Sequence record: MN850617.1
Direction: 5' to 3' (one strand)
DNA from: Escherichia phage forsur
DNA: 42,476 nucleotides
In this document: one piece after another, positions 1 to 42,476 of the stretch
Position numbering within the stretch: position 1 is the stretch's first letter
How the letters are laid out: each line of letters opens with the position of its first letter
The notes under the pieces: model-generated
What the model was told of the DNA's origin: nothing
What the model saw: the letters and a program-made list of their open reading frames with translations, nothing else
The model's database searches: none
Made by a program: the position numbers and the translations under genes

Positions 1-1
1 C

Positions 2-487
2 CGTATCATCTCCATGCTGTTGGAGAAGTTCCCGCAGGTTCACGTAGTGTGTGCCGAGGGCAACCACGATATGGCCAGCTCAATCTGGATGCGAGAGCTG
101 CTGCATGTACTGTACGCCGACGAGCCGCGTGTCACTGTTGACCGCAGCCCTGACCCGTACTACTGCTATGAGCATGGCGAGACGGCACTGTTCTTCCACC
201 ATGGTCACAAGCGTAAGGCTGAGCAACTGGAGACTGTGCTGGTTGCGAAGTTCCGCGAAGTGTATGGCCGAACCAAACATGCGTATGCACACGTTGGCCA
301 CCTGCATCACAAGAAGGTGCTGGAGTCTGCCGTCATGATTGTCGAGCAGCACCAGACGCTGGCAGCGAAAGATGCCTATGCTTCTCGTGGTGGTTGGCTG
401 AGCGAGCGCAGCGCGAGCGTGATTACTTACCACGCCCGGTACGGTGAGGTCGCACGATTCACCATTAGCCCGGAGATGTTGGAGTGA
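2..487 (+). CDS. C-terminal part of a calcineurin-like metallophosphoesterase. The gene is split by the window boundary; the N-terminal part is at 41839..42476
   Basis: The frame is open from position 2. GNHD, FHHGH and GHLHH metal-ligand motifs are present. It joins in frame with the ORF running off the right edge (..VAIRAQ-R-RIISMLLEKF..). Confidence 0.8.
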   Translation, partial: RIISMLLEKFPQVHVVCAEGNHDMASSIWMRELLHVLYADEPRVTVDRSPDPYYCYEHGETALFFHHGHKRKAEQLETVLVAKFREVYGRTKHAYAHVGHLHHKKVLESAVMIVEQHQTLAAKDAYASRGGWLSERSASVITYHARYGEVARFTISPEMLE

Positions 488-708
488 GTAGAACCCTGTA
501 CCAAGAAGATGTGGTGCAGCTCAAAGATGACGGCCTCTCGATAGACTGGGAGGCCAACACGCAGGTCGAGCTGTACAAAGATGGCACCGTCTGTATCTCG
601 CAGGAAGGGGAGCAGGTGTGGGTGCCGTGGGCATATGTCAAAGATATTATCTTCGCTCTTGAGGAAGCACACGATGCACATGAAAGACACCGTAGTAGTA
701 GACCTTGA
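484..708 (+). CDS. hypothetical protein (74 aa)
   Basis: ORF-track ORF. GTG start overlaps the upstream stop, with GGAG adjacent. No recognisable motif. Confidence 0.45.
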   Translation: MSRTLYQEDVVQLKDDGLSIDWEANTQVELYKDGTVCISQEGEQVWVPWAYVKDIIFALEEAHDAHERHRSSRP

Positions 709-1177
709 CGGCACACTGGCTGATGGCCGTTGGCGTCTGCACCTGCTGCCTCCACCGGAGCGTCGGCACCTTGATGAAGCGTGGGCCGAGTTCAACTTGG
801 CTGGCGCTGACGACCCAGCGTTTCAGGACACGATTGATATTGTGAACGCACTGGCCCTCACGTATCGCATTATCATCCTGACCGGACGCGGAGCCGTGGC
901 CCGTGAAGTAACCGAGCAGTGGCTCGATGACAATGGTGTGGTGTACGACAAGCTCATCATGCGTGAGATTGGCGACTGCCGCAAAGACACTGAGATGAAG
1001 CGTGCAGCGCTGGAAGACATTGGCATTGAGAATATTGTCTGTGCCTTTGATGACCTGCCGCACATCGTGGACTTCATGCGAAGCCTAGGCATTACCGTGT
1101 ATGAAGTTACCCGGTACGAGGACAACCATGAGTACGTCCACGCCAATGCGAAATACGATGGAGATAAAGATGCCTAA
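674..1177 (+). CDS. HAD-superfamily phosphatase (nucleotidase / polynucleotide-phosphatase-like)
   Basis: Start trimmed to ATG 674 (GAGGAA 7 nt upstream). VVVDLDGTL DxDxT nucleophile motif, then ILTGR and FDD motifs typical of the HAD fold. Confidence 0.7.
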   Translation: MHMKDTVVVDLDGTLADGRWRLHLLPPPERRHLDEAWAEFNLAGADDPAFQDTIDIVNALALTYRIIILTGRGAVAREVTEQWLDDNGVVYDKLIMREIGDCRKDTEMKRAALEDIGIENIVCAFDDLPHIVDFMRSLGITVYEVTRYEDNHEYVHANAKYDGDKDA

Positions 1178-1706
1178 ACGTGGTGACAAGTTCTGTCTGG
1201 ATATCAACCGTGAATACCACAACGCTCGGCTCAATGAGCTGCGCGATAACGGTGTCATCCTAACCTACGACGAGCCTTACGATGTACCGAATGACAGTCG
1301 TGATTACTACACCTGCGTGTACAACGGCAAGACTGAGGTGCTGGTGCTGGAACCATATGAGGTGCAGGAAGTGCAGACGGCATTCATCCCGGTAGAGCCG
1401 GAGGCCGGGCCGGGCGGTATGAAGTATGACGGCGGCAAGCCACGCATGGCCCTGCTGCTCGACGGCTGCCCGAATGCACTGGAGGCTGTGGCCAGCGTGC
1501 TGACCTTCGGCGCTCAGAAGTATGCAGCTCACTCATGGCAGACTGTGCCGGAAGGTGAGGAACGTTACAAGTCAGCGCTGCTCCGGCACCTGACTGCGGT
1601 GGGTAAGGGCGAAGAACTCGACCCGGAATCTGGCCTGCACCATCTGGCGCACGCCGCTTGCAACGCACTGTTCATTCTCGAACTGGCATTAAGGAAAACT
1701 AAATGA
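1170..1706 (+). CDS. MazG-like / dATP-dGTP diphosphohydrolase-type nucleotide pyrophosphohydrolase (178 aa)
   Basis: Start trimmed to ATG 1170 (GGAG 6 nt upstream). C-terminal pattern KYDGGKPRMALL..FGAQKY..RYKSALLRHL..ESGLHHLAHAACNALFILE matches that family as I recall it. Confidence 0.55.
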   Translation: MPKRGDKFCLDINREYHNARLNELRDNGVILTYDEPYDVPNDSRDYYTCVYNGKTEVLVLEPYEVQEVQTAFIPVEPEAGPGGMKYDGGKPRMALLLDGCPNALEAVASVLTFGAQKYAAHSWQTVPEGEERYKSALLRHLTAVGKGEELDPESGLHHLAHAACNALFILELALRKTK

Positions 1707-1882
1707 GTGCTTTACTTTATGTGATTGCTATGGCATGGTTCGTATACTTCACGCTGGGTTGCCTGAACGCCTGCAAGTCATACAACCTGAGCCACTACCC
1801 GCAACGCGCCGGGTCTGCTGGCTTCATCGTATGGCTGCTGGTAGCTGTGCTGCCAACGTGGTTCATTTGTTACTTAGCATAG
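1703..1882 (+). CDS. small membrane protein (59 aa, two hydrophobic segments)
   Basis: Below the ORF-track cutoff. ATG overlaps the upstream stop (ATGA), with AAGGA upstream. It fills an otherwise empty gap. Confidence 0.5.
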   Translation: MSALLYVIAMAWFVYFTLGCLNACKSYNLSHYPQRAGSAGFIVWLLVAVLPTWFICYLA

Positions 1883-1890
1883 GAGATACG

Positions 1891-2124
1891 ATGAGCAGAT
1901 ACCAACGAGCCATTGAGGATACCGTGGTCGAGAAAGGTGTGTGCGGGGAGTGCCACGGCTGTGGCACATTCACCAGCATGACCATTCGACACGAGCTTGT
2001 CCAAACTGAATGTGAAGCCTGTGGTGGCACAGGCGTGACTGACCCGGCACTGCAACGTTCAGTGCTGCGGGAACAAGGTATGCGCTGCCAAGTGCAGCCG
2101 GGCTATGACCAACCAACGGAGTAA
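1891..2124 (+). CDS. DnaJ-type zinc-finger protein (77 aa)
   Basis: AGGAG 5 nt upstream of ATG 1891. Two CxxCxGxG motifs (CGECHGCG, CEACGGTG). Confidence 0.65.
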   Translation: MSRYQRAIEDTVVEKGVCGECHGCGTFTSMTIRHELVQTECEACGGTGVTDPALQRSVLREQGMRCQVQPGYDQPTE

Positions 2125-4559
2125 TGATGGACTTACTTGCTGAGCAGATTCGACTGGAAGAAGAAGCGCGAGCCAGACACCGCGAGGGCTGGCTGGATAA
2201 TATCAGAGAGGCGTTGGCCGCTGGCCGGGCTGGTTCAGTACCATTGCTCCAGCGTATGATGGTTGAGGCGTATCCTCAAGTTGAAGCTGCGATGCAAGAA
2301 CTCCTGAATGAAACTGCCCGTGGCTATGGTGCGCAGTACCGGACATACATGCGGGAGCTGGGGCCGCGAGCTTGTGCCTCACTCGCGTTGAGCATGGCTG
2401 TGTCCGGTGCCGCTGCTGAGCAAGCAGTGCTTAACTTGCTCAAGGACATGGGCAAGGCTCTCATGGCTGAGGTGGTGTACCTTCGGGCCAAGGCTGCCGG
2501 GCCTGTGCAGGCTGCGTACATGGCCAAGGTTAAGACTGACGTTAAGCGCTCTCGTTCCAAGTCAGCTAACCATGTGTATAACAAGGCGAAAGCGTCGGCG
2601 TCTAACGTTGGCGTTGAGCTGGATATCCTGCCACAGCGTGCGCTCATCACCATTGGTAAGATGATGATGAAGTGCATCGAGCCTACTGGTCTGCTGGTCA
2701 CTATGCGTGTCGGCGGCAACCACCGTCAGCGCGGCACCGCGCACTTCGCACTGCATGAAGATGTGCTGGCAACGATGAAAGATTGGATGGACTTGCCACG
2801 GGCAGACGGCCTGTGCTGTCCTCCAATGATTATCCCGCCAGCGCAGATTGCACGCGATGGTCGTAGTGGTATGTGGCACTCGCCGGGGCAGGCTGCCATG
2901 TACCGGGCAATCAGCCGCATGAACCACCGTGGCTACCGTGCGCTGGGTGTTGACCCACTGCCCATCATAGAGCCGTGTATGATGCTCAGCAGCGTTCCGT
3001 ACCGAGTTAACCCAATGGTATTGGAGTTCCTGAGAACGAACCGTACAGGCGTTATGGGGCTGCCTGTGCCGCCTCGTGAGCCTAAGCTCCCGTTCACCAT
3101 CCCGGCTGGTGTCAGCTTCGCTCAGTACATTAGCAAGTTCCCACCAGAAATGCAGCAGCAGATGGAGTCGGAAGCCCACGAGTACAAGGTGAAGACCCGT
3201 CTGTATTACAACGAGCTGCGCAAGTTCACGTCACAAATGCTGGCGCTGAACGGTGCAGTCAAAGAGGCCGAGCGCTATGCGCCATACGATAGGGTATATC
3301 TCCCGACTTACGCCGATACGCGGGGCCGAATTTATTATTCTTCGACCCTTAACCCTCAGTCCATCGACGCGGTGCGAGCGCTGCTCGAACTTGCTGAACC
3401 AGTGGCTCTCGGAGACGAGGGGCTGTTCTGGCTCAAGGTACATGTTGCGAATTGTTTTGGATACGACGCCACCGACTTCGACGACCGGGCGGCGTGGACG
3501 GACAAAACACTCCCCCGACTACGTGAGGCGTGCCGTCTTCCAGAGGCATTTGATTCGTTCTGGTCAGAAGCCGATAGCCCTATCTCAGCGTGGGCTGCTG
3601 CTGTTGAACTCATTCGAGCTATCGACTCAGGAAGTCCTGAGACTTATCCCTGCCGAGTGGTTACGCAGTGGGACGCTACATGTTCAGGACTCCAGCACCT
3701 CAGTGCGATGCTACGCGATGAGGTTGGAGGTGCTGCTGTCAATCTTGTCGATAGCGTGGGAAGAAAAGCAGACATATATCTTAAGACGGCAGCAGCGGCG
3801 ATGCAGGCTCTTGAAGAAAGTGAAGCGGCTGCGCCGACGACAATGGGTTCGTGGCTTGTTTCCATCGGCATTGTTCGGGCTATGGCCAAGAAGCCAGTGA
3901 TGACCTACGTGTACGGGGCAACCCGGCACGGCATGGTTGACTACTACTGCCTGTATCTGCGTGAGAACCGGGTCAAGCTGCCGGAGGGTAAGAGCCTGCT
4001 GGAGTGTGCTCAGTTCATTGCTGAGTTTATGTGGGCTGCTATCCCCCGCGTCGTGCCGAAAGCTGCCGAGCTGATGGCATGGTTGCAGGCTATCGCAGTA
4101 GAGGCTGCGAGCATGGGTGAGTACGTGGAGTTCACTGCGCCGTCCGGTCTTCGTGTGGTCAATCTGTATCAGGCCAGCAAAGAGATTGCGCTGAACAACA
4201 TCAACCTCATGGGTATCCACGGCATCAAGCTGCGCGAGTATCTGGATAAGCCAGATGGTCGCAAGTGTGCCGCTGCGATTGCTCCGAATTTTGTACACGC
4301 CATGGATGCCAGTCACATGATGAAGGTTCTGTGGGAGATGTGGAATAACGGGGTATACATGGTATCCATCCACGACTCGTTCGGTGTAGCGGCAGCCCAT
4401 GCTGGGTTACTGCACAAGGTCATCCGTGAAAAGTTTGTGCAGATGTATGAGGAATGTGACCCTATTCAGCAACTTGCGTCAGCATATAACCGTGAAGCTC
4501 CAGCTCGCGGTAATCTGGACATCCAGCTTGTGAAGAAATCAAGCAAGTTCTTCTGCTGA
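2124..4559 (+). CDS. T7-like single-subunit DNA-dependent RNA polymerase (811 aa)
   Basis: KKPVMTYVYGATRHG (motif B-like) and SIHDSFG (motif C catalytic Asp). Size and position (just before the structural genes) fit phiKMV-type phages. Confidence 0.95.
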   Translation: MMDLLAEQIRLEEEARARHREGWLDNIREALAAGRAGSVPLLQRMMVEAYPQVEAAMQELLNETARGYGAQYRTYMRELGPRACASLALSMAVSGAAAEQAVLNLLKDMGKALMAEVVYLRAKAAGPVQAAYMAKVKTDVKRSRSKSANHVYNKAKASASNVGVELDILPQRALITIGKMMMKCIEPTGLLVTMRVGGNHRQRGTAHFALHEDVLATMKDWMDLPRADGLCCPPMIIPPAQIARDGRSGMWHSPGQAAMYRAISRMNHRGYRALGVDPLPIIEPCMMLSSVPYRVNPMVLEFLRTNRTGVMGLPVPPREPKLPFTIPAGVSFAQYISKFPPEMQQQMESEAHEYKVKTRLYYNELRKFTSQMLALNGAVKEAERYAPYDRVYLPTYADTRGRIYYSSTLNPQSIDAVRALLELAEPVALGDEGLFWLKVHVANCFGYDATDFDDRAAWTDKTLPRLREACRLPEAFDSFWSEADSPISAWAAAVELIRAIDSGSPETYPCRVVTQWDATCSGLQHLSAMLRDEVGGAAVNLVDSVGRKADIYLKTAAAAMQALEESEAAAPTTMGSWLVSIGIVRAMAKKPVMTYVYGATRHGMVDYYCLYLRENRVKLPEGKSLLECAQFIAEFMWAAIPRVVPKAAELMAWLQAIAVEAASMGEYVEFTAPSGLRVVNLYQASKEIALNNINLMGIHGIKLREYLDKPDGRKCAAAIAPNFVHAMDASHMMKVLWEMWNNGVYMVSIHDSFGVAAAHAGLLHKVIREKFVQMYEECDPIQQLASAYNREAPARGNLDIQLVKKSSKFFC

Positions 4560-4584
4560 ATAAAGCATTGTATTCCTTGCTTAT

Positions 4585-4607
4585 TTATGAAAGTGACTAT
4601 AGTGATA
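4585..4607 (+). promoter_or_regulatory. phage-RNAP promoter candidate P1 (TTATGAAAGTGACTATA|GTGATA)
   Basis: 23-nt motif with T7/SP6-like architecture (AT-rich -17..-13, CTATA at -5..-1, G at +1 = 4602). It lies in the gap after the RNAP gene at the head of the late operon. A perfect inverted copy is at 26463..26485 and near copies at 4852 and 33177. Confidence 0.6.
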
Positions 4608-4666
4608 GAATCACGCTACCGGTAGCCCCGTCAGTGGCGGGGGTGCTGCCACTCAGAGAGGATTGT

Positions 4667-4852
4667 ATGGGTAAAGAATCTCCATTAGATAGAGTAACAT
4701 TCACTAAAGCTCAGATAGCTCTACTGGAAAAGCACTTCGGTACATGGGTACAGGTAGGCAGAACAGTAACACCTGACACTAACCTACCACTGATTAACAG
4801 AGAAGCTGGTAAGCAGGATGTACTGGACTTCATCCGTGAAAGAGTGATTTGA
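4667..4852 (+). CDS. hypothetical protein (61 aa)
   Basis: Start trimmed to ATG 4667 (GAGAGG upstream). The track's TTG start at 4568 lies upstream of the predicted transcription start. Confidence 0.55.
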   Translation: MGKESPLDRVTFTKAQIALLEKHFGTWVQVGRTVTPDTNLPLINREAGKQDVLDFIRERVI

Positions 4853-4874
4853 AATGAAAGTGACTATTATGGGA
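4852..4874 (+). promoter_or_regulatory. weaker phage-promoter-like copy P2 (AAATGAAAGTGACTATT|ATGGGA)
   Basis: 14-nt identity (ATGAAAGTGACTAT) to P1, but -1/+1 diverge. It overlaps the start of the GNAT gene. Confidence 0.3.
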
Positions 4875-5273
4875 AATACAACGCACACGACTATGCCTCT
4901 TGACATTCGGCGTGCGGTGGCCGAGGGCATACAAGCCGAGCGGCCATGGTCAGACCTATCTCCCGATGTGATAGTCGAACGCATGTACGAGGCCACTGCC
5001 GCTGGTTGCGTTGACGTTTACATTACTGCCGACGACGATGGCCTCATGGCTGTTGCTCACATCGGCAGGTTATTCGATATTCATGTGGGCGAGATGGTGG
5101 TCATTATGGCCTCATACGTCTGGCCCCAGTACAGAAACCGTGGAGTGATGCGTGCCATCCTCCGTGTACTCAAAGACGTGGCCCGTTCCGAGGGTGTACG
5201 TTGGTGCGGTTACTCCCACATGGTGCGGCCTTACGTTCAGGAGTACCGCTTCATAGATTTGGAGAAACCGTAA
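4854..5273 (+). CDS. GNAT-family N-acetyltransferase (139 aa; alternative start 4869)
   Basis: VWPQYRNRGVMRAILRVL matches GNAT motif A (R-x-x-G-x-G/A acetyl-CoA loop), preceded by a beta-strand-rich segment. Confidence 0.7.
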   Translation: MKVTIMGNTTHTTMPLDIRRAVAEGIQAERPWSDLSPDVIVERMYEATAAGCVDVYITADDDGLMAVAHIGRLFDIHVGEMVVIMASYVWPQYRNRGVMRAILRVLKDVARSEGVRWCGYSHMVRPYVQEYRFIDLEKP

Positions 5274-5533
5274 TGGGTAGCGTAGGTAAAGTTTTCAAGG
5301 GGATTGGCTCGGTCTTTGGACTAGGTAGCCAGAAACCCCAGTACACGATTAAGACTGACCCGAATCAGGTCAAGGCTGAAACCTTGAATGCAAACTTGCA
5401 GGCTGATTTGGCGAACGATAACACCCCGACGATTCAGGCAGGTGGTCAGGTTACTTCGGCCTCCGACACTTTATCGAGCCGACGCCGCCGCACCGGAACG
5501 GGTGTAGCAAGCAACCTCGGCATCGGGAGTTAA
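5273..5533 (+). CDS. hypothetical small protein upstream of portal (86 aa), possibly virion-associated
   Basis: Start trimmed to ATG 5273 (GGAGAAACCGTAATG, overlapping the upstream stop). Gly/Ser-rich with a basic C-terminus. Confidence 0.55.
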   Translation: MGSVGKVFKGIGSVFGLGSQKPQYTIKTDPNQVKAETLNANLQADLANDNTPTIQAGGQVTSASDTLSSRRRRTGTGVASNLGIGS

Positions 5534-5536
5534 CGA

Positions 5537-7102
5537 ATGGCATACGACGCGCAGAACGTCAGCTATGAATCGCTCTGGCAAAAGTACCGGGACAGTAACG
5601 TAGTCACCAAGGCTCGTGAGTACAGTCGTTACACGTTGGCCAAGCTGGTCAGTGAATACGACCGCGCCGAGGTAGACGACATGAACCGCCAGCAGATTAC
5701 TCGTGACTACCAATCTGTCGGCGCTCTGCTCGTTAACAACCTCGTCGCTCGACTGGGTGAGTTCCTGTTCCCGGCATCAGCCCGGTTCGTAAAGCTGAAA
5801 CTCGATAAGGTGTCTGACCAACAGCGGCAGCAAATGTCCAAGGTCAATCAGGCACTCATCACTATTGAAAAGGGCATCGTAGACAAAGCCAAAGAGAACG
5901 GCGGCTACGCTGACCTGTTAATGACCATTGCCCAACAAGCAGTCACTGGTAACGCCGCGCTGTACCGCGATATGGAAACTGGAACGTACCGAGTGTACGG
6001 GCTGGAATCCTTCGTGGTGCAGCGCGACGGTCGTGGCGTTGTTACGGACGCCGTGGTCAAAGAACGCATCCAGTGGGATTCCCTCGACAAAGCGTTTCAG
6101 GACATGCTGAACGCCAAGGGCTTCCGCTGTGGTGGTAACAAACGTGTGTGGCTGTACACTCGCGTCCTCCGGGTTAGGAAGGACAGTGGGCTGTATGGCT
6201 ATGAAGTAACGCAGCAGGTGGGCAACTACCAAGGCTGTGTCTACACCCCCGGTAAAGATTACTACCCTGAAAAAGTCTGCCCTTGGATTTTCCCAGTGTG
6301 GTCTTTGAAGTCTGGCGAGCATTATGGTCGCGGGATTGTCGAAGACCACGCTGGGGATTTCGCACGTCTGTCGATGCTGTCTGAGCACTCTGCTCTGTAC
6401 ATGCAAGAGGCGCTGCGTGTCCTGTGGATGCTGACTGGTTCTGGCGGCAACGTCGATGACATTGAATCCGCGCAGACTGGGCAGGTCGTACCTCTCCAGA
6501 ATGGCACCACGCTGTCTGGTCTTGAGGTCGGGGATTACCAGAAAGTTCAACAGGCCCGTGACGAAATTAACCAGATTGTGCAGCGACTCGCGCAGGCGTT
6601 CATGTACACTGGTGAGTTCCGTGACTCGGAGCGTACCACCGCAACCGAAGTGCAGCAGGTAGCAACCAGCGCCGAACGTGGGCTGGGTGGCCCGTACTCA
6701 ATGCAGGCAAAGACCCTCCAGATTCCTCTGGCATACGTCTTGCTCGCAGAGATTGACGAGTCCTCCGTACCTGACATTGTGGGCGATATCCTGACGCTTC
6801 AAGTTGAAGCTGGTCTGGATGCCCTCGGTCGCAGCATCGAAGCTGAGACGCTGATTCGTGCGCTCTCTGATTCGCAGGCAGCAATGGTTGCTGTCCAAAA
6901 CATTAACGGCGTTGCCAACGTCATTGACCCTCAGAAGGTCATTGAGGTTATCTTCGCTTCCAACGGCGTCGCGCTTGATGACTATCGTAAGTCAGCGCAA
7001 GACCTCGCAAATGAAGGTCAGCAAATCGACAGAGCAGCAGCCGCTGCCGCAGGCGTACAGCCGGGCGCAGTCGATGTAGCGCCGAACGTCGCTCAGATTT
7101 AA
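5537..7102 (+). CDS. head-tail connector (portal) protein, T7 gp8-like (521 aa)
   Basis: Segments align by eye with T7 gp8 as I recall it (SFVVQRDGRG.. vs SYVVQRDAFG..; GEHYGRGIVEDHAGDF vs GESYGRSYIEEYLGDL; ERTTATEVQQVA..LQIPLAYVLL vs ERVTAEEIRYVA..LQLPLVRVLL). Confidence 0.93.
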   Translation: MAYDAQNVSYESLWQKYRDSNVVTKAREYSRYTLAKLVSEYDRAEVDDMNRQQITRDYQSVGALLVNNLVARLGEFLFPASARFVKLKLDKVSDQQRQQMSKVNQALITIEKGIVDKAKENGGYADLLMTIAQQAVTGNAALYRDMETGTYRVYGLESFVVQRDGRGVVTDAVVKERIQWDSLDKAFQDMLNAKGFRCGGNKRVWLYTRVLRVRKDSGLYGYEVTQQVGNYQGCVYTPGKDYYPEKVCPWIFPVWSLKSGEHYGRGIVEDHAGDFARLSMLSEHSALYMQEALRVLWMLTGSGGNVDDIESAQTGQVVPLQNGTTLSGLEVGDYQKVQQARDEINQIVQRLAQAFMYTGEFRDSERTTATEVQQVATSAERGLGGPYSMQAKTLQIPLAYVLLAEIDESSVPDIVGDILTLQVEAGLDALGRSIEAETLIRALSDSQAAMVAVQNINGVANVIDPQKVIEVIFASNGVALDDYRKSAQDLANEGQQIDRAAAAAAGVQPGAVDVAPNVAQI

Positions 7103-7114
7103 TTTGGAGATTAC

Positions 7115-8347
7115 ATGTCTGGTGAATACCAACCTACTGCCGCACCCGCTCCCCAAAACGTACCCGCTGGCCCGACCTATTCTCCCTCTGGTCACGGCGG
7201 TAATGATTATGGTGGAAGCCCACAGGTGGTACAGAACCCAGCGCTCGGACGCTTAGGCACGCCGATTGAACTGCCGCGAGGTGGTGCAACTCCGCAGCCG
7301 CAACAGCCGTTCGGTCAACAGCCGGGCCTGATTCCAAATCAGGAGTACAACCCGTATGCCCAACCGCAGCAGGGAAACCCAAGCCCTTACGCACCCGTAC
7401 CTCAGCAGAACCCGTATGGTGCTCCGCAACCGCAAAGCCCGTTTGCGGCACCACCTATTCCGATTAATGGGTATCCGCAACAGGGCTACACGCCTCCGGG
7501 CCAAGCGGCTCCGGCACAGCAGCCGGGCTTAGCACCGAACAACCCTGCGTATGGCTTCAACCCGTATGGGCAGCAGCCTCAGCAGCAGCAGCCGCAACAG
7601 CAGGCACCTCAGCAGCCGCAGCAGCCTTTCCAGCAGTTGCAGCCGCAGCCGGGCCAGCCGCCTCAGCAGTTCCAGAATCCGAACCTAACGGCAGAGAATC
7701 TGGCAAAGCAGGAAGGTGGACTGACCGCTGACCAAGTGGCTCAGATTTTCCCGGATGAAACCAGTCGTGCTGTGTTCCAAGGTATGGACACCATCGCCCG
7801 TGGCCAGAACATCGACCTGCTTGCAGCGTTCGGTTCTGCATACGAGCGTCGTGACCCTACTCTGGTGAATGAGCGCTATCTGGCGCAGTTCGACCCACAG
7901 ACTGTATCCATCCTCAAAGGTCAATTCGGCGCACTGGTTGCCGCTGGTCAGCAGCGCGATGCTGCAATCGAACAGCAGGTTTACCAGATGGCTGGTGGCC
8001 AAGAGCGTTGGGGTCTGGCAGTGCAGGCATTCAATACCGCTGCCGACAAAGGCACGATTGATGCTGTAGTAGCGGCTGTGAACTCCGGCGACCCTAATCA
8101 GGTACGTCTGGCAGTGAACACCATTCTCCAGTTTGCTGGTTCCCAAGGGAATATGATTCAGCGTTCTGGACAAAGTTTGACGCCTAATGGTGGCGGTCAA
8201 GCACCTCGTGACGTTATGACTAACGAGGCATTCCGTCAGCATCTTGGCTGGCTTGAGCAGGCGCATCCTGTTGGTTCCCCGGAATACAACAAGCATTACG
8301 CCGTACTGGTAGAGCAGCGCCGTCAGGCCAAAGCTCAAGGTTACTAA
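7115..8347 (+). CDS. scaffolding protein with a long N-terminal P/Q/N/Y-rich low-complexity region (410 aa)
   Basis: Lies between the portal and major capsid genes, as T7 gp9 does. The C-terminal half is helical and Ala/Gln-rich. Confidence 0.7.
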   Translation: MSGEYQPTAAPAPQNVPAGPTYSPSGHGGNDYGGSPQVVQNPALGRLGTPIELPRGGATPQPQQPFGQQPGLIPNQEYNPYAQPQQGNPSPYAPVPQQNPYGAPQPQSPFAAPPIPINGYPQQGYTPPGQAAPAQQPGLAPNNPAYGFNPYGQQPQQQQPQQQAPQQPQQPFQQLQPQPGQPPQQFQNPNLTAENLAKQEGGLTADQVAQIFPDETSRAVFQGMDTIARGQNIDLLAAFGSAYERRDPTLVNERYLAQFDPQTVSILKGQFGALVAAGQQRDAAIEQQVYQMAGGQERWGLAVQAFNTAADKGTIDAVVAAVNSGDPNQVRLAVNTILQFAGSQGNMIQRSGQSLTPNGGGQAPRDVMTNEAFRQHLGWLEQAHPVGSPEYNKHYAVLVEQRRQAKAQGY

Positions 8348-8368
8348 TTTCTTTCGTAAGGATTTCCC

Positions 8369-9361
8369 ATGGCCGACAACTACTATCAGCCGAATCAGTT
8401 CCGTCCACACTGGGGTGGTGCGAACTCTGATAACGACATTCACCTTGAGGTGTATGACCGTGATGTGCAGACCCAGTTCATCTACAACTCCATCTTCCGC
8501 AGCGGCCTGACCAACTTCAAGTCTGTTGCGAACCAGTCCAACACTTGGCGTGGCGACCGTCTCGGCTCCGTGTCTGTGAAGGGCCGTAAGTCTGGTCAGT
8601 CTCTGGACAACCAGCCAGTTCGCTCTGAGAAGCTGATTGTCACTGTGGATACCGTGTCTTACATCCGTATCCCGATTGACTATCAGGACGACTGGACTGC
8701 GCCGGACTTCCGTGCTGAGCTGACCCGTAACATGGGTACTGCACAGGCGAAAGCGTTCGACCAAGCGCACGTCATCCAGCTCCAGAAGTCTGCTGACTTC
8801 GTTCCTCCGACCTCTCTGGCAGGCGCGTTCAACTCCGGTATCAAGGAGAAAGTAACGCTGACTGGCACCGTGGCTTCTGAGGAAGACGATGCAAGCGCAC
8901 TGGTGCATGGTCACAAGAAAGTCATTGAGGCGTTCATTCGCCGCGACGCCGACCTTGGCCGTCTGGTAACGCTGATTGACCCGGCGTGGTTCAGCATCCT
9001 GCTGGAGCACAAGAAACTGATGAACGTTGAGTTCACTGGTGGTCGTGGTGTGAACGACTTCGCTATGCGTCGTGTTGCTTACGTGAACGGTATCCGTATC
9101 ATCGAGAGCAACGCATTCCCGCAGGCAGCAATCACCAACCACATCCTCGGTGCCGACTTCAACGTCACCGCCGAAGAAATCAAGCGTAAGATGATTATCT
9201 TCGACCCGTCTCTGGCTCTGGTCACTGTCGAAGCCCAACCGCTATTCAACCGCGTGTGGGATGACGAACGTGAACTGACCAACGTTCTGGACAGCTTCCA
9301 CATGTACACCGTGGGTCAGCGTCGTCCTGACGTGGTAGGCGTGGTTACTACCGAAGCCTAA
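8369..9361 (+). CDS. major capsid protein, T7 gp10-like (330 aa)
   Basis: Position and size fit. Block similarity to T7 gp10A as recalled (EKLIVTVDTVSY..DYQDDW vs EKVITIDGLL..DIEDAM; C-terminal YTVGQRRPDVVGVV vs YAMGHGGLRPEAAGAVV). Confidence 0.9.
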   Translation: MADNYYQPNQFRPHWGGANSDNDIHLEVYDRDVQTQFIYNSIFRSGLTNFKSVANQSNTWRGDRLGSVSVKGRKSGQSLDNQPVRSEKLIVTVDTVSYIRIPIDYQDDWTAPDFRAELTRNMGTAQAKAFDQAHVIQLQKSADFVPPTSLAGAFNSGIKEKVTLTGTVASEEDDASALVHGHKKVIEAFIRRDADLGRLVTLIDPAWFSILLEHKKLMNVEFTGGRGVNDFAMRRVAYVNGIRIIESNAFPQAAITNHILGADFNVTAEEIKRKMIIFDPSLALVTVEAQPLFNRVWDDERELTNVLDSFHMYTVGQRRPDVVGVVTTEA

Positions 9362-9371
9362 TGGTAAACTC

Positions 9372-9400
9372 GAAGCCCTTCATTGAGGGGCTTCTATGAT
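9372..9400 (+). terminator. stem-loop terminator candidate after the capsid gene (T7 T-phi analogue by position)
   Basis: GAAGCCC-TTCATTGA-GGGGCTTC hairpin (9372..9394) followed by TATGAT, immediately after the capsid stop. Confidence 0.5.
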
Positions 9401-9427
9401 TATCGTTACTCACCCAAAGGAGGGTGC

Positions 9428-9616
9428 ATGAAAGTCATTGTTGCTGATAACGCTGGTGTTTCCTACCACATACCTGAGAGTCACATCTTCTGCTACTACG
9501 CAGATGCCACTGACCCTACGAAGACCACCGTTGTCCACGCAGCGAACGGCACGCAAATCTACAAGAGCACCTTCGACGGTACGCCTGCGGATTTGGATGC
9601 CATACTTACCAGTTAA
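9428..9616 (+). CDS. hypothetical protein (62 aa)
   Basis: Start trimmed to ATG 9428 (AAGGAGGG upstream). Confidence 0.5.
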   Translation: MKVIVADNAGVSYHIPESHIFCYYADATDPTKTTVVHAANGTQIYKSTFDGTPADLDAILTS

Positions 9617-9628
9617 TGGAGACATGCT

Positions 9629-10177
9629 GTGACTCTACTCGAAGCAGTTAACATTGTTCTTCGGGCATTGTCTGAGCACACCGTATCATCCACAGAGATT
9701 CGTAACCCGTCCGTCACGCTTGCCCTTGACAAGATTAACGTGGCGACGGAGGAAGTTCTCACTGATGGCTGGTGGTTCAACAATATCCGAATCACCATTC
9801 CACGCGAGTCGGATGGTCGAGTCAAATATCCCGCAGACGCACTGAGCTTCATCCCCGATGGGTTTGAGTGTATTGTGCGAGGCGGGTATCTTTACAACGC
9901 GCAATCCCAAACCTTTGTTTTTACTGAGGATGTTCCGGGATTGGTTACTTATGATTTGGGGTGGGATGACCTACCGAGTCCTGTTCAACGACTCATTGCA
10001 TATCAAGCAGCTATCTCAGCTTACGCCGACGACATTGGGGATAACCCTCCGGCCAGCGTGACAGGCGGCTATGCCATGGCGTTGCAGCAGTGCCAGTCAA
10101 TCCATACCCGTCAACGTCGATTCAATGCACGCCAGCGTCAGAGCTGGTGGCGATATGAGAGTGCTCGGAGAGGATAA
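9629..10177 (+). CDS. tail tubular protein A, T7 gp11-like (182 aa)
   Basis: GTG start with GGAG 8 nt upstream. The N-terminus aligns with T7 gp11 as recalled (AVNIVLRALSE..LDKINVATEEVLTDGWWFN vs AVNDILASIGE..LNKINRQIQSRGWTFN). Confidence 0.88.
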   Translation: MTLLEAVNIVLRALSEHTVSSTEIRNPSVTLALDKINVATEEVLTDGWWFNNIRITIPRESDGRVKYPADALSFIPDGFECIVRGGYLYNAQSQTFVFTEDVPGLVTYDLGWDDLPSPVQRLIAYQAAISAYADDIGDNPPASVTGGYAMALQQCQSIHTRQRRFNARQRQSWWRYESARRG

Positions 10178-12621
10178 TGCCAGTATACCAAGGCGCTTAT
10201 AAATCCATCCTCGGCGGCGTGAGCCAGCAGGTCTATACTGACCGCCAGCTATCGCAGGTTGAGGAACAGGTCAATATGACCTCTGACACCGTGCGTGGCC
10301 TGCGTAAACGCCCCGGCACCCGCGACACTAAACTGGTGGACTCCACCAACGCCAGTGTCTGGAGCCTTGGTAACTTTGGCCACCTGCGCTTTTACACAAC
10401 CAACCTCGGATGGGGTGTCACTACCTTCGTGGTCAATACGCTGACCGGGTACGTCACCTCATTCGTTGAGACTGAGACTGTCCAATTCATGGGGCAGTCC
10501 AACTACCTGATTACCTCCAACCCTGACGACATTGTATTCACGACCGTGGGCAACACGATGTATGTGGCCAACTGTTCTAAGCTGCCTGTTTTGCTTGAGA
10601 ACGAAACGCGAATGAATCCGGGTCGCCGGGGTTACTTTTTCGTTTTGGCTGGTGCCTATGGCAAGCAGTACACTGTTCGCATCGAGACGAGCGGCGGCGC
10701 ATACAGTGCCACGTACACTACACCGGATGGTACAGACCCCGGTGACTCTACACAAGCCACACCAGAGTACATCATTGGTCAGTTGAAGACTCAGCTCGAT
10801 ACTGCCATCGGAGGCGCTACCGGGCTTGAGGTTGTGCAGACGGACGGGGCGTACATGTACCTCCAGACGACTGCCGCTTACACTGACCTGAACGTGTCCA
10901 CGAACACTGGCTCAACGTATGCCATCGCATCAAACACTCACAGGGTTGACCTGACCACCAAGCTCCCGGCACGCCTGCCGACTCAGGCTGGTGGCTTCAT
11001 CATGACCGTGGGTGATGACAGCTTTGCGCAATACTTCCAGTGGGATTACGCCAACTCGCGCTGGGTGGAGAAGGGTGCCTACGGCTCACCGACCGGGATT
11101 AACCCCAGTGGTATGCCGCTGGTATTCAACACGACCAGCACGCTCAATCAGCACTCGTTCGCTCAAGGCTCTTGGCCGGGGCGTACTGCTGGCGATGACA
11201 AGACCAACGCCATTCCTGCATTCACCGACGCCAATGGCGTGGGTATCACTGGGCTGGCATCGTTCCAAGGTCGCCTGATTATCTTCTCTGGCCCGTACAT
11301 CACCATGGGTTCCAGCGACAAGGATGACCGGACTAACTTCTTCCGCACCACTGTGACCCAGTTGCTGGAGAGTGACCGCATTGAGTTCACCGCGTCGAGC
11401 TTCGCTGGCGCATCGTTCCGGTATGGCATCCCGTTCAACTCTGACCTGATTCTGGCCAGTGAAGAACATCAGGCCGTCATCCCCGGACGTAACCAGATTC
11501 TGTCACCGAGCAACGCCACGGCTGTGCTCACCTCGACGTACCAGATGGACACTGGCGTAGCGCCGACCACCTCTGGCCGCAGCCTGTATTATTCGTACCC
11601 GCGTTCGAACAGCTCGTTCTCCATCAAGGAGATGCTGCCGTCCGGCTACACGGATTTGCAGTACGTGAGTCAGGACGTGACCGACCACCTGCCGACCTAT
11701 CTGGAAGGGGCTAACAGCTACATCTCTGCCAGCACCACGAACAACATCGTCGTGTTTGGCTCGACCACTGAGCGCTCGACACTGTACGTGAACGAGTACC
11801 TCTGGTCAGGGGATGAGAAGGTAATGTCCTCGTGGCATCGCTGGGAGCTGTACGGCACTATCCACGCAGCGTGGTTCGTCCGTGAGGTTCTGGTGGCGCT
11901 GGTTGAGCAGAATGGCCACATGCACATGCTCACGCTGTCTATGCGTGATTCACCAGACCCGACTGACCCAGCACGATTCCTGCCTGCGATGGACTATGCG
12001 CAGAACATGACCGTGACCAACCCAAGCACTGATAGCTCGTACATCCAGTTCGCTGCCGATGGCGTGCAGAAAGCGCTGTGGGATATTATTCAGGCCCGGT
12101 ATCTGGCCGATGGCAACACTGACTTCATGACCACGGTTGTGCCGTCCGGCGACTACATTGGTGCCGAGGTCGGTATCAAGTCAGTGGATACCACGAACCG
12201 CCGTCTGTACCTGCAACCATCTTATGGCTCCACAACTCTGTGGGTTGGCCTGCGCTTCACAGCACTGTTCAGTCCGACGCCGCCGCGCATCTTCAATGGT
12301 GACGGCTCGTACATGGACGTGAACAAGATGGTCGTGATGTTCTACAACTTCACCCTGCGGTACACCAGCCTGTTCAATATCACGGCGACTGACCGGGGAG
12401 CATACGACGCCTACAACATTGAGTCCAGCCCGATTCGTTACACCAGTAAGGAACTCGGATTGGAATCTGCAATGCTGGCGAAACGTGCGCACCTGAAAGT
12501 TCGCATGGGCCTTGAGGTCGAATCCAGCAGCATGGTCGTTGATTCGTCTACGGCTGGCGACCTGAATATTCAGGGGCTGGGTTATTACGTCAAGTTCTAC
12601 AATCGCACTCGGAGAATTTAA
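10177..12621 (+). CDS. tail tubular protein B, T7 gp12-like (814 aa)
   Basis: Size (T7 gp12 is 794 aa), ATGA-type coupling to gp11-like gene, conserved order. Confidence 0.85.
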   Translation: MPVYQGAYKSILGGVSQQVYTDRQLSQVEEQVNMTSDTVRGLRKRPGTRDTKLVDSTNASVWSLGNFGHLRFYTTNLGWGVTTFVVNTLTGYVTSFVETETVQFMGQSNYLITSNPDDIVFTTVGNTMYVANCSKLPVLLENETRMNPGRRGYFFVLAGAYGKQYTVRIETSGGAYSATYTTPDGTDPGDSTQATPEYIIGQLKTQLDTAIGGATGLEVVQTDGAYMYLQTTAAYTDLNVSTNTGSTYAIASNTHRVDLTTKLPARLPTQAGGFIMTVGDDSFAQYFQWDYANSRWVEKGAYGSPTGINPSGMPLVFNTTSTLNQHSFAQGSWPGRTAGDDKTNAIPAFTDANGVGITGLASFQGRLIIFSGPYITMGSSDKDDRTNFFRTTVTQLLESDRIEFTASSFAGASFRYGIPFNSDLILASEEHQAVIPGRNQILSPSNATAVLTSTYQMDTGVAPTTSGRSLYYSYPRSNSSFSIKEMLPSGYTDLQYVSQDVTDHLPTYLEGANSYISASTTNNIVVFGSTTERSTLYVNEYLWSGDEKVMSSWHRWELYGTIHAAWFVREVLVALVEQNGHMHMLTLSMRDSPDPTDPARFLPAMDYAQNMTVTNPSTDSSYIQFAADGVQKALWDIIQARYLADGNTDFMTTVVPSGDYIGAEVGIKSVDTTNRRLYLQPSYGSTTLWVGLRFTALFSPTPPRIFNGDGSYMDVNKMVVMFYNFTLRYTSLFNITATDRGAYDAYNIESSPIRYTSKELGLESAMLAKRAHLKVRMGLEVESSSMVVDSSTAGDLNIQGLGYYVKFYNRTRRI

Positions 12622-12623
12622 AT

Positions 12624-13358
12624 ATGGGTTGGGCAGCTTTTGCTAAAGCTGGTGCCGACGCCACGAACTCTTTCATCACCACCTATGCTCAAGGACGAGC
12701 AGAGCGTGCGCAGATGAAAGCTGTGCAGGCAGAGAACGAACGCCTGAACAAGCAGACGTGGCAGGCAATGGGCCAGCGCATCAACACCGTCAATCTCCAG
12801 CGTGGCCTACTCCGGCAGCAAACTGGCACCGACCTGTACAACATCAACAAGGAAGCTAACCGGGCAGCAGGTGCCAGCATCAACAACGCCGCCGCCGCTG
12901 GTATTGAAGGTGCATCGGTTGACGAATCAGTCAACGATATCAGTCGTCAGAATCAGGAAAGCCAAGCGCAGACCCGGTTCAATGAGCAGATTCAGGAGAT
13001 GAATCTGGACACGAGCATTGAGGATATTGTGAACACGGCAGTCGCCGCACAGCGATACTCTCAGAAACCTGCAAGCAACAGCATGATTGTTGGCCGCGCC
13101 ATCGGCGTGTCTGCAATGCAGTTCGCTTCCAGCCTCGCGCAGACCAGCTTCGACTACATGCCTACTGAGGGTGCCAAAGGCACAGGTACTCAGGGTGGTA
13201 GCGGATTGGGCGGCCTGTCCGGGAATACTGGTGCGAGCACGGTTCAGCTCGGTACTACCAATTGGATGCAGAAAGCTGGGGAATTTGACCCGGTTCCTGC
13301 TCAGTACAGTTCTAATCGCTACACGGGCTACAGCTCCGGTAGCTTGTTTGGGGGCTAA
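12624..13358 (+). CDS. internal virion protein A (244 aa)
   Basis: First of three genes between tail tubular B and the tail fiber, as in T7 gp14-16 / phiKMV gp35-37. Gln/Ala/Gly-rich. Confidence 0.65.
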   Translation: MGWAAFAKAGADATNSFITTYAQGRAERAQMKAVQAENERLNKQTWQAMGQRINTVNLQRGLLRQQTGTDLYNINKEANRAAGASINNAAAAGIEGASVDESVNDISRQNQESQAQTRFNEQIQEMNLDTSIEDIVNTAVAAQRYSQKPASNSMIVGRAIGVSAMQFASSLAQTSFDYMPTEGAKGTGTQGGSGLGGLSGNTGASTVQLGTTNWMQKAGEFDPVPAQYSSNRYTGYSSGSLFGG

Positions 13359-13360
13359 TC

Positions 13361-16057
13361 ATGCCAATTATGCGTGACCAGCGTGGCGCAAATCTCAACG
13401 CTGCGCAACAGGGCGTACCGAATGTGCAGCAGGCTCAGACTCCGTTTAGTCTCGCAGGCCGCGATACTCGCATCGACACGTTCCCTACTGAGTCCATCCA
13501 GCGCGTACTCAACATGGCCAGTCAGTTGGCTGGCCGTGTCACTGAGCGTGCTAACGAGGAAGAATATCTCAAAGGTGCCAACGCCGCCGCGAGCGGTAAG
13601 GCTGTTGAGGATTTGGATTCGAACTGGCTGACTGCACAGTTCCAGAAAGCTGGTTATAACGACCAATTCAAGCGTATGCAGATGGCTGGCGTAGCCTCTG
13701 AAATCTCGGCCAACATGACCGAGTACGCTAAAATGTCTCCGCAAGACTTCCTGAAAGTCATTGATGAGAAGACTACCGGGCTGTTCGACAATACCGATGG
13801 TATGACCCTTCGCGGTCGCCAGTCGCTGCTGGAGAACCAGCTCACGTTCAGCAACACCCTGATTCGCACGCAGGCTGCGCAGCACGGTAAGTATCTGGTT
13901 GAGCAGCGTGCAGCAATGTACAACTCTCAGGGTAACACTCTGGTTACTCTGGCGGCTCAGGCCAAAGCATCCGGCGACGGCGGTGCGTATGCAAACGCCA
14001 CGGCTGCTACCATGGCTTGGGCTAAGTCCATTCTGGCCGATGACAAGCTGCCGCTGGAAACCCGGCGCACGCAGGTCACGTCCATGATGGGCCTGATGCT
14101 TTCGCAGGATTTGCGTACCCCGGTCGAGACGGCGGTTAACTCCGGCCTGTTCAACGACCTGCCTGCTGAGGACTTGGCCAAGCTGCAAGGTCAGATTCGT
14201 GAATCCAAATCTCGTACCGAGGTTCAGGATAACATGGGTCTGCTGGAGGCAAAGGGTCAGCTTGATGCTCGTCAGGCTGTGTTTGGTGACGTTACGCCGG
14301 GCCAGTACGGTCAGGTGCTCCAGCAGTTGGTGGACAACAAGCTCATCACTGCTTCCGGGTACAGCTCTGCTATCGAGTCCTTCTACAAGGATTACGCCAA
14401 GCAAGCCAAGGCCAGCCAGCTCGGTCAGGCATATGCCACCGGGAACCAGACGTACATGCTCCAGCAGGGCGCGAGTGAGCAGGATGGTGCTGACGCATTC
14501 ATCAAAGCTCGCATGAAGCAGCCGGGCGCTACGGCCAGTTCTGTGGCATTCGACCTGCTGCAAGTTGGCGCACAGACTGGCTTCCCATCTGCGTACAAAT
14601 CCGCAGCCAAACTGATTGAGCCATCCCTGTCGAACTTCGGCACCGTGGATGAGATGAACCCGGATGCTGCCCGTACTGTCACTGGTCTGATTGACCGTGT
14701 GACTGTGGCAGAAAATCAGGGTGACAAGACCGCATGGACTAAACTCCTGTCCGGTCTGTCTGAGGAAAACCAAGAGAAGATGGTGTACATGCGCGAGCAG
14801 ATTAAAGCTGGCCGCACCATCGACCAAGCTGGTCAGGGTTACATCAAGCAGCAGCAGGACTACGCTGGCTTGACCCCTGCTCAGAAATCCCAAATCTTAA
14901 CACAGCGTCAATCTGACGTGAACAGTGTAGTCAACTCACTTGAGTCCCAAGGCTTCTTATCTCGCACTTGGCAGGGCTTAGCTGGTCTGTTCTCAGACAC
15001 TCAGCAGAACCTGTTCCAAGCTCGCGTCGCATCTGGTGACATTACTGCTGCTCAGGAAATGTCGGAGGTGTCTGCCGCGTACCGCGAAGAACTGCAAGCC
15101 GTGGTGCTCAAGAACCCGAACATCACGAAAGACGGTATGGAAGCGCTTGCGTCTGCGAAGCTGGCCAACCGCGTGCTGCGCGTCGGGGAGACTACGTTCA
15201 GTCCCGGCTCTGTGCTTATCGCTCCGAGAAACCAAACTGTTCAGTCTATGCTTGGCCTGCCTGCTGACGTGGCACCTGACCGTATCGGTCGCGCCATCGC
15301 CTCACTTGACCAGAGCAAGGCACCAGAAGGTTTCGAATCGTCGTACTCGTTTATGCCCGATGGCTCACTGAACGTTCAGTTCTTCAACAAGACGGGTGAC
15401 GTTTCCCCGAACAGCTACCGGATTACGCCGCAGGCTATTCAGGAACGTATCCGTGAAGACGACCGTGCAGCCGCCACCGCAAATAACGAAGTCTACGGTG
15501 ATGGGAAACTCTTTGTCGATAAGTCCAGCAACATCGGGATTCGTGTCAATGGCGTGAATACTGCCGGGGTTGATGAGCAGCGTATGCTCTATGCCCGTGG
15601 TAAGCTGATTGAGTTCGAAGGTATCCGCAACACCACGTATCGTGACAGCACTGGCGTCCAGACCAACGGCATCGGTATCTCTGACCGCAGCCCGTACTTC
15701 TCTGAGGGTCAGGCTTCTGGTATGCGCGGTGGTACTGAATGGTCGCCTCGTACAATTCACGACACGTTCGTCAATCACACCAACATGGTAGCCCGGCAGA
15801 TGCCCGGTACTGCGGCAGCGCTGGGGTGGAGTCGTGACAACGACGCCCAGTTCCAGTTCATGATGCAGATTGGTTATCAGGCTGGCGCAAGCTGGTATCG
15901 CAACGAGGGTGCGTACAGCAAGCTGGCTGATGCTATCCGTGTTGGCGACCGTGACAAGGCTGTTCAGGCTCTGGCTGCGACTCCGGCTTACAAGCTGTCG
16001 CAGGATGAGCGCAAGCAGTATTACGTCCAAACTCTACTCGCAGGTATGCAGGAATGA
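13361..16057 (+). CDS. internal virion protein B with a C-terminal GH24-type lysozyme domain (898 aa; phiKMV gp36-like)
   Basis: The C-terminal EGIRNTTYRDSTGVQTNGIG carries the E-x8-D-x5-T lysozyme catalytic triad. Same position as the phiKMV gp36 class. Confidence 0.85.
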   Translation: MPIMRDQRGANLNAAQQGVPNVQQAQTPFSLAGRDTRIDTFPTESIQRVLNMASQLAGRVTERANEEEYLKGANAAASGKAVEDLDSNWLTAQFQKAGYNDQFKRMQMAGVASEISANMTEYAKMSPQDFLKVIDEKTTGLFDNTDGMTLRGRQSLLENQLTFSNTLIRTQAAQHGKYLVEQRAAMYNSQGNTLVTLAAQAKASGDGGAYANATAATMAWAKSILADDKLPLETRRTQVTSMMGLMLSQDLRTPVETAVNSGLFNDLPAEDLAKLQGQIRESKSRTEVQDNMGLLEAKGQLDARQAVFGDVTPGQYGQVLQQLVDNKLITASGYSSAIESFYKDYAKQAKASQLGQAYATGNQTYMLQQGASEQDGADAFIKARMKQPGATASSVAFDLLQVGAQTGFPSAYKSAAKLIEPSLSNFGTVDEMNPDAARTVTGLIDRVTVAENQGDKTAWTKLLSGLSEENQEKMVYMREQIKAGRTIDQAGQGYIKQQQDYAGLTPAQKSQILTQRQSDVNSVVNSLESQGFLSRTWQGLAGLFSDTQQNLFQARVASGDITAAQEMSEVSAAYREELQAVVLKNPNITKDGMEALASAKLANRVLRVGETTFSPGSVLIAPRNQTVQSMLGLPADVAPDRIGRAIASLDQSKAPEGFESSYSFMPDGSLNVQFFNKTGDVSPNSYRITPQAIQERIREDDRAAATANNEVYGDGKLFVDKSSNIGIRVNGVNTAGVDEQRMLYARGKLIEFEGIRNTTYRDSTGVQTNGIGISDRSPYFSEGQASGMRGGTEWSPRTIHDTFVNHTNMVARQMPGTAAALGWSRDNDAQFQFMMQIGYQAGASWYRNEGAYSKLADAIRVGDRDKAVQALAATPAYKLSQDERKQYYVQTLLAGMQE

Positions 16058-19000
16058 TTACACAAGAATCGCTCGACAAGTTCATGGCTCCCAAGCAGGG
16101 GGCCAACGCCCCTACGCTGGTGATTCCAGCTCCCGTAAAAGCTGAGACGCTCAGCACTCCACTGCAAGACGCCACTCGTCAGGGTGCCGTTGAGCAGTTT
16201 GATAAGATGCAGGAACTGGAAGCGACACCAATCGCCACGGCTTTGAGCGCTTCTGTGAAGAACTGGGATACCACTCAGCTCTTTGATGCGGCACTCAACA
16301 AGCCTGTGTTTCAGGCTGACCCGAACTTCCACCCGAACGAGGCATTGCAGAATGTCCAGTTCCCGGTGACTGAGGATGACCGCACATTCCTGTTCAAGTC
16401 CAAATCAATGGACGAGTTCAACTGGCGTACACAGCAGCTCCAAGAGATGCGCGAACGTACCCAGTTGGCTCACACTGCGCCAGTGATGAACGCAGTGCTG
16501 CAATTCGCTGACCCGCTGTACCTCGCCACTGACCTGCTCTCGATGGGAGCAGGCACTGCCCTGAAACTTGGTCGCCTCGGAACCGCCGCTGTCGGTGCAG
16601 CTTCAACTGCTGCCACTATGACAGCGGTGGGTAACGAAGCACGCCCAGTGTCTCAGAACGAGATTATCTTTGCGGCTGCCCTGCACGGGGCGGCCACCAC
16701 TGCATTCTATCGCCCCGCCGCTGCGCCAGCCCGTCGCCTTGATGAGCTGTCGCCGGAGGAATTTGCGGCAGAGATGCAGCGCCGTAACGGTATTGACCCG
16801 AACAACCCTCCGCAGTTCGACCCGAACAATGCCATGTCTCCGCTGGCAATGTCACTGGGCTTCGGGCGTCGCGGTGCCATGGAGACTGACGAGGTTCCTG
16901 AATCCATCCGGGCTGCGGCTCAGCGTGGACTCGACCTCGCTCGCCGTGGTGAGCAGACCAACCCTAAGCGTCCATTCCTTGAGTGGTCACTGTTCAAGTC
17001 GTTCAGTCAGCATTCTGACGAAGCCAGTGCTCTGGCCGGGCGTCTGCTGGATGACCCGCTGAATCCGAACATGACCTCTGCTGCTGCAATCCAGCGCGAG
17101 ACTCAGGCTCGCTTCGGTGTGCTGCTGAACCAGTATGAAGACACCCTGCGTAACGCCCTGACCACTGATGGCTGGAGTAACCTCCGGCGCTTCCGTGACC
17201 CGGTAGGCTATCGCCGGGCGCAGCAGGAGTTCGAGGCTGCTGTTCGTCTTGAGCTGGACAAGCGCATGATTGACAACAACTTCCGTGGCGCTAACCCGAA
17301 TGTGGCCGCTGCCGCCGACCGACTGGGCGAATACTCTCGCGCCGTGGGCCGGGAGCTGGAACGCAAGGGGATGGTTGAGCCGGGCTTCGTGGAGAAGAAC
17401 CCGTACTACTACCCTCGCCGGATGAACGTGACCAAGATTGAGCAGGCTGAGCAGTTGCTCGGTAAGAAGCCATTCATGAAGCAGATGACGACTGCTGTGC
17501 AGCGCGGCATCGGTACTGACCGACCGACTGCCAACGTCATTGCCCATGCCATGGTAGAGCGTGCTCGCCGTAAGGGTTACGGTATTGACAACTCCGGTAT
17601 GATTATCAACAAGGAGGGCCGCGATGAGCTGCTCGAAATCATTGAGAACTCGAAAGGACTCGACGAGGCTGCCAAGGCCCGTGCTTCCGCACTCCTTCGT
17701 GAATCTGGCTCGGACGCTGGCCGACCGTCGATGCTCAAGAGTCGTATCAACATCGACATGATGCACCAGCTCGGCCCTAACTTGCAGGTGCGTGACCTAT
17801 TCGACGACAGCATCACCAGCATGATGGATGCGTACAACCGCCGCATTACCGGGCGACTGGCTCTGCATGAAGCTGGACTGGGTACTGACGCCGAACGCGC
17901 TGCTGCTCGTGAGGCTCTGGCCAAATCCATCAAGGATGGTACGGCTCGTCGTCAGGCGCTGGAGCAGTATGACAACATCATGGCTTATTATCAGGGTGCT
18001 CCGGTCGGTGAGGAAATGCCGCAGTTCATGCGCCAGCTCTCAGCACTGACTCAGGCTACTGGTCTGGCTGCATCCGGTCTGTGGCAGTTGGTGGAATACG
18101 GCACGATGATGCAACGTTTTGGGGCGGTCAATACATTTCGCGCCATGATGCGCACAATCCCGGAAGCACGCGCATTATTTAAGCAGATGAGAGTGACTAC
18201 TAAGGAAGGTCGTCAGTTGGCCTTGGATGCTGAGGAAGCTCTGACTGCTGCGGTGGCGAGCGATATTCGTATGCGTCCAATCATGCAGCACTATGACGAC
18301 ATGTTCTCTGCTGACAAGTCACCGTGGGTTATGCGTCTTGAGCACGCCCGTGACGCCACGATGTTCATCAACATGCAGAAATACATCCACTTCCACCAGA
18401 CTCGAACCAACGCAGCTCTCGTGATGCAGACGCTGCGCAAGGCAGCAGAAGGTGATGCCAAGGCTATTGCCGCGATGAAAACCTATGGTGCCAATGATGC
18501 GCTGCTGGCTGATATCCGTAAGCAGGTTGCCAAGTCCGGCACCAAGCCGGATGCGTGGGATGAGGGTGTGTTCAACCGTACCCGCATCGTCATGATTAAC
18601 GCCATGGATGACGCTATTGTTCGCGCCCGTGTGGGCGAGCTGCCTGCATTCGCAGAGTTCAGTACCCTCGGTAAGTTCCTGTTTACGTTCCGTCGATTCG
18701 TCGCGGCTACGCACAACAAGACTCTGGTTGGTACTTGGAATCGTGAGGGTGCCCGTGGCATGGCTACGCTCATGGCGTACCAGTATCCGCTGGCGATGAT
18801 GGCCACCGCTGCCAACAACGTGATTTCCGGTAAAGCATTCTCTGACCCGGAAACCATGGCACCTAACAAGCTGGCTAGTCAAGCGCTGAATTACCTTGGT
18901 GCTATCGGCTTTGCCTCTGAGTTCACTGGTGTCCTGACTGGTCAGCAGCGTAGCTTCGGTGCGCCGGGGCTGCTGTTCCTTGACCGCGCTTATGGTGTGG

Positions 19001-19161
19001 CGGGTGCAGCTACCAGCGCTGCTGGCGGCGTGCTGACTGGCGATACCGAGCAGGCAGTGTCCGGCGCTCGTAAAGCGGCAGGTAACATCATCCAAGCTAT
19101 CCCACTCATCTCAATCGTGCCGGGCGTCCGAGCACTCAACGAAGCAGTTAAGGGTGAATAA
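16054..19161 (+). CDS. internal virion (core/ejection) protein C, T7 gp16 analogue (1035 aa)
   Basis: Largest gene of the internal-protein trio. ATGA overlap with the upstream gene. Hydrophobic Ala/Gly-rich segments. Confidence 0.78.
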   Translation: MITQESLDKFMAPKQGANAPTLVIPAPVKAETLSTPLQDATRQGAVEQFDKMQELEATPIATALSASVKNWDTTQLFDAALNKPVFQADPNFHPNEALQNVQFPVTEDDRTFLFKSKSMDEFNWRTQQLQEMRERTQLAHTAPVMNAVLQFADPLYLATDLLSMGAGTALKLGRLGTAAVGAASTAATMTAVGNEARPVSQNEIIFAAALHGAATTAFYRPAAAPARRLDELSPEEFAAEMQRRNGIDPNNPPQFDPNNAMSPLAMSLGFGRRGAMETDEVPESIRAAAQRGLDLARRGEQTNPKRPFLEWSLFKSFSQHSDEASALAGRLLDDPLNPNMTSAAAIQRETQARFGVLLNQYEDTLRNALTTDGWSNLRRFRDPVGYRRAQQEFEAAVRLELDKRMIDNNFRGANPNVAAAADRLGEYSRAVGRELERKGMVEPGFVEKNPYYYPRRMNVTKIEQAEQLLGKKPFMKQMTTAVQRGIGTDRPTANVIAHAMVERARRKGYGIDNSGMIINKEGRDELLEIIENSKGLDEAAKARASALLRESGSDAGRPSMLKSRINIDMMHQLGPNLQVRDLFDDSITSMMDAYNRRITGRLALHEAGLGTDAERAAAREALAKSIKDGTARRQALEQYDNIMAYYQGAPVGEEMPQFMRQLSALTQATGLAASGLWQLVEYGTMMQRFGAVNTFRAMMRTIPEARALFKQMRVTTKEGRQLALDAEEALTAAVASDIRMRPIMQHYDDMFSADKSPWVMRLEHARDATMFINMQKYIHFHQTRTNAALVMQTLRKAAEGDAKAIAAMKTYGANDALLADIRKQVAKSGTKPDAWDEGVFNRTRIVMINAMDDAIVRARVGELPAFAEFSTLGKFLFTFRRFVAATHNKTLVGTWNREGARGMATLMAYQYPLAMMATAANNVISGKAFSDPETMAPNKLASQALNYLGAIGFASEFTGVLTGQQRSFGAPGLLFLDRAYGVAGAATSAAGGVLTGDTEQAVSGARKAAGNIIQAIPLISIVPGVRALNEAVKGE

Positions 19162-21533
19162 TGGCGAACAGCTATAACACTTACGTGGCGAACGGTTCGC
19201 AGACCGCGTTCCTCGTTACGTTTGAGCAGCGCGTGTTCACACAGATTCAGGTGTACCTCAACTCCGAACTCCAAACGAGCGGGTACACCTACAACTCTGT
19301 GACCAAACAGATTGTCTTTGACACCGCCCCGCTCGCCGGGGTGATTGTCCGTTTGCAACGCTACACCTCTGAGACTCTGCTGAACAAGTTCGGACAGGAC
19401 GCTGCCTTTACGGGCAGCAACCTCGACGAGAACTTCGAGCAGATTCTGTTCAAGGCTGAGGAAACTCAGGAAGCATGGCTCGCGCCGCTTGACCGCGCCG
19501 TCCGTGTCCCGAACTCCGAAGTCTCCATCAACGCATTACCGAACGTCGCTGGCCGCCGCAACAAGGCACTGGGCTTTGACAGCAATGGCCAGCCGTTCAT
19601 GATTCCTCTGGTTGATATCCCTGACTCCGCGCTGGCGATTGCTCTGGCAATGGCTGACGGCGGTAAGTGGATTGGTACACTGGGCGGCGGTACGTTCCTC
19701 GACCGTCAGGATACCGTGTGCCTGTCAGAGTTCACCAACAACACCGGGTATGCCTCTGTCGCCGCTGCGGTACAAGCGTGCTTCGATTATGCCAAGGCTA
19801 ACCACAAGACTGTGGATGCCCGTGGTTGGGTCGGTACTGTCAACTCTACTGTCCTGATGGACGGTATTGAGGTTGTCGGCGGCACTTGGAACGGTACGGC
19901 TGATATCCGGCTGCTGGATTCCACATTCCGCGACTTCAAAGCCTCCACTGTCCGTGTCTGTTACTGGGGTGGTAAGGTTCGCATCTCTGATTATGAGTTC
20001 ACTGGTGCGCCGTCGAACTCCAAAGTAGCGAGCATCCTGTTCCAAGGTAACATCGCCGGGGGCAGCTACGTTATTGAGAACGGTATCCACCGCAATGGCA
20101 AGTTCGGTATTCTCCAGCAGGGTACTGGTGAGGCTATCGACAACGGCGTTATCCGCAACATCGCTATGATGAATATGCTGGGTGACGGCATCGAGATGAA
20201 CGTAATCAACAAGCACTATGATGGTGGCCTGCTGATTGAGAACATCTACCTCGAAGACCTCGACGGTACGACCGCTCCTATCCCTCTGTCCAACTGGGGC
20301 ATCGGTATCGGTATCGCTGGTCAAGGCCCGTTCGGTTGGGATGCTGCTGAAACGCAGTACGCCAAGAACGTGGTTGTCCGTAACGTCCATGCTCCGCGTG
20401 GTGTGCGTCAGGTTGTCCACTTCGAAGTTACCCGCGACAGCGTGTGCGAGAACGTGTTCTGTAACCCTGACCTCGCTGTGTCAACTGGTACTGGCCTGAC
20501 GGCGGCAGGTGTAATCACCTACGGCTGCAAGCGAATGACCATTGACGGCGTGGCTGGTGAGCCAATCAACACTGGCGCAACCTCTCCTAACGCGATTCGT
20601 CTCGTTATGTTGGAGTGGGGTGCGAACCAAGCAGGTGCAGGCGGTACGCCGGGCGCGGCATGTCCTTCGTTTGACATGACTGTGCGCAACGTGCAGACCC
20701 GTACCGGACGCTTCTATGCTGGCGTTGGCTCTGATGACGTGAACAACAACACGTACCATCTGGAAAACATCCACTGCCATACGATGAGTCTGTTCGGCGT
20801 GGCAACGCTGCTGAATATGACCAACGTGACCGGGGTAGTGTTCGATGCTGTAGGCGATGACTCCAGCGGCGGTACTTCATCCAACGGCCTATACCCGCGT
20901 AAGAAGACTGTTCTCAACATGGTGAACGTGAACTTCTACGGCGATGGCATGACTGAGGGTGCGCTGTACAGTAAGGCTCGCTATTCGGATATCAGTACGC
21001 TGAACTCCAACGTGCGTGCTATCCCGTACACCAACATCCAAGGTAACGTAGGCGTCATCCTGTCTCCGGTCAACCGCATGTACACGCTGCCGAATAACCT
21101 TGCAACCCTGACTGGTGGGGAGTTCCCGACTGGTAAAGAGTTCTGTGAGGGGACGGTGCTGTTTAAGACTGACGGCTCTGGTGGCAACTTCATCGTGACT
21201 GGCTTCGGCGCGTACATCCCGGATGACGGGAACAACTTCAAGGTGCGTGCTGCTGCCGCTGGCCAGACGTATCTTGAGCAGAACCTGACTCCGGCTGGTA
21301 CTCAGGCTTCCACCTCGTGGCTGTACCATAAGCCTATCTCGGCTGGTACTCGTCTACAGGTGCCGGGCGCTGGCGCTGGTGGTGCGCCCTTGACGGTTAC
21401 GGTGGTTCGTGCGCCTTATCAGGTGGACAATAACATCGGGAACCCGGTACGCATCGACATTACCCCGGCGCTCGTGACGGCTATCCCTGCTGGGACTCAG
21501 CTCGCCGCGACGTACCCGGTCACTTATATCTAA
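19161..21533 (+). CDS. tail fiber/tailspike: T7 gp17-like N-terminal adaptor plus a probable right-handed beta-helix (depolymerase-like) body (790 aa)
   Basis: The N-terminal ~150 aa align with T7 gp17 as recalled (NGSQTAFLVTFE.., VRLQRYTSETLL..NLDENFEQILFKAEE). The central region has repetitive G/N-x-x-I/V rungs (VIENGIHRNGKFGILQQG..IRNIAMMNMLGDGIEMNVI). Confidence 0.82.
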   Translation: MANSYNTYVANGSQTAFLVTFEQRVFTQIQVYLNSELQTSGYTYNSVTKQIVFDTAPLAGVIVRLQRYTSETLLNKFGQDAAFTGSNLDENFEQILFKAEETQEAWLAPLDRAVRVPNSEVSINALPNVAGRRNKALGFDSNGQPFMIPLVDIPDSALAIALAMADGGKWIGTLGGGTFLDRQDTVCLSEFTNNTGYASVAAAVQACFDYAKANHKTVDARGWVGTVNSTVLMDGIEVVGGTWNGTADIRLLDSTFRDFKASTVRVCYWGGKVRISDYEFTGAPSNSKVASILFQGNIAGGSYVIENGIHRNGKFGILQQGTGEAIDNGVIRNIAMMNMLGDGIEMNVINKHYDGGLLIENIYLEDLDGTTAPIPLSNWGIGIGIAGQGPFGWDAAETQYAKNVVVRNVHAPRGVRQVVHFEVTRDSVCENVFCNPDLAVSTGTGLTAAGVITYGCKRMTIDGVAGEPINTGATSPNAIRLVMLEWGANQAGAGGTPGAACPSFDMTVRNVQTRTGRFYAGVGSDDVNNNTYHLENIHCHTMSLFGVATLLNMTNVTGVVFDAVGDDSSGGTSSNGLYPRKKTVLNMVNVNFYGDGMTEGALYSKARYSDISTLNSNVRAIPYTNIQGNVGVILSPVNRMYTLPNNLATLTGGEFPTGKEFCEGTVLFKTDGSGGNFIVTGFGAYIPDDGNNFKVRAAAAGQTYLEQNLTPAGTQASTSWLYHKPISAGTRLQVPGAGAGGAPLTVTVVRAPYQVDNNIGNPVRIDITPALVTAIPAGTQLAATYPVTYI

Positions 21534-21542
21534 GGAGAAACC

Positions 21543-21848
21543 ATGGCATCCGTGAACAAGCAGCTCGACGGGCTGCACCGGATGCTGGTGGAGTATCTGT
21601 CCGACCGCTTGGCCGACGCACGTAGGAAAGATGAGAACGGTAATATCATCGAACCTATGGCGGCGGCTGAGCTGTCCGTGCTTCGCCAGTTCCTGAAAGA
21701 CAACGGCATTCAGGCTGATAAAGACCACGCTGACGACCTGCTCGCGCTGCAAGAACAGCTCAACAACGAGAAGACCGAGGCTGGCCGCAAGGATATCATG
21801 ACTGCTGCCATCAACTCAATCGCAGAAGATAGCGGGATGATGCACTAA
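21543..21848 (+). CDS. terminase small subunit (DNA maturase A-like, 101 aa)
   Basis: Small helical protein immediately upstream of, and coupled to, the large terminase, as T7 gp18 is. Confidence 0.68.
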   Translation: MASVNKQLDGLHRMLVEYLSDRLADARRKDENGNIIEPMAAAELSVLRQFLKDNGIQADKDHADDLLALQEQLNNEKTEAGRKDIMTAAINSIAEDSGMMH

Positions 21849-23608
21849 TGGATTTACAACGCCGCATGGTGATGGCAGGAATCGTTCGCGCTCACTACGA
21901 GAACAACTTCCCGCTGTTCCTGCACGACTACTTCGCATGGCTGGGCTTTGACCTCACTGAAATGCAGCTCGACATTGGCCGCTACATGGCCGACCGGACG
22001 CTCAAGAACAAGTGCGTCATGGCGCAGCGTGGTGAGGCTAAGTCCACCATCGGCATTGCTCGCGCTCTGTACGAATTTGTGCAGATGCCGAACGCTACTG
22101 TCCTGCTCGTATCCGGTTCCGACGACTATGCTGGTACGCTGTCGCACGCTATCGTGTCGGCTATCATGCAATGGGACAGGTTGGAATGGTTACGCCCGGA
22201 GACTCGCGCTGGCGCACGTACATCGTACACCGATGGCTTCGACGTGCATCACGCATTCCGTATCCCTGACAAACAACCCTCTGTAAAAGCGGTCGGTATC
22301 TTCGGCCAGTTACAGGGGAACCACGTATCGCTGTTGATTGCCGATGACGTGGAGACTACCAGTAACGGTAGCTCTCCTGCCAACCGCGCCCGTATCAACA
22401 CCCTGACCAAAGAGTTCGCGGCTATCGCCAACGATGGTGCAGAGATTCTGTACCTCGGCACGCCACAGACTCAGGACTCCATCTACAACACGCTCCCGCA
22501 GCGTGGCTTCGACGTTCGCATCTGGCCCGGTCGTTTCCCAACGGTTGAGGAAGAAGAACGCTATGGCGGTTGTCTGGCCCCATGGATTAAGCAGAAGATG
22601 GAGGGCCACCCGGAACTTCGCACAGGCTACGGTATCCTTGGAAACCGTGGTGCGCAGACCGACCCGCAACGCTACTCCGAAGAAAAGCAGTTGCAGAACG
22701 AACGAGACTACCAGCAGGCAGGCTTCCAGTTGCAGTTCATGCTGGACACTTCTCTGTCGGATGCTCTCAAACAGACCTTGCATCTCAAGGACTTAATCTT
22801 CTTCCACGGCTCGCCTATCTCCGCGCCGGAAGTCTTGCATTGGTCGAATCACCCACGGCACGCCGCCGAGCTGCCACTGGATTTCCCACTCGCTCGTGCG
22901 CAGCTATTCTTGGCTGCTGATTTCTCGGACACTTATGTACCATTCGAAAATGCCTCGGCGTTTCTTGACCCTGCTGGTGGTGGGTCGGATGAATCAGTTA
23001 TCATCGTCACCGCTTCTATCGGCCCGTTTATCCACGTCCTTGGTATGCACGTCTACCACGGCGGCCAGACGGAGGAAAACATCCAGACGGCGGTGGCGTG
23101 GCTAGGTGAGCTGGGCTGCAAACGTCTCGTCATTGAGGACAACATGGGCCACGGCACCGTGACCAACATGTACCGAGGTGAGATTAAGCGGCAGAAGCTG
23201 ACCATGGGCTGCGAGGGTGTATACTCGTCCGGCCAGAAAGAGGTGCGTATCATCAACCGCCTCGGCCCAATCATGCAGCGCCACCGTGTGGTTATCCACT
23301 GGAGCGTTGTTGAAGAAGACCTGCGGTTATGCCGGGGTATGGCCAACGGTGGCCGTGAGTACAGCCTGTTCTGGCAGCTCCAGAACCTGACTCAAGACCG
23401 TCAATCCATCCCGCATGATGACCGAATTGAAACCTTAGCCGCTGCCGTGTACCTCCACGCCGAGGTGTTGCAGCAAGACGAAAACGAAGAAGCGGAGCGC
23501 CGTGCAGTCGCTGTGGCCAAAGAGTTCATCGCTAACCCTATGGGGTATGATGACCCGAAATGGCGCAGCCACAAGCCTGTACGCGGTACGCGACGGAGAA
23601 TTAGATAA
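21848..23608 (+). CDS. terminase large subunit (DNA maturase B, T7 gp19-like, 586 aa)
   Basis: Same length as T7 gp19. Walker A-like QRGEAKST and Walker B-like LLIADDVE, followed by a C-terminal nuclease-type region. Confidence 0.92.
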   Translation: MDLQRRMVMAGIVRAHYENNFPLFLHDYFAWLGFDLTEMQLDIGRYMADRTLKNKCVMAQRGEAKSTIGIARALYEFVQMPNATVLLVSGSDDYAGTLSHAIVSAIMQWDRLEWLRPETRAGARTSYTDGFDVHHAFRIPDKQPSVKAVGIFGQLQGNHVSLLIADDVETTSNGSSPANRARINTLTKEFAAIANDGAEILYLGTPQTQDSIYNTLPQRGFDVRIWPGRFPTVEEEERYGGCLAPWIKQKMEGHPELRTGYGILGNRGAQTDPQRYSEEKQLQNERDYQQAGFQLQFMLDTSLSDALKQTLHLKDLIFFHGSPISAPEVLHWSNHPRHAAELPLDFPLARAQLFLAADFSDTYVPFENASAFLDPAGGGSDESVIIVTASIGPFIHVLGMHVYHGGQTEENIQTAVAWLGELGCKRLVIEDNMGHGTVTNMYRGEIKRQKLTMGCEGVYSSGQKEVRIINRLGPIMQRHRVVIHWSVVEEDLRLCRGMANGGREYSLFWQLQNLTQDRQSIPHDDRIETLAAAVYLHAEVLQQDENEEAERRAVAVAKEFIANPMGYDDPKWRSHKPVRGTRRRIR

Positions 23609-24288
23609 TGTCCATCATCACCATCACTGATGCTCAGCGGTATGAGCTTGGTTATCGCTGCGGTATCGCAGCTAACGAGACTCAGCGCTTCATCAATGAC
23701 ACCCGTGCAGTGACGGCAGCTCAGGCTGCTGACATTGAAACGGCTATCACCAATCTGGTGGCGGCACTTGAGGCTGCTGGCTATGCTGGTACGCCGGAAG
23801 GTTCCGCTCTGCTGGCTGACGGCGCTACTGTATCTGTGGTCAACTCCGCAGGCAACGACGCGCACAATGCCACAGCCAACGTTACTGGCACCACGCTGGA
23901 TAATGTACAGCTCGTCCTGTCTACCGCAGCACTGGTAGACCACACTGACGCAACTGAGATTCGTCGCTTCGACGGCTCTATCCTTGGCATCACCACCGCT
24001 ACGGCCCGTGTAGCTGATGGTCTGCTGAGCAACGTGCGGCTCCCGGCCAACGCTGATGCAGTGGTTAACGGTACGGCTTATTCCGTCCGTAACTCTGCTG
24101 GCGCTGATGGCCACAACGCCACCGCTGTCGTGGCAAGCAACGGTGCTCTCTCCGGCTTCAACCTCGCCGCTACTGTGGCTATGGTGGATAACGGTGATGC
24201 ACTGGCAATCCCGGTCACTGGCACGTACACCAACACCGTGACCTTCGCTGTTTCCGCTGGTGCAATCACTGGCATTACCCTCTCTTAA
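23608..24288 (+). CDS. hypothetical protein with an internal ~80-aa tandem duplication (226 aa)
   Basis: ATGA-type coupling to terminase. Two repeats share VxNSAGxDxHNATAxV..(V/M)VD. Ala/Thr/Gly/Asn-rich like fiber or decoration proteins. Confidence 0.6.
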   Translation: MSIITITDAQRYELGYRCGIAANETQRFINDTRAVTAAQAADIETAITNLVAALEAAGYAGTPEGSALLADGATVSVVNSAGNDAHNATANVTGTTLDNVQLVLSTAALVDHTDATEIRRFDGSILGITTATARVADGLLSNVRLPANADAVVNGTAYSVRNSAGADGHNATAVVASNGALSGFNLAATVAMVDNGDALAIPVTGTYTNTVTFAVSAGAITGITLS

Positions 24289-24299
24289 TAGGAGTCTTT

Positions 24300-24485
24300 A
24301 TGGCACTTGTAGATTCTACCGCAGCCGAACGTGCAGAGTTCGTGGCAGCCTGTAATATGGCGGCTAAGTACCTGAACGTGTGGACTGAGGACTACTTCTT
24401 CGATACCACCAACACCACTCTGGTGGCGGCGTATCAGGCGTATGTCACTCGTGTGTCCAACGCGCTCACTGCGCTGACCAACTAA
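24300..24485 (+). CDS. hypothetical protein (61 aa)
   Basis: AGGAG upstream. No hydrophobic segment. Confidence 0.5.
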   Translation: MALVDSTAAERAEFVAACNMAAKYLNVWTEDYFFDTTNTTLVAAYQAYVTRVSNALTALTN

Positions 24486-24494
24486 GGGGTCAAT

Positions 24495-24983
24495 ATGAAA
24501 CTGTCTCGGCTTATGGCCGGGGCAGTCCTGTCACTGTCCTTGACTTTGACGGGCTGCTCCGCAACAAGCGCACTGTCTGCTGTAACCTCGGCTGTCTCTC
24601 CCAATAAGCCGGAACTAACGGCACAGGTTGGCGCAGAGAACACGAAACAGGGCATCGGCTTGACTGCGAAACAGTCCGACGAAACGAAGGTCGGTGACGT
24701 ATCTGGTAACGCGCAAGTGGATACCGCTAAACAGGGTAGTGATTCGACGACTGTGAAGGACGTCACAGGAGGCTCTGTAAACGCTTCTAAGCAGGGTTCG
24801 CAGATTACCAATGGAAACGTGCAGGCTAAGACTATCGTGGTCTCTCAGAGCGACCCACGCAGTCTCCTGTGGGCATTTGGCATGGGCCTTACTTGTATCT
24901 TAGGTCTGGTGATGTGGTTTGTACCATCTCCGTGGAAGAAGAAGGTGAAAGATGACGGAAGCAAAGAAGGAGCCAGCTCCTAA
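24495..24983 (+). CDS. outer-membrane lipoprotein with a C-terminal transmembrane anchor: unimolecular spanin (u-spanin) candidate (162 aa)
   Basis: Signal peptide plus lipobox LTG|C (residues 18-21) and a C-terminal TMD LLWAFGMGLTCILGLVMWFV followed by KKK. Adjacent to the endolysin. Confidence 0.6.
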   Translation: MKLSRLMAGAVLSLSLTLTGCSATSALSAVTSAVSPNKPELTAQVGAENTKQGIGLTAKQSDETKVGDVSGNAQVDTAKQGSDSTTVKDVTGGSVNASKQGSQITNGNVQAKTIVVSQSDPRSLLWAFGMGLTCILGLVMWFVPSPWKKKVKDDGSKEGASS

Positions 24984-25335
24984 CATCCACTCGCGTATGG
25001 GCGCTGTGGAGGCTCGTATGCAATCCGTAGAAACACGCCTCGACAAACACGAGATTCAAATCGCCAACCTTGAGAAAGGTGACGCTGCTATGCTGGCCAA
25101 GCTATCGGAGAACGACTCCCGGTGGCTGGAGATTCAGCAGCAGCTCCGTGTCGTCGAGCAAATTCAGGACATTCAAAAGACTATGAGCCACATCGGTAAG
25201 CTGTTCTCTTACGCGGCTCACGCCGTCAAGTGGTGTCTCCTGACCGCTTCACTCGTTAGCGGTATCTATCTTGCGGTCAAGGCTGGCGACCTAACGGCGC
25301 TCCAGTCCTTTATCACAACGATTATGGGGATGTAA
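24952..25335 (+). CDS. membrane protein, holin candidate (127 aa; N-terminal coiled coil, single C-terminal TMD)
   Basis: GAAGGTGAAAG upstream of ATG 24952. TMD VKWCLLTASLVSGIYLAV. Lies immediately upstream of the endolysin and coupled to it (ATGTAATG). Confidence 0.45.
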   Translation: MTEAKKEPAPNIHSRMGAVEARMQSVETRLDKHEIQIANLEKGDAAMLAKLSENDSRWLEIQQQLRVVEQIQDIQKTMSHIGKLFSYAAHAVKWCLLTASLVSGIYLAVKAGDLTALQSFITTIMGM

Positions 25336-25871
25336 TGACTAACTTTGAAATCTGTATGAAGTTCACCGGGCTGGCCGAGGGTGGATACACCAAGCTGCCC
25401 GGTGACACTGGAGGGGAAACCAACCATGGAATTAGTGACGCTCGTGATGGGAAGCTGGATGGCAGAGCTTGTGGTGTCCCTACTGGGCTTGGCGGCACTG
25501 TGTGCGTGCCTATCAAAGACCTCACCAAAGAGCAAGCCGAGGCAATCTATCGCCGGGACTACTACAGCCCCATCAGAGGTGACGAGCTTCACCCTGCGAT
25601 TGCATGTGCCGTGTTTGATTACGGCGTCAACTCCGGCATCTCCCGTGCTGCTAAAGCTCTACAGCGGGTATGCGGCGTTGCACAGGACGGGGACATTGGT
25701 ACTGTCACCTTGGAAGCAGCACAACGTCTGGAACCTCACGCCGCAGCAGCAGCCATCTGTGACCTTCGTATTGCGTTCCTAAAGGCTTCTAAAGCCCCGA
25801 CAGTCGTTCGGTATAGGGATGCCTTGGTTGCTCGTGCAAAACGCTGTAGCGCTTACTGTGCGACGCTGTAG
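25335..25871 (+). CDS. endolysin, GH108-type muramidase with a PG_binding_3-like C-terminal domain (178 aa)
   Basis: N-terminal GLAEGGYTKLPGDTGGETNHGIS (the EGGY..D.GG.T..GI signature) and a later QDGDIGTVTLEAA motif. No signal or SAR segment. Confidence 0.85.
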   Translation: MTNFEICMKFTGLAEGGYTKLPGDTGGETNHGISDARDGKLDGRACGVPTGLGGTVCVPIKDLTKEQAEAIYRRDYYSPIRGDELHPAIACAVFDYGVNSGISRAAKALQRVCGVAQDGDIGTVTLEAAQRLEPHAAAAAICDLRIAFLKASKAPTVVRYRDALVARAKRCSAYCATL

Positions 25872-25900
25872 GGGCATCTGAAAGCTGACACATTGAACAG

Positions 25901-25930
25901 GCCGTGGGTGCAATACCCCGGCTTGAAAAT
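25901..25930 (+). terminator. stem-loop after the last late gene (weak terminator candidate)
   Basis: GCCGtGGG-TGCAATA-CCCCGGC (25901..25922) followed by TTGAAAATTG. Confidence 0.35.
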
Positions 25931-25939
25931 TGAACGTTT

Positions 25940-26455
25940 ATGCGTGGGCCTCCCTCGACCCGAATGACCGCGCGTACCCCCATGACGTGTGCGCGGATTA
26001 GCCTCGCGACGTGCGCGATATTGCTCGCGTGCGCTGCGCGGCGCGTCAAGAGGATTGCCTGCGTGCGGTATAGCTCGTGCGTGTCGCGTTTCATCGTCTG
26101 CCGTGTGGCGTGCTGTGCGCTGTCCTGCTGGCTGTGCTGTGCGGTGCTGTCCTATGGGGACGCTCTGCGCTGGCTGTGCTGTGCTGCGTGCTGCGCTCGG
26201 TCGGGCGGGTATCTGTCTCTTTTGCCGTGGTACGCTCTGCGCCGTGGTGGTGCTGTGTGGTGGTGGTGCTGCCGTGGTGCTGTCCTGTCTGCTGGTCTAC
26301 TGTCTGCGCCGCCAGCTCTGCGCGTCATGCTCTGCTACCTGCTGCTACTGTCCTACTGCGTTCACTGGCTGCCGCCTGTCATCCTGTCGGATTCCATCCG
26401 TTGCCGTTCCGCGCTCGCTTGTTTCGGCTGCGCCGCGCTCGCTCTGCGTATCTAG
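25940..26455. repeat. GC-rich, A-depleted (+ strand) low-complexity tract with short degenerate direct repeats; probable location of the collapsed terminal repeat / concatemer junction
   Basis: By hand count there are about 15 A in 26101..26450, with A-free runs of 53, 50 and 66 nt. Recurring GCTGTGCTGTGC, GGTGCTGTCCTG, GCCGTGGT and CGCTCTGCGC units. Confidence 0.7.
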
Positions 26456-26462
26456 CGATACA

Positions 26463-26485
26463 TATCACTATAGTCACTTTCATAA
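26463..26485 (-). promoter_or_regulatory. phage-RNAP promoter candidate P3, inverted (leftward) perfect copy of P1
   Basis: The reverse complement of 26463..26485 equals TTATGAAAGTGACTATAGTGATA, identical to 4585..4607. Predicted +1 is the G complementary to 26468, transcribing toward 25940. Confidence 0.5.
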
Positions 26486-26622
26486 TTATCTATTGATATC
26501 AGTAACTTATAACCTATCTGATAACGGTATCTATCCTATGCAATAACCTATTCAATCAAATATTTATTCCTAATGATTACAGTAACTTATCCACTATTTG
26601 AGCTATTCAGTGAAAATAAATC

Positions 26623-26651
26623 TTGCAATGCTGTTTGTGATTTGCTGTAAT
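26623..26651 (+). promoter_or_regulatory. sigma70 early promoter candidate PE0
   Basis: TTGCAA (26623-26628), 17-nt spacer, extended -10 TGcTGTAAT (TGTAAT at 26646-26651). Confidence 0.55.
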
Positions 26652-26726
26652 TCTCATCGCCGGGTAGCAGAACATCGCTACACGGTGGCAAGACGGTAAC
26701 ACTGCTCTTTAACAATCTGGAGTGTA

Positions 26727-26755
26727 TTGACAAGGCAAGCTCACTATGCTGTAAT
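26727..26755 (+). promoter_or_regulatory. sigma70 early promoter PE1
   Basis: Consensus TTGACA (26727-26732), 17-nt spacer, extended -10 TGcTGTAAT (26750-26755). Confidence 0.8.
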
Positions 26756-26863
26756 GCTTCCAGTCAGCCAGACAAGCCAAACAGTCATGGATAAAGACGT
26801 TAAAACCCGCGCAGGCTAACTGGTACGGATTATTCATCTCAGAATGGGCGCTGAATAAAACGG

Positions 26864-26892
26864 TTGACAGGATGAAACGAGTATGCTGTAAT
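26864..26892 (+). promoter_or_regulatory. sigma70 early promoter PE2
   Basis: TTGACA (26864-26869), 17-nt spacer, TGcTGTAAT (26887-26892). Confidence 0.8.
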
Positions 26893-26944
26893 ACGCTCCA
26901 GATTGACAGGGCAAGCAAGCCTGACAGTCAGTAGTAAAAAGTAG

Positions 26945-26973
26945 TTGACAAGCTGAATACACTGTGTTGTAAT
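26945..26973 (+). promoter_or_regulatory. sigma70 early promoter PE3
   Basis: TTGACA (26945-26950), 17-nt spacer, TGtTGTAAT (26968-26973). Confidence 0.8.
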
Positions 26974-27451
26974 CAGCACCGAGTTGGAAGGATGCAAAAC
27001 ATCCTGCTCTGAGTGAACGCAAACTGGCCGCGTAGTGTCACGGCTCACTGGGTATCCGCCGCAGGTTGGAACTGGGTGAGGCATCGCCGAAAGGCAACGG
27101 TATCGCAACAATGCTAACGCCGTAGGGGTAGCGCCTGATGCAAGGTAACGGAGAAGCGCGATAGACGCAGCGCAGTATCAGTACAATACCAAACGTCTTA
27201 TAAGGCGCGGAGTATAGCGGGTAGGTAGTCAAACGGCTTGTTAGCTGGCAACGGTGAGCAAGATACGCGACGGACTGCTGGAAGACTCCTGAGAGTGGAT
27301 GCAGACAATATCCACAGCGCGAAATGGGCGGGGCGATTTTTCAGGGTAGTGAATCCGACAAGCCAATCAATGCCACTGAGTGCAGACTGTACGGCGCGTC
27401 ACAATGGGTTCACTATCCACCTGAAAATAGCCAACAACTGGAGAAATAACT

Positions 27452-27844
27452 ATGTACCGTATCTATGCAAGCGCATATCGTCAGAACAACGCTGAGTGTG
27501 TTAATCTGGCGCTTCATTGCAAGGCACTGCGAACGGTGCAGGATATGTTCGGAGTGATTCCGGTCACACTGACAGGCAAGTTCGACAATGCGTATGAGTT
27601 AAGCATGGTCTTTCCTGTCGATGGAATCTACGAAATCAGACAGGCTGTTAAGCTGTTCTGTAAAGCCTTTGAACAGGACTGCATCATGGTAGTGACCGAT
27701 GACAATGATGCAATCTTCATGGATTCACCATATCCGGGCAAGCCTGCTGGCAAGTTTGTCAGCAAGACAGAAGCGGAGATGGAAGCCGGGCAGTTCACTG
27801 CTTGGACTTACGATGGTGAGCAATTTTGGGTAGTGGAGGCGTAA
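27452..27844 (+). CDS. first early protein, T3 gp0.3-like SAM hydrolase/lyase candidate (130 aa)
   Basis: GGAG upstream. Block resemblance to T3 SAMase as I recall it (ASAYRQNNAECVNL.. vs VSAFRSNLCDEVNM..; FCKAFEQDCIMVV vs ACNEWEQDCVLVY). Occupies the first early gene position. Confidence 0.5.
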   Translation: MYRIYASAYRQNNAECVNLALHCKALRTVQDMFGVIPVTLTGKFDNAYELSMVFPVDGIYEIRQAVKLFCKAFEQDCIMVVTDDNDAIFMDSPYPGKPAGKFVSKTEAEMEAGQFTAWTYDGEQFWVVEA

Positions 27845-27845
27845 T

Positions 27846-27917
27846 ATGTTCACTGCACTCTGTGTGATAGCGGCGGCGTGCTGGCTGATTGACCAGCGCC
27901 TGTCTAAGCGAGCCTGA
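27846..27917 (+). CDS. micro-ORF, 23-aa hydrophobic peptide
   Basis: Strong GGAGG 6 nt upstream. MFTALCVIAAACWLIDQRLSKRA. Confidence 0.4.
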   Translation: MFTALCVIAAACWLIDQRLSKRA

Positions 27918-27918
27918 T

Positions 27919-28002
27919 ATGTGGGACTTACTGGTAGCGTTGTTCTGGTTTGTCTTTGCAGGCTTGTGGATTTACTGGTTGACTCGTCCCAAATTATGGT
28001 GA
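27919..28002 (+). CDS. micro-ORF, 27-aa hydrophobic peptide
   Basis: ATG 1 nt after the previous stop. MWDLLVALFWFVFAGLWIYWLTRPKLW (single TMD). Confidence 0.4.
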   Translation: MWDLLVALFWFVFAGLWIYWLTRPKLW

Positions 28003-28008
28003 CTGCCT

Positions 28009-28030
28009 AATGCGTCTTGCGAGGCGCATT
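28009..28030 (+). repeat. intergenic stem-loop, UUGCGA-loop family (copy 1; no GGCAAT box)
   Basis: AATGCGTC-TTGCGA-GGCGCATT, 8-bp stem. Confidence 0.7.
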
Positions 28031-28066
28031 GTGAAGTAACCAACCAACAACCCGACGAGGTGTATC

Positions 28067-28594
28067 ATGACTACTGTTAAATATACTGCATTCAAAGATG
28101 CTGCGGCGCTGGACAAAGCTATCGAAGCGACTGTCAAAAAGGCGCACTCACTCCGTAACGATATTCAGAATGTTGCGGTCGGTATTATCCTGCACGCTTA
28201 CCATCACGGCGACTACACTCGTGCTGAGTCGTTCACTCACCAACTGGGTGATGGCGTCCGTGGTAAGGCACTGGTTGACTGGTTCGTCCAGTTCGGCGGC
28301 CTGATTGTGGGTGAGCATGAAGATGGCAAGTCCGGCTTCGTTGGCTGGAAGGGTGCCGACTTCATCAAAGAGAACATCGACAAGGCGAAAGCCACGATGT
28401 GGTGGACTTGCAAGCCAGAAGCGGCCTTTGATGGCTTCGACCTGCAAGATGCGCTCGAAAAGCTGATTGCCAAAGCTGAAAAGGCAATGAACAAGGCGAA
28501 CGAGCTGCGCCACGAAGGGCGCGATGAGGATGCGAACAAGGTTGTCGTGCCTCAGAACGTGCTGGACGGCCTGCGCAAGCTGAAAGCTGCGTAA
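28067..28594 (+). CDS. hypothetical early protein (175 aa)
   Basis: GAGG upstream. Helical and Lys/Ala-rich, with no recognisable motif. Confidence 0.7.
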   Translation: MTTVKYTAFKDAAALDKAIEATVKKAHSLRNDIQNVAVGIILHAYHHGDYTRAESFTHQLGDGVRGKALVDWFVQFGGLIVGEHEDGKSGFVGWKGADFIKENIDKAKATMWWTCKPEAAFDGFDLQDALEKLIAKAEKAMNKANELRHEGRDEDANKVVVPQNVLDGLRKLKAA

Positions 28595-28607
28595 GCGGGA
28601 TTGACTC

Positions 28608-28644
28608 AAGCCATCTTGCGAGGTGGCTTTATGGCAATTCTGCC
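28608..28644 (+). repeat. intergenic stem-loop (UUGCGA loop) plus GGCAATTCTGCC box (copy 2)
   Basis: AAGCCATC-TTGCGA-GGTGGCTT. The box starts 11 nt after the loop. Confidence 0.7.
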
Positions 28645-28667
28645 CCAACAATTACGGAGTATCATCC

Positions 28668-28952
28668 ATGACCACTAAAACTGTTCTGGCCTACGTCACC
28701 AAGAAAGGCGAAGAAGTGTACGGCTATGCTGTGTCTATCGACGGCGGCCACAACTACCTGCATCACGTTCGTGAAGAAGGTGAACCGACTGACCACGATG
28801 GCATTCTGGAAACGCTGAAAGGCATCCCGCTGCCGCACGAAATCATCTGTATGCTGGCTGGCCAGACGGAAGATGACCTGCAACTGCGTCACGGCGACGA
28901 CCTGACCATTCAGGGTATCGGCAGCTTCGAAGCTGACGTAGACGACGAATAA
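28668..28952 (+). CDS. acidic early protein ending ..GSFEADVDDE (94 aa)
   Basis: Start trimmed to ATG 28668 (ACGGAG upstream). The track's start at 28623 lies inside the conserved hairpin/box element. Confidence 0.65.
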   Translation: MTTKTVLAYVTKKGEEVYGYAVSIDGGHNYLHHVREEGEPTDHDGILETLKGIPLPHEIICMLAGQTEDDLQLRHGDDLTIQGIGSFEADVDDE

Positions 28953-28963
28953 GCGTTGTCCTG

Positions 28964-29000
28964 CTGCATCCTTGCGAGGGTGCAGCGTGGCAATACTGCC
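28964..29000 (+). repeat. intergenic stem-loop (UUGCGA loop) plus GGCAATACTGCC box (copy 3)
   Basis: CTGCATCC-TTGCGA-GGGTGCAG. The box starts 11 nt after the loop. Confidence 0.7.
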
Positions 29001-29025
29001 TTATTCCAATCTGAGGATTAATCCT

Positions 29026-29106
29026 ATGTCTACACTGAAACTGGTACTGATTTCTAACATCGCTGCTGACGCTTTCGACGCTGATGACGTGGACTTCTCT
29101 GCGTGA
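29026..29106 (+). CDS. 26-aa acidic mini-ORF (MSTLKLVLISNIAADAFDADDVDFSA), resembling the C-terminal tail of the neighbouring paralogs
   Basis: TGAGGA upstream. Preceded by the same hairpin/box element as the full-length genes. Confidence 0.4.
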   Translation: MSTLKLVLISNIAADAFDADDVDFSA

Positions 29107-29112
29107 TACCTT

Positions 29113-29150
29113 ACTGCCTCGTTGCGACGGGGCAGTGCGGCAATCATGCC
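29113..29150 (+). repeat. intergenic stem-loop (UUGCGA loop) plus GGCAATCATGCC box (copy 4)
   Basis: ACTGCCTCG-TTGCGA-CGGGGCAGT. The box starts 11 nt after the loop. Confidence 0.7.
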
Positions 29151-29171
29151 CAACCTAACTGGAGATTTACC

Positions 29172-29453
29172 ATGGCTACAATCAACGTGTATTCCCTGAG
29201 CAACGGCGGTCTGGCATTCATCGCTGGTGATAAGGTAGACGAAGCGCCGTCGCTGGGCGTGACGCCGAAACCGGAGGCCAGCCGTGATGATGTTATCGCG
29301 GAAGTCAAGGGTGCGCTGGAAGACCTCGGCGGTCTGCTGTTCGTCCTGAATGGTGGCAAGCTGTCGGTTGAAAAGCTGGACGCGCTGGAACCTGTCTTTG
29401 TTGAGAGCTTCGAAGCTGACAACATCGACCTCGCTGCTTTCGCTGACGCCTAA
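29172..29453 (+). CDS. acidic early protein, paralog A (93 aa, MATINVY.. ..ESFEADNIDLAAFADA)
   Basis: Start trimmed to ATG 29172 (TGGAGA upstream). Clear paralog of 29791..30099. Confidence 0.75.
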   Translation: MATINVYSLSNGGLAFIAGDKVDEAPSLGVTPKPEASRDDVIAEVKGALEDLGGLLFVLNGGKLSVEKLDALEPVFVESFEADNIDLAAFADA

Positions 29454-29491
29454 GCATAACCCGAAACCCACAACCAAAGAGGACAATCAAC

Positions 29492-29722
29492 ATGGCTAAG
29501 TTTGAACTGGTACGCTTCATTGACCCGAACGATGGCGAAGAAACCTTCGCGCAGTTTGCTGATGACCGCTCGCTGGTCGCCATCTACAACACTGAGCGCA
29601 CGGCGCGGCGCTGGTTCAAGGAAGACGACGACATGGACAGCATCGAAGAAGCGCTGGCTATGCCGGGCTACGCTGAGGCTGTCGAGGCAGCACTGAAAGG
29701 CGAAGTCGTAGCGACTGCGTGA
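29492..29722 (+). CDS. acidic early protein (76 aa)
   Basis: AAGAGGA upstream. Confidence 0.65.
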   Translation: MAKFELVRFIDPNDGEETFAQFADDRSLVAIYNTERTARRWFKEDDDMDSIEEALAMPGYAEAVEAALKGEVVATA

Positions 29723-29729
29723 TTTCTGT

Positions 29730-29768
29730 CAGCCCATCCATAGCGGTGGGCTGTAGGGCAATCATGCC
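29730..29768 (+). repeat. intergenic stem-loop (CAUAGC loop) plus GGCAATCATGCC box (copy 5)
   Basis: CAGCCCATC-CATAGC-GGTGGGCTG. The box starts 12 nt after the loop. Confidence 0.65.
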
Positions 29769-29790
29769 ACAACAACTGAGGGTATACACC

Positions 29791-30099
29791 ATGGCAACTA
29801 TCAACGTCTACAAAACTATCACTGGCTCACTGGTATTCGTAGTGGGTGAACTGCGTGAAGATGCACCAATCGTTGGCGTGTCTCTGCGTGAAGGGGCAAC
29901 CGAGGCTGACGCCATCGCTGAGATTCGTCAGAACATTGAGAACCTCGGCGGCCTGTTCTTCCTGCTGCAAGGTGGCAGCCTGAACCTCGCTAAGTTGCAG
30001 GAGCATGAGCCTGTACTCGTGACCAGCTTCGAAGCGGAAGATGTAGACGCCAGTGACTTCGAAGCCAGCCGCGCTGACGAAGAAGAAGCAGGCGAGTAA
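29791..30099 (+). CDS. acidic early protein, paralog B (102 aa, MATINVY.. ..TSFEAEDVDASDFEASRADEEEAGE)
   Basis: Start trimmed to ATG 29791 (TGAGGG upstream). Aligns along its full length with 29172..29453. Confidence 0.75.
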   Translation: MATINVYKTITGSLVFVVGELREDAPIVGVSLREGATEADAIAEIRQNIENLGGLFFLLQGGSLNLAKLQEHEPVLVTSFEAEDVDASDFEASRADEEEAGE

Positions 30100-30212
30100 T
30101 GAGCGCCATCGAGGTGGCACTGATGTTGGGCTGTCATGCAGGTATTGGCAGCCTCGTCATCTACATCGTTGGCGCGGCACGCAAATCATACGATAGGAGA
30201 ACCAAGCTATGA
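30099..30212 (+). CDS. micro-ORF, 37-aa membrane peptide
   Basis: TAATG overlap with the upstream stop. One TMD (GIGSLVIYIVGAA) followed by a basic tail. Confidence 0.4.
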   Translation: MSAIEVALMLGCHAGIGSLVIYIVGAARKSYDRRTKL

Positions 30213-30385
30213 AGTTTGCAGTATCGCGCAGCGGTGCAAGCCATGCGGCACACAAGTTGCACTTCCTGTTCCACTCGCTGTACCTTACAGCGGCTGCGAT
30301 GGAGGGTCACTTGTTCTATAGCCTCATGGCTGGCGGCACCTTACTGTTCATGGTTGGCACGGCGGTGCTGGGCAATGAACATTAA
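30209..30385 (+). CDS. small membrane protein (58 aa)
   Basis: AGGAGA about 9 nt upstream, ATGA overlap. Below the ORF-track cutoff. Preferred over the track's 30136 and 30216 frames, which lack an RBS. Confidence 0.45.
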   Translation: MKFAVSRSGASHAAHKLHFLFHSLYLTAAAMEGHLFYSLMAGGTLLFMVGTAVLGNEH

Positions 30386-30548
30386 TCTGTTACAACGGGT
30401 CAAGGGTATGGAGCGTCGGCACTGGGAGACGGCCATCATCCTTAAGGTAAGCATAAGCGCTGGACTGGCTGCTGCTTATTTCCTGCCAACCACCGCAGCA
30501 ATAGCCGTTGGTATCAGCACCAACCTGCTATGGTTGTGGAAGTTGTAA
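30375..30548 (+). CDS. small membrane protein (57 aa)
   Basis: Internal ATG of track ORF 30216..30548. Two hydrophobic segments. The upstream part of the track ORF is Cys/Arg-rich, out-of-frame-looking sequence. Confidence 0.45.
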   Translation: MNINLLQRVKGMERRHWETAIILKVSISAGLAAAYFLPTTAAIAVGISTNLLWLWKL

Positions 30549-30562
30549 GCAGTGGATTACTC

Positions 30563-30589
30563 AAGGCTGTCCAGCGGGTAGCCTTTTTG
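30563..30589 (+). terminator. rho-independent terminator candidate within the early region
   Basis: AAGGCT-(11-nt loop)-AGCCTT followed by a TTTTT run (30584-30588). Confidence 0.5.
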
Positions 30590-30612
30590 AAATCCATTGA
30601 CGAGAGGGGAGC

Positions 30613-30951
30613 ATGGCACTACATCGAGTGAAGGTAATGCGTGGGCCTGACTTCGAAGACGGGCAAGAGATTGCTGCATTGCAGTACCGCTTGCCGTCCG
30701 GTCAGGAGGGGCTGGTCATCATTGACCAGATTGAAATCATGGGTGAGCACATGCTGATTGCTGATGCCACCGATGAGCAAATCATTGAGCGCTGCAAGGC
30801 ATACGCCGGGGGCAGACCGTTCATCATCGACCTGATGAATGACCAGCACATCAATGCTGATGGTTCGCTGCTGTTCAAGGCATGGCTTTATGCTCTCACA
30901 ACAATCTACGAAGGGGAGATGTATCTCTTTGGCGTAGACAACGAGGGTTAA
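30613..30951 (+). CDS. hypothetical early protein (112 aa)
   Basis: GAGAGGGGAG upstream. Confidence 0.7.
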   Translation: MALHRVKVMRGPDFEDGQEIAALQYRLPSGQEGLVIIDQIEIMGEHMLIADATDEQIIERCKAYAGGRPFIIDLMNDQHINADGSLLFKAWLYALTTIYEGEMYLFGVDNEG

Positions 30952-30954
30952 ATC

Positions 30955-31269
30955 ATGAAGGTAAGCAAAGGATATCTGTTCGTGCTGTTGATGCTGGCCA
31001 CCCTGTATCTCAGCACCGTGCATGTGGCACTGGCAGCCACTGTGGAGAAGGTGCATTTGGATGCGTATGACGTACCGCTGGGCGCACCTGATGGACAGGT
31101 GTACTCTGCTTGCGTCATTGACCTACGCAAAGGCGGCACTGTCAGCACACTGGCCTACGTTGGTGAGTGTGAGGATGTGCTGCCACACCTGAAAGAAAAG
31201 CTGGAGCATGATGGCGTGACCACCATCGTGACTCTCTCAATCAACGGTCATAACATCAACCTAACGTGA
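30955..31269 (+). CDS. secreted/periplasmic early protein (104 aa)
   Basis: N-terminal signal peptide MKVSKGYLFVLLMLATLYLSTVHVALA|AT. GAGGG upstream. Confidence 0.7.
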   Translation: MKVSKGYLFVLLMLATLYLSTVHVALAATVEKVHLDAYDVPLGAPDGQVYSACVIDLRKGGTVSTLAYVGECEDVLPHLKEKLEHDGVTTIVTLSINGHNINLT

Positions 31270-31277
31270 GGTTTTAT

Positions 31278-31529
31278 ATGAGCACTCAAGCTAAGATTGT
31301 AATTCTGCGCAACGACTATGGCCGTCCTACTCCGTTCGGCACCTTCTGTCCGTTCCTCGATACCATTGAGGGTAAAGAGTACGATGTACTCATCCTTGAG
31401 CCGGGCGAAGTGGACGCCGAAGGGGATGAAGTTGACAAGCGCTCGGTCAGTTTCCGCGATGAAGTGGGTGACTTAGCTGGCGCACACATTGACTACCATG
31501 AAGGTAAGTCATTCAAGTTCGTCGAGTAA
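31278..31529 (+). CDS. hypothetical acidic early protein (83 aa)
   Basis: Start trimmed to ATG 31278 (GAGG 6 nt upstream). Confidence 0.65.
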   Translation: MSTQAKIVILRNDYGRPTPFGTFCPFLDTIEGKEYDVLILEPGEVDAEGDEVDKRSVSFRDEVGDLAGAHIDYHEGKSFKFVE

Positions 31530-31535
31530 TAATCT

Positions 31536-31571
31536 ACAGCCTCTGCTTGCTGGGGCTGTGTCACTATCAAA
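31536..31571 (+). repeat. intergenic stem-loop plus GTGTCACTATCAAA box (second family, copy 1)
   Basis: ACAGCCTC-(8-nt loop)-GGGGCTGT, then a box shared with 31840..31876. Confidence 0.6.
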
Positions 31572-31587
31572 TAAACGAGAGGCAAAC

Positions 31588-31833
31588 ATGGCTAAGTATG
31601 ACGTATACAAAGACGGTGAGGGTGACTGGACTATCGTACCGGAAGGGCAGCAGATTGTAGCCCCGGTCGATGTGATTGCAATGAACGGCGCGGCGGCTGA
31701 GACACTGGCTGATGTGCAGCGCATCGCAACCACCAAGCGTGCAGGCTTCGAAGCTAACCGCACGCATGTCAAGTCGCAGGCTGTCATCAATCGCTTCGGC
31801 CCGTATGAACTGGCCGGGACTATTGAAGTGTGA
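31588..31833 (+). CDS. hypothetical early protein (81 aa)
   Basis: Start trimmed to ATG 31588 (GAGAGG upstream). Confidence 0.65.
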   Translation: MAKYDVYKDGEGDWTIVPEGQQIVAPVDVIAMNGAAAETLADVQRIATTKRAGFEANRTHVKSQAVINRFGPYELAGTIEV

Positions 31834-31839
31834 TAAGCT

Positions 31840-31876
31840 ACTGCCCCTGCGTGCCGGGGGCAGTGTCATTATCAAA
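31840..31876 (+). repeat. intergenic stem-loop plus GTGTCATTATCAAA box (second family, copy 2)
   Basis: ACTGCCCCT-(7-nt loop)-GGGGGCAGT, then the box. Confidence 0.6.
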
Positions 31877-31890
31877 CGATGGAGGTGGGT

Positions 31891-32175
31891 ATGGTACTGG
31901 CATCTGAATCAATCATTGAACACGCTGCTGATATCCGGGCGGCGGTTGAAAAGCGCGGGGTCGCAGCTACCCGTGGTCATCTCTCTGGCAACGGTGGCCT
32001 GCGTGGTCACAGCGTAGGCGGTGTGTTTCCCTGCGTTATCTTTGCTCGTGGCAATCCTAATGTGAAGCTCGACTGGTGCTTCCTCACACCAGCGGGTGAT
32101 GAGTTCGATGGCTTCATTAGTTATGAGGATGCGTATGCAGCCGCGCAGGAATGGCTGGAGAAAAGAGAGGTGTAA
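31891..32175 (+). CDS. hypothetical early protein (94 aa)
   Basis: Start set at the second ATG, 31891 (GGAGGTGGGT upstream). Confidence 0.6.
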   Translation: MVLASESIIEHAADIRAAVEKRGVAATRGHLSGNGGLRGHSVGGVFPCVIFARGNPNVKLDWCFLTPAGDEFDGFISYEDAYAAAQEWLEKREV

Positions 32176-32176
32176 C

Positions 32177-32470
32177 ATGAGCAGAAGTGCTAAGTGGGAT
32201 GCGCTGGTACAGTGGGTGAAGGATAGCTTCGGGCCACCGCCTACCCCTGACCACGATGACTCGCCGTTCCAATACGTCGAGAAGAAAACGCAGGAGCTTA
32301 AGCTGGGCGACTACGTTGTAGCATACGGTGGATACATCCAGCGCATCGGTGCCGTTGAATATGATGGCAGCCGACTGGTTGTAACCAAGCTGGGGCATGG
32401 CCCTGAACGTGAATGGCAGGCGTTTGAAGACGACGAGTTCACAATCCGCACACTGAAAGAAGGAAAGTAA
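32177..32470 (+). CDS. hypothetical early protein (97 aa)
   Basis: Start trimmed to ATG 32177 (GAGAGG upstream). Confidence 0.65.
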   Translation: MSRSAKWDALVQWVKDSFGPPPTPDHDDSPFQYVEKKTQELKLGDYVVAYGGYIQRIGAVEYDGSRLVVTKLGHGPEREWQAFEDDEFTIRTLKEGK

Positions 32471-32472
32471 TC

Positions 32473-32988
32473 ATGGCTATTGACTTTAAATTATTCAACG
32501 CCGAGCAACTTGAAACTGTCAAGTCTCTGGCTGAGTTCATCGACAACCACCCGGAGCTGAGCGAACTGGTTGAGTTCAAGGGTGGCTACCTGCCGAAGCA
32601 AAGTTACATCGGCGCGGTGCGTAAAGGTCGTGAAGGTATGCTGGATATTATTCCGCAGACCAGAACCGGGGCGCTGCTGGCACGCAACGTCAGCGTGCTG
32701 ATTGGCATGAACGTGAAGCGTGCCAGTGAGCAGGGCAATGCGGCTGAGGTTGAGACGCTGCGCCTGACAGGTACGCTCGCAGCTAAGGCCATGTCGGAAC
32801 CGGACATTGCCGAGCGCTATCATGACTGGTACATGGCGTGCGCTAATGTGCCAAGCGATATCAGTGAGACGACGCTGGGCCTGCTGTTCGTAGGTGAGTT
32901 CATCGACGCAACCATCCGTGCAGTCAGCGGTCAGGTGGGTGAATTAATTCAGGCAATGCAGCAGGCCAAGAATGCAACACGTCACTAA
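32473..32988 (+). CDS. hypothetical early protein (171 aa)
   Basis: ORF-track ORF, tightly packed with its neighbours. Confidence 0.7.
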   Translation: MAIDFKLFNAEQLETVKSLAEFIDNHPELSELVEFKGGYLPKQSYIGAVRKGREGMLDIIPQTRTGALLARNVSVLIGMNVKRASEQGNAAEVETLRLTGTLAAKAMSEPDIAERYHDWYMACANVPSDISETTLGLLFVGEFIDATIRAVSGQVGELIQAMQQAKNATRH

Positions 32989-33142
32989 GCTCACCGTAAC
33001 CAAATCACCCACCGGATTATTCTGGTGGGTAGTTGATAAGCTGCAACCAAATAAACCTTTGGCTGTGCGTGATACAAAGTGGGAAGCCGAGAGTAAACTC
33101 GAAGACCTTCAACGTATTATGCGGAATGTTATTCCAGCTTAG
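32972..33142 (+). CDS. possible small protein (56 aa)
   Basis: Below the track cutoff, with only a weak RBS. It fills the gap before P4. An internal 9-bp hairpin (33007..33030) could instead be a regulatory stem-loop. Confidence 0.35.
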   Translation: MQHVTKLTVTKSPTGLFWWVVDKLQPNKPLAVRDTKWEAESKLEDLQRIMRNVIPA

Positions 33143-33176
33143 CCATCTACTCATGCCAGTTATTATTTAGCTGGCA

Positions 33177-33199
33177 TTATGAAGGTGACTATATTGGAC
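33177..33199 (+). promoter_or_regulatory. phage-RNAP promoter candidate P4 (TTATGAAGGTGACTATA|TTGGAC)
   Basis: 16 of 17 identity to P1 over -17..-1. Intergenic, at the head of the replication module. Directly preceded by the hairpin ATGCCAG-(11 nt)-CTGGCAT (33153..33177). Confidence 0.55.
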
Positions 33200-33213
33200 A
33201 ACCCGGAGGAAAT

Positions 33214-33381
33214 ATGTTTCGTGTATTAATGTTATTCGTACTCGTCGTTATATTGTGGGGCGCGTTATGGGTAGGCGTTGCCTATTTAATTCAGCCTTAC
33301 ATTGGCGAACAGCTTACCTCTGTAATTGGTACGCTGCTTGGGCTTTGTTGTTGGCGCAGTTGGTATGTCCAAGTGCATTGA
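33214..33381 (+). CDS. small membrane protein (55 aa)
   Basis: GGAGGA 4 nt upstream. Two hydrophobic segments. Below the track cutoff. Confidence 0.55.
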   Translation: MFRVLMLFVLVVILWGALWVGVAYLIQPYIGEQLTSVIGTLLGLCCWRSWYVQVH

Positions 33382-33408
33382 CATTGGCTGGAGTAAGGGG
33401 TGGATTAA

Positions 33409-33849
33409 ATGGTAAAGCCAAAGTACAAAGTCGGGGATGAAATCGTGGGCGACGATGGCACTGGCACCCGGTCGGGTAAGCTGGGTATCATCGCATGGGT
33501 TAACCCTGACCGCCGAGCGTGGGAACGCAGCGGGGAAACTCGTTACATCGTGAGCTGGATTGGCGAGCGCTTGAATGCGCAGCCGGATATCAGCCACTAC
33601 AAATCTGACTGGCTGGAGGACAACACCAGTCTGGTCAGTACCCCGGCGCAGAAGCGCGGTCGGTTCATGTGTCTGCTTGAGGGCGGCAGCACGCCGCCGA
33701 AGATTGAACACATCACTGAACGTGAAGCGCGTGATGAAGCTGAGCGTCTGGCAGAACGCCACGGTGGTACTGTCCGTGTGCTGCAAGTTGTGGCCAGCGT
33801 GAAGATGAAGAAGAAGATTCAGTACATACCGGACTGGGATAACGAATGA
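33409..33849 (+). CDS. hypothetical protein (146 aa)
   Basis: AAGGGG upstream. Confidence 0.7.
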   Translation: MVKPKYKVGDEIVGDDGTGTRSGKLGIIAWVNPDRRAWERSGETRYIVSWIGERLNAQPDISHYKSDWLEDNTSLVSTPAQKRGRFMCLLEGGSTPPKIEHITEREARDEAERLAERHGGTVRVLQVVASVKMKKKIQYIPDWDNE

Positions 33850-34556
33850 TGAAATCAGTGAGCAACGACGAGTGGCCGGAGCTGGCGAAGCGTCTGCCTG
33901 TAGGACAAAAGCGAAGGACGTTTCACAGTTGCTCGCGGTCATTCAACAAGACCAACTTCGAGTATGGCCGTGCGCCGGATTACATCTGGTGCAAGTGCCA
34001 CCGCTGTGGGTACAGCCAGAAGCGTGACCTGACTCACGCTGTGTATGTGCCGCCAGCCGAGGTGCAGGTGAAGGTGCCGACTGATGTGGTGCCTATCACT
34101 GAGGTGATTGCCAAGCAGCCACGACTGCTGCTGCCAGTGCTGGAGCGGGAGAACCTGATGCCGCACCTGTCACTCCTGACTGCAAGCCCAACGTATGGCA
34201 GGCTGTATCTGCCGGACGACACGGGCAGCTACTGTGGTCTGGACTACACCGGGCGGCAGTTCATCCCGTGGCGCTCGCCGCATAAGCATAGCTTGGCGAT
34301 GAAGGTCAGTCCTCGTGGTGACGCGGAGACTAACTGCCTCTGGATTTATGGTGAGGTGGATGAGTATCTCCAGCAGGTGCGCGATGGTGGTAACTGTGCA
34401 TTCGTTCCGAACGTGGATGATGCAACGTTGCAGGCTCTGGTCAGTGTGACGCTGGCGTATGGGTACAACCTCGTAGTCGTCTGCCACCACCCAAGCGCCC
34501 AACGTATCCGCAGGGAGCTGCGTATTGTGGGGCGTGTGCAAATCGTAGGAGAGTGA
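33846..34556 (+). CDS. DNA primase candidate (zinc-ribbon plus TOPRIM-like; 236 aa)
   Basis: HSCS..(x20)..CKCHRCG zinc-ribbon-like ligands. WIYGEVDEY and PNVDDA resemble the TOPRIM E and DxD motifs. Directly upstream of the helicase. Confidence 0.5.
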   Translation: MMKSVSNDEWPELAKRLPVGQKRRTFHSCSRSFNKTNFEYGRAPDYIWCKCHRCGYSQKRDLTHAVYVPPAEVQVKVPTDVVPITEVIAKQPRLLLPVLERENLMPHLSLLTASPTYGRLYLPDDTGSYCGLDYTGRQFIPWRSPHKHSLAMKVSPRGDAETNCLWIYGEVDEYLQQVRDGGNCAFVPNVDDATLQALVSVTLAYGYNLVVVCHHPSAQRIRRELRIVGRVQIVGE

Positions 34557-34557
34557 T

Positions 34558-35823
34558 GTGCTTGACAAGCTGTTGTTAACGGTGATGCGCGAGCGCGGGA
34601 AGTTCAACTCCCTGCGACACGCCATCCCGGAAGATACGATGAGCCAGACCACGAGCTATATGCTCAAGGCTTACGGCTCATACTTTGATGCGTTCCCGGA
34701 CAGTGACTACATTGACATTGACACGCTGGGTACGCACGTTCGTTTAAAGACAGGCAGCACGCCTGAACAGATGGCAGCCTTTGATTCGTTGTGCTCGCAG
34801 CTTCGAGAGTACAAGCCAACGAAGGAACAGAAGGAAGGTGTGCTTGACCAGCTCGTCGAGTTGGATACCGCTGGCCGTGCTAACCTGCTAATGCAGAGGT
34901 ACGACAATGGTGAGGAACTGGATATTATCTATGAGCTGGGCCGTCTTGCTGAGGGCGCACGTCGCAGCCGGGGGCAGTCATCTGTCACTGATTACGTGGA
35001 CGATGATGTGGTTGATATTCTCAACCGGACGGATGATAATCACGGCCTCAAGTTCGGTCTGCTCTGCTTGCAAGACAGCGTTCGCGTACTTCTACCCGGC
35101 GACTCCGTTGCCATCGGTGCTCGACCTGACAGCGGAAAGACTTCCTTCATCGCGTTTAACCTTACGCGAATGGCGGCGACAGCAGCGAAGCTCTATCCGG
35201 GCAGGCCAATCCTCTGGTTCAACAACGAGGGGCAGGGCATCAACATCATCCCGCGCATCTACCAAGCGGCGCTCAACTGCACGCTCCCAGAACTGAAAGA
35301 ACTGGGAGAGGACAGGGCTAAGCTGCACGCTGCGTATGCCAAAGCGCTGGGTGCGCCAGCCAACATCATTCGTGTGAAGGATATGCACGGCGCATCGCTG
35401 GCGAAAGCTGAGCAGGTTATCGAAGCGATGAACCCATGCGTTGTGGTGTGGGATATGCTGGCGAACTTCAAGCTGTCTGTCTCCGATGCCAACAGCAACA
35501 AGGCGTCGCAGGTTGAGCAGCTATGGCAGGAGGTACGTGAGCTGGCTGTGCGCCATGACTTCGTATCAATGGCCACGGTGCAGGTATCAGCCGATGGCAA
35601 GGATGATATGTTCCCTGCGCTGGATGCACTCAAGGATTCCAAGACTGGTATCCAAGGTGCGACTGATGTTATCGTCATGCTCGGCAGCGTGGATGACCCA
35701 TCGCTGGCAGCACGGCGCGGCGTCAGCACCCCAAAGAACAAACGCCAGATTGCTGGGCGTCCATCCAACGTGCGGTCACAGGTTCACTTCTTTGCTGACC
35801 GCTGCCAATTCGAGGATATGTAA
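34558..35823 (+). CDS. DnaB-like replicative DNA helicase (421 aa)
   Basis: GTG start with AGGAG 5 nt upstream. Walker A GARPDSGKTSF, Walker B-like VVVWDML, RecA-fold C-terminal region. Confidence 0.85.
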   Translation: MLDKLLLTVMRERGKFNSLRHAIPEDTMSQTTSYMLKAYGSYFDAFPDSDYIDIDTLGTHVRLKTGSTPEQMAAFDSLCSQLREYKPTKEQKEGVLDQLVELDTAGRANLLMQRYDNGEELDIIYELGRLAEGARRSRGQSSVTDYVDDDVVDILNRTDDNHGLKFGLLCLQDSVRVLLPGDSVAIGARPDSGKTSFIAFNLTRMAATAAKLYPGRPILWFNNEGQGINIIPRIYQAALNCTLPELKELGEDRAKLHAAYAKALGAPANIIRVKDMHGASLAKAEQVIEAMNPCVVVWDMLANFKLSVSDANSNKASQVEQLWQEVRELAVRHDFVSMATVQVSADGKDDMFPALDALKDSKTGIQGATDVIVMLGSVDDPSLAARRGVSTPKNKRQIAGRPSNVRSQVHFFADRCQFEDM

Positions 35824-36176
35824 TGAGCGTGATTAAGGTAGGCGACCGAGTTCGTAACTGTGACACCAAGAGCGTACACTATGGCGCGACTGGTACTGTG
35901 GTTGATATCGACAGCAAGTGTATCAGCATCAAGCGCGACGATGGCTCTCGCGGTTCCGGTATCTATGGCTCGTGGACTGCGCGGCCTGAGTGCTGGGAGC
36001 TGCTGGTTGAGGTAGCCGAGGTGCCGGAGCCGACGACCACTGACGAGGACTGGAGCTACGCTGAGGCTGAGCGTCTGTATCAGGCAGCGTGTGATGCGAT
36101 GGCCAAGTACAATCAGTACGTTGAGCGTAAGCCAACGACCAGCTACCTGCCCGGTAGCAAGCCGAGTAAGTGGTGA
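35823..36176 (+). CDS. hypothetical protein (117 aa)
   Basis: ATGTAATG-type coupling. The N-terminal KVGDRV..GTVVDI segment is SH3/KOW-like. Confidence 0.65.
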   Translation: MSVIKVGDRVRNCDTKSVHYGATGTVVDIDSKCISIKRDDGSRGSGIYGSWTARPECWELLVEVAEVPEPTTTDEDWSYAEAERLYQAACDAMAKYNQYVERKPTTSYLPGSKPSKW

Positions 36177-36340
36177 AGGGGCGCAGCTATCGCCGTTGCT
36201 CTTGCGGCGGCTGCCTGCTGGTTGAGCAGGTCAAGGGCAAAGCCACTGGCAAACCGCTGGTGATTTACGAGTGTGAAAAGTGTGGAGCTAAGCAGTATGG
36301 AAGACAAGGTGTATCGAGCAGCACCCTTAACCCAGCGTGA
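36173..36340 (+). CDS. possible zinc-ribbon protein (55 aa)
   Basis: GTG in a GTGA overlap. CSCGGC..(x20)..CEKCG four-Cys pattern. Below the track cutoff. Overlaps the next ORF by 44 nt. Confidence 0.35.
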   Translation: MKGRSYRRCSCGGCLLVEQVKGKATGKPLVIYECEKCGAKQYGRQGVSSSTLNPA

Positions 36341-36488
36341 ACAAGACACCATCCGGGCGCAGTACCGGAAGGGTGATGCGTTCCGTGGGGAAGAAGCATT
36401 GGGTGAGCGCTACAATGTGGCACCCGAAGATATCGTGGCTGTGGTTAACTTCACCTACCGTAAGGGGAAACAGAAGCATGATAAGTAA
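36297..36488 (+). CDS. hypothetical protein (63 aa)
   Basis: Start trimmed to ATG 36297 (GGAG about 10 nt upstream). Confidence 0.5.
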   Translation: MEDKVYRAAPLTQREQDTIRAQYRKGDAFRGEEALGERYNVAPEDIVAVVNFTYRKGKQKHDK

Positions 36489-37161
36489 TGCCGAAGCTAA
36501 GCGCGTGTGGGCAGAAGACATCTGCCGTCTGCTGCAATCCGAAGAACTGAACTTCGTGGTTGCCGGGGGAGGGGCAAGGGATACCGCGTTGGGTGTTGAG
36601 CCGAAGGACTACGACATTGTGGTCTTTGGTTGGGGTGGTGATGTGAGCCGTGTGGCTGGCCGACTGGACTGGCTGGACTCCAGACTGGAGGACTATGCCA
36701 AGCAGCACGAGCTGTCGTATGAATACATGCCGAGCTATCACGATGCAGCAGAGGGTGGCGACTTCGGCTCCCGGCTGTGGGGTGTGTATAAGATTGGCCC
36801 GGTCGATGTGATTATCAGTAAGTGTGGGTGCTGGTCACAGGTACTGAACGAGTTCGACTTCAACCTGAACCAGTTCTACTTCCCGTCCAGTATCCCGCGT
36901 TACTCCGGCCAGTACAGCCGTGACCCCGGCGAGTTCATGGCGTATCCGTATGAGCCGAACCTCACTGCCGAAGATGTGCAGTGGTTCCCGGCGCTGGCCA
37001 GCCTGGTAGAAAGCTATGATGACCTGCTGACTCTCCGTGTCTGCCGACCGGATGCCAGCCTGAGTCGTGTGGCTTACATGCTGGAGAAGCACGAGAAGTA
37101 TCTGCCAGCCATTGAAGCATACGTTAATCGTATGCCCGACCACTTAGGTGGCAAAGCATAG
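36478..37161 (+). CDS. Pol-beta-superfamily nucleotidyltransferase, CCA-adding/poly(A)-polymerase head-domain-like (227 aa)
   Basis: Start trimmed to ATG 36478. VAGGGARDTALGVEPKDYDIVV matches the GGxxRDxxLGxxxxDxD signature. Confidence 0.65.
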   Translation: MISNAEAKRVWAEDICRLLQSEELNFVVAGGGARDTALGVEPKDYDIVVFGWGGDVSRVAGRLDWLDSRLEDYAKQHELSYEYMPSYHDAAEGGDFGSRLWGVYKIGPVDVIISKCGCWSQVLNEFDFNLNQFYFPSSIPRYSGQYSRDPGEFMAYPYEPNLTAEDVQWFPALASLVESYDDLLTLRVCRPDASLSRVAYMLEKHEKYLPAIEAYVNRMPDHLGGKA

Positions 37162-37171
37162 CGGGGGATTG

Positions 37172-39637
37172 ATGGCTATTCGAGCACAGATTATCGACGT
37201 TGAAACTGAGAACCATGAGTGGTATGGGGAGCTGGCATCACCTCGCTGCCCTGACAACTACGTGGTGATGCAGGGACAGCGCGACTGTGTGCTGACCAAG
37301 GATGGCTGGGAGTTCTACAAGCGTGAGGAATATCGGTACGCATCCCGTGAGGATTGGCTGGCGAACAAGAGCCTGCACCTCCACCCGGATACGAACATAC
37401 TGGTTGCACACAACGCGCCGTATGAACTGAGCTGGTGGTTCGAGCATTACGGTGACGAGTTCAAGGCATTCCTCTTACGAGGTGGCCGCGTATTCTGTAC
37501 CGCTTATGCTGAGTATCTGCTGACACACCAGCAATCCCAGTACCCATCCTTGAACGAGACAGCACCGAAGTATGGTGGTACTCACAAGGTGGATGCAGTC
37601 AAGGCAATGTGGGAGTCAGGTTATCTGACCAGCCAGATTGACGCTGAGCTGCTGAGCGAGTATCTGTCCGGGCCGTCCGGCGATATCGAGAACACGACCA
37701 AGCTGTTCGTTGGTCAGTGGGCAGAGCTGACGAAGCAGGGCATGTTGCAGATGGCACTGACCCGGTTCGAAGGTATGCTCATGTGGGCGTACATGATGCA
37801 CTCCGGTCTGCACGTTGACCGTGAGGTAGCAGAGCGTAACCGCCGTGAGTTGCAGGATTCAATCAGTGGGTTAACCGAGACACTGATGGGCTACCTGCCT
37901 GCCGACATGCCGAGTGAAGCGCGTGAGCAATTCAAGTTCACGTCTGCATATCACATGAGCGCGTTCGTGTTCGGCGGCGTGATGAAGTACAAGGCGCGGG
38001 TCGAGCGCCGGGATGCCGATGGCAATCTCATTTACGTGAAGGTGGATGCACCACTGTTCAAGCGTGGCAAGGACAAGTGGCTCAAGCATACCAGCGAGTG
38101 CGTGTGGGATGATGAGACTGGGTTGTGGTATGACCCGGTTGAGAAGGTACACCAGACTATCTACTCCAGCGGCAAGCACAAAGGCGAGCCGAAGTTTGAG
38201 AAGCTGGCGACCGATGAGGTGGACACTAAGTGGGGTGAGGTACTGTTCCGGCTGCCCGGTCTGCTGCGTGTGCAGGACAGACGGGCGCGGGAGATTGCCG
38301 ACAACCTTGAGTGGGAAGACCCGAAGCGTCCGGGTGAATATCTCCGGCGCACTGGTGACTGGGTAGGTAAGCGCAAGCTGGCTGACGGTTCTCCTGTATT
38401 CAGTACGGCGGGTGAGGTGCTGGACATTCTGGCAGCTCGTAAGATTCCCGGCGTCGTGGAGATTGCTGACCGGGCCAAGGCGCAGAAAGACCTAGGCACC
38501 TACTACCTCAGCGAGACGTTTGATGAGGATGGCAACGTGACTGGCCAGTCGGGGATGATGCAGTTCATCCAGCCGGACAGTATCGTACACCACACCATCA
38601 ACATGACCGCGACTGAGACGACACGCTTGTCGTCGCAGCGACCGAACAGCCAGAACCTGCCGCGTAAAGGTACGAGTAAAGTTAAGCAGATGTTCACCTC
38701 CCGCTTTGGCGAAGGTGGCCGCATCGTTGAGGCTGACTACTCGGCACTGGAAGTGGTGGGGTTGGCCGGGTTCAGTAAGGACAAGAACCTGATTCGTGCA
38801 TTGCTCGATGGTATCGACATGCACTGTATGCGATTGTCTGCTCAACTCAATGAGCCATACGAGGACGTGCTTAAGAAGTGCAAGGATGAGTCCCATCCTG
38901 ACCATGCACGATACAGTCAGATGCGTACTGACATCAAGCCCAAGGCGTTCTCCTATCAGTATGGTGCAACAGCGCGGGGCATTGCCTACTCGACTGGTTG
39001 CTCGGAGGAAGAAGCACAGGCGTTCATCGACAACGAGAAGGGTCTGTTCCCGGAAGTTGAAGAATGGTTCGACGCTGTAATCTTCCCCGCCGTTGAGCGT
39101 AGTGGACAGAGCAACGTGTTCAAGGAACAAGATGAGAACGGACGGTGGCAGGTGTATCGCCGTGGTCACTTCCGCTCGCCGGGTGGAACTTGTTATTCAT
39201 TCCGTCAGTACGAGAAATGGAACAAGGCGGCGCGTGCTTATCTGATGGAATACAAACCAACCCAAATGCGTAACTATCCTATTCAGGGTGAGACAGCGTT
39301 TTGGGTACAGGGAATTGGTGGGCTGCTGTTCCGCTGGCTGCTGGCCAATGACTTCTTTGGTGGGCGTGTGGTTCCCATCAACCAAGTGCATGACGCATTC
39401 TATTTCGACGTGGCACCTGACTGCCCTCACGAGTTCTTCGTTGGACTCAAGGCAATCATGGAATCCATACCGGAATACTACAACCACATCTGGCCTGAAT
39501 ATAACCTGACAGTTCCGTTTCCGGCAGAGGTAGAAGCTGGGCCAAGCATGTACGAAAAGCATCACGTAGAGACGACAGCCGAAGAAGTGCTGGAGTTCAA
39601 ACGTAACTTCCTGACGAGTAAGGGTATTAGCATATGA
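37172..39637 (+). CDS. family-A DNA polymerase with 3'-5' exonuclease domain (821 aa)
   Basis: Start trimmed to ATG 37172 (GGGGGA upstream). Exo I IIDVETEN, motif A EADYSALEVV, motif B RTDIKPKAFSYQYG, motif C NQVHDAF. Confidence 0.93.
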   Translation: MAIRAQIIDVETENHEWYGELASPRCPDNYVVMQGQRDCVLTKDGWEFYKREEYRYASREDWLANKSLHLHPDTNILVAHNAPYELSWWFEHYGDEFKAFLLRGGRVFCTAYAEYLLTHQQSQYPSLNETAPKYGGTHKVDAVKAMWESGYLTSQIDAELLSEYLSGPSGDIENTTKLFVGQWAELTKQGMLQMALTRFEGMLMWAYMMHSGLHVDREVAERNRRELQDSISGLTETLMGYLPADMPSEAREQFKFTSAYHMSAFVFGGVMKYKARVERRDADGNLIYVKVDAPLFKRGKDKWLKHTSECVWDDETGLWYDPVEKVHQTIYSSGKHKGEPKFEKLATDEVDTKWGEVLFRLPGLLRVQDRRAREIADNLEWEDPKRPGEYLRRTGDWVGKRKLADGSPVFSTAGEVLDILAARKIPGVVEIADRAKAQKDLGTYYLSETFDEDGNVTGQSGMMQFIQPDSIVHHTINMTATETTRLSSQRPNSQNLPRKGTSKVKQMFTSRFGEGGRIVEADYSALEVVGLAGFSKDKNLIRALLDGIDMHCMRLSAQLNEPYEDVLKKCKDESHPDHARYSQMRTDIKPKAFSYQYGATARGIAYSTGCSEEEAQAFIDNEKGLFPEVEEWFDAVIFPAVERSGQSNVFKEQDENGRWQVYRRGHFRSPGGTCYSFRQYEKWNKAARAYLMEYKPTQMRNYPIQGETAFWVQGIGGLLFRWLLANDFFGGRVVPINQVHDAFYFDVAPDCPHEFFVGLKAIMESIPEYYNHIWPEYNLTVPFPAEVEAGPSMYEKHHVETTAEEVLEFKRNFLTSKGISI

Positions 39638-40521
39638 CCGCATCAGTATTGAACCGCATGAACTCCATCGTCGAACAGTATGTTGACGAGGAAGAACTTG
39701 ACTTTAACGAAGCCACGTCTGGTGGTGGTAAGCTCCTGCCGGAAGGTAAGGCGCTGGCCCGTCTGGTTGGCTACGTTGAGGTGGGGCCGCACGCCACTAA
39801 GCAGGCACCGGACAAACCGCCAGTCAATAAGTTCTTCCTCCAGTTCGCACTGTGGGGCAAGGCCAAGAACGGCGAGACTTACCACGAAGTTGTCAATGGT
39901 AAGATGGTGCCGGGCAAAGTTCGCACGCAGTTCATCGCTGTGAAGAAAGACCTGAACAGTAAGTCCGGCGCTTACAAATTGTTCAAGCGCATGAACCCGG
40001 ACAAGACTGCGAAGCACTTCGCGCAGTTGCTGAACCACACGTTCATCGTTCCGATTACCCACAACGAATCTGGTGAGGGTGATAACAAGAAGGTGTATGC
40101 GAACATCGACCTTGAGAACATCATGCTCGCTGTTGACCCGGTAACTGACCAGCCGTACCCGGTGCCGGAAGTCGAAGACGAGACGCTGTTCAAGCTGTTC
40201 CTGTGGAACCGTCCGACCAAGGAAGACTGGGAATCGCTGTACATCGACGGCAAGAACGACGATGGTAAATCCAAGAACTGGATTCAGGACAAGCTGCTTG
40301 AGTCTCCTGAGTTCCCCGGCTCACCGCTCGACCTGCTGCTCAATGGTGCTGGCGCTGGCTCTGCCATCGCTGAGCTGCCGGAGCTGGGTGATGCAGGCCA
40401 GCCGGAGGAAGTGAAGGAAGTCAAGCAGGAAGTCGCTGAGCTTCCGGTGAAGGGTGAAGCCGACAGCAAGAAAGAGCCGGACGTGACTGGCGAAGCTGAC
40501 TTCGGTTTGCCTAGCCTGTAA
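39634..40521 (+). CDS. hypothetical protein with an acidic C-terminal tail; ssDNA-binding protein candidate (295 aa)
   Basis: ATGA coupling to the polymerase. The last ~70 aa are Glu/Asp/Pro-rich and end in ..EADFGLPSL. Confidence 0.6.
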   Translation: MTASVLNRMNSIVEQYVDEEELDFNEATSGGGKLLPEGKALARLVGYVEVGPHATKQAPDKPPVNKFFLQFALWGKAKNGETYHEVVNGKMVPGKVRTQFIAVKKDLNSKSGAYKLFKRMNPDKTAKHFAQLLNHTFIVPITHNESGEGDNKKVYANIDLENIMLAVDPVTDQPYPVPEVEDETLFKLFLWNRPTKEDWESLYIDGKNDDGKSKNWIQDKLLESPEFPGSPLDLLLNGAGAGSAIAELPELGDAGQPEEVKEVKQEVAELPVKGEADSKKEPDVTGEADFGLPSL

Positions 40522-40557
40522 GACTGGTGGCCACAGGGACGTGGCCGGAGGACAACG

Positions 40558-41532
40558 ATGAGTAGACTTCAACGCTTACTCCACAATGCAGAGGAACTTG
40601 ATGACCAGTTTGATGGTTACGTGTCTGGTCGTATCTTGCTGTGCGATGCTGACTCCACGGTCTACGTCGCGGCAGCAACCACGAAGAACATCGAGACAGC
40701 GAAGACACGATTCTGTTCCGGGGTACTGACCGCCAAGTTCCTCGCCAATGCTCAGTCAGTTCGTATCGAGTTGACCGCTGCGGAGTGTACGAAAGCTGGA
40801 CGGTACAAGCTGCGTGGGGCCAAGCTGTACCAAGGCAACCGAGACAAAGACCGCAAGCCCGGTCTGGTCGAACCGTTGCGTAAAGCAATTGGCCGGAACA
40901 TGTTCAACGTCCCGGATGGTGAGGACTGGTACGTCCACCTGAACTTTGAGTTCGAGGCAGACGATACCTTAATCATGGATGCGTGGACGATTGGCATTAA
41001 CGATGCAGTAATCTACAGCGCGGATAAAGACCTGCGTTGTTGGCCGGGCAGATTCCTTGACCCGTATGACAACAAGGTGCTGGAGCCGTGCGTTGGTATT
41101 GGCAGGCTGTGGTGGCATGAAACGAAAAGCGACAAGTCGCTGGTCGGCCATGGGCCTATCTTCTTTTGGGCGCAGATGTTGATGGGCGACACCGCCGACA
41201 ACATTGCTGGCGTGAAGAAGGTTGGTAAGCAGACTGCCTACGACATGCTGGTTGATTATCAAGAGATTGATGATGAATCAGTGGTTGCGGAATTGGTGCT
41301 GCGTGAGTACATGCAGCGTGACCAGAACCCGTGGCCGGAGGCAGTGGCGCTGTGGCTGTACCGCACGCCGACCTACTCATTCGCAGCCCACTTGAACACG
41401 CTGACCTTGAGCAAGGAGCTGCGTGTCTGGCTGCATAAGAAACTGGGTGAGGAATGGTATGCGGAAAGTGACTGGCGCGACTCTGTTGCAGCTTCGGAAG
41501 AATGCGATGGGTTGCAACTGCCCACTCTGTGA
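40558..41532 (+). CDS. 5'-3' exonuclease (FEN/T7 gp6-like, 324 aa)
   Basis: PIN-like acidic clusters (LCDADS, ADDTLI, SADKDL) and the H3TH motif MGDTADNIAGVKKVGKQTAYDML. Confidence 0.88.
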   Translation: MSRLQRLLHNAEELDDQFDGYVSGRILLCDADSTVYVAAATTKNIETAKTRFCSGVLTAKFLANAQSVRIELTAAECTKAGRYKLRGAKLYQGNRDKDRKPGLVEPLRKAIGRNMFNVPDGEDWYVHLNFEFEADDTLIMDAWTIGINDAVIYSADKDLRCWPGRFLDPYDNKVLEPCVGIGRLWWHETKSDKSLVGHGPIFFWAQMLMGDTADNIAGVKKVGKQTAYDMLVDYQEIDDESVVAELVLREYMQRDQNPWPEAVALWLYRTPTYSFAAHLNTLTLSKELRVWLHKKLGEEWYAESDWRDSVAASEECDGLQLPTL

Positions 41533-41839
41533 TGAGCCGATGGTTGACCTCAAGCTCATGGTGGTTGACCACGACCATGTGACTGGAGAGATTCGCGGTG
41601 TTATCTGCCGCTGGTGTAATGCTCAGCTCGGTAAGGTGGAGAACTCTGCCAACCGAGCAAAGCGCCAGCGCACAGTGGATGACTGGTTGGATAGCGCCAT
41701 CGAGTGGCGACGTAAGCAGCACACTGGTCTGATGTATCCGACACATAAGACAGAGGCTGAGAAGAAAGCGGCAGCAGCCGACAGACGTAAAAAGGCAGCA
41801 GCAGCTAAAGCGCGTGCCATAATCACTAAGGGGAAATGA
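41459..41839 (+). CDS. recombination endonuclease VII (126 aa)
   Basis: Start trimmed to ATG 41459 (GAGGA upstream). CNCPLC..VDHDHVTGEIRGVICRWCNAQLG signature. Overlaps the exonuclease gene by 74 nt. Confidence 0.85.
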   Translation: MRKVTGATLLQLRKNAMGCNCPLCDEPMVDLKLMVVDHDHVTGEIRGVICRWCNAQLGKVENSANRAKRQRTVDDWLDSAIEWRRKQHTGLMYPTHKTEAEKKAAAADRRKKAAAAKARAIITKGK

Positions 41840-42476
41840 TGACGAAGTTAAGTAACGCACAGCTCAAGGCAGATATCGCTGAGGGTCTTGGCACCACTGA
41901 GATTGCTGAGAAGCATGACATGACCACGGGTGCCATTCGATACCGGAAGCGCCAGCTTGCCAAGAGCGGCTGGAGTCCTGAGCACGACATGACCAAGGAA
42001 GTGCCGGAGCCGTATGCGGTTAAGGGTACGTCCACGCTGTATGATAAGGACGGCAACGTGGTCATGCAGTGGGTGAAGACTGCGCTCGACCGTGAGCAGG
42101 AGCTGGCCCTGCTGCAAGAGGCAGTGGATGCAATCAGCGAAACCATTACCCCGGAAGTGGCCCGGCCATTCAGCGGTGGCCCGGCACCTGCTGAGCTGCT
42201 GAACCTGTTCATCCTCACTGACTACCACCTCGGTATGCTGGCGTGGTCAGAGGAAACTGGTGATGACTGGGATATGAAGATTGCCGAAGACCTGCTGGTC
42301 AAGTGGTTCGCGGCAGCCATTGCCAGTGCGCCACCAGCACAGGTTGCTATCTTCGGACAGCTCGGTGACTTCCTACACTGGGATGGGTTAGATGCAGTGA
42401 CGCCATCGAGTGGGCATGTGCTGGATGCTGACACGCGATTCCAGAAGCTGGTGCGTGTGGCTATCCGGGCGCAGCG
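41839..42476 (+). CDS. N-terminal part of the HTH-containing calcineurin-like metallophosphoesterase (continues at 2..487; about 374 aa in total)
   Basis: AAGGGG 5 nt upstream of ATG 41839 (alternative ATG 41836). N-terminal HTH-like GLGTTEIAEKHDMTTGAIRYRKRQL, then LTDYHLG (DxH) and GQLGDFLHWD (GD) motifs. No stop before the window end. Confidence 0.8.
   Translation, partial: MTKLSNAQLKADIAEGLGTTEIAEKHDMTTGAIRYRKRQLAKSGWSPEHDMTKEVPEPYAVKGTSTLYDKDGNVVMQWVKTALDREQELALLQEAVDAISETITPEVARPFSGGPAPAELLNLFILTDYHLGMLAWSEETGDDWDMKIAEDLLVKWFAAAIASAPPAQVAIFGQLGDFLHWDGLDAVTPSSGHVLDADTRFQKLVRVAIRAQ

What the first reader, a model, noticed from the sequence alone, without database searches (positions are those of the whole stretch)
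26456..26622. AT-rich block with iterated CTAT/TATC elements, 11-nt direct repeats and an IHF-consensus site between the inverted phage promoter and the early promoters
Seen in sequence: base composition switches abruptly from the GC-rich tract to AT-rich DNA at about 26456. CAGTAACTTAT occurs twice (about 26499 and 26579) and ATAACCTAT twice (about 26508 and 26544). CTAT occurs about nine times. AATCAAATATTTA (26554-26566) fits the IHF consensus WATCAANNNNTTR.

Inference: this may be an origin-like or DNA-bending region, or UP-element/IHF enhancement of the early promoters.
Basis: partly seen in the sequence, partly recalled or inferred. Interest (0 to 1): 0.4.

Follow-up and report, generated by a model that had tools for sequence, protein, structure and literature searches.

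The report
Left-end divergent promoter control region
This AT-rich stretch is the control region near the left end of a T7-relative phage genome: a phage-polymerase promoter pointing back toward the genome end sits back to back with the upstream DNA of the first host-polymerase promoter. The layout is a variant of a known one, but its left part is also carried by satellite-like islands in bacterial chromosomes.

Summary
Window 26456-26622 is 27.5% GC and is the least stable duplex of a 55%-GC genome. It has a significant CTAT/TATC excess, a 32-nt direct repeat (R1/R2, 80 bp apart) and a perfect IHF consensus.

The window is a permuted Bonnellvirus (J8-65-like) genome. The block lies about 500 bp right of the terminal repeat, where T7 has phiOL, AT-rich DNA and A1. 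It has two parts.

- **Left part:** a phage-RNAP promoter (26485->26464) pointing left, plus R1. Its specificity bases co-vary with the forward promoters in ten genomes of three lineages.
- **Right part:** an ATCAA/IHF-like core, R2, and a UP-like A-tract abutting a fourth sigma70 promoter (26623-26651) whose leader carries boxA. An 11-12 bp indel in one clade roughly preserves helical phase.

UP-type enhancement is supported by sequence; IHF only moderately. A T7-type origin is not met as such, because the AT DNA is upstream of the promoter. However, the left part plus the adjoining A-poor tract is carried by about 15-kb satellite-like islands in 54 of 5,426 E. coli genomes. The homology ends at 26510/26511, just after R1, in 38 of the 40 listed records. 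That suggests a separate cis element for replication or packaging. No function has been tested.

The parts
26456..26622 (.). AT-rich block (27.5% GC): least stable duplex of the genome
26463..26488 (-). Phage single-subunit RNAP promoter pointing LEFT (5'-TTATGAAAGTGACTATAGTGAT-3' on the minus strand, 26485->26464). The inferred +1 is G at 26468.
   Evidence: It is a 26-nt inverted copy of the late promoter at 4582-4607. Its specificity bases co-vary with the forward promoters in ten genomes. The conserved span is -17..+5.
26490..26521 (+). Direct repeat R1 (core TCAGTAACTTA, 26499-26509), just upstream (-31 to -41) of the leftward phage promoter
   Evidence: It is the last element shared with the chromosomal islands; homology ends at 26510/26511. 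It is degenerate in the J8-65 clade.
26554..26566 (+). IHF-consensus match AATCAAATATTTA, centred about -98 from the P1 start
   Evidence: AATCAAA is invariant in 17 relatives and the full consensus is present in 9 of 17.
26570..26601 (+). Direct repeat R2 (core ACAGTAACTTA, 26579-26589), centred about -74 from the P1 start
   Evidence: ACTTA is invariant across three lineages. It lies 37-38 nt before the -35 in window/J8-65/UViG/LIMEzero and about one helical turn closer in clade B.
26603..26622 (+). UP-element-like A/T tract (TGAAAATAA 26611-26619) abutting the -35 of P1
   Evidence: The 11-nt deletion of GAGCTATTCAG (26600-26610) in clade B lies just upstream of it.
26623..26651 (+). P1, the first early sigma70-type promoter: TTGCAA-N17-TGc-TGTAAT. 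Expected start is about 26656-26658.
   Evidence: PWM score 11.2, fourth best of the region. The hexamers are invariant in nearly all 17 relatives (one has TTGCCA) while the 17-18 nt spacer varies in sequence.
26704..26720 (+). boxA-like GCTCTTTAACAATCTGG in the P1 leader
   Evidence: The boxA 12-mer has one exact match in the window. The same 17-mer is in T7 at 815-831. It is invariant apart from the final G in 17 relatives.
26727..26973 (+). P2, P3, P4: three TTGACA-N17-TGnTGTAAT early promoters (26727-55, 26864-92, 26945-73)
26080..26455 (.). GC-rich tract that is A-poor on the + strand, transcribed by the leftward promoter. Its right 110-145 nt travel with the promoter and R1 in the chromosomal islands.
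25955..26213 (.). Approximate single copy of the direct terminal repeat, placed by alignment to the annotated 259-bp repeat of J8-65
4585..4606 (+). Late phage promoter after the RNAP gene (reference copy of the motif)
   Evidence: LIMEzero annotates a phage-specific promoter at the same place.
33171..33193 (+). Third phage promoter, TTATGAAGGTGACTATATTGGAC, in the third least stable 100-bp (second least stable 150-bp) region

Best explanation
The block is the divergent-promoter control region at the left end of a Bonnellvirus genome. It occupies the position that T7 gives to phiOL, AT-rich DNA and A1. It has two parts.

(1) Its left ~55 bp are a phage-RNAP promoter that fires leftward, plus the adjoining repeat R1. 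Transcription runs away from all genes, into the A-poor GC-rich tract and toward the terminal repeat. The RNA is non-coding.

(2) Its right ~110 bp are the upstream activating region of P1 (26623-26651), the first of four early host-RNAP promoters. This region holds a UP-like A-tract contacting the -35, the phase-locked repeat R2 at about -74, and an ATCAA core at about -98 that fits the IHF consensus. P1 transcripts then read through a boxA.

Shown here: the anatomy, the conservation, the co-variation and the orientation.

Inferred: alpha-CTD/UP and IHF action on P1, the +1 positions, and any role of the leftward transcript.
For: Identity and position:
- The window is a Bonnellvirus.
- The J8-65 terminal repeat aligns to about 25955-26213, so the block is about 500-670 nt from the left end.
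- T7 has the same order: TR, repeats, phiOL, about 60 nt of 22-28% GC, then the A1 -35.

The phage promoter:
- It is a 26-nt inverted copy of the post-RNAP promoter, the best long-range repeat in the genome.
- The -8..-6 bases co-vary between the left-end copy and the forward copies. They read GTGAC, GTGTC, GCTAC and GTAAC within bonnellviruses. LIMEzero has GGCAAGCAC and UViG_2228664000 has AAACTACTATC.
- In the J8-65 clade only the upstream half is shared between copies, which fixes the orientation.

P1 and its upstream region:
- The -35 and -10 are invariant in nearly all 17 relatives (one has TTGCCA), with a variable 17-18 nt spacer.
- PWM score is 11.2, and no comparable promoter lies inside the block on either strand.
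- TGAAAATAA, the R2 ACTTA and AATCAAA are conserved across relatives.
- Clade B shortens the R2-to-(-35), IHF-to-(-35) and phage-promoter-to-(-35) distances by 11-12 bp together.
- boxA lies in the leader.

The leftward RNA is non-coding: there is no conserved minus-strand ORF to the left of the promoter.
Against: - No transcription, binding or replication data exist for any bonnellvirus.
- The IHF consensus is not kept in 8 of 17 relatives, nor at the homologous site in two other lineages.
- R1/R2 match no factor consensus that I tested, so their role is unknown.
- The left half of the block keeps its AT-richness and length but not its sequence in the J8-65 clade and in LIMEzero. A pure protein-site model does not explain this.
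- Chromosomal islands keep the promoter, R1 and the tract without P1. This points to a cis function beyond promoter control.
Confidence: 0.6

Rival explanations
1. Replication origin of the T7 kind in a rearranged geometry. The leftward phage promoter makes a U-poor, purine-rich RNA that stays hybridised to the A-poor tract as an R-loop or primer. The AT-rich block behind the polymerase is flanked by divergent promoters and melts under transcription-generated negative supercoiling, allowing helicase loading.
For: - Every T7 origin needs a T7-RNAP promoter (PMC8373140).
- The block is the least stable duplex of the genome, and the other two phage promoters sit in the next least stable regions.
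- The predicted RNA:DNA hybrid for the leftward RNA over 26119-26443 is the most stable 300-nt window on either strand. The rightward RNA over the same tract has a below-average hybrid advantage (parameters recalled from memory).
- About 15-kb satellite-like islands have no DNA polymerase among the annotated or family-matched genes (several ORFs are unassigned). They keep exactly tract + promoter + R1 at up to 97.6% identity, with the promoter pointing away from their operon.
- AT-richness and length of the left half are conserved without sequence conservation.
Against: - In T7 origins the AT-rich DNA lies downstream of the promoter and is where RNA-to-DNA transitions occur. Here it is upstream.
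- The forward promoter at 33171 lies 17% from the left end, upstream of the replication genes. It is a better positional match to the T7 primary origin.
- The hybrid-stability extreme is only about 3 sd, and one + strand window is similar.
- Type 2 islands keep about 50 nt of the tract without the inverted promoter.
- There are no replication data.
Confidence: 0.22
2. Concatemer-junction processing or packaging element. Leftward transcription toward the terminal repeat, meeting rightward late transcription that pauses at a class-II-like site at the repeat's right edge, helps the terminase recognise or duplicate the repeat. The AT block is mainly the promoter's upstream flank.
For: - TATCTGTCTCTTTT at 26210-26224 lies at the projected right edge of the repeat. 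T7 has ATCTGTT at 161-167 and SP6 has ATCTGTT at 174-180, in the same place.
- From established T7 work (my own knowledge; not retrieved here), RNAP pausing at that site is needed for concatemer maturation.
- T7 also has a leftward promoter (A0, host type) between the repeat and phiOL.
- Satellites must be packaged by the helper, and they keep this cassette.
Against: - The islands do not show recognisable homology to the repeat itself.
- The promoter is about 250 nt from the repeat.
- No packaging data exist.
- SP6 has no phage promoter at its left end in either orientation, so the arrangement is not general.
Confidence: 0.12
3. No specific function: an AT-rich spacer with relics of promoter duplications. 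R1/R2 resemble the promoter core on the opposite strand, AAGTTACTGTA versus AAGTGACTATA.
For: - R1/R2 share 9 of 11 core positions with the promoter when read on the minus strand (my reading).
- Left-end promoter duplications arise readily in T7 evolution experiments (PMC6171733).
Against: - The architecture and module length (134 or 145-146 nt from the promoter arm to the -35) are conserved in 17 bonnellviruses.
- The layout recurs in two other lineages with different sequences.
- R1-R2 spacing of 79-80 nt is kept even where both repeats have changed sequence, as in UViG_2228664000.
- R1/R2 do not co-vary with the promoter specificity bases.
Confidence: 0.04

Closest known systems
Phage T7 left end: phiOL promoter, AT-rich stretch, E. 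coli promoter A1 (nt 405-498), with boxA-like sequence in the early leader
   Same: - Same order from the left end: terminal repeat, class-II-like ATCTGT site, short-repeat tract, one phage-RNAP promoter, very AT-rich DNA running into the -35 of the first strong host promoter.
- Several tandem host promoters follow.
- The same 17-mer GCTCTTTAACAATCTGG is present.
- An anti-restriction gene comes first.
   Different: - The phage promoter points left, not right. It therefore cannot pull the genome in, which is the role proposed for phiOL (PMC6171733).
- It does not transcribe the AT-rich DNA.
- The AT block is about 135 nt rather than about 60 nt, and carries R1/R2 and an IHF-like core.
- The repeat tract is GC-rich and A-poor instead of CCTAAAG repeats.
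T7 replication origins (primary phi1.1A/B, secondary phiOR, phi6.5, etc.)
   Same: A phage-RNAP promoter next to the most easily melted DNA (PMC8373140).
   Different: The AT-rich DNA is upstream of the promoter and the transcribed DNA is GC-rich. No initiation has been mapped.
E. coli rrnB P1-type promoter architecture (UP element, upstream factor sites, boxA antitermination leader); IHF-activated promoters with AT-rich upstream regions such as ilvPG and lambda pL (from my own knowledge)
   Same: - An A-tract at about -40 to -47.
- Conserved, helically phased sites at about -74 and -98.
- boxA about 47 nt into the transcript.
   Different: - No Fis consensus was seen by eye.
- The factor for R2 is unknown.
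- IHF binding is untested.
Burkholderia phage JG068 'nested' left-end phage promoter (PMC3765740)
   Same: It is a phiKMV-like phage with a phage promoter among the left-end host promoters.
   Different: There the promoter is forward and overlaps the first host promoter.
T7 promoter A0 (leftward E. coli promoter at nt 224)
   Same: Leftward transcription toward the left terminal repeat, starting between the repeat and the early promoters.
   Different: It is a host-type, minor promoter, whereas the one here is phage-type.

Membership tests
T7-type single-subunit RNAP promoter | About 23-bp sequence repeated in the genome at intergenic sites upstream of gene blocks | tested here: met
   There are three copies: 4585 (+, after the RNAP gene), 33171 (+) and 26485 (-). 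LIMEzero annotates the post-RNAP site as a phage-specific promoter.
T7-type single-subunit RNAP promoter | Specificity positions co-vary with the phage's own other promoters | tested here: met
   Six core variants occur in ten genomes, always matched within a genome.
T7-type single-subunit RNAP promoter | Transcription by the cognate RNAP from the predicted +1 | not testable with these tools
   This needs in vitro run-off transcription or 5'-end mapping.
T7-type replication origin | Contains a phage-RNAP promoter | tested here: met
   requirement stated in PMC8373140
T7-type replication origin | AT-rich region immediately downstream of, and transcribed from, that promoter | tested here: not met
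   The promoter points left. The AT block lies upstream of it, and the DNA downstream is 64% GC.
T7-type replication origin | Replication initiates there | not testable with these tools
   This needs marker-frequency mapping, 2D gels or a plasmid amplification assay.
Iteron or DnaA-type origin | Three or more phased iterons or conserved DnaA boxes | tested here: not met
   There are only two repeats, 80 bp apart. TTATCCACT (26587-26595) matches the DnaA box at 8 of 9 positions but becomes TTATCGCCT or TTATCACTT in relatives. CTAT spacing is irregular.
IHF binding site | Match to WATCAANNNNTTR | tested here: met
   26554-26566 is an exact match, one of 2 in the window.
IHF binding site | Consensus conserved in relatives at the homologous place | tested here: inconclusive
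   It is perfect in 9 of 17. Eight have AATCAAACTTTAA, with one mismatch. LIMEzero and UViG_2228664000 have two mismatches, although LIMEzero has another perfect match 40 nt upstream.
IHF binding site | IHF binds and bends the DNA | not testable with these tools
   This needs a gel shift or footprint.
UP element | A/T-rich tract with an A-run at about -38 to -59 abutting the -35 | tested here: met
   TGAAAATAAATC lies at -47..-36. AAAA(T/A)A is conserved in three lineages.
UP element | Alpha-CTD-dependent stimulation | not testable with these tools
   This needs reporter or in vitro assays with alpha-CTD mutants.
sigma70 promoter (P1) | -35 and -10 hexamers with a 17±1 spacer, conserved hexamers and a drifting spacer | tested here: met
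   TTGCAA-17-TGTAAT with a TGn extension. The spacer is 17 or 18 nt in all 17 relatives and its sequence varies.
Intrinsically curved DNA | Helically phased A-tracts | tested here: not met
   There is no excess AA/TT power at 10-11 bp relative to shuffles.
Known structured RNA | Match to an Rfam family | tested here: not met
   There are no hits at E<=1 in 25800-27500.

The most novel reading that the evidence does not exclude
The leftward phage promoter, the A-poor tract it transcribes and the first ~45 nt of AT-rich DNA (R1) together form a self-contained cis element. It would act as an R-loop-type replication origin or a transcription-dependent packaging signal in bonnellviruses and waewaeviruses. 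This element would be pirated by what may be an undescribed family of about 15-kb integrative satellites of Enterobacteriaceae. Those islands encode a T7-like major capsid protein and carry arrays of forward helper-RNAP promoters with different specificity cores.
Probability: 0.3. Interest if true: 0.75.

Novelty: new variant of a known kind. Interest (0 to 1): 0.5.

Why it matters
- **T7 comparison:** the T7 left end is a textbook control region, with phiOL thought to serve genome entry or secondary initiation. Here three lineages keep a phage promoter at the same place but in the opposite orientation, and it co-evolves with the polymerase. What is selected is therefore transcription toward the genome end, not entry or gene expression.
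- **A ready experimental handle:** the chromosomal islands act as a natural deletion series. They separate the block into a left cassette that they share with the phage and a right, P1-specific half.
- **Satellites:** if the islands are satellites of T7-type virulent phages, that would extend satellite biology to a helper class for which I found no report. It would also explain why the promoter specificity of these polymerases diversifies.
- **Engineering:** P1 with its UP-like tract and boxA is a compact strong early promoter module.

Tried and rejected
- **Block as physical genome end:** rejected. The J8-65 repeat aligns about 500 nt to the left.
- **Rightward orientation of the palindromic-core promoter,** which would have made a perfect phiOL/origin analogue: rejected. 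The conserved span is -17..+5, the J8-65 clade shares only the upstream half, and there are two forward copies upstream of genes.
- **R1/R2 as additional phage promoters:** rejected. They show no co-variation and only 9 of 18 matches over -17..+1.
- **Extra sigma70 promoters inside the block on either strand:** the best scores are about 8, which is common genome-wide.
- **DnaA box TTATCCACT:** not conserved.
- **Fis, CRP, Fur, Lrp, LexA, OmpR and CpxR consensus sequences:** compared by eye from memory with no convincing fit. This is not a formal test.
- **Intrinsic curvature:** no helical periodicity.
- **Structured RNA:** no Rfam hit.
- **Coding potential of the leftward transcript:** minus-strand ORFs are frameshifted or absent among relatives.
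- **GC skew as an origin indicator:** it follows the transcription units only.
- **Wider comparison:**
  - The SAMase, endolysin, RNAP and gp-33409 searches of IMG/VR gave only a few extra contigs.
  - SP6 has no left-end phage promoter.
  - The LIMElight/LIMEzero paper (PMC3126476) is not held.
  - No paper was found on the function of T7 A0 or on satellites of Autographiviridae coliphages.

Full report
**What the window is**

Megablast of 25800-27300 finds only Bonnellvirus genomes (Autographiviridae; J8-65, the Danish 'sur' phages, Kc261, RZ4, ROV85 and others) at 85-96% identity.
- Their annotation places the region between the last gene (endolysin, window 25335-25871) and the first gene (SAM lyase, 27452-27844; Pfam PF23780).
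- The window is therefore a circularly permuted complete genome.
- Its length, 42,476, equals that given for phage 'forsur' in PMC7552041. This match is an inference.
- J8-65 carries an annotated 259-bp direct terminal repeat. Its first 188 nt align to window 25955-26142, so the repeat corresponds to about 25955-26213.
- The finding therefore lies about 500-670 nt inside the left end and is not the physical terminus.

**The observation**

- The block is 27.5% GC against 64% for the 376 nt to its left and 55% for the genome.
- It is the lowest-GC 167-nt window (next 37.7%) and the least stable duplex, about 6 sd from the mean.
- CTAT (8 occurrences, 2.8 expected) and TATC (7 occurrences) are enriched relative to dinucleotide shuffles of the block itself.
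- The two 11-mers are part of a 32-nt direct repeat (R1 26490-26521, R2 26570-26601, 25/32 identical) that no shuffle approached.
- The IHF consensus match is exact, has about a 3% chance inside the block, and is one of two in the window.

**The left edge is a phage promoter pointing left**

The best long-range repeat of the genome is a 26-nt inverted pair, 4582-4607 and 26463-26488.
- The first copy sits just after the RNAP gene (2124-4559; PF00940) and about 50 nt before the first late gene. LIMEzero annotates a 'putative phage specific promoter' at the same place.
- A third copy, with 4 differences over the first 22 nt, is on the + strand at 33171-33193 before the next gene block.
- Within each of ten genomes the left-end copy carries the same specificity bases as that genome's forward copies:

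| Genomes | Specificity core |
|---|---|
| window | GTGAC |
| LF82-23, UViG_2751185941 | GTGTC |
| usur, Kc261 | GCTAC |
| J8-65, smaasur, Lidtsur | GTAAC |
| LIMEzero | GGCAAGCAC |
| UViG_2228664000 | AAACTACTATC |

- The shared span is -17 to +5 if the G of TATAG is +1. In the J8-65 clade only AATGAAAGTAACTGT is shared between copies.
- The motif therefore reads 5'-TTATGAAAGTGACTATAG-3'. At 26485->26464 it fires leftward (+1 about 26468), away from every gene.
- Minus-strand ORFs to its left are not conserved, so the RNA is non-coding.

**The right edge is the upstream region of a fourth early promoter**

A sigma70 weight-matrix scan recovers the three TTGACA-N17-TGnTGTAAT promoters. It also finds TTGCAA-N17-TGcTGTAAT at 26623-26651 (P1), and nothing comparable inside the block on either strand.

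In an alignment of 17 bonnellviruses:
- The P1 hexamers are invariant in nearly all 17 (altidsur reads TTGCCA), while the 17-18 nt spacer drifts.
- TGAAAATAA abutting the -35 is invariant. It lies at about -47 to -39, where a UP proximal subsite is expected.
- The R2 core and AATCAAA are invariant.
- GCTCTTTAACAATCTG is invariant in the P1 leader; the full 17-mer ends in G in most. The same 17-mer occurs in the T7 early leader at 815-831, and the boxA 12-mer has one exact match in the window. It matches the rrn boxA core, which I know from memory.

Clade B (8 genomes) has an 11-nt deletion just upstream of the A-tract and a 1-nt deletion in the IHF spacer. R2, the ATCAA core, R1 and the phage promoter all move 11-12 bp closer to the -35, which is about one helical turn.

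The same right half is recognisably homologous in LIMEzero and UViG_2228664000: ATCAA..., A.A...ACTTA at 37-38 nt from the -35, AAAA.A, CTTG..A. This is the signature of a stereospecific upstream activating region.

IHF itself is less secure. The consensus is perfect in 9 of 17 genomes, off by one in 8, and off by two at the homologous site in the other two lineages.

**Comparison with T7**

T7 has TR (1-160), ATCTGTT (161-167), CCTAAAG repeats, leftward host promoter A0 (224) and phiOL (405, rightward). About 60 nt of 22-28% GC then run into the A1 -35, followed by A2, A3, boxA and gene 0.3.

The present region is the positional equivalent, but the phage promoter is inverted. Two proposed phiOL roles are therefore hard to transfer:
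- RNAP-driven genome entry (PMC6171733) needs rightward transcription.
- A T7-type origin (a promoter is essential: PMC8373140) has its AT-rich DNA downstream of the promoter.

Related cases differ. JG068 has a forward 'nested' left-end promoter. SP6 has none.

**Evidence for a separable left cassette**

A blastn search of the block against 5,426 complete E. coli genomes gave an unexpected result.
- 54 chromosomes hold a match of 80-98% identity.
- In most listed records it starts at window 26311 or 26348.
- In 38 of the 40 listed records it ends at 26510/26511, immediately after R1.

In NCTC11023 the match (97.6% over 166 nt) lies in the 1.26-kb gap between a resolvase-type recombinase and an SF2 helicase gene.
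- These belong to an element of about 15 kb bounded by tRNA-Gly and a tyrosine integrase.
- The element also encodes a major head protein 56-63% identical to the phage's, an HNH endonuclease and an endonuclease VII.

Related islands occur in Kluyvera, Enterobacter, Kosakonia, Trabulsiella and Rosenbergiella.
- **Type 1 islands** keep tract + inverted promoter (cores GTGAC, GTGTC or GCATC) + R1. Island-specific AT-rich DNA follows, then three forward promoter-like sites with different cores before the helicase operon.
- **Type 2 islands** keep only about 50 nt of the tract (window 26352-26399), followed by a forward GCTAC-type promoter.

In type 1 islands the inverted promoter cannot serve the operon. 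Its retention together with the DNA it transcribes argues that transcription into the tract is itself the selected cis function. This is an inference. Recent recombination with helpers could also maintain the identity.

**A mechanistic lead**

- The tract has only 22 A in 388 nt of the + strand, so the leftward RNA is U-poor and 62% purine.
- I used nearest-neighbour hybrid parameters recalled from memory (Sugimoto 1995). With these, its RNA:DNA hybrid over 26119-26443 is the most stable 300-nt window on either strand, about 3.3 sd from the mean. The rightward RNA over the same DNA has a below-average advantage.
- All three phage promoters sit in the three least stable duplex regions.
- This fits an R-loop or primer model, with the AT block as the unwinding element between divergent promoters.
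- It fits equally a role in junction processing next to the class-II-like pause motif TATCTGTCTCTTTT (26210-26224).
- The forward promoter at 33171, 17% from the left end and upstream of the replication genes, remains the better positional analogue of the T7 primary origin.

**Verdict**

- The block is a conserved, bipartite divergent-promoter region: a variant of the T7 phiOL/A1 layout with the phage promoter inverted.
- UP-type enhancement of P1 is well supported by sequence.
- IHF is plausible.
- Iteron-like or T7-type origin function is not supported as stated.
- An origin or packaging role for the left cassette is a live hypothesis, at about 0.3 combined.
- Nothing here has been tested experimentally.

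Noticed in passing
L045 (E. coli NCTC11023 NZ_LS483297.1 921892-939947) 8891-9056; L054; window 26346-26511: About 15-kb integrative island between tRNA-Gly and a tyrosine integrase. It encodes a serine recombinase, an SF2 helicase, a T7-like major head protein (56-63% identical to window 8369-9361), an HNH endonuclease and an endonuclease VII. It carries 166 nt that are 97.6% identical to the phage's tract + inverted promoter + R1. Matches occur in 54 of 5,426 E. coli genomes, including E2348/69. It looks like a satellite of bonnellviruses, and I found no paper describing one.
   Followed up: partly
L045 9240-9320 and about 9185-9207; L047 and L048 (about 1090-1230 of the 1300 nt upstream of the helicase gene): Three forward phage-promoter-like sites with different specificity cores stand in tandem before the island's helicase operon. 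Examples are AATGAAGGTATCTACTAAGG, TTTTGAAAGTGACTATTAAGG and CATGAAAACCTCTATAAGGG. The cores differ between islands. This may be a way to respond to helpers with different RNAP specificities.
   Followed up: partly
L046 (Kosakonia sp. S29) and L049 (Enterobacter sp.), about 950-1040 of the upstream 1300 nt: A second island type keeps only about 50 nt homologous to window 26352-26399. This is followed directly by a forward GCTAC-type promoter, the specificity of Kosakonia phage Kc261 and of usur. The short tract segment may therefore be an element in its own right.
   Followed up: partly
window 26080-26455: GC-rich tract with extreme A depletion on the + strand (17 A of 376) and many GCTG/GTGCTG short repeats. 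The same kind of tract is present in LIMEzero (1-640) and UViG_2228664000. The predicted leftward RNA:DNA hybrid is the most stable in the genome.
   Followed up: partly
window 26210-26224: TATCTGTCTCTTTT lies at the projected right edge of the terminal repeat. It resembles the T7 class II pause/termination signal ATCTGTT, found at T7 161-167 just after its repeat, and SP6 174-180. J8-65 has CTATCTATCTTTTTT 12 nt after its annotated repeat.
   Followed up: partly
window 26704-26720: boxA-like GCTCTTTAACAATCTGG lies in the leader of P1 but upstream of P2-P4. It is preceded by a small hairpin (GTAGC...GCTAC, 26665-26682). The same 17-mer is in T7 (815-831), and variants occur in SP6 (655-672) and LIMEzero (about 930).
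   Followed up: partly
window 33090-33260: Third least stable 100-bp (second least stable 150-bp) region. It contains a hairpin (GCCAG...CTGGC) and the forward phage promoter at 33171-33193, 17% from the left end and upstream of the replication genes. By position it is the best candidate for a T7-like primary origin.
   Followed up: partly
window 4854-5273: GNAT acetyltransferase gene, the second ORF after the late promoter. Its LIMEzero counterpart (ORF36) is listed as a distant homologue of Rac, which triggers cleavage of the RNAP alpha linker in phiKMV-like phages (PMC7552054). If this function is conserved, UP-dependent P1 would be shut off selectively late in infection.
   Followed up: partly
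window 25923-25962: GGCTTGAAAATTG...GGGCCTCCCTCGACCC spans the left boundary of the repeat. J8-65's first base is the T of TCGAC. It is conserved in LIMEzero (about 12-46), UViG_2228664000, UViG_2751185941 and UViG_3300045988, and is probably the terminase cutting or recognition region.
   Followed up: no
window 26463; L002 position 1: The GenBank record of phage glasur starts exactly at the first base of the inverted-promoter repeat arm (window-equivalent 26463). This may be an arbitrary or assembly-determined breakpoint.
   Followed up: no
window 26490-26500 and relatives: R1 exists as two alleles, CTATTGATATCAG and CTAATGATTACAG. They are distributed across clades in a mosaic way, and the islands carry both, which suggests frequent recombination in this region.
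   Followed up: no
window 4607-4650: The late transcript would start with three consecutive hairpins: GTGAT-AGA-ATCAC, GCTAC-CG-GTAGC and CCCCG...CGGGG. The leftward transcript would start with GTATC-GCTA-GATAC.
   Followed up: no

What the first reader, a model, noticed from the sequence alone, without database searches (positions are those of the whole stretch)
26463..26485. Perfect 23-nt copy of the late phage promoter, inverted and firing leftward in an otherwise single-strand genome
Seen in sequence: the reverse complement of 26463..26485 is TTATGAAAGTGACTATAGTGATA, identical to 4585..4607. The conserved span is exactly the -17..+6 footprint of T7-type promoters, and only in this orientation.

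Every gene in the genome is on the + strand, yet this copy would start at 26468 and transcribe leftward. It would first pass a 5' hairpin (GTATC-TAGC-GATAC, 26448-26461), then the A-depleted tract, and, if not stopped, run antisense to the endolysin, holin and spanin genes.

Inference: possible roles are (a) primer or R-loop RNA for a replication origin (an AT-rich block lies immediately behind it, as in T7 origins that pair promoters with AT-rich DNA), (b) transcription-coupled processing of the concatemer junction, convergent with the class-II site at 26211, or (c) antisense control of lysis timing.
Basis: partly seen in the sequence, partly recalled or inferred. Interest (0 to 1): 0.72.

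Follow-up and report, generated by a model that had tools for sequence, protein, structure and literature searches.

The report
Backward-facing phage promoter at genome end
This T7-like coliphage carries an exact copy of its own RNA-polymerase promoter pointing backwards at the left genome end, a feature kept in all its relatives and already shown to be active in a related Pseudomonas phage, though nobody yet knows what it is for.

Summary
The 23-mer TTATGAAAGTGACTATAGTGATA occurs exactly twice: forward at 4585-4607, 26 nt after the phage RNA polymerase gene, and inverted at 26463-26485.

The window is a circularly permuted Bonnellvirus genome (subfamily Stentvirinae, phiKMV-like gene order). 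Every relative examined has four copies of this motif: three forward at operon starts and one inverted at the left end. I found seven sequence variants of the motif. In each, the inverted copy matches the forward copies, and the differences between RNA polymerases cluster in the specificity loop. This makes it a genuine phage-polymerase promoter.

By homology with J8-65, whose ends are annotated, the start site at 26468 lies 514 nt from the physical left end. It sits about 270 bp right of the terminal repeat and fires into an A-poor spacer and then the repeat.

The arrangement is not new. Long-read transcriptomics of phage LUZ19 (Putzeys 2024) detected an antisense phage-specific promoter, P001. 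I located its motif at the matching place in the LUZ19 record. T7 (phiOL) and KP34 (S2) have a promoter at the same distance from the repeat, but facing right.

The function is unresolved. I favour a role in DNA-end replication or repeat maturation; the published guess is insulation of early genes.

Verdict: a new member of a known kind, of moderate interest.

The parts
26463..26485 (-). Inverted phage-RNAP promoter (P_inv), positions -17..+6. The predicted start site (+1) is 26468 and transcription runs leftward.
   Evidence: Exact 23-nt match to 4585-4607. An inverted copy is present at the same place in 16 Bonnellvirus genomes counting this window, plus LIMEzero and 2 IMG/VR contigs, and it always carries that genome's own promoter variant.
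26448..26461 (-). Small 5' hairpin in the leftward transcript (about +8 to +21).
   Evidence: Predicted in the MFE and centroid structures. J8-65 has a hairpin at the same place with a different sequence. The leader is not more stable than shuffles (z = +0.38).
4585..4607 (+). P_late1: forward promoter 26 nt after the RNAP stop codon, ahead of the structural genes.
   Evidence: LIMEzero's homologous site is annotated 'putative phage specific promoter'. It corresponds to LUZ19 P007.
4852..4874 (+). P_late2: forward promoter-like copy overlapping the ATG of the GNAT acetyltransferase gene (4854-5273).
   Evidence: ATGAAAGTGACTATTA at 4854. It co-varies with the other sites in all relatives, even at the cost of changing codons 3-4. 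GNAT family assignment by Pfam.
33177..33199 (+). P_mid: forward promoter copy upstream of the primase/helicase module.
   Evidence: ATGAAGGTGACTATAT at 33179, followed by GGAGG and an ATG. It co-varies in all relatives. The homologous LIMEzero site is annotated as a phage promoter.
2124..4559 (+). [quoted passage not shown]
   Evidence: Pfam PF00940, E = 7.7e-84. Aligns to T7 RNAP in PDB. Group-diagnostic substitutions cluster in residues 688-700, which correspond to T7 742-754 in the specificity loop.
25955..26199 (.). Predicted terminal repeat, present as one collapsed copy. The physical left end is predicted at 25955 (TCGACCC).
   Evidence: J8-65's record has identical 259-bp repeats at both ends. 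Its first bases TCGACCCGAA align to window 25955, and its repeat end aligns to about 26199. This is an inference for the window.
26210..26223 (+). Class-II-like element TATCTGTCTCTTTT, just right of the predicted repeat.
   Evidence: Unique in the genome. Conserved as TATCT[GA]TCT[CT]TTT in all 16 Bonnellvirus genomes. It starts 12 bp after the repeat end in J8-65. In T7, ATCTGTT sits at 161-167, directly after the 160-bp repeat.
26224..26447 (.). A-poor spacer transcribed by P_inv. The + strand is C+T-rich near the promoter, so the leftward RNA is purine-rich and nearly U-free.
   Evidence: Composition: leftward RNA nt 1-169 is 66% purine and 9% U. The distance from the class-II-like element to +1 is 242-263 nt in 15 of 16 Bonnellvirus genomes despite many indels; the outlier is smaasur at 296.
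26486..26620 (.). AT-rich block upstream of P_inv. It contains two 32-nt direct repeats (26490-26521 and 26570-26601) and a conserved AATCAAATATTTA.
   Evidence: GC 28-30%. Repeat family D4, 78% identity, 80-bp spacing. Conservation seen in the alignment.
26623..26973 (+). Early host-type promoters (TTGCAA/TTGACA-N17-TGTAAT, at about 26623, 26727, 26864 and 26945), diverging from P_inv.
   Evidence: Read from the sequence and strongly conserved in relatives. The consensus scanner did not call them because the -10 hexamer is TGTAAT.

Best explanation
The inverted 23-mer is a working promoter for the phage's own single-subunit RNA polymerase. It is the Stentvirinae counterpart of LUZ19 promoter P001, and it occupies the slot of T7 phiOL in the opposite orientation. 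It expresses no gene.

Once the polymerase has been made, it starts at 26468 and transcribes leftward. It passes through a roughly 245-nt A-poor spacer and then the terminal repeat. The RNA is almost free of U, and no terminator lies in its path. On a unit-length genome it therefore runs off the left end after 514 nt. On concatemers it crosses the junction.

The mechanism I favour is inferred, not shown. I propose the element acts on DNA rather than through its RNA. Transcription into the repeat from its right flank would open the DNA and leave a purine-rich RNA:DNA hybrid. That hybrid would prime or license leftward DNA synthesis across the repeat. This would serve replication of the left end and duplication or processing of the repeat at concatemer junctions. 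The leftward transcription would also underwind the AT-rich block behind the promoter.

In this reading P_inv mirrors T7 phiOR, which as I recall lies left of the repeat and faces right into it.
For: Promoter identity (strong evidence):
- Exact 23-nt identity to the site immediately after the RNAP gene.
- Exactly four copies in each of 16 Bonnellvirus genomes (this window included). Three are forward at the starts of the replication and late modules, and one is inverted.
- Four haplotypes at positions -9..-6 (GTGA, GTGT, GCTA, GTAA) change together at the sites. The exceptions are one site each in J8-65 and Lidtsur, which read GTAT.
- LIMEzero and two IMG/VR contigs have quite different promoter sequences, yet each has an inverted copy at the same border.
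- RNAP substitutions that distinguish the promoter groups hit 9 of 13 residues at 688-700, against 21 of 484 elsewhere in the C-terminal 497 residues. Residues 688-700 align with T7 742-754, including R746 and N748.
- LUZ19 P001, an antisense phage-specific promoter, was detected by ONT-cappable-seq, and its transcripts reach the right-end genes (PMC10914365). I located its motif at 736-748 (-), about 260 bp right of the 472-bp repeat.

DNA-level role (weak, inferential evidence):
- No conserved ORF lies downstream. The 101-aa minus-strand ORF crosses the genome end and loses its ATG in RZ4.
- A phage promoter sits about 245-275 bp right of the repeat in T7 (phiOL at 405, repeat 160), KP34 (S2 at 475-490, repeat 216), LUZ19 and J8-65. 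Its orientation differs among them. That argues for a function tied to place rather than to what lies downstream.
- The spacer is A-poor in the leftward lineages (6-16% A) and less so in KP34 (18%) and T7 (37%).
- The first 250 nt of the leftward RNA rank in the top 1-3% of genome windows for RNA:DNA hybrid stability relative to duplex stability.
- No terminator-like site occurs on either strand in 25300-27500.
- A conserved class-II-like element sits just right of the repeat, as in T7.
Against: - There are no transcript data, replication data or packaging data for any Stentvirinae phage.
- In T7 origins the AT-rich DNA lies downstream of the promoter. Here it lies upstream.
- The hybrid-stability ranking used nearest-neighbour parameters recalled from memory, and it is top 1-3%, not extreme.
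- The link between orientation and composition rests on only two leftward and two rightward lineages.
- SP6 has no phage promoter in its first 1500 bp, so a left-end promoter is not universal among these phages.
- The only published hypothesis for the LUZ19 homologue is transcriptional insulation, not a DNA role.
- T7 phiOL is, as far as I recall, dispensable.
Confidence: 0.42

Rival explanations
1. Transcriptional insulator or antisense regulator, the hypothesis published for LUZ19 P001. On concatemers, leftward transcription from P_inv meets late transcription that has read through the lysis genes and the repeat. This stops late transcription from entering the early genes. The resulting antisense RNA over the junction and lysis cassette may also tune lysis timing.
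For: In LUZ19 the antisense transcripts from the homologous promoter extend over the rightmost genes gp47-49, and the authors propose exactly this role. In the window no terminator-like site separates the lysis genes from the early promoters, so some barrier is plausible. P_inv lies between the last late gene and the first early promoter.
Against: T7 and KP34 carry a promoter at the same place pointing into the early genes, so those relatives do not avoid phage-polymerase transcription of early genes. The hypothesis does not explain the A-poor spacer or the conserved distance from the repeat. From memory, convergent T7 polymerases have been reported to pass one another in vitro. The antisense RNA does not cover any early gene.
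Confidence: 0.3
2. Replication origin by transcriptional activation only. P_inv and the divergent host promoters pump negative supercoils into the AT-rich block between them (26486-26620). The block melts and loads the helicase-primase. The RNA itself is irrelevant.
For: Divergent promoters flank a 135-bp block of 28-30% GC. The block contains two 32-nt direct repeats and a conserved AATCAAATATTTA, which matches the IHF consensus as I recall it. From general knowledge, T7 secondary origins are promoter plus AT-rich DNA, and phiOL is one of them. A free DNA end 514 bp ahead would let positive supercoils escape.
Against: There is no origin mapping in any phiKMV-like phage of this group. The LUZ19 region behind P001 is not AT-rich. 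This model alone does not explain the compositional bias of the transcribed spacer.
Confidence: 0.15
3. The site is not used as a promoter. It is instead a binding site for another protein (terminase, a recombinase or a repressor), or a neutral duplicate with no function.
For: There are no transcript data for this phage. GenBank's glasur record happens to start exactly at the base equivalent to 26463.
Against: The inverted copy tracks every change of the forward promoters across seven variants, and those changes track the polymerase specificity loop. This is not expected for a site read by another protein or for a neutral relic. The LUZ19 homologue has a mapped transcription start.
Confidence: 0.05

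Closest known systems
LUZ19 P001, the antisense phage-specific promoter of Phikmvvirus (Putzeys et al. 2024, PMC10914365)
   Same: [quoted passage not shown]
- It has the opposite orientation to all genes.
- It lies between the direct terminal repeat and the host-type early promoters, about 260 bp right of the repeat.
- It transcribes an A-poor spacer and has no gene downstream.
   Different: - It belongs to a different subfamily (Krylovirinae rather than Stentvirinae). RNAP identity is about 31% to other phiKMV-like Pseudomonas phages.
- The promoter sequence is unrelated.
- The DNA behind the LUZ19 promoter is not AT-rich.
- I saw no class-II-like element next to the LUZ19 repeat.
- LUZ19 has a third forward promoter in the structural region, whereas this phage has one before the primase module.
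- The LUZ19 promoter is experimentally mapped. This one is predicted.
T7 phiOL, the left-end 'replication' promoter
   Same: It is a phage-RNAP promoter about 245 bp right of the terminal repeat. It follows a repetitive non-coding spacer and precedes the host early promoters, with AT-rich DNA on its right side (plus general knowledge from Dunn and Studier 1983).
   Different: phiOL points rightward, into the AT-rich DNA and the early genes. P_inv points leftward, into the spacer and the repeat. The T7 spacer is A-rich at 37%.
KP34 strong promoter S2 (Lu et al. 2019, PMC6834552)
   Same: It is a left-end copy of the promoter found just behind the RNAP gene. It lies 259 bp right of the 216-bp repeat and upstream of the host promoter. 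It was shown to be active in vitro.
   Different: It faces rightward. Its spacer is only moderately A-poor at 18%.
T7 phiOR and the concatemer-junction (CJ) class II pause site
   Same: T7 has a non-coding phage promoter that fires into the terminal repeat from unique flanking DNA. It also has an ATCTGTT-type element directly to the right of the repeat (for the CJ position; for the class II definition).
   Different: phiOR lies left of the repeat and faces right. P_inv lies right of the repeat and faces left. The element here is TATCTGTC, a 6/7 match, and no forward promoter is found near the right end. The role and position of phiOR are from memory and were not checked here.
T7 A0, a leftward E. 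coli promoter at nt 224
   Same: It drives leftward transcription toward the left genome end from just right of the repeat, and its function is unknown (annotation in NC_001604).
   Different: It is read by the host polymerase, not the phage polymerase, so it acts early rather than late.

Membership tests
T7-type single-subunit RNAP promoter | A conserved motif of about 17-23 bp spanning -17..+6 recurs at several sites in one genome. | tested here: met
   Four sites share ATGAA[AG]GTGACTAT, and two are identical over 23 nt.
T7-type single-subunit RNAP promoter | The same genome encodes the cognate single-subunit RNAP. | tested here: met
   PF00940, E = 7.7e-84. It also aligns to T7 RNAP structures.
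T7-type single-subunit RNAP promoter | Promoter sequence and RNAP specificity loop change together among relatives. | tested here: met
   There are seven promoter variants. The inverted copy and the forward copies examined in each genome carry that genome's variant, with two single-site exceptions. Diagnostic RNAP substitutions are concentrated in residues 688-700, equivalent to T7 742-754.
T7-type single-subunit RNAP promoter | The phage RNAP initiates at +1 in vitro or in vivo. | not testable with these tools
   This needs run-off transcription or 5'-end mapping. Evidence exists only for the LUZ19 homologue and for KP34 S1/S2.
Antisense left-end promoter of phiKMV-like phages (LUZ19 P001 type) | It carries the same motif as the promoters downstream of the RNAP gene but lies on the opposite strand to all genes. 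| tested here: met
   All annotated genes of real length run on one strand in the relatives.
Antisense left-end promoter of phiKMV-like phages (LUZ19 P001 type) | It is located between the direct terminal repeat and the host-type early promoters. | tested here: met
   In J8-65 the repeat is 1-259, +1 is at 533 and the first TTGACA promoter is near 795. In the window the position follows from the alignment. In LUZ19 the repeat is 1-472, the motif is at 736-748 and the sigma70 promoters begin at 913.
Antisense left-end promoter of phiKMV-like phages (LUZ19 P001 type) | Antisense transcripts are detected that extend across the genome end. | not testable with these tools
   No RNA data exist for this phage. 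No terminator-like site lies in the transcript's path.
T7 phiOL-type replication promoter or origin | A phage promoter lies a few hundred bp right of the terminal repeat, before the early host promoters. | tested here: met
   The distance from the repeat end is about 270 bp here and in J8-65, against 245 bp in T7.
T7 phiOL-type replication promoter or origin | The promoter points rightward, with the AT-rich region downstream of the start site. | tested here: not met
   The promoter points leftward, and the AT-rich block (26486-26620) is upstream of it.
T7 phiOL-type replication promoter or origin | It supports initiation of DNA replication. | not testable with these tools
   This needs origin mapping.
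T7 class II (CJ-type) pause or termination signal (neighbouring element at 26210-26223) | The non-template strand carries the core HATCTGTT. | tested here: not met
   The element reads TATCTGTC, 6 of 7 core bases, and J8-65 reads TATCTATC. For T7 RNAP any core change is reported to abolish function. The cognate enzyme here is only distantly related to T7 RNAP (alignment), so its own signal could differ.
T7 class II (CJ-type) pause or termination signal (neighbouring element at 26210-26223) | A T-rich tract follows the core, and the element sits immediately right of the terminal repeat. | tested here: met
   CTCTTTT follows the core. The element starts 12 bp after the repeat in J8-65, and T7 has ATCTGTT at 161-167 after a 160-bp repeat.

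The most novel reading that the evidence does not exclude
Several lineages of RNAP-encoding podophages (Studiervirinae, Slopekvirinae, Krylovirinae, Stentvirinae) share a cis-acting left-end module. It is a phage-polymerase promoter held about 245-275 bp from the terminal repeat, and its orientation can flip between lineages. In the lineages where it faces the repeat, the transcribed spacer has evolved to lack A. The resulting RNA is U-free, cannot be terminated, and forms an unusually stable hybrid with its template. That hybrid would prime or license copying of the terminal repeat. If correct, this would give a concrete, testable mechanism for how these phages duplicate their terminal repeats and replicate their left ends.
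Probability: 0.22. Interest if true: 0.72.

Novelty: new member of a known kind. Interest (0 to 1): 0.42.

Why it matters
How T7-like phages duplicate their terminal repeat during concatemer processing has never been settled, and neither has the purpose of their non-coding 'replication promoters'.

This finding shows that the antisense left-end promoter discovered in Pseudomonas phage LUZ19 is not peculiar to that genus. It is also present in E. coli phages that are easy to manipulate genetically (J8-65, the '-sur' phages, and this one). In these phages the promoter is a well-defined T7-like sequence, and the host is E. coli K-12 for most of them.

The comparison across lineages turns a vague 'antisense RNA' into a defined cis element that can be inverted, moved or mutated. 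The relevant features are the same distance from the repeat, either orientation, and an A-poor spacer in the two leftward lineages examined.

There is also a practical point. Annotation pipelines and earlier manual annotation (LIMEzero) missed the inverted copy.

Tried and rejected
- **SP6 precedent.** I recalled that SP6 has a leftward left-end promoter. I checked and found no SP6-promoter match within 2 mismatches in the first 1500 bp, so I dropped the idea.
- **Coding explanation.** The long ORFs across 25789-26546 on both strands are by-products of strand composition, since stop codons cannot occur in an A-free or T-free strand. The 101-aa minus-strand ORF crosses the physical genome end and loses its ATG in RZ4.
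- **Known RNA family.** Rfam found nothing in 25700-27500 at E <= 1.
- **Leader hairpin as a structured element.** It is present but no more stable than shuffled sequence.
- **Intrinsic terminators around the junction.** The scanner found none.
- **Exact T7 class II motif.** HATCTGTT occurs only at chance frequency elsewhere in the genome and not at the junction.
- **Searches that gave little.** The needed locus came from an endolysin-based search instead.
- **Literature.** Searches on J8-65, LIMEzero, JG068, KP34-like viruses and the first LUZ19 RNA-seq paper found no description of a leftward promoter. That first LUZ19 study was not strand-specific. The SP6 genome paper is not held. The supplementary tables of the LUZ19 cappable-seq paper are not held either, so I located P001 from the published motif.

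Full report
**1. The observation**

The 23-mer TTATGAAAGTGACTATAGTGATA occurs exactly twice in the window: at 4585-4607 on the + strand and at 26463-26485 on the - strand. There are no further matches even with three mismatches, and none in shuffled controls. The bases flanking the 23-mer differ on both sides. On T7 numbering the inverted copy would start at 26468 and transcribe leftward.

- The hairpin sits at 26448-26461.
- An A-poor tract runs from 25955 to 26467, with 7-9% A against 23% genome-wide.
- An AT-rich block lies behind the promoter, with 28-30% GC.
- TATCTGTCTCTTTT sits at 26210-26223.

**2. What the window is**

The window is a circularly permuted, complete genome of a Bonnellvirus. 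This genus belongs to the Autographiviridae; in newer taxonomy it is Autoscriptoviridae, subfamily Stentvirinae, which holds Bonnellvirus and Waewaevirus. The closest relatives are Escherichia phages glasur and usur, Cronobacter RZ4 and Kosakonia Kc261.

The gene order is phiKMV-like. The single-subunit RNA polymerase gene (2124-4559; PF00940) ends the DNA-metabolism module. The structural, packaging and lysis genes follow, ending at 25871.

The forward 23-mer lies 26 nt after the polymerase stop codon. That is where phiKMV-like phages place their main late promoter.

**3. Is it a promoter?**

I collected 15 Bonnellvirus genomes from GenBank, LIMEzero (Waewaevirus; RNAP 70% identical) and three IMG/VR contigs.

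Every Bonnellvirus genome, this window included, has exactly four copies of the motif. In the window they are:
- one before the primase/helicase module (33179);
- one just after the polymerase gene (4587);
- one overlapping the ATG of the following GNAT acetyltransferase gene (4854);
- one inverted copy (26483).

Positions -9..-6 occur as four haplotypes: GTGA, GTGT, GCTA and GTAA. Within each genome the sites carry the same haplotype. The exceptions are one site each in J8-65 and Lidtsur, which read GTAT. At the acetyltransferase site this concerted change alters the encoded amino acids.

Three further lineages have very different promoter sequences, yet each has an inverted copy at the same border:
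- LIMEzero: AAGGCAAGCACTAAGG;
- IMG/VR 3300030930_000003: ATGAACATCCGTACTAAGG;
- IMG/VR 2228664000_000004: AAAACTACTATCATGCTAGTGA.

LIMEzero's GenBank record annotates the two forward sites as 'putative phage specific promoter' but not the inverted one.

The polymerase differences that separate the promoter groups are concentrated. They hit 9 of 13 residues at 688-700 (IALNNINLMGIHG), against 21 of 484 elsewhere in the C-terminal 497 residues. HMMER aligns this stretch with T7 residues 742-754, the arm of the specificity loop that carries R746 and N748.

Sites that change in concert with each other and with the polymerase's DNA-reading loop are hard to explain except as promoters of that polymerase.

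**4. Where it sits on the real molecule**

The J8-65 record carries identical 259-bp repeats at both ends. Its first bases, TCGACCCGAA, align to window 25955, and the repeat ends at about 26199.

From left to right the predicted layout is:
- terminal repeat, 25955 to about 26199;
- a strictly conserved TATCT[GA]TCT[CT]TTT element, starting 12 bp after the repeat in J8-65;
- an A-poor spacer;
- the inverted promoter;
- a 135-bp AT-rich block with two 32-nt direct repeats;
- four host-type promoters (TTGACA-N17-TGTAAT);
- the first gene, a SAMase.

The leftward transcript would be 514 nt on a unit-length genome. Across the Bonnellvirus genomes this length is about 487-568 nt. The distance from the class-II-like element to +1 is 242-263 nt in 15 of 16 genomes despite many indels.

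No terminator-like site lies on either strand in this region. No Rfam family matches. No conserved ORF lies downstream.

**5. What is already known**

The decisive precedent is Putzeys et al. 2024 (PMC10914365). ONT-cappable-seq of LUZ19 (Phikmvvirus) found four phage-specific promoters sharing a 20-bp motif:
- two directly downstream of the polymerase gene;
- one in the structural region;
- one, P001, in the opposite orientation to the genes.

Transcripts from P001 extend over the rightmost genes. The same antisense promoter was predicted in 15 other Phikmvvirus species. The authors suggest it prevents transcription from running into the early genes on the circularised genome.

I located the motif in the LUZ19 record at 736-748 (-). 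That is about 260 bp right of the 472-bp repeat and upstream of the sigma70 promoters that begin at 913. The spacer it transcribes is 6% A. The architecture in the window is therefore the same one, in a different subfamily and with an unrelated promoter sequence.

Other relatives have a left-end phage promoter at about the same distance from the repeat, but facing right.
- T7 phiOL starts at 405 with a 160-bp repeat.
- KP34 strong promoter S2 lies at 475-490 (+) with a 216-bp repeat, and it is active in vitro.
- SP6 has no phage promoter in its first 1500 bp.
- T7 also has a leftward host promoter, A0, at 224, and the class II pause signal ATCTGTT at 161-167, directly after its repeat.

**6. 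How it most likely works**

Three things are shown or strongly supported:
- it is a promoter of the phage polymerase;
- it expresses no gene;
- nothing in its path should stop the polymerase.

So it transcribes the spacer and the repeat, and on concatemers it crosses the junction, as happens in LUZ19.

Beyond that the argument is inference. I favour a DNA-level role at 0.42 for three reasons.
- The promoter keeps its distance from the repeat in four lineages while its orientation differs. That ties the function to the place rather than to a downstream target.
- In the lineages where it faces the repeat, the transcribed strand is depleted of A (6-16%, against 18% in KP34 and 37% in T7). The RNA therefore has almost no U and is 66% purine over its first 169 nt. 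Its first 250 nt rank in the top 1-3% of genome windows for predicted RNA:DNA hybrid stability relative to duplex stability. That calculation used nearest-neighbour parameters recalled from memory.
- The repeat is flanked by a conserved T7-CJ-like element.

A leftward replication bubble primed or licensed from this promoter would copy the repeat. That is what concatemer maturation needs.

The main rival, at 0.30, is the published insulator or antisense idea. It fits the LUZ19 transcripts. It does not explain the spacer composition, the conserved distance, or why T7 and KP34 aim the equivalent promoter into the early genes.

A pure 'supercoiling pump' origin model (0.15) fits the divergent promoters around the AT-rich block. 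It does not fit LUZ19, where that block is not AT-rich.

A non-promoter reading (0.05) is contradicted by the co-variation.

**7. Verdict**

The choice among functional options remains open, and some analogies were loose.
- The AT-rich DNA is on the wrong side for a T7-type origin.
- The class II element matches only 6 of 7 core bases.
- The hairpin is unremarkable.

The feature is a new member of a kind first documented in 2024, not a new kind. Its value lies in extending that kind to genetically tractable coliphages. It also lies in the cross-lineage pattern of fixed distance, flipped orientation and A-poor spacer, which suggests testable experiments on terminal-repeat replication.

Noticed in passing
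window 4852-4874 (+), overlapping the start of gene 4854-5273: A fourth promoter copy (ATGAAAGTGACTATTA) overlaps the ATG of the GNAT acetyltransferase gene, which looks Rac-like. It co-varies with the other promoters in all relatives, even though this changes codons 3-4 (MKVT, MKVS, MKAT). The predicted +1..+3 coincide with a second in-frame ATG (GTG in J8-65). A leaderless or shortened form of the protein might therefore be made from this promoter.
   Followed up: partly
window 26210-26223 (+): TATCTGTCTCTTTT is unique in the genome and conserved in all 16 Bonnellvirus genomes. In J8-65 it starts 12 bp right of the terminal repeat, mirroring T7's CJ class II pause site (ATCTGTT at 161-167, after a 160-bp repeat). 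LIMEzero-like phages have CTACCTCTTTTGC or CAATCTCTTTTGC at the same place. It may be the pause signal of this polymerase family.
   Followed up: partly
window 25955-26467: The predicted terminal repeat plus spacer is A-depleted on the + strand (7-9% A). The composition switches near 26300, from G+T-rich on the repeat side to C+T-rich on the promoter side. LUZ19 shows the same A-depletion. This composition creates stop-free ORFs on both strands, which several GenBank records annotate as hypothetical proteins (for example Kc261 41017-41556 and glasur_55).
   Followed up: partly
window 26486-26620: The AT-rich block contains two 32-nt direct repeats 80 bp apart (26490-26521 and 26570-26601; core CAGTAACTTAT). 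Between them lies a strictly conserved AATCAAATATTTA, which matches the IHF consensus WATCAANNNNTTR as I recall it. A related motif (TACATACACTTA) recurs in the same block of the LIMEzero-like phages. This could be a protein-binding or origin-like element.
   Followed up: no
window 25906-25960: A conserved hairpin (GCCGTGGG...CCCCGGC) is followed by TTGAAAATTG and then GGGCCTCCC|TCGACCC, which is the predicted junction between right-end unique DNA and the repeat. This stretch is conserved even in a distant 42-kb IMG/VR contig (L169). It is a candidate late terminator and/or terminase cleavage signal.
   Followed up: no
window 2124-4559, RNAP residues 688-700: The substitutions that distinguish the promoter-variant groups cluster in IALNNINLMGIHG, which aligns with T7 RNAP 742-754 (R746, N748). 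These closely related phages therefore offer natural polymerase-promoter pairs that differ at positions -9..-6.
   Followed up: partly
L007 (glasur MN850583.1) position 1, equivalent to window 26463: The glasur GenBank record begins exactly at the last base (+6) of the inverted promoter. This is probably an assembly or coverage artefact at the GC-rich/AT-rich border, but I did not check it.
   Followed up: no
window 26623-26973: Four early host-type promoters all use the unusual -10 hexamer TGTAAT preceded by TGC (extended -10). The consensus scanner missed them. The sequence GCTCTTTAACAATCTGG at 26703-26719 is conserved in all relatives. As I recall, it also occurs upstream of T7 gene 0.3, at the RNase III site R0.3.
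   Followed up: no
L172 (T7 NC_001604) position 224: The T7 reference record annotates a leftward E. coli promoter, A0, at nt 224, between the terminal repeat and phiOL. So T7 also has leftward transcription toward its left end, but driven by the host polymerase.
   Followed up: no

What the first reader, a model, noticed from the sequence alone, without database searches (positions are those of the whole stretch)
28009..29768. Family of covarying intergenic hairpins with an invariant UUGCGA hexaloop and a GGCAATNNTGCC box at a fixed 11-nt offset
Seen in sequence: there are five elements, each starting within about 20 nt of a stop codon and ending about 20-35 nt before the next start codon.

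Four have 8-9-bp stems with completely different sequences but preserved pairing, including the U-G/C-G pairs next to the loop, and the same loop TTGCGA (28017, 28616, 28972, 29122). The fifth (29730) keeps a 9-bp stem and a 6-nt loop (CATAGC).

In copies 2-4, GGCAAT-NN-TGCC begins exactly 11 nt after the loop, and 12 nt after it in copy 5. The box is itself a small inverted repeat (GGCA..TGCC).

Inference: stem covariation with loop invariance argues for a functional RNA or DNA structure recognised through its loop. The stems are too short for classical RNase III sites, there is no U-tract as in intrinsic terminators, and the box spacing does not fit sigma70 or sigma54.

Candidate roles are a boxB/nut-like antitermination or protein-binding hairpin (host RNAP must read about 17 kb to reach the RNAP gene), a processing or stability element, or a mobile regulatory cassette promoting shuffling of early genes, as PeSL elements do in T4-type phages.
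Basis: partly seen in the sequence, partly recalled or inferred. Interest (0 to 1): 0.72.

Follow-up and report, generated by a model that had tools for sequence, protein, structure and literature searches.

The report
T7-type RNase III processing hairpins
The repeated hairpin-plus-box elements between the early genes of this T7-related coliphage are most likely RNase III cutting sites of the kind long known in phages T7 and T3, where the "box" is the far strand of a second, lower stem; the finding is real but ordinary.

Summary
There are five sense-strand intercistronic hairpins. Four have TTGCGA at the tip, and four are followed by an exact GGCAATNNTGCC box (0.14 expected by chance).

The interpretation needs revising in three ways.
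1. TTGCGA is a UGCG (UNCG-class) tetraloop closed by a U-A pair. It is not invariant: orthologous hairpins in related phages carry UACG, CAAG, CACG, CUCG, AAC or AAU.
2. The box is the 3' strand of a lower stem. It pairs with 5'-GCGnnAT(T) at the end of the upstream gene, and its two "N" positions covary with that partner.
3. Each element is therefore an 18-20 bp two-tier hairpin, the architecture of T7/T3 early RNase III sites.

A covariance model built only from ten T7/T3 RNase III sites gives five hits (E ≤ 10) in the whole 42 kb window. All five lie on intercistronic hairpins. They include box copy 2 (E=0.0014), where the box aligns to the model's lower-stem 3' strand.

By analogy with T7, cleavage is predicted 12 nt 3' of the loop, at the 5' edge of the box. 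Cleavage itself has not been shown.

The window is a Bonnellvirus genome (Autographiviridae). Verdict: a new member of a known kind, of low to moderate interest.

The parts
27997..28042 (+). Element 1: two-tier hairpin without the box. Upper stem 28008-28031, UGCG loop 28018-28021, short interrupted lower stem.
   Evidence: MFE -19.5 kcal/mol, z -3.72. Orthologs carry UACG or UGCG loops and compensatory stem changes. It was not a significant hit to the T7/T3 model.
28595..28644 (+). Element 2: two-tier hairpin. Lower stem 28595-28603 pairs with 28635-28643; upper stem 28608-28629; UGCG loop 28617-28620. The box at 28633-28644 is the 3' strand of the lower stem. Predicted RNase III cut between 28632 and 28633.
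   Evidence: Fold (z -4.0). T7/T3 RNase III covariance model: 24.6 bits, E=0.0014, spanning exactly 28595-28644. It shares the T7 R0.3/R0.5/R1.1 motif ACTCAAG-N-CTTTATG.
28952..29000 (+). Element 3: upper stem 28962-28987 with UGCG loop. Box 28989-29000, of which GGCAAT pairs with GUUGUC at 28955-28960. Predicted cut between 28988 and 28989.
   Evidence: z -3.96. Orthologs in HHU8 and L011 have box NN=AA paired to upstream UU, and a remodelled upper stem with an AAC or AAU loop.
29101..29150 (+). Element 4: lower stem GCGUGAU (29101-29107) pairs with AUCAUGC (29143-29149); CC/GG middle pairs; upper stem 29112-29137 with UGCG loop; box 29139-29150. Predicted cut between 29138 and 29139.
   Evidence: z -4.43, MFE frequency 0.68. 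Covariation.
29717..29768 (+). Element 5: lower stem 29717-29727 pairs with 29756-29767; upper stem 29730-29753 with CAUAGC loop; box 29757-29768. Predicted cut between 29756 and 29757.
   Evidence: z -5.78. Weak hit to the T7/T3 model (12.6 bits, E=2). The ortholog in LF82-23, Lidtsur and L011 has three compensatory pair changes, CAGCCCATC/GGTGGGCTG to CTGCCCTTG/CGAGGGCAG; the LIMEzero ortholog is a further variant, CTGCCCATG/CGTGGGCAG.
30550..30600 (+). A further site of the same kind without the box: two-tier hairpin CAGUGGAUU.../...AAAUCCAUUG.
   Evidence: Best hit of the T7/T3 RNase III model in the window (36.1 bits, E=1.4e-6). nhmmer with a profile of four T7 sites gives E=0.0044.
31823..31877 (+). 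Two-tier intercistronic hairpin. Its upper stem 31839-31865 resembles element 4, and its lower stem is UGAUAAG/AUUAUCA. A sister hairpin lies at 31535-31560.
   Evidence: Hit of the box-family model R1 (16.6 bits, E=0.015).
33140..33192 (+). Two-tier hairpin before the replication genes. Its 3' side overlaps the putative phage-RNAP promoter at 33179-33196.
   Evidence: T7/T3 model 16.4 bits, E=0.19. Promoter motif. The positional equivalent in LIMEzero is annotated as a terminator followed by a phage promoter.
9359..9409 (+). RNase III-like two-tier hairpin after the major capsid gene, in a late transcript.
   Evidence: T7/T3 model 30.1 bits, E=5.3e-5. The 3' flank UAUGAUUAUC is identical to that of T7 R0.5.

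Best explanation
The elements are T7-type RNase III processing signals in the polycistronic early mRNA that host RNA polymerase makes from the promoter cluster at about 26.6-27.0 kb.

Each element is one irregular hairpin of about 18-20 bp. It has three parts:
- an upper stem of 9-11 bp, capped in four of the five copies by a UGCG (UNCG-class) tetraloop;
- a short internal loop or bulge;
- a lower stem, whose 5' strand (GCGnnAT(T)) overlaps the end or stop codon of the upstream gene and whose 3' strand is the 'box' (box positions A5 to C11).

Host RNase III is predicted to cut once, on the 3' side, 12 nt after the loop. That is immediately 5' of box G1, the same geometry as T7 R0.3 and R1.

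After the cut, the upstream cistron ends in the upper hairpin, which protects it from 3' exonucleases. The downstream cistron starts at the box, followed by a CA-rich leader and the Shine-Dalgarno sequence.

Shown here: the structure, its covariation, its strand specificity, and its homology to T7/T3 sites. Inferred: actual cleavage, the exact cut position, and the stabilising effect.
For: Context: the window is a circularly permuted Bonnellvirus genome (Autographiviridae), 97.7% identical to phage glasur over the aligned 92% of the 6 kb query. The elements lie 1.5-3.3 kb into the early region, downstream of four TTGACA/TTGCAA-N17-TGTAAT promoters.

Structure: MFE folds of all five elements, and of 30 unique relatives, give the two-tier hairpin with the box as the lower-stem 3' strand.

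Covariation:
- 89.9% of cells are paired, against 38-45% when the partner columns are slid.
- The covariation score is 0.371 against 0.101 for shuffles (0 of 500 shuffles reach it).
- The two box 'N' columns covary with their upstream partners: UA 14, GC 7, CG 1 at one pair; GC 13, GU 6, AU 1, UA 1 at the other.
- In LIMEzero, T9 to C9 converts a G.U pair into G-C.

Strand: 52 of 53 box matches across relatives are sense-strand, intergenic and hairpin-associated. G.U pairs are frequent. The sense strand folds 5-10 kcal/mol better than the antisense strand.

Homology:
- T3 sites annotated as 'RNase III recognition site' fold into the same two-tier shape, as do the T7 sites.
- A covariance model built only from those 10 sites gives 5 hits (E ≤ 10) in 42 kb on both strands. 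All are sense-strand intercistronic hairpins, including element 2 at E=0.0014, with the box aligned to the model's 3' lower strand.
- The same model finds sense-strand hits in several of the related phages searched.
- The motif ACTCAAG-N16-30-CTTTATG occurs at T7 R0.3, R0.5 and R1.1 and once in the window, at element 2. No shuffle produced a match.
- T7 R1 itself carries a UGCG loop.

Literature:
- E. coli RNase III substrates typically have two helical turns. Internal loops restrict cutting to one strand, and the resulting 3' hairpin protects the RNA (PMC1540722, PMC3867540).
- T7 early mRNA has five such signals.
Against: - No cleavage data exist for this phage or its genus.
- Only element 2 reaches significance against the T7/T3 model. 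Element 5 is marginal (E=2), and elements 1, 3 and 4 are not hit. Their assignment rests on shared architecture and on sharing the box with element 2.
- In window element 3 the lower stem has a U-C mismatch at one N position, and the MFE of a longer segment prefers another pairing.
- The box positions GGC, AAT and GCC are far more conserved than base pairing alone requires.
- In three unique variants the box lies outside a complete two-tier hairpin. The box may therefore have a further role, or simply be inherited with the downstream gene.
- The T7 cut positions (890, 1468, 3138, 5887, 6448) are from my memory of Dunn & Studier 1983. They are corroborated only by their consistent register with the shared motif.
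Confidence: 0.75

Rival explanations
1. The hairpins are passive intercistronic stabiliser or decay-barrier structures, like REP elements or the T4 UUCG hairpins. They are not cut by RNase III. They block 3' exonucleases after cleavage by RNase E or another nuclease in the unstructured CA-rich leader. The box is conserved only as a pairing partner or by common descent.
For: - Stable tetraloops and strong sense-specific folding.
- No direct cleavage evidence.
- Elements 1, 3 and 4 are not hit by the T7/T3 model.
Against: - A simple barrier does not need a lower stem that includes the upstream stop codon, nor a constant 12-nt distance from loop to box.
- Element 2 and three other hairpins in the window match experimentally known RNase III sites in both sequence and structure.
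Confidence: 0.12
2. The box is an independent sequence-specific site: an operator for a phage or host protein, or a promoter-like or pause element whose AATNNT core resembles a -10 hexamer. It coordinately regulates the paralogous early genes that follow it. The hairpin is a separate element.
For: - GGCAAT and GCC are invariant across Bonnellvirus, LIMEzero and L013, while the stems change.
- The box is retained 12 nt beyond a complete two-tier hairpin in J8-65, Lidtsur and LIMEzero.
- It stays with the homologous downstream gene.
- It lies 19-26 nt before start codons.
- LIMEzero's annotated 'phage specific promoters' contain GGCAAT/GGCAAG.
Against: - The N positions covary with the upstream strand.
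- No -35 element lies at a workable spacing, and the promoter scan finds nothing on the + strand.
- This phage's RNAP promoter motif is different: ATGAARGTGACTATAKTG, 4 copies against 0.02 expected.
- The sigma-54 spacing is too short, as read directly from the sequence.
- The T7/T3 model aligns the box to the lower-stem strand.
Confidence: 0.08
3. The hairpins are nut/boxB-like or put-like antitermination elements that make host RNA polymerase processive over the roughly 18 kb to the phage RNAP gene.
For: - Host RNAP must indeed transcribe a long distance.
- The hairpins lie in the early transcript.
Against: - Loops are not conserved among orthologs.
- No boxA lies next to the hairpins.
- There are five or more copies between cistrons rather than one promoter-proximal site.
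- A separate exact rrn-type boxA sits about 50 nt downstream of the first promoter, at 26703, and is the better antitermination candidate.
Confidence: 0.03

Closest known systems
Phage T7 and T3 early RNase III processing signals (R0.3, R0.5, R1, R1.1, R1.3)
   Same: - Sense-strand intercistronic position in the host-RNAP early operon of an Autographiviridae coliphage.
- Two-tier hairpin: a 9-11 bp upper stem with a tetraloop (T7 R1 has UGCG), an internal loop, and a 5-9 bp lower stem.
- Element 2 shares ACUCAAG...CUUUAUG with T7 R0.3, R0.5 and R1.1.
- The T7 cut lies 12-13 nt 3' of the loop, which corresponds to the 5' edge of the box.
   Different: - The 3' lower strand here is a clade-specific, highly conserved GGCAATNN(T/C)GCC rather than the AU-rich GAUUAUCAC-type strand.
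- There are more copies, about ten two-tier hairpins in the early region against five in T7.
- Several copies have diverged beyond recognition by the T7/T3 model.
- Cleavage has not been demonstrated.
Extra-stable UNCG/GNRA tetraloop hairpins in phage intercistronic regions (T4 C(UUCG)G hairpins; from my own knowledge, Tuerk et al. 1988)
   Same: UNCG-type loops (UGCG, UACG) cap G+C-rich intercistronic stems. The loop contributes stability rather than specificity.
   Different: The elements here have an additional covarying lower stem and show homology to RNase III sites.
Lambda nut sites (boxA + boxB)
   Same: An RNA hairpin in an early phage transcript.
   Different: - No conserved loop.
- No adjacent boxA.
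- Many copies between cistrons.
- The exact boxA in this genome is elsewhere, at 26703.
T4 PeSL (promoter-early stem-loop) cassettes
   Same: Repeated stem-loop-containing intergenic modules flank small, variable early genes. The box and leader appear to move with the downstream gene.
   Different: No sigma-70 promoter is associated with the hairpins. The conserved part is a helix strand, not a promoter.

Membership tests
T7/T3-type RNase III processing signal | Lies between cistrons on the sense strand of a polycistronic phage mRNA | tested here: met
   ORF map and sequence. 52 of 53 box matches in relatives are sense-strand and intergenic. Early promoters lie upstream.
T7/T3-type RNase III processing signal | About two helical turns of irregular duplex: upper stem, internal loop or bulge, lower stem | tested here: met
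   Folds give 18-20 bp for elements 1-5, against 18-21 bp for the T7/T3 sites. Both helices are supported by covariation.
T7/T3-type RNase III processing signal | Detectable sequence and structure homology to established sites | tested here: inconclusive
   Covariance model built from 10 T7/T3 sites: element 2 E=0.0014, element 5 E=2, elements 1, 3 and 4 not hit. Other hairpins in the window score E=1.4e-6 and 5.3e-5. The T7 motif ACTCAAG..CTTTATG is present only in element 2.
T7/T3-type RNase III processing signal | Single cut by host RNase III on the 3' side of the internal loop, leaving a 3' hairpin | not testable with these tools
   Needs an rnc+/rnc- comparison of RNA ends, or in vitro cleavage. 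Predicted positions are 28632/3, 28988/9, 29138/9 and 29756/7.
Lambda-type nut site | Conserved boxB loop sequence read by an N-type protein | tested here: not met
   Orthologous hairpins carry UGCG, UACG, CAAG, CACG, CUCG, UAAG, AAC, AAU or UCU loops.
Lambda-type nut site | boxA element next to the hairpin | tested here: not met
   A search for TGCTCTTTAACAA with up to 3 mismatches finds nothing between 27 and 30 kb. The only exact copy is at 26703.
Intrinsic (rho-independent) terminator | G+C-rich hairpin followed directly by a U-tract | tested here: not met
   The terminator scan lists none of the five hairpins. The stems are followed by UAUGGC, UGGC, CGGC or UAGGGC.
T4 PeSL cassette | Sigma-70 early promoter coupled to the stem-loop | tested here: not met
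   No + strand promoter-like site in 26300-33500. TTGCGA to AATNNT spacing is 14 nt, read from the sequence.
Phage single-subunit RNAP promoter | Match to the genome's own repeated promoter consensus | tested here: not met
   The SP6-like motif ATGAARGTGACTATAKTG occurs 4 times against 0.02 expected, at positions typical of such promoters (after the RNAP gene and before the replication genes). It does not resemble the box.

The most novel reading that the evidence does not exclude
The box may have two functions. Before processing it is the 3' strand of the RNase III lower stem. After a cut exactly at its 5' edge, it refolds into a flush 5'-terminal GGCA(NNNN)UGCC mini-hairpin. That hairpin would shield the released downstream mRNA from 5'-end-dependent RNase E decay.

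On this reading, box + CA-rich leader + gene forms a portable expression cassette that has been shuffled among Bonnellvirus and Waewaevirus genomes. This would explain why GGCA and UGCC are self-complementary and nearly invariant, and why the box persists next to a complete foreign two-tier hairpin in J8-65, Lidtsur and LIMEzero.
Probability: 0.2. Interest if true: 0.5.

Novelty: new member of a known kind. Interest (0 to 1): 0.3.

Why it matters
RNase III processing of early mRNA is textbook for T7 and T3. None of the Bonnellvirus or LIMEzero records or papers I examined annotates or mentions it.

Recognising these elements would:
- give correct transcript-unit boundaries for about ten small early genes of unknown function;
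- extend the T7-type processing signal to a clade whose RNAP gene sits late, as in phiKMV;
- provide a set of naturally diverged, compact RNase III sites that could serve as insulators in synthetic operons, as T7 R0.5 and R1.1 already do (PMC3643576).

It does not open a new biological question.

Tried and rejected
- Sigma-70 promoter (TTGCGA as -35, AATNNT as -10): the spacing is 14 nt, the loop is not conserved, and the scan is negative.
- Sigma-54, sigma-28, sigma-32 and sigma-E: I compared consensus and spacing by eye from the sequence, and none fits.
- Phage RNAP promoter: rejected after finding the separate SP6-like motif. LIMEzero's annotated phage promoters do share GGCAAT.
- ops/RfaH-like non-template-strand hairpin, or a hairpin-stabilised pause: considered (note). 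Dropped once the box's N positions were seen to covary with the upstream strand.
- Rfam: no family matches in 26300-33500 except one chance hit at E=0.48.
- Box-family covariance model R1 against T7: only weak hits. The best is at R0.5 (9.5 bits, E=1.3), because the box sequence dominates the model.
- Literature: the LIMElight/LIMEzero paper (PMC3126476) is not held. A search for 'RNase III' with 'phiKMV' found nothing relevant.
Full report
**What the window is.** A 6 kb segment around the finding is 97.7% identical (over the aligned 92% of the query) to Escherichia phage glasur and 98.2% (over 82%) to usur. Both belong to genus Bonnellvirus, family Autographiviridae, relatives of LIMEzero and J8-65. 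The window is a circularly permuted whole genome.
- The glasur left end maps to about 26464.
- The single-subunit RNAP gene is at 2124-4559.
- Length (42,476 bp) and GC content (55.4%) equal those listed for phage forsur in Olsen et al. 2020.
- Four strong promoter-like sites (TTGACA/TTGCAA-N17-TGTAAT, each preceded by TGn) lie at 26622-26975.
- The finding sits 1.5-3.3 kb downstream of them, in the operon of small early genes.

**Checking the observation.** All five hairpins are at the stated coordinates.
- The box GGCAATNNTGCC matches exactly four times, all on the + strand and all in this region. Shuffles give 0.14 expected.
- The offsets of 11, 11, 11 and 12 nt are correct.
- Two details are wrong. 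TTGCGA closes through a U-A pair, leaving a UGCG tetraloop on stems of 9-11 bp.
- The loop is invariant only within this genome. Orthologous hairpins in usur, HHU8, RZ4, LF82-23, J8-65, Lidtsur, L011, L013 and LIMEzero carry CAAG, CACG, CUCG, TAAG, AAC, AAT, TACG, TCT or CATAGT, often with a remodelled stem apex.
- UGCG and UACG belong to the UNCG class of extra-stable tetraloops (my own knowledge). The loop therefore reads as a stability feature, not a recognition site.

**What the box is.** I collected every GGCAATNN[TC]GCC match in the window and 20 related loci.
- 52 of 53 matches are sense-strand, intergenic and preceded by a hairpin. The one exception is a coding-region hit on the opposite strand.
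- Folding 64-nt segments shows that the box is not free-standing. Box positions A5 to C11 pair with 5'-GCGnnAT(T)-3', which lies just 5' of the hairpin and usually includes the upstream stop codon (for example GCG UGA UU). Box G1G2 pair with CC/GCC next to the upper stem.
- The two 'N' positions covary with their partners: CA with UG in most copies, AG with CU in L013, UA with UA in LIMEzero and L013, UC or CC with GG in the element-2 class, and AA with UU in HHU8 and L011. In LIMEzero, T9 to C9 turns a G.U pair into G-C.
- On a 25-sequence alignment the two-helix structure is 89.9% paired, against 38-45% when partner columns are slid. The covariation score is 0.371 against 0.101 for shuffles, and 0 of 500 shuffles reach it.
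- Frequent G.U pairs and a 5-10 kcal/mol advantage for the sense strand place the structure in the transcript.
- Each element is thus one irregular hairpin of about 18-20 bp: lower stem, internal loop or bulge, upper stem, tetraloop.

**Comparison with T7 and T3.** This is the architecture of the RNase III processing signals of T7-group early mRNA.
- The T3 RefSeq record annotates five 'RNase III recognition site' stem-loops. They and the five T7 sites fold into the same two-tier shape.
- The similarity extends to sequence. T7 R0.3, R0.5 and R1.1 share ACUCAAG(G)...(C)CUUUAUG. The pattern ACTCAAG-N16-30-CTTTATG occurs once in the window, at element 2, and in no shuffle. It occurs three times in the T7 early region, at exactly those three sites.
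- T7 R1 has the loop UGCG on a stem nearly identical to a J8-65 hairpin.

**An independent test.** I built a covariance model from the ten T7/T3 sites only and searched the whole window on both strands with filters off.
- It returned five hits at E ≤ 10. All are sense-strand intercistronic hairpins.

| Hit | Location | E-value |
|---|---|---|
| 30550-30600 | early hairpin without box | 1.4e-6 |
| 9359-9409 | after the capsid gene | 5.3e-5 |
| 28595-28644 | element 2 | 0.0014 |
| 33140-33192 | before the replication genes | 0.19 |
| 29717-29768 | element 5 | 2 |

- In the element-2 alignment, the box aligns to the model's 3' lower-stem strand (GAuUaaCauUca).
- The model also finds sense-strand hits in several of the related phages searched.
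- Elements 1, 3 and 4 are not hit. I assign them through the shared architecture and, for 3 and 4, the shared box. E-values from this model are rough.

**Mechanism.**
- Published work shows that E. coli RNase III substrates typically span two helical turns. Internal loops or bulges restrict cutting to one strand. The resulting 3' hairpin protects the processed RNA (PMC1540722 and PMC3867540).
- T7 early mRNA carries five such signals. R0.5 and R1.1 work as portable processing sites (PMC3643576).
- T7 cut positions as I remember them from Dunn & Studier 1983 fall 12-13 nt 3' of the loop, after the UAU of CCUUUAU/G. All three motif matches in T7 end exactly one base past those positions, which supports the recollection.
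- Applying the same geometry here puts the cut 12 nt after the loop in every element. In elements 2-5 that is immediately 5' of box G1.
- Inferred consequences: upstream cistrons end in the protective upper hairpin, and downstream cistrons begin with the box, a CA-rich leader and the Shine-Dalgarno sequence.

**Why the elements repeat.** The genes that follow the boxes are paralogous small acidic proteins. The pair at 29172 and 29791 is clearly related, and 28668 and glasur gene 4 are more distantly related. The elements were therefore probably duplicated together with their genes and then diverged while keeping the pairing.

In J8-65 and Lidtsur, the box GGCAATAATGCC sits 12 nt beyond a complete two-tier hairpin of a different class. 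It is still followed by a homolog (47% identity) of the gene that follows the same box in LF82-23. The box and leader thus travel with the downstream gene.

This behaviour, together with the near-invariance of GGCA/UGCC, leaves room for a second role, such as a 5'-terminal mini-hairpin on the processed mRNA. Against that idea, the LIMEzero U9-to-C9 change weakens the mini-hairpin while strengthening the lower stem.

**Alternatives rejected.**
- Intrinsic terminators: no U-tract.
- Sigma-70 promoter or PeSL cassette: no promoter-like site, and the spacing is wrong.
- Phage RNAP promoter: this genome has a distinct SP6-like motif, ATGAARGTGACTATAKTG, at 4587, 4854, 33179 and, on the minus strand, 26466. 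That is 4 copies against 0.02 expected.
- nut/boxB: loops are not conserved and no boxA is adjacent.
- Rfam has no matching family.

**Verdict.** It is best explained as T7-type RNase III processing sites in a Bonnellvirus early operon. These sites are not annotated in any of the records or papers I examined. This is a new member of a known kind, of modest interest. Cleavage itself remains to be shown.

Noticed in passing
window 26703-26715 (+): An exact rrn-type boxA (TGCTCTTTAACAA) lies about 50 nt downstream of the first early promoter. It is identical in glasur, usur, ROV85, HHU8, LF82-23 and L011. An exact 13-mer is expected about 0.001 times in the window by chance. It suggests Nus-factor (rRNA-type) antitermination of host RNAP on the long early/middle transcript. 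LIMEzero annotates the similar CGCTCTTTATACAATCTGG region as a promoter.
   Followed up: partly
window 4587-4604 (+), 4854-4871 (+), 33179-33196 (+), 26466-26483 (-): An SP6-like motif, ATGAARGTGACTATAKTG (4 copies against 0.02 expected), is probably the phage RNAP promoter. One copy lies on the minus strand at the very left end of the genome, pointing outward. None of the examined Bonnellvirus records annotates this motif.
   Followed up: partly
window 26622-26975 (+): Four early promoter-like repeats have the form TTGACA/TTGCAA-N17-TGTAAT, each preceded by TGn. As I parsed them, the -10 hexamer has G at position 2 where consensus has A, so the scanning tool does not list them.
   Followed up: no
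window 9359-9409 (+): The hairpin after the major capsid gene matches the T7/T3 RNase III-site model (E=5.3e-5) and carries UAUGAUUAUC, identical to the 3' flank of T7 R0.5. LIMEzero annotates a terminator just after its own capsid gene. No U-tract follows the stem here.
   Followed up: partly
window 29026-29106 (+): This 26-aa ORF is an in-frame internal deletion of the 112-aa glasur gene 4. The N-terminal MSTLKLVLISNIAADAFDADDV and the C-terminal DFSA are retained.
   Followed up: yes
window 28668-30099 (+): The small early genes that follow the boxes form a paralogous family of acidic proteins, with MATINVY... N-termini and SFEAD..D.F.A C-termini. Their function is unknown, and I ran no family search on them.
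   Followed up: partly
window 26985-27451 (+): A roughly 470-nt untranslated leader lies between the promoter cluster and the SAM hydrolase gene. It is only moderately structured (z about -2.3 against mononucleotide shuffles). ROV85 annotates a minus-strand ORF in this region.
   Followed up: no
L014 7732-7755 and 10424-10450; L015 3548-3571 and 5847-5873: More distant relatives (41-48% protein identity) have intercistronic hairpins with different conserved flanks: uuugccc, then the hairpin, then caacaagcg or caucaagcg. These may be the same kind of two-tier site with another lower-stem sequence.
   Followed up: no

What the first reader, a model, noticed from the sequence alone, without database searches (positions are those of the whole stretch)
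28668..30099. Array of paralogous acidic early proteins sharing an SFEA(D/E) acidic/aromatic C-terminal tail, including a 26-aa tail-only mini-gene
Seen in sequence: 29172..29453 and 29791..30099 are clear paralogs. Both start MATINVY, both have LGGLxFxLxGG, and both end EPVxVxSFEA(D/E).

Four consecutive products end with a similar motif:
- ..GSFEADVDDE;
- ..AADAFDADDVDFSA (26-aa ORF 29026..29106);
- ..ESFEADNIDLAAFADA;
- ..TSFEAEDVDASDFEASRADEEEAGE.

Each gene is preceded by the hairpin/GGCAAT element.

Inference: the tails resemble the acidic, Phe-containing C-terminal tips used by SSB and T7 gp2.5/gp4 for partner binding. The proteins could therefore be competitive mimics that hijack or block host SSB-interacting enzymes, or DNA mimics of the Ocr type. 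The duplication pattern suggests an evolving anti-host or anti-defence cassette.
Basis: partly seen in the sequence, partly recalled or inferred. Interest (0 to 1): 0.65.

Follow-up and report, generated by a model that had tools for sequence, protein, structure and literature searches.

The report
Small acidic early-protein cassettes of a coliphage
This is a real but functionally unknown set of small acidic early proteins in a T7-like coliphage. The shared "SFEA" ending is the last beta-strand of their fold, and the 26-residue "mini-gene" is a deletion remnant of a 112-residue gene.

Summary
The window is Escherichia phage forsur (Bonnellvirus, Autographiviridae). Region 28668-30099 lies in the host-transcribed early operon, two genes after the SAM-lyase anti-restriction gene.

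**Confirmed**
- 29172-29453 and 29791-30099 are paralogs (47% identity, E=1e-28).
- SFEA occurs three times in the proteome, always near an array protein's C-terminus (0.15 expected).
- Four of the five ORFs follow a hairpin plus a GGCAATNNTGCC box.

**Corrected**
- The 26-aa ORF is a 258-bp in-frame deletion of a 112-aa gene that is intact in phage glasur. The deletion lies between 11-bp repeats. Its "AADAFDADDV" is N-terminal sequence, not a tail.
- AlphaFold2 places SFEA in the last core beta-strand. Only 3-20 residues beyond it form a variable acidic extension.
- No tail ends in Phe, so the SSB/gp2.5-tip criterion fails.
- No Ocr-like sequence or fold match was found.

**New**
- The array holds three subfamilies that are probably distantly related.
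- They diverge faster than neighbouring genes (38-71% versus 91-94% identity).
- Three independent microhomology deletions hit the array in close relatives.
- The intergenic linkers are conserved as far as Pantoea phage LIMEzero, where the coding sequences are not.

**Best reading:** dispensable, fast-evolving early host-interaction cassettes with unknown targets.

The parts
26727..26973 (+). Context: three strong sigma-70 promoters (TTGACA-N17-TGTAAT at 26727-26755, 26864-26892 and 26945-26973). They start the early operon that contains the array.
   Evidence: Read directly from the sequence. All genes downstream are on the + strand.
27452..27844 (+). Context: SAM lyase ('anti-restriction SAMase'), the first early gene.
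   Evidence: phrog_2226, E=7.7e-30. Annotated as anti-restriction SAMase in glasur. PF23780 on the ortholog in L012.
28067..28594 (+). Context: conserved 175-aa early protein of unknown function. It is preceded by a hairpin (28009-28030) without a GGCAAT box.
   Evidence: phrog_1448, E=3e-52. 91-96% identical across Bonnellvirus.
28609..28644 (+). Linker 1: hairpin (about 28609-28629) plus GGCAATTCTGCC box (28633-28644).
   Evidence: deltaG -12.0; covariation.
28668..28952 (+). gpA, 94 aa, net charge -14, ends ...LTIQGIGSFEADVDDE. SFEA (residues 86-89) lies inside the predicted last beta-strand (79-91).
   Evidence: AF2 pLDDT 82. Orthologs 57-76% identical, ending ...IGT[FY]EA[DE]VDDE.
28962..29000 (+). 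Linker 2: hairpin (about 28962-28987) plus GGCAATACTGCC box (28989-29000).
   Evidence: (deltaG -17.7).
29026..29106 (+). gpB remnant, 26 aa. It is the in-frame 258-bp deletion derivative of a 112-aa gene. The single retained copy of the 11-bp repeat TGATGACGTGG is at 29082-29092.
   Evidence: Comparison with glasur L001 2561-2899, where the repeats lie at 2617 and 2875, 258 bp apart.
29112..29150 (+). Linker 3: hairpin (about 29112-29137) plus GGCAATCATGCC box (29139-29150).
   Evidence: (deltaG -17.1). 86% identical to LIMEzero L011 4649-4698.
29172..29453 (+). gpC, 93 aa, net charge -11. Predicted order b-b-b-a-a-a-b. SFEA is residues 79-82 of strand 75-82. The extension DNIDLAAFADA (83-93) has lower confidence.
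   Evidence: pLDDT 89.7, pTM 0.81.
29492..29722 (+). gpD, 76 aa, net charge -10, an unrelated small acidic protein. It has no SFEA tail and no hairpin/box upstream (38-nt spacer), so it forms a two-gene unit with gpC.
   Evidence: The ortholog in J8-65 carries an added acidic tail ...DTLDDDEE.
29730..29768 (+). Linker 4: hairpin (29730-29753) plus GGCAATCATGCC box (29757-29768).
   Evidence: (deltaG -16.8). 85% identical to LIMEzero L011 3917-3988.
29791..30099 (+). gpE, 102 aa, net charge -15, a paralog of gpC. It ends ...LVTSFEAEDVDASDFEASRADEEEAGE. In most relatives this slot holds a 94-96-aa third-branch paralog ending ...IGSFEV.

Best explanation
The region is an array of small (76-112 aa), strongly acidic, globular early proteins. 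They are made from the host-RNA-polymerase early transcript of a Bonnellvirus podophage.

**Family.** At least three members belong to one alpha/beta family: gpC, gpE and the gpE' type found in relatives. gpA-like and gpB-like proteins are probably very distant members of the same superfamily.

**The motif.** The shared [G/x]-S/T-F-E-[A/V/I] motif is the last beta-strand of the core. After it comes a short acidic extension of 0-20 residues. This extension is variable and often contains phi-D-x(2-3)-F.

**Cassette organisation.** Each gene, or gene pair, is a cassette behind a conserved linker. The linker is a sense-strand hairpin, an invariant GGCAATNN(T/C)GCC box, a CA-rich leader and a Shine-Dalgarno sequence.

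**Inferred function (not shown).** The proteins are dispensable, rapidly diversifying host-interaction factors, either host-takeover or anti-defence. Each would bind and block a host protein, probably one that binds nucleic acid, through its acidic surface and extension. The linkers would give each cistron its own translation and stability context. They would also serve as homology patches for swapping cassettes between phages.

**The 26-aa ORF.** It is a non-functional or at best vestigial deletion remnant.
For: **Shown**
- Identity and position in the early operon.
- gpC/gpE paralogy.
- A third branch (gpE'...GSFEV) is joined by profile search and by fold. The gpC model hits BFVD A0A6C6XYR4, 94 aa, TM 0.74, E=7e-5.
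- AF2 models are confident. Both gpC and gpA show b-b-b-helices-b, with SFEA in the last strand.
- Enriched profile-profile comparisons: gpC family versus gpA family, E=0.0013 over 83 collinear columns; gpC family versus gpB family, E=0.0064.
- GSF[DE]-type endings also occur in gpB-like proteins of other contigs...ELGSFDLDEDD and ...ELPSFDTEDEAA.
- These are the most acidic proteins of the genome, with D+E at 18-24% against about 11% typical.
- Fast divergence between glasur and HHU8: gpA 71%, gpB 38%, gpC 67%. The neighbours are slower: SAM lyase 94%, 175-aa protein 91%.
- Slot replacement and varying copy content among relatives.
- Three independent microhomology deletions in forsur, usur and ROV85. 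forsur and usur were isolated on E. coli K-12 MG1655 (PMC7552041). Hence the genes are not essential for plaque formation.
- Linkers: 6 of 8 hairpin pairs show compensatory changes, with G-U pairs on the sense strand. The box is invariant in 24 unique copies.
- Between forsur and LIMEzero the linkers are the only detectable DNA similarity inside the array.
Against: - The host-interaction role therefore rests on position, composition and evolutionary behaviour only.
- The superfamily link of gpA and gpB to gpC is weak. hhalign probabilities are at most 19%. Foldseek did not place the gpC-family entries matched by the gpC model among the 50 listed hits of the gpA model.
- Acidic composition can inflate profile scores.
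- The natural deletions could be neutral laboratory or assembly variants rather than evidence of an accessory role.
- The role of the linker is not established: no Rfam hit, no sigma-70 promoter, no U-tract.
Confidence: 0.5

Rival explanations
1. SSB-Ct / T7 gp2.5-type tip mimicry. The acidic, Phe-containing tails compete with host SSB, or with the phage replisome tails, for their partner pockets.
For: - The tails are acidic and contain Phe: DDDDDVDFSA in full-length gpB, DVDASDFE in gpE, IDLAAFADA in gpC.
- The gpC extension is predicted with lower confidence, which fits flexibility.
Against: - In no array protein is Phe the last residue. One to thirteen residues follow it.
- SSB with one extra C-terminal Gly has no detectable affinity for chi (PMC3045619).
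- The terminal Phe of gp2.5 is essential, according to paper titles listed in the reference list of PMC12339929.
- The SFEA part is a core strand.
- Extensions are lacking in gpE'-type members and differ widely in other relatives.
Confidence: 0.07
2. Ocr/ArdA-type DNA mimicry. The proteins imitate the charge pattern of DNA and block restriction, BREX or other DNA-binding defence enzymes.
For: - Net charge is -11 to -20 in about 100 residues.
- They lie in the early operon next to another anti-restriction gene.
- They are dispensable on K-12.
Against: - No Ocr or other Pfam hit at E<=1 beyond noise.
- No PDB sequence relative.
- The predicted fold is a compact beta-sheet/helix domain.
- All early proteins here are acidic, so acidity is not specific to the array.
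Confidence: 0.12
3. The shared ending reflects a DNA-level element or gene conversion, not protein function. SFEA is encoded by the perfect palindrome AGCTTCGAAGCT, which would be the selected or copied unit.
For: - AGCTTCGAAGC occurs exactly three times in the window, only at the three SFEA sites.
- gpA and gpC share 15 identical nucleotides there.
Against: - Orthologs keep the peptide but not the palindrome. They read T-F-E-A, T-Y-E-A, S-W-E-A, S-F-E-V and T-F-E-I, where Thr codons and Val/Ile codons break the symmetry.
- AGC, TTC and GAA are ordinary codons for Ser, Phe and Glu (my own knowledge; codon usage was not measured here).
- The motif sits at the same structural position in two independent models.
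Confidence: 0.05
4. Evolutionary filler. The ORFs are expressed but have no current function, persisting as neutral passengers between conserved linkers.
For: - Repeated natural deletions and truncations occur.
- No homolog has a known function.
Against: - Open reading frames, start signals and the core motifs are kept across Bonnellvirus, LIMEzero (Waewaevirus) and uncultivated 43-44-kb viral contigs, despite 20-40% identity.
- AF2 predicts well-packed domains from shallow alignments.
- Podophage genomes of 42 kb rarely carry a kilobase or more of useless coding sequence (my own knowledge).
Confidence: 0.1

Closest known systems
Class I (early) non-essential genes of T7/T3-like phages, such as T3 SAM lyase, T7 Ocr (gp0.3) and gp0.4-0.7, and the early ORFans of phiKMV-like phages
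   Same: - Small, mostly acidic proteins encoded at the genome's leading end.
- Transcribed by host RNA polymerase from a cluster of strong promoters.
- Dispensable in laboratory hosts and variable between relatives.
- The neighbouring gene here is a SAM lyase.
   Different: - No sequence or fold relationship to any characterised member.
- Here several paralogous copies of one scaffold sit in tandem.
- Each copy lies behind a conserved linker.
C-terminal acidic tips of E. coli SSB (DDDIPF) and T7 gp2.5/gp4
   Same: Short acidic stretch with a Phe near the C-terminus, attached to a folded domain.
   Different: - Phe is never the terminal residue.
- There is no Pro-Phe.
- The motif is not conserved across the family.
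- The most conserved part (SFEA) is a structural strand.
PeSL (promoter-early stem-loop) elements of T4-type phages and 'boundary sequences' of lambdoid phages (from my own knowledge, not tested against those sequences)
   Same: - Short conserved intergenic modules with a stem-loop flank small early ORFan genes.
- They are better conserved than the genes themselves, which suits them as recombination patches for cassette shuffling.
   Different: - No sigma-70 promoter is present in the linker (reading).
- The conserved box GGCAATNN(T/C)GCC has no known counterpart.
- Recombination at these sites has not been demonstrated.
Pantoea phage LIMEzero ORF6-ORF9 and LIMElight E1Y3Y1/E1Y3Y2 (uncharacterised)
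   Same: - Same gene order: SAM-lyase-like ORF1, the ORF2 homolog, then an array of small acidic proteins behind hairpin+GGCAAT linkers.
- Foldseek matches to the gpA and gpC models.
   Different: - Only 23-33% protein identity.
- Tails differ (...YTDEFDA, ...DLPSINVA, ...VYEVLAA, ...MEHALVV).
- The phages belong to different genera and infect different hosts.

Membership tests
SSB-Ct / gp2.5-type acidic C-terminal tip | The last residue is Phe with a free alpha-carboxylate. SSB+Gly loses chi binding (PMC3045619). | tested here: not met
   Endings are ...SFEADVDDE...DVDFSA...AAFADA and ...DFEASRADEEEAGE. Relatives end ...DFE...DFDA and ...EFVAAVA.
SSB-Ct / gp2.5-type acidic C-terminal tip | The tip is strictly conserved among homologs. 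| tested here: not met
   gpE'-type members stop at ...GSFEV or ...TFEIEG. gpA-like and gpB-like relatives end ...IVDEAA...VFGAAA and ...FSVESAA.
SSB-Ct / gp2.5-type acidic C-terminal tip | The tip is a flexible peptide separate from the folded core. | tested here: inconclusive
   SFEA is in the last beta-strand. Only residues 83-93 of gpC (pLDDT about 60-82) and the last 3 residues of gpA lie outside it.
SSB-Ct / gp2.5-type acidic C-terminal tip | Binds the SSB-Ct pockets of partner enzymes. | not testable with these tools
   Needs binding assays or complex prediction.
Ocr/ArdA-type DNA-mimic proteins | Sequence membership (Pfam Ocr/ArdA families). | tested here: not met
   No such hit at E<=1 in Pfam. 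No PDB sequence relative.
Ocr/ArdA-type DNA-mimic proteins | Fold similar to a known DNA mimic. | tested here: not met
Ocr/ArdA-type DNA-mimic proteins | Very high negative charge density arranged like DNA phosphates. | tested here: inconclusive
   Net charge is -11 to -20 and D+E is 18-24%.
   - gpC-gpE: E=1e-28.
- gpC-gpE' are joined by profile and by fold.
- gpC family versus gpA family: E=0.0013, probability 19%.
- gpC family versus gpB family: E=0.0064.
- gpA family versus gpB family: E=0.056.
- gpD is unrelated.
Intrinsic (Rho-independent) terminator, considered for the hairpins | GC-rich hairpin followed by a U-tract. | tested here: not met
   The hairpins are present (deltaG -12 to -20), but GGCAAT follows them rather than a T-run. 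The terminator scan does not report them.
Sigma-70 promoter or PeSL-type promoter stem-loop, considered for the linker | -35 and -10 hexamers at 16-18 nt spacing. | tested here: not met
   No promoter-like site at any linker. The TTGCGA in the loops is not conserved in relatives.
T7-like phage RNA-polymerase promoter, considered for the GGCAAT box | Same consensus as the phage's own promoters at conserved positions. | tested here: not met
   - The candidate forsur promoters read TTATGAA(A/G)GTGACTATA (4584-4601 and 33177-33195).
- LIMEzero's annotated promoters read AAAGGCAA(T/G)CACTA.
- The box is the same in both phages although the promoters differ.

The most novel reading that the evidence does not exclude
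The array is a library of 'decoy' proteins. One small alpha/beta scaffold displays interchangeable C-terminal acidic-hydrophobic short linear motifs (phi-D-x2-3-F) that imitate the C-terminal partner-binding peptides of host hub proteins.

- One candidate hub is SSB. Another is FtsZ: its tip is KEPDYLDIPAFLRKQAD, and the gpC tail is ADNIDLAAFADA.
- Through such mimicry the phage would jam several host interaction networks or defence sensors at once.
- The conserved hairpin-GGCAAT linkers would be dedicated recombination and expression modules that let phages of different genera trade these decoys.
Probability: 0.1. Interest if true: 0.7.

Novelty: new member of a known kind. Interest (0 to 1): 0.35.

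Why it matters
- If these proteins are host-interaction or anti-defence factors, they add an uncharacterised family with a fold that has no solved relative. That family belongs to the small set of early 'takeover' proteins of T7-like phages.
- Nature has already supplied a near-isogenic deletion series. glasur is intact, forsur lacks most of gpB, and usur lacks gpC through gpE plus two small membrane ORFs. This makes the question cheap to test.
- The linker is conserved across genera while the genes between it turn over. It is a compact example of modular cassette exchange, and possibly a new early-mRNA signal.
- None of this is surprising in kind for phage early regions.

Tried and rejected
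- **Family libraries.** PHROGs, Pfam, NCBIfam and PADLOC scans of all array proteins gave nothing meaningful.
- **PDB sequence search.** Profile searches with three family alignments returned only noise at E>=0.01.
- **Homolog searches.** HMMER against 1.84 billion representatives found only 10 hits, nine of them about 85-98 aa. One odd 1358-aa protein was not followed up. The word-indexed searches found only close phage relatives.
- **Linkers and Rfam.** Rfam on 26400-31500 gave no relevant family.
- **Linkers as known signals.** I rejected sigma-70 promoter, sigma-54 promoter (GG-to-GC spacing is wrong; my own reading), intrinsic terminator and the phage's own RNAP promoter.
- **IMG/VR scan.** The 15-mer TAGGGCAATCATGCC gave 51 hits, about the number I would expect by chance (my rough estimate, not computed). 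Only four loci carried two or more boxes that are all preceded by stable hairpins.
- **Literature.** Searches on Bonnellvirus, J8-65 and LIMEzero found no functional work on these genes.
- **Model superposition.** The two AF2 models could not be superposed directly because coordinates are not exposed.
Full report
**What the window is.** The window is 98% identical over the tested 5 kb to Escherichia phage glasur (Autographiviridae, Bonnellvirus). The product of 28668-28952 is 100% identical to 'forsur_31', found on a 42,476-bp contig. That is the published length of phage forsur, MN850617, isolated on E. coli K-12 MG1655 (PMC7552041).

All genes are on the + strand. An AT-rich stretch and three strong sigma-70 promoters (TTGACA-N17-TGTAAT; 26727-26973) mark the start of the early operon. 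Its first gene is a SAM lyase, the 'anti-restriction SAMase' (27452-27844). Next comes a conserved 175-aa protein of unknown function (phrog_1448). The region in question follows.

**Check of the observation.**
- gpC (29172-29453) and gpE (29791-30099) are real paralogs: 47% identity over 90 residues, E=1e-28.
- SFEA is expected 0.15 times in the roughly 12,700-residue proteome. It occurs three times in genuine frames, each within the last 25 residues of gpA, gpC or gpE.
- The exact box GGCAATNNTGCC occurs four times in 42.5 kb. All four lie here, each just after a stable hairpin and 21-25 nt before a start codon.

Two points fail.
- The four products are not consecutive. gpD (29492-29722) lies between gpC and gpE, has no such tail, and has no hairpin/box upstream.
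- The 26-aa 'tail-only mini-gene' is a deletion remnant. In glasur the same start codon opens a 112-aa gene (glasur_4). forsur lacks 258 bp (86 codons) between two copies of TGATGACGTGG and keeps one copy at 29082-29092. The stretch AADAFDADDV is therefore the conserved N-terminal segment of the full-length protein (alignment A7). Only DFSA is C-terminal.

**Anatomy of the proteins.** AlphaFold2 with shallow but diverse alignments gave confident models.
- gpC: pLDDT 89.7, pTM 0.81. Strands 2-8, 14-18 and 26-30; helices 38-52, 55-60 and 66-71; strand 75-82.
- gpA: pLDDT 82.1. Strands 2-13, 16-23 and 30-34; helices 43-51 and 68-75; strand 79-91.

In both models SFEA lies inside the last strand: VFVESFEA in gpC and LTIQGIGSFEADV in gpA. 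So the most conserved part of the 'tail' is a structural element. What remains outside the core is 3 residues in gpA, 11 in gpC (lower confidence, with a short helix over AAFA) and 20 in gpE.

**How wide the family is.**
- Word-indexed searches and a full HMMER scan of 1.84 billion representatives found only a handful of proteins, nearly all 85-102 aa. Several lie on contigs of about 42 kb.
- They define a third branch, gpE' (94-97 aa), ending ...IGSFEV...IGTFEIEG or ...ATFELDAA. This branch fills the gpE slot in HHU8, LF82-23, megetsur, RZ4 and Kc261.
- The alignment places SFE[AVI] in one column across all branches.
- The gpC model matches the BFVD model of a 94-aa gpE'-type protein at TM 0.74.
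- Within the gpC/gpE branch the extension keeps a loose motif, phi-D-x(2-3)-[DA]-F. Examples are NIDLAAF, NVDAADF, DVDASDF, DIDASDF, GIDAEDF and EIDGADEF. The gpE' branch has no extension.

gpA-like and gpB-like proteins form two further sequence families, each with several forms in J8-65, Lidtsur and a Logan contig.
- Enriched profile-profile comparisons give E=0.0013 for gpC versus gpA (83 collinear columns, probability 19%).
- They give E=0.0064 for gpC versus gpB and E=0.056 for gpA versus gpB.
- The secondary-structure order is the same in the two models.
- GSF[DE]-type endings recur in gpB-like proteins of other viral contigs.

I read this as a probable but unproven superfamily. Foldseek did not cross-match the families. 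The gpC-family BFVD entries that the gpC model matched do not appear among the 50 hits listed for the gpA model.

**The linkers.**
- Every box is preceded by a GC-rich hairpin of 9-12 pairs (deltaG -12 to -20 kcal/mol).
- In 16 unique copies from six phages, 6 of the 8 consensus pairs show double compensatory changes.
- Several copies use G-U pairs that exist only on the sense strand. This points to a structure in the mRNA or in the + DNA strand.
- GGCAAT is invariant. The possible GGCA/UGCC mini-stem is broken in two LIMEzero copies (CGCC), so the sequence rather than the pairing seems to matter.
- The element is none of the known signals I tested. It is not a sigma-70 promoter or an intrinsic terminator. 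It matches no Rfam family.
- It is also not the phage's own promoter. Candidate forsur promoters read TTATGAA(A/G)GTGACTATA, while LIMEzero's annotated promoters read AAAGGCAA(T/G)CACTA. The box is identical in both phages.
- Between forsur and LIMEzero (a different genus on a different host), blastn finds similarity inside the array only at the linkers, at 85-86%. The array proteins are 23-33% identical.
- Hairpin-plus-box linkers followed by small ORFs, most of them acidic (net charge -3 to -19), also occur in three uncultivated viral contigs, two of them 43-44 kb long.

**Evolutionary behaviour.**
- Between glasur and HHU8 the SAM lyase and the 175-aa protein are 94% and 91% identical. gpA, gpB and gpC are 71%, 38% and 67% identical.
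- Slot content differs between relatives.
- Three independent microhomology deletions hit the array:
  - forsur lost 258 bp inside gpB;
  - usur lost 1,115 bp, from codon 29 of gpC to the end of a 58-aa membrane ORF, through GCTGGGC;
  - Pantoea phage ROV85 fused the 175-aa protein to the C-terminal half of gpC through CC(A/G)GAAGC.
- These phages are viable isolates, so the genes are dispensable for plaque formation on their isolation hosts.

**Most likely mechanism.**
- *Shown:* early position, acidity, compact predicted fold, paralogy, rapid turnover and dispensability.
- *Inferred:* these are accessory host-interaction proteins, for host takeover or anti-defence. Each would bind a host protein, with the acidic surface and extension contributing to binding. 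The linkers would insulate each cistron (hairpin, unstructured CA-rich leader, Shine-Dalgarno) and offer homology for cassette exchange.

I put about 0.5 on this overall reading. The specific target remains unknown.

**Rivals.**
- *SSB/gp2.5 tip mimicry* fails its defining feature. No tail ends in Phe, and one extra residue after the terminal Phe of SSB abolishes detectable chi binding (PMC3045619). The extension is also not conserved.
- *Ocr-type DNA mimicry* has only acidity in its favour. There is no sequence or fold link.
- *A DNA-level explanation.* SFEA is encoded by the palindrome AGCTTCGAAGCT, present only at these three sites. This is unlikely to be the selected unit, because orthologs keep the peptide with non-palindromic codons.
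- *Neutral filler* is hard to square with conservation of frames and motifs across genera.
- *A loose resemblance* exists between the gpC extension (ADNIDLAAFADA) and the FtsZ C-terminal peptide (DYLDIPAFLRK). It is a lead only. It does not hold for the other family members.

**Novelty and score.** The proteins are annotated 'hypothetical' in every relative's record examined here. They have no Pfam, PHROG or NCBIfam family and no solved relative. In kind, they are what phage biologists expect at the leading end of a T7-like genome: small, acidic, variable, non-essential early ORFans.

The points worth keeping are the multi-branch family, the natural deletion series and the cross-genus linker.

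- Interest: 0.35.
- Novelty: new member of a known kind.

Noticed in passing
window 29082-29092; L009 (usur) about 3005-3016; L007 (ROV85) about 1960-1985: Three independent microhomology-mediated deletions hit the same 1.5-kb array in closely related phages:
- forsur: 258 bp, in frame;
- usur: 1,115 bp, which truncates gpC to 32 aa and removes gpD, gpE and two small membrane ORFs;
- ROV85: about 1.1 kb, which fuses the 175-aa protein to the C-terminal half of gpC.
   Followed up: yes
window 28609-28644, 28962-29000, 29112-29150, 29730-29768; L011 (LIMEzero) 3610, 3957, 4333, 4687: The hairpin + GGCAATNN(T/C)GCC linkers are 85-86% identical between forsur and Pantoea phage LIMEzero, a different genus. 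They are the only DNA similarity blastn finds inside the array. Their function is unknown: not a promoter, terminator or Rfam family.
   Followed up: partly
window 28923-28934, 29406-29417, 30025-30035: SFEA is encoded by the perfect 12-nt palindrome AGCTTCGAAGCT (AGCTTCGAAGCG in gpE). The 11-mer AGCTTCGAAGC occurs only at these three sites in the genome, so the minus strand also reads SFEA at two of them.
   Followed up: partly
window 4584-4601, 33177-33195; also the 10-mer GAAAGTGACT at 4856 and 41464: - Likely promoters for the phage's own RNA polymerase read TTATGAA(A/G)GTGACTATA.
- The copy at 33177 follows a terminator-like hairpin (33154-33176), as in LIMEzero.
- LIMEzero's annotated phage promoters carry GGCAAT/GGCAAG at the aligned position. 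This is a curious partial match to the linker box.
   Followed up: partly
window 26974-27451: About 470 nt lie between the last early promoter and the SAM-lyase start codon, with no convincing ORF. This is a long leader of unknown role. There is no Rfam hit in 26400-31500.
   Followed up: no
window 30099-30212, 30209-30385, about 30375-30548: Two or three overlapping small hydrophobic ORFs (37, 58 and about 57 aa) follow gpE. The block is present in forsur, glasur, Lidtsur and L012. It is absent from HHU8, LF82-23, megetsur, RZ4, Kc261 and ROV85, and deleted in usur.
   Followed up: no
L005 (RZ4) 1386-1703 and 2770-3081; L007 (ROV85) 2474-2785; L010 (Lidtsur) 2558-2875; L012 2694-3056: In several relatives (four database records and one gene call on a Logan contig) the array genes are started at the ATG inside the GGCAAT(C)ATGCC box. 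This adds spurious N-terminal extensions such as MAILPQ... and MPQLTEG.... The box falls in different frames relative to the downstream genes, so it is not coding.
   Followed up: partly
L002 1411-1469; L004 381-439; L006 1057-1118; L008 2533-2610 and 2923-2988: A second linker type, TTACTGA-hairpin-GA(A/T)TGTAACC, precedes other small early genes in relatives. In J8-65 and Lidtsur it is combined with a GGCAATAATGCC box.
   Followed up: no
protein P0034: A 1358-aa protein matched the gpC-family profile in eight separate stretches (E=1.7e-7; best stretch is profile positions 10-42). It may be a repeat or compositional artefact.
   Followed up: no

Follow-up and report, generated by a model that had tools for sequence, protein, structure and literature searches.

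The window analysed here is the whole 42,476-nt stretch of Escherichia phage forsur, a Bonnellvirus genome (Autographiviridae). On its + strand, positions 36478–37161 (stop codon included) form an exact open reading frame, checked together with its translation, that encodes a 227-aa nucleotidyltransferase (NTase). A Shine-Dalgarno-like AAGGGG can be read straight from the sequence at 36462–36467 (+), 10 nt 5′ of the ATG. We dismissed a longer alternative frame with a GTG start at 36337, as relatives are called at the position equivalent to 36478, mostly with 227 aa. The frame is under purifying selection (dN/dS of 0.11–0.13 against two relatives) and is a real gene.

The NTase gene is flanked by a DnaB-like helicase gene on its 5′ side (34558–35823) and a family-A DNA polymerase gene on its 3′ side (about 37172–39637), which places it in the replication module, as a sequence-only reading of this DNA had proposed. 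That reading had also noted a lack of phage tRNA genes, and ARAGORN found none in the window. None was found within 10 kb of the NTase in 40 related loci either, and we therefore ruled out maturation of phage-encoded tRNAs as its role. No RNA ligase or 5′-kinase gene lies alongside the NTase gene. The window does encode a stand-alone HAD phosphatase (581–1177) equivalent to the phosphatase domain of PNKP alone; no kinase or ligase is annotated.

Single-sequence searches with the 227-aa protein gave nothing significant: the Pfam PolyA_pol model (PF01743) reached E=0.052 (14.3 bits against a cut-off of 23), NCBIfam gave 8e-4, far under the cut-off, and phmmer against PDB gave values above 0.8. 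Profile searches were needed for this reason. PF01743 is matched, weakly, by 62 of 75 family members, and a profile of the family finds CCA-adding enzymes in PDB at E=7e-7. Using hhalign, 224 family sequences aligned to a class-II profile over 170 columns (probability 96.6%, E=5.4e-10), spanning motif A and motif B and running into the motif-D helix. Both of these E-values lie far outside what chance would give. An AF2 model (pLDDT 87) shows a five-stranded mixed sheet with two helices, whose nearest solved folds are class-II heads; ANT(2″)-Ia and MenT1 are also among the Foldseek matches. The protein is thus a stand-alone class-II (CCA-adding enzyme/poly(A) polymerase type) nucleotidyltransferase and derives from the class-II tRNA-nucleotidyltransferase/poly(A)-polymerase lineage. 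The sequence-only reading had suggested a minimal, class-II-type Pol-β NTase, to be checked by HMM search; profile and fold searches agree with it on the class, and on size the protein is indeed small, like the other family members (138–292 aa).

We located the active-site motifs along the protein and followed their conservation in the 224 homologs. Motif A occupies residues 28–49 (VAGGGARDTALGVEPKDYDIVV; 36559–36624, +) and contains the GG turn that binds the nucleotide, R34/D35, K43 and the catalytic pair D44/D46, aligning with the GGxVRD...KDxD stretch in CCA and PAP from E. coli; this is the class-II head-domain signature that had been picked out from the sequence alone. G30, G31, R34, D44 and D46 are kept in 224/224 homologs and D35 in 222/224, so that loss of the catalytic DxD in homologs, which the sequence-only reading had named as evidence against its assignment, is not seen. 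Farther along, a β-strand, PVDVII (residues 108–113; 36799–36816, +), carries D110, the presumed third catalytic carboxylate, a position that is D in 219 and E in 2 of the 224 homologs. In the AF2 model, D110 falls in the predicted strand at residues 109–114, beside the strand at 100–106. Its placement in the family-versus-class-II hhalign alignment is imprecise; we base the call on conservation and strand position, which fit the Pol-β hDh pattern and the class-II head architecture. The combination expected of Pol-β/class-II enzymes, motif A plus a third acidic residue in an adjacent strand, is therefore found both across the homologs and in the modelled strands, and the NTase is, judging by these residues, apparently catalytically competent.

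The remaining class-II motifs are degenerate. The counterpart of the class-II RRDLTINAL motif B is FDFNLNQF (residues 126–133; 36853–36876, +), with F126 conserved in 215, D127 in 223, N129 in 220, N131 in 220 and Q132 in 208 of the 224 homologs. In the hhalign alignment, FDfNINQF pairs with RRD-tiNa; E125-F126-D127 stands where RRD is expected, so that both arginines are missing and the Asp alone is retained. The start of the C-terminal long helix (residues 186–204, LRVCRPDASLSRVAYMLEK; 37033–37089, +; residues 195–218 are helical in the AF2 model) is a remnant of the first neck helix/motif D. It contains R197, which is invariant (224/224), the conserved K204 (177/224) and, at position 194, S or T in 154/224 homologs (69%). 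In hhalign, R197 is paired with the Arg and S194 with the Asp of ‘EDPLR’ in E. coli CCA, and the Glu position is variable, so that of the EDxxR templating pair (neck Asp and Arg for CTP/ATP) only the Arg is kept.

Taken as domains, the protein has kept the Pol-β head plus a single neck helix, the first. It is missing the remainder of the neck as well as the body and tail, with which class-II CCA-adding enzymes bind the acceptor and T-arm helices of tRNA. Without RRD, a templating Asp, a body or a tail, the phage NTase is not a canonical CCA-adding enzyme, and the ‘CCA-adding’ label of the sequence-only reading finds no support in that form.

The family itself is already known, annotated as ‘nucleotidyltransferase’ or ‘tRNA nucleotidyltransferase’: PHROG 1614 (‘nucleotidyltransferase’), which groups Autographiviridae NTases, gives a full-length match at E=7.7e-42 over residues 7–224. 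The RefSeq-annotated ‘nucleotidyltransferase’ J8-65 gp17 is 87% identical to the window protein, and other members include LIMEzero gp22, Pectobacterium phage PP47 gp28 and proteins of LKD16, Friunavirus and Ghunavirus. A model of the LIMEzero protein gives TM 0.73–0.82. The homologs have been discussed in the literature as putative tRNA/CCA-nucleotidyltransferases; our literature search found no experimental paper on the small phage NTase family. The homolog gp22 of the P. putida T7-like phage Emajogi, which we place in the family by description and by synteny in sister phages, is cytotoxic when over-expressed, and this fits an enzyme acting on a general cellular substrate.

At 50% identity clustering, the family comprises 3,324 clusters at E≤1e-3 and at least 546 at E≤1e-10, and the best 150 clusters are all within the 138–292 aa range. 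The Bonnellvirus clade has larger proteins, of 227 aa where the family median is 189; they carry an insertion at approximately residues 183–185 and extend further at the C-terminus. The family is acidic (median pI 4.8; window NTase pI 4.65, net charge –14). Acidity might be held against RNA binding, an argument that we downgraded to weak evidence because the head region of E. coli CCA also has a pI of 5.3. A non-exhaustive scan of bacterial genomes with one peptide pattern (185,579 species, one genome each) returned only three pattern-confirmed loci, which we rejected as candidates for non-phage homologs: two lie on short contigs also present in IMG/VR, and the third is accompanied by T7-like phage genes. 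In the data examined here, the family is almost exclusively confined to phage DNA.

The position of the gene varies by lineage, with at least seven different insertion contexts, all within the DNA-metabolism module. Neighbour clustering over 43 viral loci identified no constant partner gene adjacent throughout. An HAD_PNKP phosphatase co-occurs in 7/43 loci, all from the Bonnellvirus, Limezerovirus and PP99 lineages; with so few loci from three related lineages, we rejected a 3′-phosphatase and NTase pair as a general mechanism and kept it as a lineage-specific possibility. Others have reported a sporadic distribution, with many related phages lacking the gene. Within the DNA-metabolism (middle) cluster of Autographiviridae, the family has the character of a mobile accessory gene. 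Varied insertion contexts, the lack of a constant neighbour and sporadic spread speak for an accessory, self-sufficient gene, and the shifting position and absence from many related phages argue that the NTase is not a core replication component.

What might such a gene do? The explanation we tentatively prefer, at somewhat under an even chance, is an accessory RNA 3′-end NTase used for counter-defence or host manipulation. During infection, the head and the C-terminal helix of the enzyme would hold a ribonucleoside triphosphate between them, and template-free, two-metal catalysis would add one or a few nucleotides to an RNA 3′-OH. The most plausible targets would be host tRNAs, at their acceptor ends, or some other small RNA, and the activity would serve counter-defence or host manipulation rather than core replication. 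Since Ser/Thr stands in for the templating Asp, the nucleotide specificity may depart from C/A. Fold and homology, active-site conservation and dN/dS are in keeping with an RNA 3′-end enzyme, and RNA 3′ ends are the substrates of all characterised class-II relatives. Several observations point the other way: the NTase has neither the domains with which its cellular counterparts bind tRNA nor the RRD arginines; the family is acidic, a weak argument; and no phage tRNA genes, RNA ligase or 5′-kinase go with the gene. Furthermore, Pol-β proteins of similar size include small-molecule and protein NTases, with weak aminoglycoside 2″-adenylyltransferase matches in 9/75 family members, and the only characterised relative outside CCA/PAP, Gad2, counters a DNA-targeting defence.

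Gad2 suggests an alternative, which we consider unlikely, in which the NTase neutralises Gabija or a related OLD-family DNA-end-sensing nuclease system by nucleotidylating some target; this would overlap with the RNA 3′-end explanation if Gad2 itself acts on an RNA end. The Pfam ‘Gad2’ model (PF26128) matches about 27 of 86 family members in precomputed tables, strongly for a distant member, the Vibrio phage protein P0086 (E≤1e-5), but has no recorded match for the window NTase and only a ‘faint’ one for a 69%-identical relative. Aligned by hhalign to bona fide Gad2 homologs, the family matches over 137 columns (probability 51%, E 1.5e-4) that include GG, DxD, FDF and the S-x-x-R-x-x-K helix, whereas larger alignments reach 84.7% over motif A only (36 columns). 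In the C-terminal helix, the pattern S-x-x-R-x-x-K-[YM]-x-x-K aligns with S148/R151/K154/K158 of Gad2. In T7-like phages, the genome is linear and an inhibitor of RecBCD is encoded, a setting that would suit an anti-Gabija role. Gabija is reported to act at the ends of linear phage DNA under RecBCD inhibition, and Gad2 is needed for resistance of SPbetaL7 to Gabija and, like the Emajogi homolog, is toxic on expression.

At the level of the window protein, however, the resemblance thins out. BLASTP against the validated Gad2 of SPbetaL7 gives E=0.64, cross-HMM scores are 13–22 bits, and an HMM of the Gad2 N-domain fails to reach the window NTase at E≤10. With the family HMM, E. coli CCA (E 3.5e-4) ranks ahead of Gad2 (E 2.4e-3), and the family lies far nearer to the class-II profile than to Gad2, which itself reaches that profile with a probability of only 2.5%. 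Gad2 lacks equivalents of R34/D35, of D110 (Q88 there) and of N131. The window NTase aligns to Gad2 residues 14–163 only and lacks the extra C-terminal region of ~235 aa; Gad2 homologs are 355–474 aa long, with invariant residues out to position 389, and this ~400-aa architecture is not present here. Anti-Gabija activity has been demonstrated for the 400-aa Gad2 of SPbeta-like Bacillus phages and one full-length homolog only. The link to the window NTase, as drawn from these alignments, appears weak.

The acceptor might also not be a nucleic acid at all. The NTase could nucleotidylylate a host or defence protein, in the manner of MntA, GlnE or DrrA, or a cationic small molecule, in the manner of ANT(2″)-Ia or Lnu, a proposal that we think improbable. 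Its size and acidity are like those of small-molecule NTases, it has no RNA-binding domain, and, besides the ANT(2″)-Ia and MenT1 fold matches, there are the weak Aminoglyc_resit Pfam hits in those nine members and a score of 21.3 bits, against a cut-off of 21, in P0129. Nevertheless, these ANT matches are marginal, sequence and fold are clearly nearest to RNA-specific class-II enzymes, and the motif-B Asp and Asn are kept. PADLOC models for defence NTases (MNT/MntA, CD-NTase, MenT/AbiEii) gave no match at E≤1 with the window NTase or seven diverse members.

Complete CCA repair, the leading idea of the sequence-only reading, which had also guessed at RNA tailing or a nucleotide signal, fares slightly worse, and we give it only a small probability. 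Here, the NTase would restore C74-C75-A76 to host tRNAs that defence nucleases have trimmed, possibly following 3′-phosphate removal by the HAD phosphatase in this lineage. Class-II ancestry and the retained motif-D Arg favour this, as does the annotation of homologs as putative tRNA nucleotidyltransferases in the literature. A phosphatase-only PNKP without an annotated kinase or ligase also suits 3′-end healing better than repair of anticodon breaks. Against it stand the absent body and tail, and with them acceptor and T-arm recognition, the unconserved templating Asp, the lost RRD, and the rarity of the phosphatase as a neighbour. The host, moreover, has a CCA-adding enzyme of its own, which includes an HD domain for healing. 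On the favourable side, a defence that cuts the CCA tails of tRNAs has now been described, for which the authors call phage countermeasures unknown. In the boldest version of this idea, which we hold to be just as improbable, the NTase would be a self-sufficient minimal tRNA 3′-tail repair enzyme, a viral answer to CCA-clipping defences such as Cas12a3 that in Bonnellvirus and Limezerovirus would act in series after the stand-alone PNKP-type 3′-phosphatase. If this were true and Gad2 shared the tail-repair chemistry, it would also reveal how Gad2 beats Gabija.

Least likely of all, and in our view very improbable, is a DNA-linked replication role, with nucleotides added to DNA 3′ ends or primers or a part in DNA modification: the gene is always among replication genes, a DNA-modification role has been speculated on by others for a replication-module NTase of an unrelated phage group, and loss of the RRD arginines could loosen sugar discrimination, but the strict conservation of D127, N129 and N131 weakens this last idea, the position within the module is not fixed, many related phages do without the gene, and no class-II enzyme has been described as acting on DNA.

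An RNA 3′-end NTase of this kind would matter beyond this phage. The family is abundant, occurring in hundreds of T7-like phages that include therapy and biocontrol candidates. It is also a case of a well-studied RNA polymerase-like enzyme pared down in nature, and the chemistry of the family would therefore show what a head and one neck helix can do alone. If the NTase acts on tRNA or RNA ends, or shares the mechanism of Gad2, it would fill a gap in counter-defence, either in the countering of CCA-tail cleavage or in how Gad2 acts; if redundant tailing is all it does, the gene is an ordinary accessory one.

Compared with known systems, the NTase belongs to the same family as the other PHROG 1614 proteins, from which the Bonnellvirus clade differs in length and lineage-dependent gene position. 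Like Gad2 (SPbetaL7, PF26128), it is a phage-encoded predicted NTase with GG...DxD, ‘FDF’ for ‘RDF’ and the same helix pattern, and one homolog in the small family shares the toxicity; Gad2 differs in its length (400 aa against 227 aa), and its homology to the window NTase is marginal. MenT/AbiEii toxins are likewise small stand-alone Pol-β enzymes that are toxic when expressed and are reported to add nucleotides to tRNA acceptor ends without a body or tail. MenT1 is among the fold matches as well. They belong, however, to another NTase clade, without a PADLOC or Pfam match, and are bacterial toxins with cognate antitoxins, whereas nothing antitoxin-like lies beside the phage NTase in 43 loci. 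The stand-alone CCA head-domain protein NP_344798.1 of S. pneumoniae (PDB 2la3) is bacterial and structurally farther from the NTase than are the heads of full-length PAP/CCA enzymes. Those enzymes, represented by E. coli Cca and PcnB (PDB 3aql, 4wby, 3h37 and 1miv), share with the phage protein motif A (GGxxRD...KDxD), the third acidic residue, carried by an adjacent strand, the core D-F-x-x-N of motif B and the helix Arg aligned with that of EDxxR. In contrast, they are about 400–470 aa long and possess a body and tail where the phage NTase has only the first neck helix, and they carry RRD where it has E-F-D and the templating Asp where it has Ser.

The open reading frame at 36478-37161 (+) is real and encodes a 227-aa nucleotidyltransferase (NTase) with the class-II-like motif VAGGGARDTALGVEPKDYDIVV at residues 28-49, as proposed in the sequence-only reading. 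Class II denotes the CCA-adding enzyme/poly(A) polymerase type of Pol-beta nucleotidyltransferase. A Shine-Dalgarno sequence, AAGGGG, lies 10 nt 5′ of the ATG, and the start shares 11 nt with the end of the upstream gene for a 71-aa protein (36273-36488, +; phrog_31596, E = 5e-36); the polymerase gene begins ~10 nt past the NTase stop. A longer, GTG-initiated ORF is unsupported, because the gene calls in relatives start at the equivalent position and mostly give 227 aa. With dN/dS values of 0.11 and 0.13 against two relatives, the gene is under purifying selection.

Taken alone, the NTase does not match Pfam PolyA_pol significantly (E = 0.052, 14.3 bits, cut-off 23), and weak matches to this model occur in 62 of 75 family members. 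Similarity to Pol-beta nucleotidyltransferases does emerge in profile searches: a 75-homolog profile matches solved CCA-adding enzymes and the E. coli poly(A) polymerase (E = 7e-7 to 1e-5), and the NTase itself matches PHROG 1614, 'nucleotidyltransferase', over residues 7-224 (E = 7.7e-42). An exhaustive HMM search returned 3,324 clusters, defined at 50% identity, at E ≤ 1e-3 and 546 at E ≤ 1e-10. The best 150 matches are all 138-292 aa long, and the family therefore consists of stand-alone small proteins. Its catalytic centre is intact: among 224 aligned sequences, G30, G31, R34, R197 and both aspartates of the catalytic DxD (D44, D46) are invariant, with near-invariance at D127 (223), D35 (222), N129 and N131 (220 each) and D110 (219, with Glu in two more). 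The AlphaFold2 model, built from a 75-sequence alignment (mean pLDDT 87, pTM 0.85), shows a predicted nucleotidyltransferase fold. Among solved folds, class-II heads are the closest, and Foldseek points to these families too, with MenT1 and ANT(2'')-Ia far down its list. In a viral structure library, the model most resembles small proteins from other phages of the Autographiviridae, which go by the names 'nucleotidyltransferase', 'poly A polymerase head domain protein', 'tRNA nucleotidyltransferase' or 'tRNA maturase'.

The window covers a complete genome of ~42.5 kb in circularly permuted form, with every gene on a single strand. Its ends split the 'DNA repair exonuclease' gene (phrog_704) into two parts at 1-487 and about 41840-42476 (+), such that ORF 14-487 reads as the C-terminal 157 aa alone. 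The Escherichia phages glasur and usur are ~98% identical to the window, LF82-23 is 88% identical, and J8-65, RZ4, Kc261 and others range from 83% to 93%; J8-65 and LF82-23 are assigned to Bonnellvirus, a genus of the Autographiviridae. ARAGORN finds no tRNA genes in the window, in agreement with what had been noticed by eye. Around the NTase, the gene order is primase, helicase, 117-aa protein, 71-aa protein, NTase, DNA polymerase, PHROG 862 protein, 5′-3′ exonuclease and endonuclease VII. The 71-aa protein (LTQREQDTIRAQY...ALGERYNVAPEDIVAVV) looks, from its residues, like a sigma-70 region-4/LuxR-type helix-turn-helix; Bonnellvirus and LIMEzero-type loci are the only ones that have it at most two genes upstream of the NTase. 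Between the genes for the 117-aa and 71-aa proteins lies a 56-aa ORF (36170-36340, +) with two zinc-ribbon-like Cys pairs (CSCGGC ... CEKC). This ORF is 80-84% identical at the amino acid level in J8-65, where it is unannotated, and in one IMG/VR relative, and 44-52% identical in two LIMEzero-type loci, there close upstream of the NTase; LF82-23 has no match.

The family occurs in 160-201 phage records by tblastn, nearly all of them genomes of ~40 kb, from phages of Pseudomonas, Vibrio, Escherichia, Klebsiella, Dickeya, Pectobacterium and other hosts. Across 43 IMG/VR loci and the annotated genomes, its gene takes at least seven contexts (the helicase/polymerase gap, the lysozyme-primase/helicase gap, directly after the polymerase, after the exonuclease, and at least three others) and has no constant neighbouring gene family, lying every time inside the DNA-metabolism cluster. 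It thus behaves like a mobile accessory gene, in agreement with the sporadic, host-associated distribution described by Evseev et al. In 40 loci the family gene has no tRNA gene within 10 kb, and no PADLOC defence model matches the window protein or seven diverse family members at E ≤ 1. A pattern-based scan, with one genome for each of 185,579 species, yielded three loci, two on short contigs also present in IMG/VR and the third accompanied by a run of T7-like phage genes. This last locus, in Pseudomonas fontis (NZ_JAMDGX010000046.1, 35549-47923), comprises at least 12 kb of Ghunavirus-type genes within a 120-kb contig of a bacterial genome assembly, and could reflect integration, a carrier state or an assembly chimera.

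Elsewhere in the genome, the product of 581-1177 (+) matches the HAD phosphatase of PNKP (PF25109, E = 2.9e-15; phrog_415, E = 6.5e-57). Relatives carry it as 'polynucleotide kinase', but the phosphatase domain stands alone and a kinase domain is missing; the annotation of the closely related LF82-23 genome includes neither a kinase nor a ligase. The product is probably a free-standing polynucleotide 3′-phosphatase, misnamed in public records. A 3′-phosphatase and a 3′-end nucleotidyltransferase could form a neat, lineage-specific pair that heals and re-tails 3′ ends. We rejected the phosphatase as a general partner of the NTase because the two occur together in only 7 of 43 loci, all of the Bonnellvirus, Limezerovirus and PP99 lineages. 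The next ORF (1101-1706, +) encodes a protein with a dATP/dGTP diphosphohydrolase N-terminal domain (PF18909, E = 4.4e-34) and, as listed, shares 77 nt with the phosphatase ORF, so its true start is probably downstream. The label 'endolysin; inhibits RNA polymerase' on several related PHROGs appears to be a case of annotation drift.

We compared the 224-sequence family with a class-II profile built from Cca and PcnB of E. coli plus seven CCA enzymes from 137-287-kb viral contigs. This hhalign comparison shows class-II ancestry (probability 96.6%, E = 5.4e-10, 170 columns). Motif A of the NTase falls on GGxVRD...KDxD, FDFNLNQF on RRDLTINAL (the Asp and Asn retained, both Arg gone), G144 on the Gly of the motif-C region, and LRVCRP--DASLSRVAYM on LRHVSPAFGEDPLRVLRV. 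Within the last of these, the invariant R197 aligns with the Arg of EDxxR and S194 with its Asp; 69% of the family have Ser or Thr at position 194.

The sequence-only finding is correct, though as an annotation it is not new, the protein being a further member of a known, uncharacterised phage family whose interest is its biochemistry. As the best explanation, held tentatively, the NTase may be an RNA 3′-end nucleotidyltransferase. D44, D46 and D110 would perform two-metal chemistry, with an rNTP bound between the head domain and the helix of R197, and its NMP passed to a 3′-OH. The acceptor would most likely be an RNA 3′ end, either that of a tRNA acceptor or another small RNA, since characterised class-II enzymes all act on RNA ends and the motif-B Asp/Asn are strictly kept. 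Base preference may not be C/A, because Ser/Thr replaces the templating Asp. The acidity of the protein (pI 4.65; family median 4.8) is weak evidence against RNA binding, given a pI of 5.3 for the E. coli CCA head. We found no assays of any small-family member in the literature. A 2026 preprint describes gp22 of P. putida phage Emajogi as a nucleotidyltransferase, cytotoxic at high induction, some homologs of which are annotated as Gad2 family. We equate gp22 with the NTase family by description and synteny, not sequence, its gene lying directly upstream of the primase/helicase in the Ghunavirus/Pifdecavirus arrangement.

The most probable of the alternatives, though unlikely, is an anti-Gabija role like that of Gad2, a 400-aa protein encoded by Bacillus phage SPbetaL7 that AlphaFold predicts to be a nucleotidyltransferase. 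Gad2 is needed for phage resistance to Gabija and toxic when expressed, and its mechanism was still unknown according to a February 2026 review. Precomputed Pfam assignments list PF26128, named 'Gad2', for ~27 of 86 family members; none is on record for the window protein, and that for its 69%-identical relative is 'faint'. BLASTP found no significant similarity between the window protein and Gad2. Against Gad2 (OQ921347, 109563-110765) and 120 homologs, hhalign gave 51% probability over 137 columns covering GG, DxD, 'FDF' and the S-x-x-R-x-x-K-[YM]-x-x-K helix, and larger alignments gave 84.7% for motif A only. Cross-HMM scores are 13-22 bits, the family HMM scoring E. coli CCA slightly above Gad2. 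In contrast to the NTase family, Gad2 lacks equivalents of R34/D35, D110 and N131, and has a conserved C-terminal region of ~235 aa absent from the NTase. We conclude that both probably diverged from the class-II head, and they may share a function. Among bona fide Gad2 homologs (Gad2 itself, OQ921347.1), the third-carboxylate position carries an invariant Gln (Q88), an invariant His (H91) comes after it, and a second Asp (D115), likewise invariant, stands beyond the FDF motif; the catalytic geometry of Gad2 may therefore be unlike that of the classical class-II enzymes. In the 47.6-kb Vibrio phage 1.262.O (MG592626.1, 26912-43568), a distant member of the NTase family that matches PF26128 strongly adjoins a cluster for glutamine amidotransferases, a COOH-NH2 ligase and an R2K-type ATP-grasp protein. 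The cluster recalls loci for DNA hypermodification.

Nucleotidylylation of a protein or small molecule is improbable. Complete CCA repair ranks just after it and is likewise doubtful. The Cas12a3 paper shows cleavage of tRNA CCA tails to be a genuine defence, one for which, it says, no viral countermeasure is known. A DNA-linked role is the least probable of all.

[quoted passage not shown] The NTase retains the head and, with its Arg, the first helix of the neck; the templating Asp and the RRD arginines are gone, as are the remainder of the neck, the body and the tail. It is derived from class-II enzymes and, given these absences, appears to stand outside the functional family 'CCA-adding enzyme'. 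Of the earlier description as a minimal CCA-adding/poly(A)-polymerase-like protein, the CCA-adding part is not supported and the class-II ancestry stands.
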